Positions 1-21,891 of a stretch of 21,891 nucleotides of DNA are shown in pieces. The first letter of the stretch is position 1, and the number at the start of each line of letters is the position of its first letter. Location of the stretch: the NCBI GenBank assembly GCA_019057635.1, contig DXJL01000137.1:1-21891 (forward strand). Direction: 5' to 3'. The notes under the pieces were generated by a model, which saw only the letters and a program-made list of their open reading frames with translations, ran no database searches and was not told the DNA's origin. The position numbers and the translations under genes are program-made. This stretch comes from Candidatus Heimdallarchaeota archaeon. GTDB taxonomy: Archaea > Asgardarchaeota > Heimdallarchaeia > Hodarchaeales > Hodarchaeaceae.

Positions 1-2
1 AC

Positions 3-740
3 AGTTTCTTCAATGTTTGCATCTTCAAGGATGACATATGGGTCACTACCTCCTAACTCCAACAGGGAACGTTTCAACATTTCACCTGCTTTTGATGCAA
101 CAGCTCTTCCAGCAGATCCACTTCCTGTTAATGTAACTGCTTTAACGATTGGATTTTCAATTATAGCTCCTACTTCTCGGCTTCCCACTAGAAGGGTTCT
201 AAAAATATTCTTTGGAAACCCCGCCTTATGAAATACTTCCTCTATCGCTAGAGCACTTCCCGGTACATTACTCGCGTGTTTCAATACTCCACCATTTCCA
301 GCCATTAAAGTTGGTGCAATAAAACGTAGAGCCTGCCAGAAAGGAAAATTCCAGGGCATAATAGCTAATATAACACCTAGTGGTTGGTACGAGATAAAAC
401 TTTTTGAGGCATCAGTTTCTATTATTTCTGGTTTTAACTGATTTTCTGCCTCCTCTGCGTAGTATTCACACACCCATGCGCATTTCTCCACCTCAACACG
501 TCCGTCAACAATAGGTTTTCCCATTTCAAGAGCCATTATTTTCGCATATTCATTTTTCTTATCGCGGAGAACTTTGGCTGCCTTATGCATCAACTTCTTT
601 CTATACTCAAAGGATGTCTTTCTCCACTTTGAATATTCCTCTTGTACATTTTCAAGAATATCTTTGACTTCTTCTTTAGTCATTTCTGGATATTCTTTTA
701 TTACTTCTCTATTTAACGGATTTATTGCTTTAAGCGTCAT
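3..740 (-). CDS. NAD(P)-dependent aldehyde dehydrogenase (succinate-semialdehyde dehydrogenase Sad/GabD-like), 3' part runs off the window
   Basis: Not in the ORF track. Manual minus-strand translation from ATG at 740: MTLKAINPLNREVIKEYPEM...EMGKPI...QPLGVILAIMPWNFPFWQ...LKHASNVP...TLTGSGSAGRAVASKAGEMLKRSLLELGGSDP. Contains the ALDH motifs PWNFP, TGS and ELGG. Purine-rich RBS upstream. Confidence 0.95.
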   Translation of the reverse strand, partial: MTLKAINPLNREVIKEYPEMTKEEVKDILENVQEEYSKWRKTSFEYRKKLMHKAAKVLRDKKNEYAKIMALEMGKPIVDGRVEVEKCAWVCEYYAEEAENQLKPEIIETDASKSFISYQPLGVILAIMPWNFPFWQALRFIAPTLMAGNGGVLKHASNVPGSALAIEEVFHKAGFPKNIFRTLLVGSREVGAIIENPIVKAVTLTGSGSAGRAVASKAGEMLKRSLLELGGSDPYVILEDANIEET

Positions 741-773
741 ATTTATCTCTTTCCTATAATCTTTAAACCATTA

Positions 774-2417
774 TTATTCTAGAAGACAAAGCTTCTCTCC
801 TAGTTCCTGAATTAATACTCTTTCATTATCCGAATAATCCACTGGAACATCTATGAGATGTACTCCTGGAGTGTCCAGTTTCTGACTTAATATCGCTTGT
901 AAATCATCTTCAGGCTGGATTTTGTACCCACTTGCACCATAACTCTCGGCATATTTACAAAAATCGGGATTAGAAAAATCCAAACCGAAGTTTGTGTAAC
1001 CCATTGCACTCTGTTTCCACTTGATCATCCCGTACGCACTATCATTTAAAATTAAAATAACTAAATCGAGTTTCATGCGCACTGCGGTTTCAAGCTCTTG
1101 AGAATTCATCATAAATCCCCCATCCCCCAAAATAGCCAGTATTTTTTTGGTAGGATGAACTAATTTTGCTCCTATGGCGCTAGGTAATCCTGCACCCATG
1201 GTTGCCAAAGCATTGTCCAAGAGAACCGAATTAGGATTATGTGCTTTATAATTTCGTGCAAACCAAATTTTATACACTCCATTATCTAGGCAAATTATTC
1301 CGTCAGATGGCATTGCTTCGCGGACTTCGCTTACGATTTTCTGGGGGTAAAGTGGGAAATTTTCAAGGGATATCCCTTCTGCTATATGGGTTTCTAGGTG
1401 GGATTTTACCTGTAGAAAATATTCAAAATCCCACTCTTGTGGAATTATTTGCTCTTTAATCTGCCAAATGCTATTTGCAATGTCACCAATTACTTCTAAT
1501 TGGGGGAAGTAAACTTCATCAACCGCAGCAGACAGAAAATTAATATGAATGACTTGGATAGGATTCCGTTCATCCATAATAAAAGGAGGTTTTTCCACTA
1601 CATCATGTCCAACATTTAGAATGAGATCTGCATGATTAATTGCACAATGGACGTAATCCTGGGAAGATAGCGCTGTTGTGCCAAGGTATTGGGGGTGTCT
1701 CTCATCAATAACTCCTTTACCCATTTGAGTATTAATGAATGGAATTCCTGTTTTATCGACAAACTCCCTTAACATATTTTGGGTTCTCTTACGGTTGGCT
1801 CCAGCTCCAATCACGATAAGTGGACGTTTTACTTGTTCTAACATCCTAACTGCGGTTTTAACGGACTTAATCTCCGCAGTCGGTCTCCGTACTTGATGAA
1901 CTGGAAAAATTCTACATGAAGTATCTTCATGCGCAATATCCTCTGGTAATTCGATATGAACCGCTCCAGGTCTTTCCTCTTCTGCAATTCTAAATGCTTC
2001 TCTCACAATTGCGGGTATAGTGTTTCCATTTACTATTTGCTTAGTATATTTAGTCAAGGGCTGCATCATATGGACAATGTCCACAATTTGAAATTGTCCT
2101 TGTTTACTTTGCTTAATCGGTTTCTGTCCTGTTATCATCAGCATGGGCATTGCGCCTAATTGAGCATAAGCTGCTGCAGTGACTAAATTTGTAGCACCTG
2201 GGCCTAAAGTGGACAAACATACACCAGTTTTACCTGTTAATCGTCCATAAGTCGCAGCCATAAAACCAGCTGCTTGTTCGTGTCGGGTTAGGATCAAGGA
2301 TATACTAGATGTGCGGAGTGATTCCAGAAAATCTAGGTTTTCCTCTCCGGGTACACCGAAGATGTATTTCACCCCTTCGTTTTCCAACGCCTGCACAAGA
2401 AGATCTGAAGCTTTCAA
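774..2417 (-). CDS. Acetolactate synthase large subunit-like ThDP enzyme (547 aa from a TTG start)
   Basis: Motifs FGVPGEENL, RHEQAAGFMA, GPGATN and the ThDP-binding GDGGFMMNSQELET...ND. The start is moved from 2570 to TTG at 2417 (MKASDLLV), because the 51 upstream codons do not look like part of this family. Confidence 0.92.
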   Translation of the reverse strand: MKASDLLVQALENEGVKYIFGVPGEENLDFLESLRTSSISLILTRHEQAAGFMAATYGRLTGKTGVCLSTLGPGATNLVTAAAYAQLGAMPMLMITGQKPIKQSKQGQFQIVDIVHMMQPLTKYTKQIVNGNTIPAIVREAFRIAEEERPGAVHIELPEDIAHEDTSCRIFPVHQVRRPTAEIKSVKTAVRMLEQVKRPLIVIGAGANRKRTQNMLREFVDKTGIPFINTQMGKGVIDERHPQYLGTTALSSQDYVHCAINHADLILNVGHDVVEKPPFIMDERNPIQVIHINFLSAAVDEVYFPQLEVIGDIANSIWQIKEQIIPQEWDFEYFLQVKSHLETHIAEGISLENFPLYPQKIVSEVREAMPSDGIICLDNGVYKIWFARNYKAHNPNSVLLDNALATMGAGLPSAIGAKLVHPTKKILAILGDGGFMMNSQELETAVRMKLDLVILILNDSAYGMIKWKQSAMGYTNFGLDFSNPDFCKYAESYGASGYKIQPEDDLQAILSQKLDTPGVHLIDVPVDYSDNERVLIQELGEKLCLLE

Positions 2418-2573
2418 GATTATCCCCAAAATTCTATATGAAGTTTTCCAATAGCGATTCTTAGAACTAGTGAAATAATATTCGTAAAAACTCTTCGAGG
2501 ATGGGAAAGAGATGTCCCACAGCTTCTTATAATACATAATAGTGGGCAAGTAAAAAAAATCAGGGTACAAAAG

Positions 2574-2993
2574 TTAATCTGTTTGTGAGTCAAGAGTGGA
2601 TCTTAATTGAGCAGTAACTTCAGGTTCTTCTACTAATTCCGTTTTTTGAGCCATAAAAACAATCTCATCGTCTGTAAAACGAGGTATTACATGGAAGTGG
2701 ACATGCATGATTTCTTGCATGGCAATTTTTTCATTTGCTTGATAAACATTTACTCCATCGCATTTTAAGACTTGTTTAACCGCTTTCGTCACTCGACTGA
2801 CAGTCGCTCCGACTGCTTTTGCATCCTCAACTTGAATATCGTATAAGGTTTCTGAATGAGCTTTGGGAATAATTAATGTATGTCCCCGTGCAATAGGGAA
2901 GATATCTAAGATAGCTATCGTTTTTTCATCTTCATACAATTTTATACTAGGCATTTCCCCTGCAATAATCTTACAAAAGATACATGTTTCCAT
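2574..2993 (-). CDS. HIT family hydrolase
   Basis: N-terminal CIFCKII, GHTLIIPK, histidine triad HVHFHVIPR. Confidence 0.95.
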   Translation of the reverse strand: METCIFCKIIAGEMPSIKLYEDEKTIAILDIFPIARGHTLIIPKAHSETLYDIQVEDAKAVGATVSRVTKAVKQVLKCDGVNVYQANEKIAMQEIMHVHFHVIPRFTDDEIVFMAQKTELVEEPEVTAQLRSTLDSQTD

Positions 2994-3057
2994 TTAGCAT
3001 ACCTCTTCAGAATGAAATTAAACCATAAACTAAGGAATAATAACATTTTGATCAATA

Positions 3058-3459
3058 TTAAAAATAACTTCTGCTTTTGTTATCAGCTTCAATATACATG
3101 ATTTTTGATCGTTTATCGGTTGGATCACATTTCAAGACCTTTAACAAGAAAAATTTAGCCAGTTCCCAATTTTTTCTTTGGTAATAGAATTTACCTAGTT
3201 CTCTCCACGATTTAACAGATTTAACTCCGCTCTTACTATCAAGAAGATCAGAATTTTCTGTATTCGCTTGATCAATTGAAGAGGCACAATAGGGGCATCG
3301 TTCAAGCCCAACCATTTTCAAATCCTGTAAACACGAGGCACATATTAAGCGGTGGCAAGTCTTACACTCATAATTCTCATTTTGCTTCTTATTGTACTCG
3401 GTGCACAGGCAACAATATACAGTACGGTATTCTTCTCGTGGGGGGAGACGTTCTAACAT
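3058..3459 (-). CDS. RING-like (C4C4) zinc finger plus C-terminal TPR-like protein
   Basis: Cys spacing C-x2-C-x12-C-x2-C-x4-C-x2-C-x11-CPYC. C-terminal WRELGKFYYQRKNWELAKFFLLKVLKCDP fits the TPR consensus. Confidence 0.75.
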   Translation of the reverse strand: MLERLPPREEYRTVYCCLCTEYNKKQNENYECKTCHRLICASCLQDLKMVGLERCPYCASSIDQANTENSDLLDSKSGVKSVKSWRELGKFYYQRKNWELAKFFLLKVLKCDPTDKRSKIMYIEADNKSRSYF

Positions 3460-3587
3460 CTTTGTCTGGGATTAAAATGAACGAAGTTTCAAATAAAGCT
3501 TTCGATCTAGGATTTCTTCGCAACAAAGATTCATTTTTATTAATTGATTATCGGAAATCGATGAGGATCAGAAGCTTTAAATAGCGC

Positions 3588-4922
3588 ATGAGTTCCTTAT
3601 TCCAAGAAATAAAACATGGAGAACGGATCAAATTGAAACTCGGGGCAATGCAGCCTCTTAAGAAGTATAAATTCTTCCAAGAACAAGTCTTTGAAGGATT
3701 TTGGCCTTTCAACAGATTTCAATCACCTGCGAACGTCTTTCTTTTACTTCTAGTCTATTTCATCTGGGGGCTTTGTCTATATCTAATCTATAATATTCCG
3801 CTCAGTTTTATGATCGCAGGATCTTGTGGTGCTTTCGGATTATTCTTATGGACGATAGGTATATTTCGTTATGCGAATGCTTTAAGAAATGTTGAAATTG
3901 AGAGAATCAATAAGGTTAATCAAAAATTCTTAATTGGATTCCTTGAAAATCTATTCCATCCTTCATCCATAGTCCTTGGTGTATTTATATTCACAGCTGT
4001 GTTAACTTATCTCTTTACCTCTCCCTCACTAGGGACAGATAATTTTCTTACGCAACTCCGGTCTGCTATGAACGTAGAATCTTTGCCCCCTCTTCTTATG
4101 TTATTCATTTTCTTATTAATTTTTGATCTATGTTACAGATTAGGATTATCTCTATATCTAATTCTAACTCAAATAAAAAGAAATCTCATTTTGTCTCATT
4201 ACCTTAATACACCTTTATTAAAATCTCATTTTTCTCCTATAGACATTCGAAATTTAGAAGGATCTGATCGTATTCATTTTGTATCTATATGTGGAGGGTT
4301 CACACTTATCCCTTTAGGGTTATTGGATCCAATAATACTCATTGTTTTACTAATTTATATTAGTATTACTTTTATCCTTTCAACAGCAGTGCTTATTCAT
4401 TTACGGTTCATGTATCTTCGAGCTATTCCTGATGGCATAATGAAATTGATTAGATCTGCTAAATTTGCTCAAGTTGGTACAATCAGATCAGGAAAAATTC
4501 CCCATCTTACTCCAACTCTATTTATCTTCAACGGTAGAAATTTTTTCATTGCTACATCAAATAGAAGTCAAAAAGTTAAGAATTTACGTAATTTTAATAA
4601 AATTGCGATCTTAATTGACTCTCAAAATCAAGGTGATTTTACAAAAAGTGCAGGACTCTTGACTATTGGACATGCAAGAATTTATGGCTACAATATAAGA
4701 ACCGGAGTCGGTTATTTTCTTATCTTAGGATTTCGAATGATCCGTACCTATCTACTATTTCAGTTGAAGTATCCTCATTATATAAATGAATATTTGAGAG
4801 GAACTAAAGACCTACCTCGTGCGTGGCTGGTGTTTCCTATCATAAGTAGAACGATAATTGAAATAATACCAGAGGAATTTTATTTGTCCAAAGCTTCAAG
4901 ATCGGAATTAATCAAATTTTAA
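3588..4922 (+). CDS. Multi-pass membrane protein with a C-terminal pyridoxamine 5'-phosphate oxidase-like (split-barrel flavin-binding) domain
   Basis: About six hydrophobic segments in the first ~275 aa. Then AQVGTIRSGKIPHLTPTLF...FFIATSNRSQKVKNLRNFNKIAILID, the typical PNPOx pattern (T..G.P...P; S.K..N...NP.V). Confidence 0.75.
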   Translation: MSSLFQEIKHGERIKLKLGAMQPLKKYKFFQEQVFEGFWPFNRFQSPANVFLLLLVYFIWGLCLYLIYNIPLSFMIAGSCGAFGLFLWTIGIFRYANALRNVEIERINKVNQKFLIGFLENLFHPSSIVLGVFIFTAVLTYLFTSPSLGTDNFLTQLRSAMNVESLPPLLMLFIFLLIFDLCYRLGLSLYLILTQIKRNLILSHYLNTPLLKSHFSPIDIRNLEGSDRIHFVSICGGFTLIPLGLLDPIILIVLLIYISITFILSTAVLIHLRFMYLRAIPDGIMKLIRSAKFAQVGTIRSGKIPHLTPTLFIFNGRNFFIATSNRSQKVKNLRNFNKIAILIDSQNQGDFTKSAGLLTIGHARIYGYNIRTGVGYFLILGFRMIRTYLLFQLKYPHYINEYLRGTKDLPRAWLVFPIISRTIIEIIPEEFYLSKASRSELIKF

Positions 4923-4939
4923 GGTTGTGAGTTTGACCA

Positions 4940-5434
4940 TTGAGAGTGAAATGTGAAATTGATGGGAAGTGGTGCGACATTCCAGATACTATTTCACGAT
5001 TCTTTCTCAAAAAAGCTATGATATACGTTTGCTCAATGGATCGCTTGAAGAAGCCAATAATTCAATCAGTTATTTTTGTAAATGAACCTAGCAAATGTAC
5101 AATCGCATTCATTGCAAAAAGGTCATCTCAGATTAGGAAAAATTTACAGAATAATCCCTATCTAACTCTTACTCTCGATGAAACCCATTTAAAAGATCCT
5201 TTACAGCACGAAGGTATAATGATTGAGACGACAACACGAACTTCTACGTCTCAAAGTGAAATACAACAATGTTATGATGATTTACAAAAAAAGTATGGAA
5301 TCGATATTACAGCAAAAATCTTAGGAATGGAAATAATAACAGATTATATTAAAATAGAGGCAACACCGACAAAGATTATTCACTGGGAAGGCCCGTTCTA
5401 TCGAAAATTTGTTTGTACCGGTAAGAAAAATTGA
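4940..5434 (+). CDS. Pyridoxamine 5'-phosphate oxidase family protein
   Basis: YVCSMDRLKKPIIQSV...KRSSQIRKNLQNNPYLTLTLD...IEATPTKIIHW. Starts 17 bp after the previous gene. Confidence 0.7.
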   Translation: MRVKCEIDGKWCDIPDTISRFFLKKAMIYVCSMDRLKKPIIQSVIFVNEPSKCTIAFIAKRSSQIRKNLQNNPYLTLTLDETHLKDPLQHEGIMIETTTRTSTSQSEIQQCYDDLQKKYGIDITAKILGMEIITDYIKIEATPTKIIHWEGPFYRKFVCTGKKN

Positions 5435-5467
5435 AATATCAATTTAAAAATAAATTATGTTATTAAA

Positions 5468-5983
5468 ATGGTGTATAAGCTGAATAACCAAGAAATTAAG
5501 TGTGATTTTGGCAATGTTTTATCAAAGGAGTTTGGAAATAGCTGGCAGATGTTACGCCAGGCAATTGAAAATGTTTCAGATAAAAATTGGACTAATAGAA
5601 TAAATAACTGGTCTTTCTCCAATACAGTCTATCATATAATTGAAACAGCCGAATATTACCATAGAAATACCCCTGAAGGAATGAAATGGGGGAAAAGGGC
5701 AGGCTTTTCGTGGACGGATGACAGTGAGGAGACAATATTAAGAAAAATGTCAAGCCTTACTAAAAACGATTTAATCGAATATCTAGATGAAATTGAGAAG
5801 TGTATCTCACAGAGATTGGAAAAATCTACTAACGAAGACCTTTTCGGTACGGATAGTTTTGACAATGGTAAGTTGCATATAATCGAAAAAATGTTGTACC
5901 TGCTTCGACATAATATGCATCATATTGGAGAACTTAATAAAGTTCTAAGAGATACAGAAAGCAAACGAATTAAATGGCAATAA
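5468..5983 (+). CDS. DinB/DUF664 family protein
   Basis: WSFSNTVYHI and the C-terminal metal-binding motif LLRHNMHHIGEL of the DinB superfamily. Confidence 0.85.
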   Translation: MVYKLNNQEIKCDFGNVLSKEFGNSWQMLRQAIENVSDKNWTNRINNWSFSNTVYHIIETAEYYHRNTPEGMKWGKRAGFSWTDDSEETILRKMSSLTKNDLIEYLDEIEKCISQRLEKSTNEDLFGTDSFDNGKLHIIEKMLYLLRHNMHHIGELNKVLRDTESKRIKWQ

Positions 5984-6021
5984 CGTGTCTAACCCGTAGG
6001 AGCAATGAACAATTAATCTGA

Positions 6022-6465
6022 TTATACTAATTGCAATTCTTCAAACCAATTTCCTATTGACTCAAACCAGTCCGCTAAAAACGTCTTTAATTGATTAAAT
6101 GTTGGTTTAACAAGTGAATAATGAGTAAAATTACCCCTCTTCCATCCTTGAATTAATTTTAAATTCTCTAATTTTCTTAAGTCCCTTGAAATTACAGGTT
6201 GCGACTTTTGTAACATAGCTTCAAGTTCACAAGAACAACGATCTTTCTCTCGTAAAGCATTTATAATCAACAATCTGTCAGTATTTCCAAGAACTTCAAA
6301 AATACTATTTATGAAGAGAAACGGTTCTTCCGCTTTCAGTGCCATAGATAATGCTCCCAGATTATGATAATAGTCTTCAGCGTTATCTATGCCCTCACAT
6401 TTTCCTAATATCTGTATGATACGAGTTTTAAATTGTTCTTCGCCGATTTTGGTCACATTAATCAC
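6022..6465 (-). CDS. arsR: ArsR/SmtB family metalloregulator
   Basis: FEVLGNTDRLLII...DRCSCELEAMLQKSQPVISRDLRKL...GNFTHYSL, with a CxC site in helix 3. Divergent from acr3. Confidence 0.9.
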   Translation of the reverse strand: MINVTKIGEEQFKTRIIQILGKCEGIDNAEDYYHNLGALSMALKAEEPFLFINSIFEVLGNTDRLLIINALREKDRCSCELEAMLQKSQPVISRDLRKLENLKLIQGWKRGNFTHYSLVKPTFNQLKTFLADWFESIGNWFEELQLV

Positions 6466-6494
6466 TAATCTTATGGGTTAAACTATTTTAAGTA

Positions 6495-6524
6495 GTTATA
6501 TCAAAATTCTTAAATATATATAAC
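6495..6524. promoter_or_regulatory. Putative ArsR operator in the divergent arsR/acr3 promoter
   Basis: Imperfect inverted repeat GTTATAT(6495-6501)...ATATAAC(6518-6524) overlapping TATA-like sequence between the divergent genes. Confidence 0.4.
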
Positions 6525-6588
6525 AAAAAGTGAATACGTTTTATAAAATTATCTATTTTTAAAATCAACAATAATCTGGTATTAAACA

Positions 6589-7650
6589 ATGGAAACTCAT
6601 GACTCAATGGCCATTAAACATGACAAAGAGGAATCAGCACTAAGCTTATTCGAAAAATATCTGGTGGTGTGGATTCCATTATGTATGCTTGCAGGAATAC
6701 TCTTATCCCAATATCTACCATGGATCAGTGAAACAATTGATAATATCCAAATAAGAGGAATTTCCATTCCGATAGGTATTTGCTTGTTTCTTATGATGTA
6801 CCCCGCAGTACTCAATCTCAAGAGTTCTGAATTAAGAAAACTCGGTAGGAATCCAAAACCAATAATCCTCACTCTCTTCTCAAATTGGATAGTCGCACCA
6901 ATTGTTGGTCTTGTATTAGCGAATTTCTTTCTAGCAGGAAACGACCAACTAATAACTGCAATTATCTTACTTAGTGCCAGTCCTTGTACGGCAATGGTAT
7001 TAGTATGGGGATTAATGGCAGAAGGAAATCAAGAACAAAATGTTGTCAATACAAGTTTGAATACAATTACTATAATGATTCTTTACGCTCCACTTGTTAC
7101 AATTCTCACTGGAATTCAAAATATCCCTATTGACAGAGTTAGTCTTGCATTATCGGTTATTGTGTTCATTGGATTACCAATCTTTCTCGGATTATTAAGT
7201 AGGAATTATTTAATTTCAAAAAAAGGAGATCTTTGGTTCAATGAGACTTACCGACCGATAATTGGTAAAGTAGCGATTGTTGCGTTACTGATTACTCTGA
7301 TTTTATTATTTGCTTTAAATGGTAACACCCTTATTGAAAATCCAGAACTACTCGTCTTAGTTTCGATTCCATTATTGCTAGGTTTTGTGATAGTTGTTGG
7401 GTTTAATGTGTTTATTACCCGTATATTCAGGTTGCAATACAAAGAAGCTATTATTACAGTGATTATCGGATCTTCCAGCCATTTTGAAATAGCCATTGCA
7501 ACAGCTATTGCCGTGTACGGACTTGGATCAGTAGCTGCTCTAGGTACAACAATGGGATTATTCTGGGAAATTCCCATCATGCTCAGTATTGTGTATATGG
7601 GAAAATATCTTGGAAAAAGAGCTTTTTGGAATACCGAAGTGAAGACATAA
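6589..7650 (+). CDS. acr3: ACR3 family arsenite efflux transporter
   Basis: LSLFEKYLVVWI, MMYP, NWIVAP, SPCTAMVLVW and GSSSHFEIAIATAI are Acr3 signature motifs. Confidence 0.95.
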   Translation: METHDSMAIKHDKEESALSLFEKYLVVWIPLCMLAGILLSQYLPWISETIDNIQIRGISIPIGICLFLMMYPAVLNLKSSELRKLGRNPKPIILTLFSNWIVAPIVGLVLANFFLAGNDQLITAIILLSASPCTAMVLVWGLMAEGNQEQNVVNTSLNTITIMILYAPLVTILTGIQNIPIDRVSLALSVIVFIGLPIFLGLLSRNYLISKKGDLWFNETYRPIIGKVAIVALLITLILLFALNGNTLIENPELLVLVSIPLLLGFVIVVGFNVFITRIFRLQYKEAIITVIIGSSSHFEIAIATAIAVYGLGSVAALGTTMGLFWEIPIMLSIVYMGKYLGKRAFWNTEVKT

Positions 7651-7763
7651 ACTCCCTTCACTGTTCTTTGAGAATGTGGTTAATATTCAAACAGTTTTCT
7701 TTATCAAAAATCGAAAATGACCCCATCCCTTTTGTGAAAGGACATTCTCGAGATTATAGGGGG

Positions 7764-8229
7764 TCAATACTGTTGTTGGATAGATTGACAGATATGGACA
7801 TTTATAGACAAATAGGACAAGATGACATTGAGGAAAGAAGAGAAATAGAAAGCGGGATATCTTAGAAGGAGGAGTAGAGATAAAATACAGGATTAATAGA
7901 GTGTTCAACCGATCTCATAGGATTATACCTAAAATGACGCGCTATATAACTTCTTGATATTAGAATAACGGGAAACAAGCAAATTTGTTTTAGATTACAG
8001 GGCTTAGTAGGTTTATAAGAAGAAAAGCTACTAATCAATCAGGAAAGTCATGTGTATTTCCTGTCGCCGAGAGTTCTGCGGAGACCTTAAACGCCTGTGG
8101 AGAGGCGGTAAGACCTGCATTAATGCCGGCTCGCGTCGCTGAATCAGGAAGAACAGCGCCAAAGAGAGTTAAGGATAATTTTTCCCAATTATTCCTAGCG
8201 GTCCTATTTGGGTAAGTCTTTCAGAACGG
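7764..8229 (+). mobile_element. Non-autonomous (MITE-like) IS607-family element, ~466 bp, no tnpA/tnpB
   Basis: GG(T) at both junctions (7762-7764, 8228-8230), and removal restores the host frame. Left end has five GACA-core direct repeats (7787, 7797, 7807, 7816, 7824). CAAATAGGAC (7809-7818) recurs inverted as GTCCTATTTG (8201-8210). The right end ...GGGTAAGTCTTTCAGAACGG resembles IS607 right ends as I recall them. Confidence 0.8.
7781..7827 (+). repeat. Left-end direct repeat array (putative serine-recombinase TnpA binding sites)
   Basis: TAGATTGACA GATATGGACA TTTATAGACA AATAGGACA AGATGACA; GACA cores spaced 10, 10, 9 and 8 bp. Confidence 0.7.
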
Positions 8230-8249
8230 TATCGAACACCTCATTATAG
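8045..8249 (+). ncRNA. Putative TnpB omegaRNA (scaffold to 8229 plus flanking guide); 5' boundary approximate
   Basis: Contains AACGCCTGTGGAG (8090-8102), GTAAGACC (8108-8115) and GAATCAGGAA (8141-8150). 8063 onward translates as VAESSAETLNACGE, like the TnpB tail that overlaps the omegaRNA. Several hairpins. TTTATA box at 8012-8017. Confidence 0.65.
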
Positions 8250-8865
8250 ACTAAACTTTCAATGTGAAAATCTTTGAAGAAATCGAATACATCTTCCATA
8301 TGGGAGAAAAAACGAGGAATTCCATCCTCCACCCCACTTTTTATAACAATTGTCTGCTCATCAACAATATGACTGCTTTTTTCTCTAAATTGAGACCCCC
8401 TATCTTTTGTTAAAAGAGTTCCATAGAAAACTCCTCCAGGCTTTAGAATACGATACACTTCGGAAATGGTTTTCACAATATCCTTTCTAAATGCATGATA
8501 TATAACATCAAAACTTACTACTAAATCAAAAGTATTATCTGGATGAGCTATTTGTGTCATTCGTCCCTGGTTAACATTTGCTGATAAACCAGCTTTTTCT
8601 AACCACATTTTGGTTTCTTGAACTGCTTCTTCTGAGATGTCGCTCGCAAATACTTGGTATCCCTGAGCCGTAAAAAAAAACCGTGTGTCTCCCAATTCCA
8701 CAACCAAGATCATAAACTTTAATTTCAGGATTTTGCTCTAGTGAAAAGACTAATCTCATCACAGGACCATCGGGTATTTCCCAGCCACTTTTATCCATGA
8801 GTTCTAACCAGTTCCATCCCTGTTGGACTGATTCTTTTTTCAAGCTAAAACCTCATATAGAATTA

Positions 8866-9801
8866 TCAAGATGCGCTCCCCTGTGAACTCTCCTTTCCGC
8901 TCATCCTTGCTCTATTGAATTGTATGGTAAAGGTAGAAATAAGCAGAATTATTAGTCCTATCCATTCATTCATTAAAGGCATCTCCTCGAGAAATATCAT
9001 CGAAAGAAATACAATTTGGGGAAACATAGTTCCATTAATAATGGAAATGTCCATAGCCCTTATCTTACGCATAGCATTATTCCATAAAGTGAATGCTAAT
9101 GCTGTGTTTACGACTCCCAGCCAAAGGATCATGATGAGGGAGGAGAAAGAAATAGGGGGTATTGACTCAAAGCTGAAAGCAGATAATAATAGAAACATGG
9201 AGCCAAAACTCATGCTAATAGCCGTAATTAACAAAGGATGAACAAAATTTCCACGATTTATACCACGACCTATGATTGATGAGAGAGCATTTACTACAAC
9301 TAAACCTATCCCTACAAATAATCCTGAGACAGAGAAAAGTTCAAATTTGAACGGATAGAAGTAACAAAGAATTCCTGCTAGTGCAATAAGAAAGAAGATA
9401 ATCTCAAACCTAGTAGGTGATTCCTGGAGGAAGAAGAGGGAGAATAAAATGACAAAAAATGGAGTAAGATTCAAGAGGAAGGACACCGTAATGGCAGGTA
9501 AGAGGGATAAGGCCAAAAATTGTCCTCCTTGAGTAAAAGTAATAAACACTAATCCATAAACAAATAACATCATCCACAGTCTTCTATCCTGATGCTTCAA
9601 AGTGTTACGATGAGAAGAATTACTGAAAACCAGTGTAAGAAGCAGAAGGGATCCAATCAGGTAACGGAGTCCTGCAAAAAATAATGGAGGCAATTCATCT
9701 AATCCAAATTTAATAATAACCCAAGAACTACTCCATAAAACAGTTACGAATAGTGCCTGTAATACTGCGTATACATATTCACGAGAAAACTGATTTTTCA
9801 T
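8866..9801 (-). CDS. DMT superfamily (EamA) transporter
   Basis: LWSSSWVIIKFGL...PPLFFAGLRY; two EamA halves, ~10 TM segments; LGVVNTALAFTLWN. Confidence 0.92.
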   Translation of the reverse strand: MKNQFSREYVYAVLQALFVTVLWSSSWVIIKFGLDELPPLFFAGLRYLIGSLLLLTLVFSNSSHRNTLKHQDRRLWMMLFVYGLVFITFTQGGQFLALSLLPAITVSFLLNLTPFFVILFSLFFLQESPTRFEIIFFLIALAGILCYFYPFKFELFSVSGLFVGIGLVVVNALSSIIGRGINRGNFVHPLLITAISMSFGSMFLLLSAFSFESIPPISFSSLIMILWLGVVNTALAFTLWNNAMRKIRAMDISIINGTMFPQIVFLSMIFLEEMPLMNEWIGLIILLISTFTIQFNRARMSGKESSQGSAS

Positions 9802-9940
9802 CCAATCAACCTAAAATACTAATGTATTTCAAGAGTAACTTCAGCAAGGAAGGAGAGGTACTCTGAATTTCTAGTAAAAATAAATATAACGGACTAGGTA
9901 AGGATTGTTAGTTCACCTCTTAAAAGAAGTGGAATTTCAA

Positions 9941-10759
9941 ATGGATTCTTGGCCACCACTAATTAAAGAATTTTATCAGGAAATCTGTGACTCTTGTAAT
10001 AAACAGATCGACCTCCACCGTTTTATCTTCGAAAGTAGAGCATTAATCCGATTAGACCTTGATAATTTAGCATTGGAAACTATTCCATCATCAACTGGCA
10101 ATATAGCTAGCTTACAAGCTTTGAACCTAAGAAATAACAAATTAAAGGATCTTCCAGAGCAATTAGAGAATCTCAAAACGTTAGAGGAAGTTTCTCTTTC
10201 GGCCAATTCATTTACTAAAGTACCTGAATGCTTAGTGAAAGTTTCATCATTAAAAATTCTTCACATGGTTAAGAATCAACTTACACATCTTCCTGAAGAC
10301 ATGAGTAATTGGACCATCTTACGTGAACTAGGCATTGCTAAAAATGAATTAAGGAATCTACCTGAATCTATTGGTACATTGAAGAATTTACGTGAAATTT
10401 CAATATCGAAAAATCCACTTTCAACCTTTCCAGAGAACTTTAGTAACTTAATTAATCTTAAATTCCTGTTTGCTTATTCATGTTCGATCCATTCCCTTCC
10501 AGAGAATTTTGGCGATCTCAAATCACTCGAAAAAGTCGATTTGAGTAATAATCAAATAAAAAAACTCCCTACATCAAGTGAAGGGTTAACCATGATGCAA
10601 ATTCTTGATTTACAACAGAATCAGCTTACGACTATCCCTTATACACTTTTATCTCTCCCTTCTCTAAAATATTTGAATTTGTCTAAGAATCCACTCACCG
10701 CTGAAACTCGAGCCCAACTAACATCACATACCGATAAGAGTGTCAGAATGATCTATTAA
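9941..10759 (+). CDS. Leucine-rich repeat protein
   Basis: About nine 23-aa repeats of type LxxLxLxxNxLxxLPxxIxxL (e.g. LQALNLRNNKLKDLPEQLENL). ATG 9941 preferred over TTG 9905; start uncertain. Confidence 0.9.
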   Translation: MDSWPPLIKEFYQEICDSCNKQIDLHRFIFESRALIRLDLDNLALETIPSSTGNIASLQALNLRNNKLKDLPEQLENLKTLEEVSLSANSFTKVPECLVKVSSLKILHMVKNQLTHLPEDMSNWTILRELGIAKNELRNLPESIGTLKNLREISISKNPLSTFPENFSNLINLKFLFAYSCSIHSLPENFGDLKSLEKVDLSNNQIKKLPTSSEGLTMMQILDLQQNQLTTIPYTLLSLPSLKYLNLSKNPLTAETRAQLTSHTDKSVRMIY

Positions 10760-10782
10760 CACTGGATATCAAGTGTTTTATT

Positions 10783-11631
10783 ATGTTTATCCCGATTCTT
10801 GTTGCTTTAACTGGGACTATCATTCTAAATATTGGATTTGTACTTCAAAAAAGCGAAGCAGAAAAACTTCCACCCTTTATAACCAAAGATATTGGTAACT
10901 CCCTTAGACAGATTCTGAAATGTAAAATCTGGTTATTTGGAACATTGTTAACAACATCAGGATGGCTTTTTTTCTTGATTGCGATCTCATTGGCACCTTT
11001 AACAGTGATCGCTCCTCTTAGTAATGCAGGAGTCATTATTCTTGCTGGTATTTCAGTTTTCTATTTAAAGGAATCATTACACATTTACGAATGGATAGGA
11101 TTCTGTGCAATCCTTGTAGGAGTTATATTTATACCAATTTATTCTATACCTGTTACTAATGACGGAGTTGAGGTTGATGTATTGTTACTCCTAGTAATTA
11201 CTATCGTTGCTCTTATTGGTCTCCTTATATTAAAGATCAGTCAGAAACTACTCTTTCCCCTAAAAAATGGAAGTATTTTGGGTATTGCTTCCGGAGTGAC
11301 GGCTGGACTTGGTTCTGCATACACAAAAATGCTAGGATTATTAACCGAAGAATTGATTCCGCTCTTAATAGCTTTGTTATTTGTTGGAATATTTCAAATC
11401 CTTTCTTTCTTAACTCTACAGACAGCCTTTCAACAAGAACGTGCAACGATTGTCGTCCCACTGTTTAATAGTTTTGCTACGCTTTTACCTCTTATCTATG
11501 GGGTATTCGTTTTCTCAGAAACTATTCCTTTTGGCCAGCTGATTGGGATCCTTCTGATGGTTCTTGGTGCTTCGGCATTATTTCAATTCAGCGGAAAGGA
11601 TTTTAGCCCAAAAATACAGGATGACTCCTAA
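10783..11631 (+). CDS. DMT superfamily transporter (NIPA/EamA-like)
   Basis: GFVLQK, IWLFGTLL, APLTVIAPL, YLKESLH, AFQQERATIVVP; ~9 TM segments. Confidence 0.85.
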   Translation: MFIPILVALTGTIILNIGFVLQKSEAEKLPPFITKDIGNSLRQILKCKIWLFGTLLTTSGWLFFLIAISLAPLTVIAPLSNAGVIILAGISVFYLKESLHIYEWIGFCAILVGVIFIPIYSIPVTNDGVEVDVLLLLVITIVALIGLLILKISQKLLFPLKNGSILGIASGVTAGLGSAYTKMLGLLTEELIPLLIALLFVGIFQILSFLTLQTAFQQERATIVVPLFNSFATLLPLIYGVFVFSETIPFGQLIGILLMVLGASALFQFSGKDFSPKIQDDS

Positions 11632-12482
11632 TGCCCGAAGGCCCTGAAGTTGAATCAATTCGTCTAGAGTTACTACAATTAACTGCTCGAAAAGTGAAGG
11701 AAATAACACTAACACCCCTTTCACAGAAATATCCGAAATATCAAGGAAAAGAAGACGAGTTCTCACTATTCAGAGGTCAAGAATTGAGGAACATTCACCG
11801 TTTTAACAAATTCCTCATTTGGGAGTTTGAGAAAAAACCTGTTATCCTAAATCATCTTGGTATGTCTGGATGTTGGACGATTGTTGATACTAAAGAAGAA
11901 ATATCTACAAAAACCACTCATCCAAAGGTCATTATAGAAATGAGCAAGCCTCCTTATGCCATTTTCGACGATAGTCGCAATTTTGGTCAATTTAGGATTT
12001 TTTCCTCAATGGAGGCAGTAAAACTATATCCTCCAATCAAGAAATTAGGAATAGATGGATTAACCAAGGAATTTCCACTTCAGGATTTTGTAGAACGAAT
12101 TGCTGAACAACGTTTTCAAAATAGACAGATCGGAGATCTTTTAATGGATCCACGCCTAGTAGCAGGCATTGGAAATATCTACAAAGCTGAGATCTTGTTT
12201 GAGGCGAAAATTCATCCTGAGCGAATTATATCAACTTTAACACAAGAAGAAACAATATTATTGGGAAAATCTATCTCAAAAATTCTTTTAAAGGCCTTTC
12301 ATGATAAAGGAAGTTCTTTTGATGCTCGGTATAAACTCCCTTCTGGAGAAGGAGGGCAAGCACAACGCTGGCATATGGTGTATCAACGAATTGACCAGCC
12401 ATGTGGGGATTGTGGATCATTGATAGAAAAATTAATACAAAAAAACAGAAGTACGTATTTCTGCCCCAAGTGTCAACACTAA
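11631..12482 (+). CDS. mutM: Fpg/Nei family DNA glycosylase/AP lyase
   Basis: N-terminal PEGPEV, HLGMSG, DSRNFG, H2TH motif AGIGNIYKAEILF and C-terminal Zn finger CGDCG...RSTYFCPKCQ. TAATG overlap with the upstream gene. Confidence 0.92.
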   Translation: MPEGPEVESIRLELLQLTARKVKEITLTPLSQKYPKYQGKEDEFSLFRGQELRNIHRFNKFLIWEFEKKPVILNHLGMSGCWTIVDTKEEISTKTTHPKVIIEMSKPPYAIFDDSRNFGQFRIFSSMEAVKLYPPIKKLGIDGLTKEFPLQDFVERIAEQRFQNRQIGDLLMDPRLVAGIGNIYKAEILFEAKIHPERIISTLTQEETILLGKSISKILLKAFHDKGSSFDARYKLPSGEGGQAQRWHMVYQRIDQPCGDCGSLIEKLIQKNRSTYFCPKCQH

Positions 12483-12541
12483 GAAAAAGAAGGGAGCGAG
12501 ATGAAAACTTCATCTAAAATAATAAATTTGTTTGTGAATAC

Positions 12542-14221
12542 TCAATTTGGTTTAAAATCTCGACGTAAGGGAGTAAACATCGGTACATATAATAGAGGAA
12601 CCCAATCTTTGGGATTAGGCCGCCAGCTACCGATAACGGCTTTCACTTCTTCTCCTTCAGTGAAGTTACAAATCTTAGGATTGTAATTAAAACCTCTTAC
12701 CATCTTTTGATCAAACATTGCCCAGTAGGGTTTGCCAGGATGACCCGCAGCCTTTTTCGTTGAGGGACCGAAAAAGTTTACACTCTTGATCCGAGCTCTT
12801 TTAGGGATTTGCACTGTTTCTAATTGCTCTCCGCAAATTCTCTTCGCATCGGAAGCATCCTTCTTTATTCCTCGTAAACACTTACCTTTCAGTGCTTCAA
12901 ATTTCACTGGAGGGGAAAAATCTGGAAAATTGTCTTTGCTCCAACTATCCCCGAAATAGACGGCTCCACATTTTGGGCATCCTTCAACTTCATAAAATTC
13001 TTCTGAGATTGGTTCATAATCAATTAAAGCAATATGTTTGGCTGCATTATCTGGATTATCTCGGAATCGGATATAATCATCAACCGATATTTTTTGCTTA
13101 TACTCAATCTGTTCCTGAACAGTAGGAACACCATTAGTTGCAGCTTTAGACCCATTTTGTTTGACATTTATACTAATGACATCTGAACCAGCACCTGAAC
13201 CATAAAGAACAGTCATAATTTCATCGCCATCCTTAGCTCTTTCAATCGCATCACACAATGCGGTAGGAACAGTTGCAGAATATCCATTGGCGATTTGGGG
13301 CGCCAAGTTCGAAACATTTACCTGAGGTTTGATACCAAGCATTTTACCATCAGCATCAAATTCTTTCTCTGCAAGTTTGACCCCATAGAAATTTGAAATA
13401 TCAAGCAAGGCTTCATTCGGGAAAGAACCATTCGGACTATGGATAACCCAAGTTTTATTGGGAAGACACTTGGGATCAATCGAATAACGTTCTACATGTT
13501 TCTTAACAGCAGATAAAATCATCCCACGAAAGGCTAAACTAGTACCCTGACCTTCATGTTCAGGAAAACTTTGCCCTTCTTTTCTAACGAAGTCTGAAAA
13601 ATCATAATTAACGGAGGTACGCCCGTTAAGTTCAGCAATGCCATTATCCTTCCCTAGGATAAGTGTTGTTGAATAGAAAGAGGCGGAAAATTCAAGATCA
13701 TCACCAGGTGCTCCTTGAGAAGCATCAGTGGCAGTAATTGCGACATATCGACAACGATCCGCGTCTATCAGTGCAGCACCAATCTCTAAGAATTCTCCGA
13801 AAGGTTTACAGGCAAATTCTCCACGTACTCCAAATCGTAAATTCGTCAATCCCGCTTTTCCAGCAATTGCTGTACTAGATTTTACAGCATAGGGATAGGA
13901 TTCGGATACTACGAATAATGCATCAATTTGAGTGGGATCAATGCCTGCTCTTTTAACAGCATAGTTTAAGCTTTGAATACCAGCGGTTAAAGCATCTTCA
14001 TTTGGTCCAGGTACAATTTTCTCTATTAATAAGAGACGTTGATTATATACCCACCGAACGGATCTTAATGCTTTACCTCTGAAACGGTTAACTGTTTCTT
14101 TCATCATTCTAAATGCAGTTTTATAATGCAATTGTGACATAGAATGATAATGATCAACTAACTCCTCTATTTCCAGCCGGTTGACAGGAATGAATGAAGC
14201 GATTGATTTAATCTCAGCCAT
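12542..14221 (-). CDS. Archaeal-type HMG-CoA synthase fused to a C-terminal DUF35-like Zn-ribbon/OB domain
   Basis: SESYPYAVKS, EFACK (catalytic Cys), D.SQGAPGDDLEFSAS, DFVRKEGQSFPEH, IHSPNGSFP (His), ANGYSA and YGSGAGSD match archaeal HMGS. An extra ~150 aa tail contains GCPKCGAVYF...KC...RICGEQLETVQIP. Confidence 0.85.
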   Translation of the reverse strand: MAEIKSIASFIPVNRLEIEELVDHYHSMSQLHYKTAFRMMKETVNRFRGKALRSVRWVYNQRLLLIEKIVPGPNEDALTAGIQSLNYAVKRAGIDPTQIDALFVVSESYPYAVKSSTAIAGKAGLTNLRFGVRGEFACKPFGEFLEIGAALIDADRCRYVAITATDASQGAPGDDLEFSASFYSTTLILGKDNGIAELNGRTSVNYDFSDFVRKEGQSFPEHEGQGTSLAFRGMILSAVKKHVERYSIDPKCLPNKTWVIHSPNGSFPNEALLDISNFYGVKLAEKEFDADGKMLGIKPQVNVSNLAPQIANGYSATVPTALCDAIERAKDGDEIMTVLYGSGAGSDVISINVKQNGSKAATNGVPTVQEQIEYKQKISVDDYIRFRDNPDNAAKHIALIDYEPISEEFYEVEGCPKCGAVYFGDSWSKDNFPDFSPPVKFEALKGKCLRGIKKDASDAKRICGEQLETVQIPKRARIKSVNFFGPSTKKAAGHPGKPYWAMFDQKMVRGFNYNPKICNFTEGEEVKAVIGSWRPNPKDWVPLLYVPMFTPLRRDFKPN

Positions 14222-14242
14222 AAGTTACAAATCCAAATTCAT

Positions 14243-14341
14243 TTACTTTACATAAAAAATTCTTTTGATAGGTCTTATAGATACTTCTATTTTAATCCTA
14301 TTGGCAGGAATAACCGAGGCGGTCGATTTTATCACAGCCAT
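14243..14341 (-). pseudogene. Diverged duplicate of the HMG-CoA synthase N-terminus (32-aa upstream ORF)
   Basis: MAVIKSTASVIPANRIKIEVSIRPIKRIFYVK* versus MAEIKSIASFIPVNRLEIEE: 13/20 identical. The two ATGs are exactly 120 bp apart. Confidence 0.75.
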
Positions 14342-14630
14342 TAGTTTAACAGTCCAGAGTAATTACCTATTATGAAGAGCTGCGAATATACCTATGCCAG
14401 AAGCGGTTCTAGTCACAGTCCTTCAGAATGAAAAAACCTTTCATTTTCATAATAAACCTTTCTTTTAATTTCATAATAAAGGTTTCTGGAGATTCCTTAC
14501 CGACAAAACATCGAAATGGGTGTGTGCACTGGGTTAGCAAGTAACCTCGTGATTCACTACTCTAAAATAATTTCCAAATAATACGAAATGGTATTCATCT
14601 AATGTCTTGAGTAAAGCATAAATTACTCGT

Positions 14631-15713
14631 TCATATCACTCGAACAATCCATTTATATGGATCTGGAATGTTACCATATTGAATATCGAGGAGTTTTTTT
14701 GACACTTTCTTCGTCAAAGATCCGACCTTAAACTCAATAATGATATGATTCTCCCCTCGATAAAATAGGCTGCCTATGGGAACAATAGATGCGGCTGTTC
14801 CCGTTCCAAAACTTTCTACGAGAGCTCCTTCTTTGATTCCTCTTACAATTTTATCAATAGCAAGTGATTCTTCTTTAACAGTATACCCAAAGTCTTGAAT
14901 AAGCTGGATTACGCTTTCACGTGTGATTCCATGTACAATGGTATCACTCTCTATTGGAGTCGTATAAACAACATCATTATAAACAAAAAAGATGTTCATT
15001 GCTCCTACCTCCTCTACATAACGTCGATGGATCGCATCAAGCCATAAGACCTGATCAAACCCCGCTTTTTTAGCTACCTGTCCCACAAGAAGACTTCCTG
15101 CATAATTCCCTCCTGTTTTGGCACTCCCCATTCCTCCTGGTGCTGCTCTAATATATTGCTCACTGACATAAAGCTTCAGAATTTCAGGGAAATATGATCT
15201 AGAGGGTGAAAGGATAATAAAGAATAAATATTCGTTAGATGCGCGTAACCCCAAGCATGGTTCGGTTCCTATCATTGCGGGCCGAATGTAAACCGTTGAT
15301 CCCTTGGATTTTGGAACCCAATCTTTTTCAATGATTAAGAGCTCCTTTAATCCGGTTAAATATATCTCTGGATCAATTTCTGGCATCATCATACGTTGTG
15401 CAGATAGATTAAATCGGGCAGCATTTTTTTCTGGTCTAAACAGGTTAATATGCCCTTCTTGAGTCCAAAAGGCTTTTTGGCCCTCAAAAATGGTTTGACC
15501 ATAATGGAAGCACACCGCTGTAGGATCTAGAATTATTGGGGCATATTTCTTGATTGTAAGGTCTTTCCATGTTCCATCTCTATAACTAGCTGTAAACATT
15601 CTATCAGTTTTAATCTGTCCAAAGCCCATGTTTTCTTCGGATTCATATTTCGGCTTTAATTCGGATTCAGGTATTTCCTCGATATTAATCTGCAGCACTT
15701 TCATAGCTTTCAA
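14631..15713 (-). CDS. ilvE: Branched-chain amino acid aminotransferase
   Basis: HYGQTIFEGQKA, LFRPEKNAARF, YIRP, AKTGGNY (PLP lysine), EEVGAMNIF, GITRES, GTGTAA. Confidence 0.95.
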   Translation of the reverse strand: MKAMKVLQINIEEIPESELKPKYESEENMGFGQIKTDRMFTASYRDGTWKDLTIKKYAPIILDPTAVCFHYGQTIFEGQKAFWTQEGHINLFRPEKNAARFNLSAQRMMMPEIDPEIYLTGLKELLIIEKDWVPKSKGSTVYIRPAMIGTEPCLGLRASNEYLFFIILSPSRSYFPEILKLYVSEQYIRAAPGGMGSAKTGGNYAGSLLVGQVAKKAGFDQVLWLDAIHRRYVEEVGAMNIFFVYNDVVYTTPIESDTIVHGITRESVIQLIQDFGYTVKEESLAIDKIVRGIKEGALVESFGTGTAASIVPIGSLFYRGENHIIIEFKVGSLTKKVSKKLLDIQYGNIPDPYKWIVRVI

Positions 15714-16220
15714 AGTGTTGTTTTTATCAAGACTAATTAATTTTACTCAGAATCCACAACAAATATTTTCCAACAAAGAATTTACTTAATTTGTGAATAG
15801 CTAAATTTCTCTCAGATTCCGTAATCTCTCTCAGTCTCACGGTTATAAGAAATTACATCCCAATAAACACAGACAGTATTAGAATATTTGAGCTGGGAAA
15901 AATACGGTAATAAAAGACCCCTCAAGATCAAACTAGTAACTAGTTTCGATTTTAAGGAGAGATCTAATATATTTCTTCAAGAACAATCTCTGATATCCTG
16001 AATTATAATGGGTAAGGAAAAAGGATTATTTTGTCGGATTTACTTAAAATCTCATTTGTCTCAGTCTTCAACGTCATTTTGTTAATGAAATAAAATAAAA
16101 TCTAGGAATTCAGCATAAGATTAAACTTTGGTCATAAAAACAATTCAAAAACGTCAGTTCATAACTATTTCAGCTACAAACGAATTTTGAAACCCTAATA
16201 CTTCTCTTAGGATTTCTCTC

Positions 16221-16433
16221 TTAGGAAAAGAGTGACTCCCCGATAGTAGATATTTTTTTTTTGGAAATATAACCTAAGAAGGACTTACTTTTAGAATGGT
16301 CTTTAGAAATCTTAAATAATTTTGATGATTTTGACCTTGTGCTTTCTATTAATATTGACACTAAATCCTGTACTAAACTCTCATCTTGGTACAGCTGGTT
16401 GAATCTGTACGTTAACTGAAATAAATCCCACAT
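16221..16433 (-). CDS. Hypothetical 70-aa protein
   Basis: ATG-started ORF 56 bp downstream of the small peptide gene, on the same strand. No recognisable motif. Confidence 0.3.
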   Translation of the reverse strand: MWDLFQLTYRFNQLYQDESLVQDLVSILIESTRSKSSKLFKISKDHSKSKSFLGYISKKKISTIGESLFS

Positions 16434-16489
16434 TCAGCTAAACGATTAAATTTACTATGATCCTTGTACTAGATATTATGTAATATTAT

Positions 16490-16642
16490 TCAATCAATTC
16501 CGCTACCAAGTGGACCATTCATACCCGCGCCAACAGTGGAAGCAACCATGAACAATAATATCATGAATATCAAAGGAAGCATTTTTAGTAGTACTAGTTC
16601 AGCATTGAATTTCGATTCTCTTATTCTTTCTTTCTTTTGCAT
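16490..16642 (-). CDS. Small 50-aa secreted or membrane peptide (signal-peptide-like precursor)
   Basis: Below the ORF-track cutoff: MQKKERIRESKFNAELVLLKMLPLIFMILLFMVASTVGAGMNGPLGSGID*. GGTGA Shine-Dalgarno just upstream (GGTGAAAATAA-ATG). Basic n-region, hydrophobic h-region, V-G-A c-region. Confidence 0.7.
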   Translation of the reverse strand: MQKKERIRESKFNAELVLLKMLPLIFMILLFMVASTVGAGMNGPLGSGID

Positions 16643-16758
16643 TTATTTTCACCATTTTCTTTAAAGTCGTCATTTTCAGTTTTTAGACTAGAGAAAATCT
16701 CCGTATCTTTTTACTGAAATTACTGATAACTTTACTAGATATCCTTATAAACTATACG

Positions 16759-18234
16759 ATGACCCTCGTATATCACTTGGGACGAAATAGGATGCAACCT
16801 CAACACCAAAGTCCAGAAATAGTCGATAGGATCCGACAAAATCATGAACAGAAAGTTGATACCTTTGTTCTTGATTTTCTGGATATTTGGTATAAGATTC
16901 ACAATCTAACTGAAAATAGCAATCTTGAGAATGCACTTAAGATATGCCAATCATTACTACCTTCCCATATCCTCCCATTTTTTGAAAAATACAAAGATGA
17001 GGGGAATCTACAAAAGCACAAGGGATGGATCGACTCGTATGCATCTGTCTATCTGAAATGGGGTGAACGAGGAGGATTTCTTTTTCCGTTAACTCTAGTC
17101 ATATACGAAATTGCGTATAATGATAAGGGAATACTATTCGACCTACTAAAGCAACTAAGGATGGGTATTAATAGAGGTAGCAAGGTCGAACTTTACGAAA
17201 TAATATTTCCCATTTTAACTAATTTTACCGTCCCTCTTGATGAATTAGATTTAGGTATAATGAAAGCATATCAAACTTTGCAACCTCTAAAATCTATCTT
17301 ATTCAAAAACCCAGAGAATAAATCGTTTGCTGAAATCCTTGATGTTTCAACCCGAACGATAATACGTAGATTAAAAGTTCTCAATCTGCTCCAAATTGTA
17401 CGTCCTGTTCAATTTATTGACATGGGGAAATTAGGATATGAATCATTCCTTTACATTCATCAAAATCCGTTTCCAAAAGAATTTCAGAAAAATTTGCTAT
17501 TTTCGTGCAATTTAACCGTAGGAAACTTCAGCATTGTGCAACTACCATCATCTCAGCTTGCAGCTCAGATTAAACTTCAAGATAAACTTGATTTGATTAT
17601 GGTTCAACCGATGGTAAAGCGTACAACATCCTGGAATCTCAATAGTCTCTCCAGTGGAGAAACGACGTGGAAGAATCCACCTACATTCTTCTTTTCAAAT
17701 CCCGAAACAAGTGTAACTACTCCAACTGCTGATGTAAATTTAAATCTAAGACCAACCTTCGACTCCTTCAGAAAATTAACGCGAGCAGATTTTAATCTAT
17801 TAGATTTCATCGCAAGAGAAGGCGGATTTAAAAATCTCAATGATTTAAGTAAAGCAATTCAAGTAAATAGGATGGAAGTCTCGAACCGATTAAAAGAGTA
17901 CACCGATGAAAATCTAATTTTCAAAGCTCATCAATTTTTCAACATCGGATTGGATCTGTCGATTTTCTTCTTTATTTCAGATGTTGAAGATAAAATCCCG
18001 TGGATTTCACACCTTCTTACTTTTCCCAAAGTCGATGTCTTCTATCAGAAAGAAGAGAACCCTCATTATTATTTCGGTTATCTTAAACTTCCCAATACGT
18101 GGATCAAACCATTTGCACGTAAGATAGATCTTATTCGCAATGAGTACAATGTTAAAGTCTATTATAAAATTGCCAGCGCCATTGATCACTTCAAATGGGG
18201 AATTTCATTGGCAAATACCTACTCACATCGTTAA
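16759..18234 (+). CDS. Transcriptional regulator with two tandem Lrp/AsnC-like wHTH modules and an N-terminal extension
   Basis: Module 1: LDELDLGIM...NKSFAEILDVSTRTIIRRLKVL...IDMGKLGY. Module 2: LTRADFNLLDFI...LNDLSKAIQVNRMEVSNRLKEY...FNIGLD. The start may be ATG 16792. Confidence 0.75.
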   Translation: MTLVYHLGRNRMQPQHQSPEIVDRIRQNHEQKVDTFVLDFLDIWYKIHNLTENSNLENALKICQSLLPSHILPFFEKYKDEGNLQKHKGWIDSYASVYLKWGERGGFLFPLTLVIYEIAYNDKGILFDLLKQLRMGINRGSKVELYEIIFPILTNFTVPLDELDLGIMKAYQTLQPLKSILFKNPENKSFAEILDVSTRTIIRRLKVLNLLQIVRPVQFIDMGKLGYESFLYIHQNPFPKEFQKNLLFSCNLTVGNFSIVQLPSSQLAAQIKLQDKLDLIMVQPMVKRTTSWNLNSLSSGETTWKNPPTFFFSNPETSVTTPTADVNLNLRPTFDSFRKLTRADFNLLDFIAREGGFKNLNDLSKAIQVNRMEVSNRLKEYTDENLIFKAHQFFNIGLDLSIFFFISDVEDKIPWISHLLTFPKVDVFYQKEENPHYYFGYLKLPNTWIKPFARKIDLIRNEYNVKVYYKIASAIDHFKWGISLANTYSHR

Positions 18235-18483
18235 TTTTTACATACTAAACTTGAAGAGTAGAACAAAGTTCAGTATCCATTTTTATAACCAGATTACTCA
18301 CCTTCACCTTCTTTAAGATTCCATACGACCATATCAATTTTCTCTAAAAATCGTCCTGAATTATTGAAGCAAACAACAATTTATAAGGAACATAATTCTC
18401 CTTTCACTAAGTGTCCTGCCTACTAATAAGTAAAGATTTTTTGTTGGTAAAAGCTTAATTCCAATAATTTGAAGGATGTAAAT

Positions 18484-19101
18484 ATGCAAGAAAATACAAC
18501 TAATTTACGCATTTACGGCCCACAGATGCCTGCGGCTATTGAACGATTGCATAATCTAGAAGAGAAAGTAGTTGCTGAATTACCCATCGAGCGTGGTGAG
18601 ATCAATATTGGTAAGTATGATTATATTTACCACTGGGAAAAAGCACCCACTCCTGAGCCTTTATTAACTCTTATTGAATATATTGATGACATATTTACTG
18701 GTTTACCTACTCGCTATTCCATTACTACAGAGGGATATCATTCTCGCCGATTAACAGCAGAACTTGACCGTCGGGGTTCACATACAACTTTCAGCTTCGT
18801 CCGGATTCACGGACCAAGTATATCGAAAGCTCTTCGGGCTATTGAAAAAGTTGTAGAAGATGTCGAGACTACAAGTACAATACAATCACTAAAATCGTCT
18901 GTTCTTGTAGGTGAGCAGGATTATGCCTTTGAATGGGATCATTATCCTACAGTGGATGAGATTCATAATTTACTTGCCTCAATCGATAAGCTAGTTGAAC
19001 CTACAGGCGCTTTGTACAAAACGTCTACCTTAAAAAACGTCTATCGGACTGAAAAAGTGATTGACGATCATACTTCTGATAATTTAATGGCCTTCCTATA
19101 A
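18484..19101 (+). CDS. Hypothetical protein with an internally duplicated ~85-100 aa domain
   Basis: LRIYGP...IGKYDYIYHWEKAPT...IDDIF...RYSITT versus VRIHGP...VGEQDYAFEWDHYPT...IDKLV...LYKTST. ATG 18484 preferred over TTG 18469. Confidence 0.8.
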   Translation: MQENTTNLRIYGPQMPAAIERLHNLEEKVVAELPIERGEINIGKYDYIYHWEKAPTPEPLLTLIEYIDDIFTGLPTRYSITTEGYHSRRLTAELDRRGSHTTFSFVRIHGPSISKALRAIEKVVEDVETTSTIQSLKSSVLVGEQDYAFEWDHYPTVDEIHNLLASIDKLVEPTGALYKTSTLKNVYRTEKVIDDHTSDNLMAFL

Positions 19102-19230
19102 CCTAAATTTAATCTATTTTCAAGTAGTCGGATCGATTACTCCCCAAAGAATAGAATAACTTTCACTGGCTAAGAGAAATGTATAAAGTTCAGTTTTTTA
19201 GCTGAAAAAAGTCAAAAGGATTTATCGATA

Positions 19231-19842
19231 GTGAATATTGGCCAAATTATTCTGGGTGCCTTGGAAAGCGCGCTTTTAACCTTGGTAGATTATCTTTCTC
19301 TTCACGACTAAATTTGTTAGACAACTATTTGAAAAATGGTTCTGGACAGGATGAGTCACACATCCACTATCTGGCAGGTTATCTGCTCATATTTATTAGA
19401 AAAGAATTTAATGCTGATGAAATTGATAGCTGGCTCACAGAAACTCGGTTTTTTGTGAAATCTATCTTTCCTCTTGTTATCACTGGTGTGGTAATTGCTG
19501 GCTTGATCAAATATTTTGTCCCCCAGATCTTATTGCTGATATTGTTGGTCGAAATACTGTAGTGGCTAACCTCACTGGAGTCTTATTTGGAGTGTTTATG
19601 TATTTTCCCACATTAATGGAAGGACCAATAGCGAAAATCTTTTTGGAACTTGGAATGGCCCGCGGTCCTCTTCTAGCATATCTGTTAGCTGATCCTGAAT
19701 TATCAATTCAAAGTATTCTTGTCACTCGTAAATATCTTGGAGATAAACGAAACATTTTTTTGTGTTATTAGTTACACTCTTTATTACCATGGCTGGATTG
19801 CTATTTGGGCTATTTCTAGGTCATCCAATTGAACTCTGGTAA
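19231..19842 (+). pseudogene. DUF318/ArsP-like permease pseudogene
   Basis: GTG 19231 gives MNIGQIILGALESALLTLVDYLSLH then a stop, with an apparent large internal deletion. Downstream fragments WLTETRFFVKSIFP, FMYFPTLMEGPIA...GMARGPLLAYLLADPELS and TMAGLLFG are linked by frameshifts at C5 (~19520) and T7 (~19755) runs. Confidence 0.8.
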
Positions 19843-19911
19843 AACCCACGAATTAGTATTCAGTAGATGGGAATAAAAAGAGTGTCGCTCTTATCTTGAG
19901 CAGATTGAAAA

Positions 19912-20178
19912 ATGGATTCTGTAGAAAAACGACGACTACGGGCAATACTCATTCTGGGTCTATTTGTAATCTTAGCTTGGGCACCGTGGATTACAGAAGA
20001 TAGGGCAAATGAATTAGTTACGAGTCACTTAGGAGGGGAGACTCCTTATAATTACCTTGGGGAGACTATTTTAGTCAAGAATATTCCACGATCCTTTGTA
20101 AAGCTTCCATTTATTGCATTAGTTTACTTCCCTGGAGAAGCAGTTTATATTGTCACGTTTTTTGGCTGGGTAATTTAA
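19912..20178 (+). CDS. Small hypothetical membrane protein
   Basis: ATG start, N-terminal TM segment (AILILGLFVILAWAPW) and hydrophobic C-terminus. Confidence 0.65.
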   Translation: MDSVEKRRLRAILILGLFVILAWAPWITEDRANELVTSHLGGETPYNYLGETILVKNIPRSFVKLPFIALVYFPGEAVYIVTFFGWVI

Positions 20179-20203
20179 CAAAACACCAGAGAAAGGCTCG
20201 AAC

Positions 20204-20776
20204 TTAAAGAGGAGAATCCATCTTTCGTGTTTTTCTAAAGAGACCTAGTACATCGATACCTTCCTTTTCAAGTAACACTCTTTTCATGTTTGGATCATCG
20301 CCATACTTTCCTAAGGAGTTTGCACGAGTAATGCGATGGCAGGGTATCAAAATAGGGAAACGAGTTTTGGCCATACATGTACCAGCAAATCGAGCAGCTC
20401 CTTCAAAACCAGATTTTGCGGCTAATTCACCATAGGAGAGTGTTGTGCCATACGGTACGTGCATACATGTTTTCAGTACTTGGACTTGTTTATGGGAATA
20501 GCCTCCATAATCAAGTGGAAGTTTATTTTGGACGAGATAGTCCTTTCCTATCCACCTTTGGTAAATAATCTCTGCTGTTTCCTCCACTAACTCATTATAT
20601 GCCTCATTGTCATAATTAGTGACTACCTTGCTCTCTGGAAAATATTTCGCTATTTTCTCTTCTACTATGGCTTTAGTTCGATAAGGGACTGTATTTCCAA
20701 ATACTCCTTTGGAAGTAATACACACTCCGATAAAGAATTTGTCATTTTTCACAATAGTCCAAATTGTTTCAGACAC
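20204..20776 (-). CDS. ogt: Methylated-DNA--protein-cysteine methyltransferase
   Basis: VPYGTTLSYGELA, AARFAG, active site ILIPCHRI, KRVLLEKEG. Confidence 0.93.
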   Translation of the reverse strand: MSETIWTIVKNDKFFIGVCITSKGVFGNTVPYRTKAIVEEKIAKYFPESKVVTNYDNEAYNELVEETAEIIYQRWIGKDYLVQNKLPLDYGGYSHKQVQVLKTCMHVPYGTTLSYGELAAKSGFEGAARFAGTCMAKTRFPILIPCHRITRANSLGKYGDDPNMKRVLLEKEGIDVLGLFRKTRKMDSPL

Positions 20777-20886
20777 AGATAGATCCTCTCATCACTAACC
20801 TTGGTTAATTGTTCCTTTTTCTGATTACTTATCAATTATCAGATAGCTAAAATCCTTGATAAATGACCTTTACTAGTCTTTTACTT

Positions 20887-21891
20887 TTAAAAGGGAAACA
20901 GGGTGAAAAATAAAAGTAACTCAAAGGGTAACACTATTAATGCTAATAATGTTACTATTGTGATAACAGAACTCATTAAGGACTCATTTAGCTTGAAAAA
21001 CGTTGCATAGACAATATTCGAAACCGCTGGAGGAGCCATACTTTGAATTAATAGGGGTATGGCTATAATTGGTGCAAAATTAAATATTGATACTGCTATA
21101 ATGGTAAAAATTGGAACTATGATGAACCTAATTCCCGAAACTTGAAATGTATGCCTTGTAAAGAGTTTTCGGGGATGTAAATCACTCAAATCTCGAAAAG
21201 AAACGCCCACTAATAACAAAGATCCATATAACGCAATAGTTTTCCATATCTGCAACCCTGGAAAAGCTCCGATTATTTCTGGACCCACTAGGAGATGAAG
21301 GATAAATCCTACAATGACTGCTAAGAACGGGGGAAATTTACACATATCGATAAGGAGCTTCATGAACAGTAAATCTCCTTGTTTGTCGTCCTCTTCAACC
21401 CCTTGTGATTTATTACGAAATTTTCTCCCCATATACATCCCAAAAGTATTGCGTAGTATCATGGCAAAAAATACAAAAAGTGTAGCATAATAAATTGCAT
21501 CATTTATGAATACACCTTTTATTATTGCATCATTTCTTAATTTATCCTCCAATGCAAGTATTATTGGGAACGGATACAACAACGCATTTGGAAAAGTGGC
21601 AGTAAATGCAATGGCTCCGTTATCTGGCGTGTATCCTTCTTTACGAGTAAGAAATATAAAAAAACAATATCCTCCCAGGTGAACTAAGGTAGCTATTATT
21701 GCAATCTGTAGAATAATTATCCCTCCAAATGTTTCGACTTTTGCAAATGACGAAATTATCGAAATTGGGAAGAATATTGAAATAATGACTTTAGTGATGT
21801 TATCTGCATGGCTCTTTTTGTAAAAGGGGGAAAATCGCCATGATATTCCTAGTAAAATAAACAAATATACCCAGAAAAGGTCGCTTAATAA
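20887..21891 (-). CDS. AEC (auxin efflux carrier/malate permease) family transporter, 5' end beyond the window
   Basis: FPNALLYPFPI, KFPPFLA, RFIIVP, QSMAPPAVSN. The frame stays open to the window edge (LLSDLFWVYLFILLG). Confidence 0.88.
   Translation of the reverse strand, partial: LLSDLFWVYLFILLGISWRFSPFYKKSHADNITKVIISIFFPISIISSFAKVETFGGIIILQIAIIATLVHLGGYCFFIFLTRKEGYTPDNGAIAFTATFPNALLYPFPIILALEDKLRNDAIIKGVFINDAIYYATLFVFFAMILRNTFGMYMGRKFRNKSQGVEEDDKQGDLLFMKLLIDMCKFPPFLAVIVGFILHLLVGPEIIGAFPGLQIWKTIALYGSLLLVGVSFRDLSDLHPRKLFTRHTFQVSGIRFIIVPIFTIIAVSIFNFAPIIAIPLLIQSMAPPAVSNIVYATFFKLNESLMSSVITIVTLLALIVLPFELLLFFTLFPF

Follow-up and report, generated by a model that had tools for sequence, protein, structure and literature searches.

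A 50-codon open reading frame (ORF) in a genome of the Asgard order Hodarchaeales is a real gene under purifying selection, and it forms with the head-to-head gene of a large regulator a pair that is kept through dozens of duplications. Structural modeling indicates that the regulator folds as a new N-terminal domain followed by two fused Lrp/AsnC modules, and the variable C-terminal tail of the mini-protein is predicted by co-folding to fit a pocket in this regulator. Our main reading, to which we assign a probability of about 0.4, is that the mini-protein is a pro-peptide that undergoes export and whose tail, once released, serves as the ligand of the regulator, a system that would be RRNPP-like in its working and built on an unrelated receptor fold. 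The data support candidate status only for a peptide-signaling interpretation of the locus.

The mini-gene lies on the minus strand at positions 16490..16642 of the window, by which we mean the whole stretch of 21,891 nucleotides analyzed here. As given in the ORF list, it starts with ATG and comprises 50 codons and a stop codon, the latter inside the end coordinate. This is the 50-residue ORF that the initial annotation had placed next to the regulator, and the sequence quoted there matches exactly. The good Shine-Dalgarno sequence claimed for it corresponds to a Shine-Dalgarno-like motif, GGTGA (16649..16653, minus strand), with a spacing of 6 nt to the ATG. In the wider family, a Shine-Dalgarno-like tetramer is found 4–18 nt upstream of 28 of 44 mini-genes, compared with 11% of 20,000 random genome ATGs. 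Among six orthologs (15 pairs), pN/pS for the mini-gene is 0.09–0.40, and differences at codon positions 1, 2, and 3 number 124, 56, and 224, respectively. The concern that the ORF might not be conserved does not apply, given this purifying selection and the homologs found beside relatives of the regulator.

No Pfam or NCBIfam family matched the mini-protein. The ESM Atlas contains its exact 50-residue sequence, and a search of the same resource for look-alikes gave no usable match; homologs of the mini-gene in other records carry the annotation “hypothetical protein.” RNA coverage consists of four short metatranscriptome contigs (depth 2–8) that are unstranded and for which DNA carry-over is possible. 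The small shares of the RNA runs (0.05–0.08) point to no habitat, and the uncovered parts of the stretch are uninformative. Scanned against Rfam at gathering thresholds, the window as a whole returned 0 matches, and a sigma-70 promoter and terminator scan of 16100–16900, using a tool without archaeal promoter coverage, returned nothing above shuffles that is relevant to the cassette.

Full-length members of the regulator family were found only in the genus of the host (Hodarchaeales-type MAGs), with up to 12 paralogs per genome. The pairing was counted for 53 unique full-length regulators whose upstream DNA extends to 350 bp or more; 43 of them have a head-to-head mini-gene within 400 bp, as detected with an HMM built from many of the same sequences. 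A later independent set has an adjacent mini-gene in 7/7 cases, six of them head-to-head and one (locus L085) downstream on the same strand, and the metagenome loci have one in 6/7. The pairing persists in regulator paralogs that are only 21%–25% identical. Regulator homologs do have neighboring micro-ORFs, the absence of which the initial annotation had named as damaging to its proposal. No adjacent mini-gene was found at 9 of the 53 regulators, nor at one metagenome locus. At least six cassettes occur in one genome, every one with a different tail; the second cassette of the host genome, on contig C60, has a Pro-rich tail. Viral contigs, searched with one pattern, yielded no relative of the regulator, so there is no sign of a virus-borne version.

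What follows the mini-gene differs between the two subfamilies. Subfamily-2 mini-genes are the first genes of operons that contain further conserved genes, whereas subfamily-1 mini-genes are followed by 300–570 bp without a conserved ORF. Two neighbors were considered as parts of the cassette and rejected. A 70-codon ORF at 16221–16433 belongs to no family (a 14-bit match is at chance level) and is absent from a close relative whose regulator is 81% identical. The gene pair c1-c2, in relatives a frequent downstream neighbor of the mini-gene or the regulator, is here on another contig; being missing from this locus, it is not a required part.

The subfamily-2 arrangement lends itself to an explanation in which the mini-ORF is a translation-sensing leader whose Pro/Gly-rich end stalls ribosomes and tunes downstream genes in the manner of MgtL/MgtP. 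Such leaders carry a proline run upstream of a gene on the same transcript, and subfamily 2 shows this in part: its tails contain runs of 3–6 prolines, and a conserved gene of ∼106 codons lies 11–54 bp downstream on the same strand. The window locus does not conform. Its tail has a single proline, the next ORF is the 70-codon frame missing from the relative with the 81% identical regulator, and subfamily-1 mini-genes in general lack a conserved ORF in the following 300–570 bp. A leader ORF would, in addition, need neither the conserved basic-hydrophobic residues 1–39 (pN/pS 0.12) nor a match to a pocket in the regulator, and we consider this explanation very improbable.

The mini-protein divides into three parts. 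Residues 1–20 (16583..16642, minus strand) form a basic n-region with a net charge of +3, strongly conserved in the alignment; among 38 mini-proteins this charge ranges from +2 to +8. Residues 21–39 (16526..16582, minus strand) comprise a 14-residue hydrophobic core and then a polar stretch of small residues, which ends in V-G-A(-G), resembling a signal peptidase I site. The strict hydrophobic core is mostly 13–14 residues long in the 38 proteins (mean 11.8, range 6–14), and the putative cleavage site has A, G, S, or T at −1 in 36/38 and G, A, T, or S at −3 in 37/38. Leader and cleavage-site calls were made with a heuristic of our own rather than a trained predictor. By this heuristic, the mini-proteins have the tripartite organization of Sec-type signals (n-region, h-region of ∼7–15 residues, and c-region whose −3 and −1 residues are small), and with the small-x-small pattern kept in 36–37 of 38, the objection that no cleavage site is predicted does not apply. 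Residues 40–50, GMNGPLGSGID (16493..16525, minus strand), form the variable Gly/Pro tail that is the predicted ligand of the regulator. Tails are 9–14 residues long, proline and glycine account for 173 of 418 tail residues, and 19/38 tails end in Asp.

Constraint is distributed unevenly along the mini-protein, with pN/pS values of 0.12 for codons 1–17, 0.12 for residues 21–39, and 0.79 for the tail; the value for the regulator is 0.21. The leader is therefore under tighter constraint than the regulator (0.12 versus 0.21) and has an n-region of ∼20 residues. Neither feature is usual in a simple Sec signal peptide, and together they suggest that the leader may have a function of its own.

The regulator is listed as an ORF of 491 residues at 16759..18234 on the plus strand. 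Its start is more likely Met12 (16792), because the alignments of relatives and of the family profile begin at this residue, residues 1–12 have pLDDT values below 50, and a TTATAAA motif lies 7 nt before the ATG at 16759. The 116-bp gap initially described between the two genes is correct for the listed start (16643–16758) and becomes 149 bp if the protein starts at Met12. An AlphaFold2 model computed with 45 relatives has a pLDDT of 89.6 and a pTM of 0.88. The N-terminal domain (residues ∼13–158; 16795..17232, plus strand) is helical with one hairpin, contributes residues 85–108 and 150–155 to the predicted peptide pocket, and reaches a pLDDT of 87.6 when folded alone. A comparison of this domain with 48,161 chains gave a best Z score of 4.3 and none of 5 or above, so no fold is assigned.

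The remainder of the model consists of two Lrp/AsnC-like modules. Module 1 (17236..17748, plus strand) has a winged helix-turn-helix (HTH) at residues ∼162–220 and then a RAM-like β-α domain; module 2 (17776..18222, plus strand) has a winged HTH at ∼342–393, likewise followed by a RAM-like domain. Profile matches to these modules are weak, with HTH_11 and AhbA at 188–234 and MarR_2, HTH_24, and Lrs14 at 338–390. Pfam and NCBIfam gave only sub-threshold HTH matches for the window regulator, short of the HTH_AsnC-type and AsnC_trans_reg thresholds, and precomputed PF13412 annotations exist for 2/51 relatives, one of which also carries PF13404. Foldseek, in turn, matches the model with a probability of 1.00 to many Lrp/AsnC structures (2w25, 7fby, 2efn, 2cfx, and others), each spanning ∼140–170 residues, and the defining order of a winged HTH and then a RAM domain (β-α-β-β-α-β) is present in the structure. 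The description of a double Lrp/AsnC protein with two HTH units is thus confirmed by fold, though the Pfam thresholds were not reached.

The best structural matches are to NirDL (4ch7 and 4czc, with E values of 1.7e-8 and 4.7e-8), which shares the fused double-Lrp fold over 357 aligned columns in 4ch7. Together with a weak AhbA match (E 0.0098), they could indicate that the large protein is a siroheme-decarboxylase-type enzyme (NirDL/AhbAB) and the mini-gene an unrelated neighbor. NirDL heads the matches because of its architecture, as no other match in the list is a fused double-Lrp chain; its TM-score normalized to the query is 0.37 and its sequence identity 12%. The AhbA family model scores 15.7 bits, far below its cut-off of 140, and no heme-pathway context was seen in the window. 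Expansion to as many as 12 paralogs per genome, conserved pairing with a mini-gene, and a conserved intergenic DNA element are ill-suited to an enzyme, and the recognition helices of both HTH units follow the usual Lrp-type pattern, as read from the sequence. An enzymatic role for the large protein is, in our estimate, barely credible.

The intergenic region shared by the two genes contains an operator-like bipartite element, TACGGAGATTTTCTCTAGT (16687..16705, minus strand), located with a position matrix. This matrix, which derives from 16 sites at other loci, gives the site a score of 18.7, the fourth best of 21 matches of 12 or above in the 3.19-Mb genome; five of the genome-wide places were inspected, and we claim no regulon. 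A regular expression for the element matches 18/27 subfamily-1 intergenic regions, compared with 2.2% expected per 130 bp, both expression and matrix having been derived post hoc from the same family. Subfamily-2 intergenic regions carry a different conserved element. On the regulator side, the TTATAAA motif (16745..16751, plus strand) is a putative TATA-like box of the regulator gene, and an equivalent TTTATAA/TTTAAAT box occurs at the same relative position in other loci. From these sequence features, we infer that the regulator binds the bipartite element and in this way controls both the mini-gene and itself.

Many Lrp/AsnC proteins control a divergently transcribed neighbor. PA2577/PA2576 is one example (PMC8707732). 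The Hodarchaeales cassette has in common with this group the winged HTH and RAM-type domain, present twice here, the divergent neighbor, and the conserved intergenic element. It differs in that two modules are fused in a single chain that has an extra domain of ∼150 residues, and in that the ligand of Lrp/AsnC proteins is an amino acid at the RAM-RAM interface, whereas the predicted ligand here is an 11-residue peptide. The usual character of the head-to-head layout with its conserved element favors an alternative in which the double-Lrp protein is simply a local regulator of its divergent neighbor, the mini-protein a small secreted or single-pass membrane protein with its own function at the cell surface, and the predicted contact false. 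By the positive-inside rule, the tail would lie outside the cell and the regulator inside; the constrained leader (0.12) and nearly free tail (0.79) are as they would be for an unconstrained extracellular stub; and the mini-gene of subfamily 2 leads an operon of further conserved genes.

Co-folding of the regulator with the mini-protein argues against a false contact. Three runs gave ipSAE values of 0.79, 0.57, and 0.67 (median 0.67), and the best of three controls gave 0.01; the ipSAE mark is reached by 58/80 solved complexes and 2/110 mismatched pairs, a calibration that holds only roughly, since our own alignments were used. The runs share at least 65% of their contacts, with a partner pLDDT of at least 57; the score of the complex expresses the confidence of a model. 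On the side of the mini-protein, the confident interface comprises residues 40–50 only, so that the co-fold, which the initial annotation had suggested for GMNGPLGSGID, singles out exactly the 11-residue tail and places it in the regulator. The predicted pocket, which includes residues 85–108, 150–155, 205–217, 353–358, 391–403, 441, and 472–480, is enclosed by the N-terminal domain, the two HTH units, and the RAM-like domain of module 2. It is lined by the conserved aromatics W90, Y94, W101, F107, F150, F357, F394, F403, and W480, several of which switch between the two subfamilies along with the type of tail.

Tails vary and track the regulator tree, as the initial annotation had anticipated for a co-varying peptide. 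One correspondence concerns position 104 of the regulator. Where this residue is Arg or Lys, the tail ends in Asp or Glu in 18/18 pairs; where it is not basic, an acidic end is found in 3/26. On the tree this amounts to three independent contrasts, two to three in the same direction and none opposite (median p 0.25), a sign test that cannot reach significance with only three independent pairs; the metagenome scan, with 8 loci, provided no new change at this position. Tail columns share a mutual information of 0.338 with pocket columns, compared with 0.320 for other columns (one-sided p 0.051, borderline), with no enrichment at leader columns (p 0.25 and 0.52), and a test for higher variability between groups at pocket columns gives p 0.063. 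That the covariation tests fall short of significance suits a mini-protein that is merely the regulated product. Such a protein would not, however, be expected to show the tracking of its last residue by position 104, tails held to 9–14 residues with their Gly/Pro richness and frequent terminal Asp (19/38), or a conserved, aromatic pocket for the tail. We regard the regulated-product explanation as unlikely.

Among the genes of the host are one for an archaeal type I signal peptidase (70.8 bits, above cut-off) and two for OppA-type binding proteins, the latter unlinked to the cassette, and no dedicated exporter, protease, or importer was linked to the cassette in the neighborhoods inspected. 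This lack of linkage, like the predicted tail-pocket contact itself, is compatible with binding of the tail inside the cell, either on an unexported precursor (as a read-out of export or membrane insertion, or as product feedback) or on a membrane-anchored form that would keep the regulator at the membrane and so serve as an anti-regulator. The long and very conserved leader hints at a role beyond export in the same sense. Proline at +1 blocks bacterial signal peptidase I, and its presence directly after the putative cleavage site (+1) in two members of the family speaks against cleavage there. The charge distribution points the other way: a basic N-flank and an acidic tail predict an N-in/C-out topology, so a membrane-inserted form would expose the tail outside. 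Conservation of the small-x-small pattern (36–37/38) is also hard to explain without cleavage. A scan upstream of 10 regulators without a head-to-head mini-gene gave no convincing tiny Pro/Gly-rich ORF (8–34 codons); it picked up four short frames, spread over two loci, and all of them lack both a Shine-Dalgarno sequence and likeness to the family. Binding confined to the cell interior appears quite unlikely to us.

Under the exported pro-peptide reading, the regulator would act as a single chain whose two Lrp/AsnC modules form a built-in pseudo-dimer beneath the family-specific N-terminal domain, and by binding the intergenic bipartite element it would control the mini-gene and its own gene. 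The mini-gene would encode a 50-residue pre-peptide that its basic-hydrophobic leader carries to and across the membrane (N-in, C-out), and type I signal peptidase would cleave after the small-x-small site. The freed 10–11-residue Gly/Pro tail (GMNGPLGSGID or a trimmed form) would build up outside the cell and, after uptake, sit in the aromatic pocket between the N-terminal domain and both Lrp modules, its acidic C terminus probably read by Arg104. Binding would then alter the hold of the regulator on DNA. In this scheme, the export and cleavage of the pre-peptide, the uptake of the tail, the binding to DNA, and the direction in which regulation runs are all inferred. Paralogous cassettes with different tails in one genome would give separate channels.

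This scheme resembles the RRNPP(A) systems of Gram-positive bacteria and their phages (Rap-Phr, PlcR-PapR, NprR-NprX, and AimR-AimP, with Rgg-SHP as a divergent pair), in which a gene for a pro-peptide of ∼40–60 residues lies beside that of a cytosolic HTH receptor. The pro-peptides Phr, PapR, and AimP are ∼40–60 residues long and have a Sec leader, with the active peptide at the C terminus. Common to these systems and the Hodarchaeales cassette are a conserved leader, a variable C-terminal part (in the cassette, the putative active part), and many paralogous pairs with different peptides per genome; the peptide of the cassette is also predicted to bind inside the receptor. RRNPP(A) receptors use TPR repeats, whereas the Hodarchaeales regulator is a fused double Lrp/AsnC protein with a new N-terminal domain, and no TPR was matched in the window regulator by Pfam or NCBIfam. 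The cassette is also archaeal, and its n-region is long and highly conserved. It is not a member of RRNPP(A) and possibly a functional analog only. A published account of the RRNPPA family describes cytosolic receptors that each have a communication propeptide as partner, and it identifies export through the SEC translocon as ancestral (PMC12700828).

Cell-to-cell signaling in archaea is barely known. The discussion of a 2025 Haloferax study states that, until that work, proteins that respond to quorum signals had not been identified in archaea, and the archaeal signals named in the study are small molecules (PMC12240190). The initial annotation knew of no described archaeal system with this architecture, and the open-access articles searched gave none. 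In the present case, the sequence itself specifies a candidate signal and a candidate receptor, in detail that extends to a predicted pocket and a pair of covarying residues. One recombinant protein and a synthetic peptide of 11 residues make the proposal directly testable, though the archaea themselves are hard to grow.

A wider reading, which we put forward tentatively as possible and rather doubtful, is that Hodarchaeales run a peptide pheromone system of secreted 9–14-residue Gly/Pro peptides, each with its own cytosolic double-Lrp receptor, in up to six or more orthogonal channels per genome, the first in Archaea and invented on a different receptor fold independently of RRNPP. Should the predicted binding prove false, there would remain a new regulator architecture that has expanded greatly within one genus and has a conserved mini-protein as its partner. 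If the wider reading is true, it would be the first peptide-based cell-cell signaling and the first defined signal-receptor pair in Archaea. Peptide-receptor circuits would then have arisen at least twice on unrelated folds, and the ligands of the Lrp/AsnC fold would extend from amino acids to peptides. Hodarchaeales are among the closest known archaeal relatives of eukaryotes, and such a system would offer a handle on social behavior in the archaeal group nearest to them.

The mini-gene (50 codons; 16490-16642, minus strand) and the regulator (491 codons as listed; 16759-18234, plus strand) lie head-to-head, their ORFs separated by 116 bp. A GGTGA motif is positioned 6 nt 5' of the mini-gene ATG, and 28 of 44 mini-genes of the family have an SD-like tetramer ahead of the start codon, compared with 11% of random ATGs. 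The true start of the regulator is probably Met12 (16792), because alignments with its relatives and with the family profile begin at this residue, because residues 1-12 are disordered in the model, and because a TATA-like box on the regulator side (TTATAAA, 16745-16751) is too near the first ATG. Metatranscriptome contigs from one study cover 16373-16523 and 16543-16693, those from another cover 16338-16492, and others span parts of the regulator; with a depth of 2-8 and no strand information, they are weakly compatible with transcription of the two genes. Nothing is conserved 3' of the mini-gene at this locus; a 70-codon ORF (16221-16433) is missing from the relative with an 81%-identical regulator, and the next gene beyond it encodes a branched-chain aminotransferase. 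Directly 3' of the regulator, a 210-aa ORF (18469-19101, plus strand) matches no Pfam or NCBIfam family. Elsewhere in the window, a short ORF (19314-19562, plus strand) weakly matches the middle of the ArsP_1 permease family (positions 165-203 of 294) and may be a gene remnant or have its true start at another position. The window also encodes a 559-aa HMG-CoA synthase homologue (12542-14221, minus strand), in which the match spans residues ~33-399 only, with ~160 additional C-terminal residues and all scores below the equivalog cut-offs.

The regulator reaches no curated family threshold, with only weak winged-helix matches at residues ~188-234 and ~338-390. AlphaFold2, supplied with an alignment of 45 relatives, gives a confident model (pLDDT 89.6, pTM 0.88), for which the top Foldseek matches are to structures of NirDL, an enzyme with two Lrp modules fused in one chain (4ch7, E 1.7e-8; 4czc, E 4.7e-8), followed by many single Lrp/AsnC regulators at probability 1.00 over ~140-170 residues each. 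These matches indicate that residues ~160-490 of the predicted fold are two Lrp/AsnC modules in a single chain, bearing out the double Lrp/AsnC architecture proposed in the initial annotation. The N-terminal ~150 residues, modeled alone (pLDDT 87.6), resemble nothing convincingly among 48,161 chains (best Z 4.3). That the large protein is instead an enzyme, like NirDL, is extremely improbable: with the AhbA siroheme decarboxylase model it scores 15.7 bits, where the cut-off is 140. The many paralogues, the paired mini-gene and the intergenic DNA element described below favor reading the protein as a regulator.

A tblastn search with the 50-aa product finds a homologue divergent from, and directly upstream of, the regulator homologue at most fetched loci. 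Iterating the mini-gene HMM among the small ORFs of these loci raised the matches from 36 to 42, and five further mini-genes, including the genome's second copy, were spotted by eye beside distant paralogues. Of the unique, full-length regulators for which 350 bp or more of upstream sequence is available (53 in all), 43 have a divergent HMM-detected mini-gene at most 400 bp away, a count made with an HMM trained on many of the same sequences, and the independent sets therefore weigh more. An adjoining mini-gene accompanies all seven later-fetched regulators (six head-to-head, the other downstream) and six of seven metagenome loci, L091 being the exception, so that the micro-ORFs that the initial annotation had expected beside regulator homologues are present. 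The downstream case, locus L085 (G001:C1:457244-461629), likewise one of the 53, has its mini-gene (3163-3306) 268 bp 3' of the regulator on the same strand. The nine of the 53 that lack a mini-gene are mostly inner members of tandem arrays (loci L037, L038, L039, L040 and L029), plus L033 and L042. At L037 (G020:C234), L038 (G001:C14) and L039 (G005:C14), arrays of three to five paralogues have one mini-gene per array. Array regulators without a mini-gene mostly retain Arg104, a pocket residue discussed below, and so might listen to peptides produced elsewhere.

Against a six-frame translation of the whole genome, the window copy is the sole HMM match at E <0.01, and the model is thus specific; its sensitivity is incomplete, since it missed the mini-gene on contig C60 of the same genome. 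Across all 15 pairs of six mini-gene orthologues, pN/pS is 0.09-0.40, and differences at codon positions 1, 2 and 3 number 124, 56 and 224. Several homologues had been called by gene callers, every one as a "hypothetical protein," and the mini-protein matches no curated family. Judged by these sequence data, the mini-gene is a real gene that travels with its regulator.

Alignment of 38 mini-proteins reveals a common design. An n-region of ~20 residues (net charge +2 to +8) leads into a strict hydrophobic core, 13-14 residues long in most, and then a polar stretch that closes with a small-x-small site (A/G/S/T at -1 in 36/38; G/A/T/S at -3 in 37/38). The tails that follow comprise 9-14 residues, with Pro and Gly contributing 173 of 418 tail residues and a terminal Asp in 19 of the 38. 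In subfamily 1, the window-type cassettes, tails, the window's own included, have a high Gly content, and in most a hydrophobic residue precedes a terminal Asp; tails of the distant subfamily 2 start with Asp-Pro and continue with 3-6 prolines. Were the mini-ORF a translation-sensing leader, it would suit this Pro-rich subfamily better than the window locus, and we consider that function very unlikely. Selection is far from uniform along the gene: in the small pooled sample of six orthologues, pN/pS reaches 0.79 in the tail but 0.12 in both the n-region and the hydrophobic part, next to 0.21 for the regulator. Secreted signaling pro-peptides typically combine a conserved leader with a rapidly evolving C-terminal segment, and an unconstrained extracellular stub would look this way as well. 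The charge distribution predicts that the N terminus lies inside and the C terminus outside. Genes for an archaeal type I signal peptidase and for two OppA-type binding proteins are found in the genome; these genes and the topology prediction are permissive facts only.

Co-folding, proposed in the initial annotation for the tail peptide, was run on the regulator with a 45-row alignment and on the whole mini-protein with 38 rows; it places the tail in the regulator with ipSAE values of 0.79, 0.57 and 0.67 (median 0.67), compared with 0.01 for the best of three controls. The runs share at least 65% of contacts, with partner pLDDT of at least 57. Among reference pairs, 58 of 80 solved complexes and 2 of 110 mismatched combinations attain this ipSAE mark, a calibration that is only rough here, as our own alignments were used. 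The model thus supports, but does not show, binding. On the mini-protein side, the confident predicted interface consists of residues 40-50 alone, exactly the tail (GMNGPLGSGID). On the regulator side, three regions contribute: residues 85-108 and 150-155 of the N-terminal domain, residues 205-217 at the distal end of the third helix of the first HTH and in the next strand, and residues 353-358, 391-403, 441 and 472-480 of the second module. These columns are rich in conserved aromatics (W90, Y94, W101, F107, F150, F357, F394, F403 and W480), several of which change between subfamilies along with the tail type. Proline-rich peptides are usually held by aromatic cradles.

Of 44 pairs, 18 have Arg or Lys at pocket position 104, and in each of these the partner tail terminates with Asp or Glu; where 104 is not basic, the tail end is acidic in 3 of 26. 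On the regulator tree, the position-104 and tail-end traits change 4 and 5 times, and across three independent contrasts the tail moves the same way in two to three and the opposite way in none, although three pairs cannot give significance in a sign test (median p 0.25). Mutual information between tail and pocket columns is borderline (0.338 versus 0.320, p 0.051) and flat for leader columns. The covariation is suggestive of the contact. Weighed against it and the co-folding scores, the alternative that the contact is a false positive and the mini-protein merely a regulated product appears doubtful.

Subfamily 1 intergenic regions have in common a bipartite element, approximately TCCGGA, seven bases and TCTAGA, usually directly upstream of the regulator's TATA-like box. 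A regular expression composed after the element had been seen matches 18 of 27 such regions, compared with 2.2% expected per 130 bp of genome. The window copy (16687-16705, minus strand) scores 18.7 with a 16-site matrix and ranks fourth of 21 genome-wide matches. Its spacing suits a dimer-like HTH pair, and we infer that the regulator binds it. Subfamily 2 regions have another common element. High-scoring intergenic copies elsewhere in the genome (contig positions C158:5493, C48:1928, C10:33115 and C66:1009), including one that precedes an ABC-transporter-like gene pair and another that precedes a 3119-aa ORF, could be additional targets.

The regulator family is present in 21/21 other genomes of the genus. 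Near-identical loci occur in two named records, at 95% in 'Candidatus Heimdallarchaeota archaeon B3_Heim' and at 81% in 'Candidatus Hodarchaeota archaeon YT1_021'. The sister family has a single weak match (E 8.5e-6; one of two genomes), and 17 genomes from three other families of the class have none. A profile search of 151 phylum genomes confines full-length regulators to the genus (7/7, including the window's genome), with the second Lrp module partly matched in four other genomes. We found 51 relatives among 5.8 billion proteins, those named being hypothetical or (JGI) 'DNA-binding Lrp family transcriptional regulator'; the profile retrieves 374 proteins at E <=0.001, 113 at <=1e-10 and 49 at <=1e-30 from 1.84 billion representatives. 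Copy number is high but varies widely, with between 1 and 12 matches in a genome, frequently arrayed. The window's genome has two, the second on contig C60 (~6374-9483; L002, L071) and 24% identical to the first. This cassette has a divergent mini-gene with a Pro/Gly tail, followed on the mini-gene strand by genes for a 106-aa protein (7393-7716) and a ~290-aa HELRTA protein (6374-7234).

In subfamily 2, the mini-gene leads a tight operon (L055, L052, L050, L048, L054, L053) encoding a ~106-aa protein 11-54 bp after it, a longin-like protein of ~145 aa (weak Fuz_longin_1 match, E 0.0026) and a ~290-aa protein with a HELRTA motif, which we take to resemble the H-box of histidine kinases. All three products fall short of curated thresholds. 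In subfamily 1, a small gene pair, c1 and c2, often follows the mini-gene or the regulator; the window's genome has it on a separate contig (C141:7009-7852). Such pairs recur at L010, L012-L015, L019-L021, L023, L037 and L038, one product being ~90-105 aa; the other, of ~140-160 aa, contains a highly conserved segment, LLLLSFKD...REGIVY, resembling a winged helix.

The pairing, the mini-protein design, the predicted fit of tail to pocket and the 104-to-C-terminus pattern best fit a pro-peptide whose released tail would be the ligand of the neighboring regulator, a reading by analogy that we hold tentatively, at a probability of roughly 0.42. With the tail expected outside and the regulator inside, it would require export, cleavage and then uptake of the tail, as in RRNPP systems of Gram-positive bacteria. 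Least easily reconciled with it are how tightly the long leader is constrained, a Pro at +1 in two family members, and the finding that no transporter is linked to the cassette. Intracellular binding of the tail, either to the regulator as part of the precursor or at the membrane, is unlikely; in a membrane-inserted form, the predicted topology would put the tail outside.

Our search of full-text literature found no description of this cassette. A 2025 paper states that quorum-responsive proteins had been unknown in archaea until that work (PMC12240190), and another paper treats RRNPPA receptors as a family belonging to Gram-positive bacteria and to the viruses that infect them (PMC12700828). 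Under the pro-peptide reading, the cassette may work in a similar way to RRNPP systems, although it is not a member, the TPR receptor that defines them being absent here. By predicted structure the regulator belongs to the Lrp/AsnC fold class, to which it adds a new architecture and, by prediction, a new kind of ligand.
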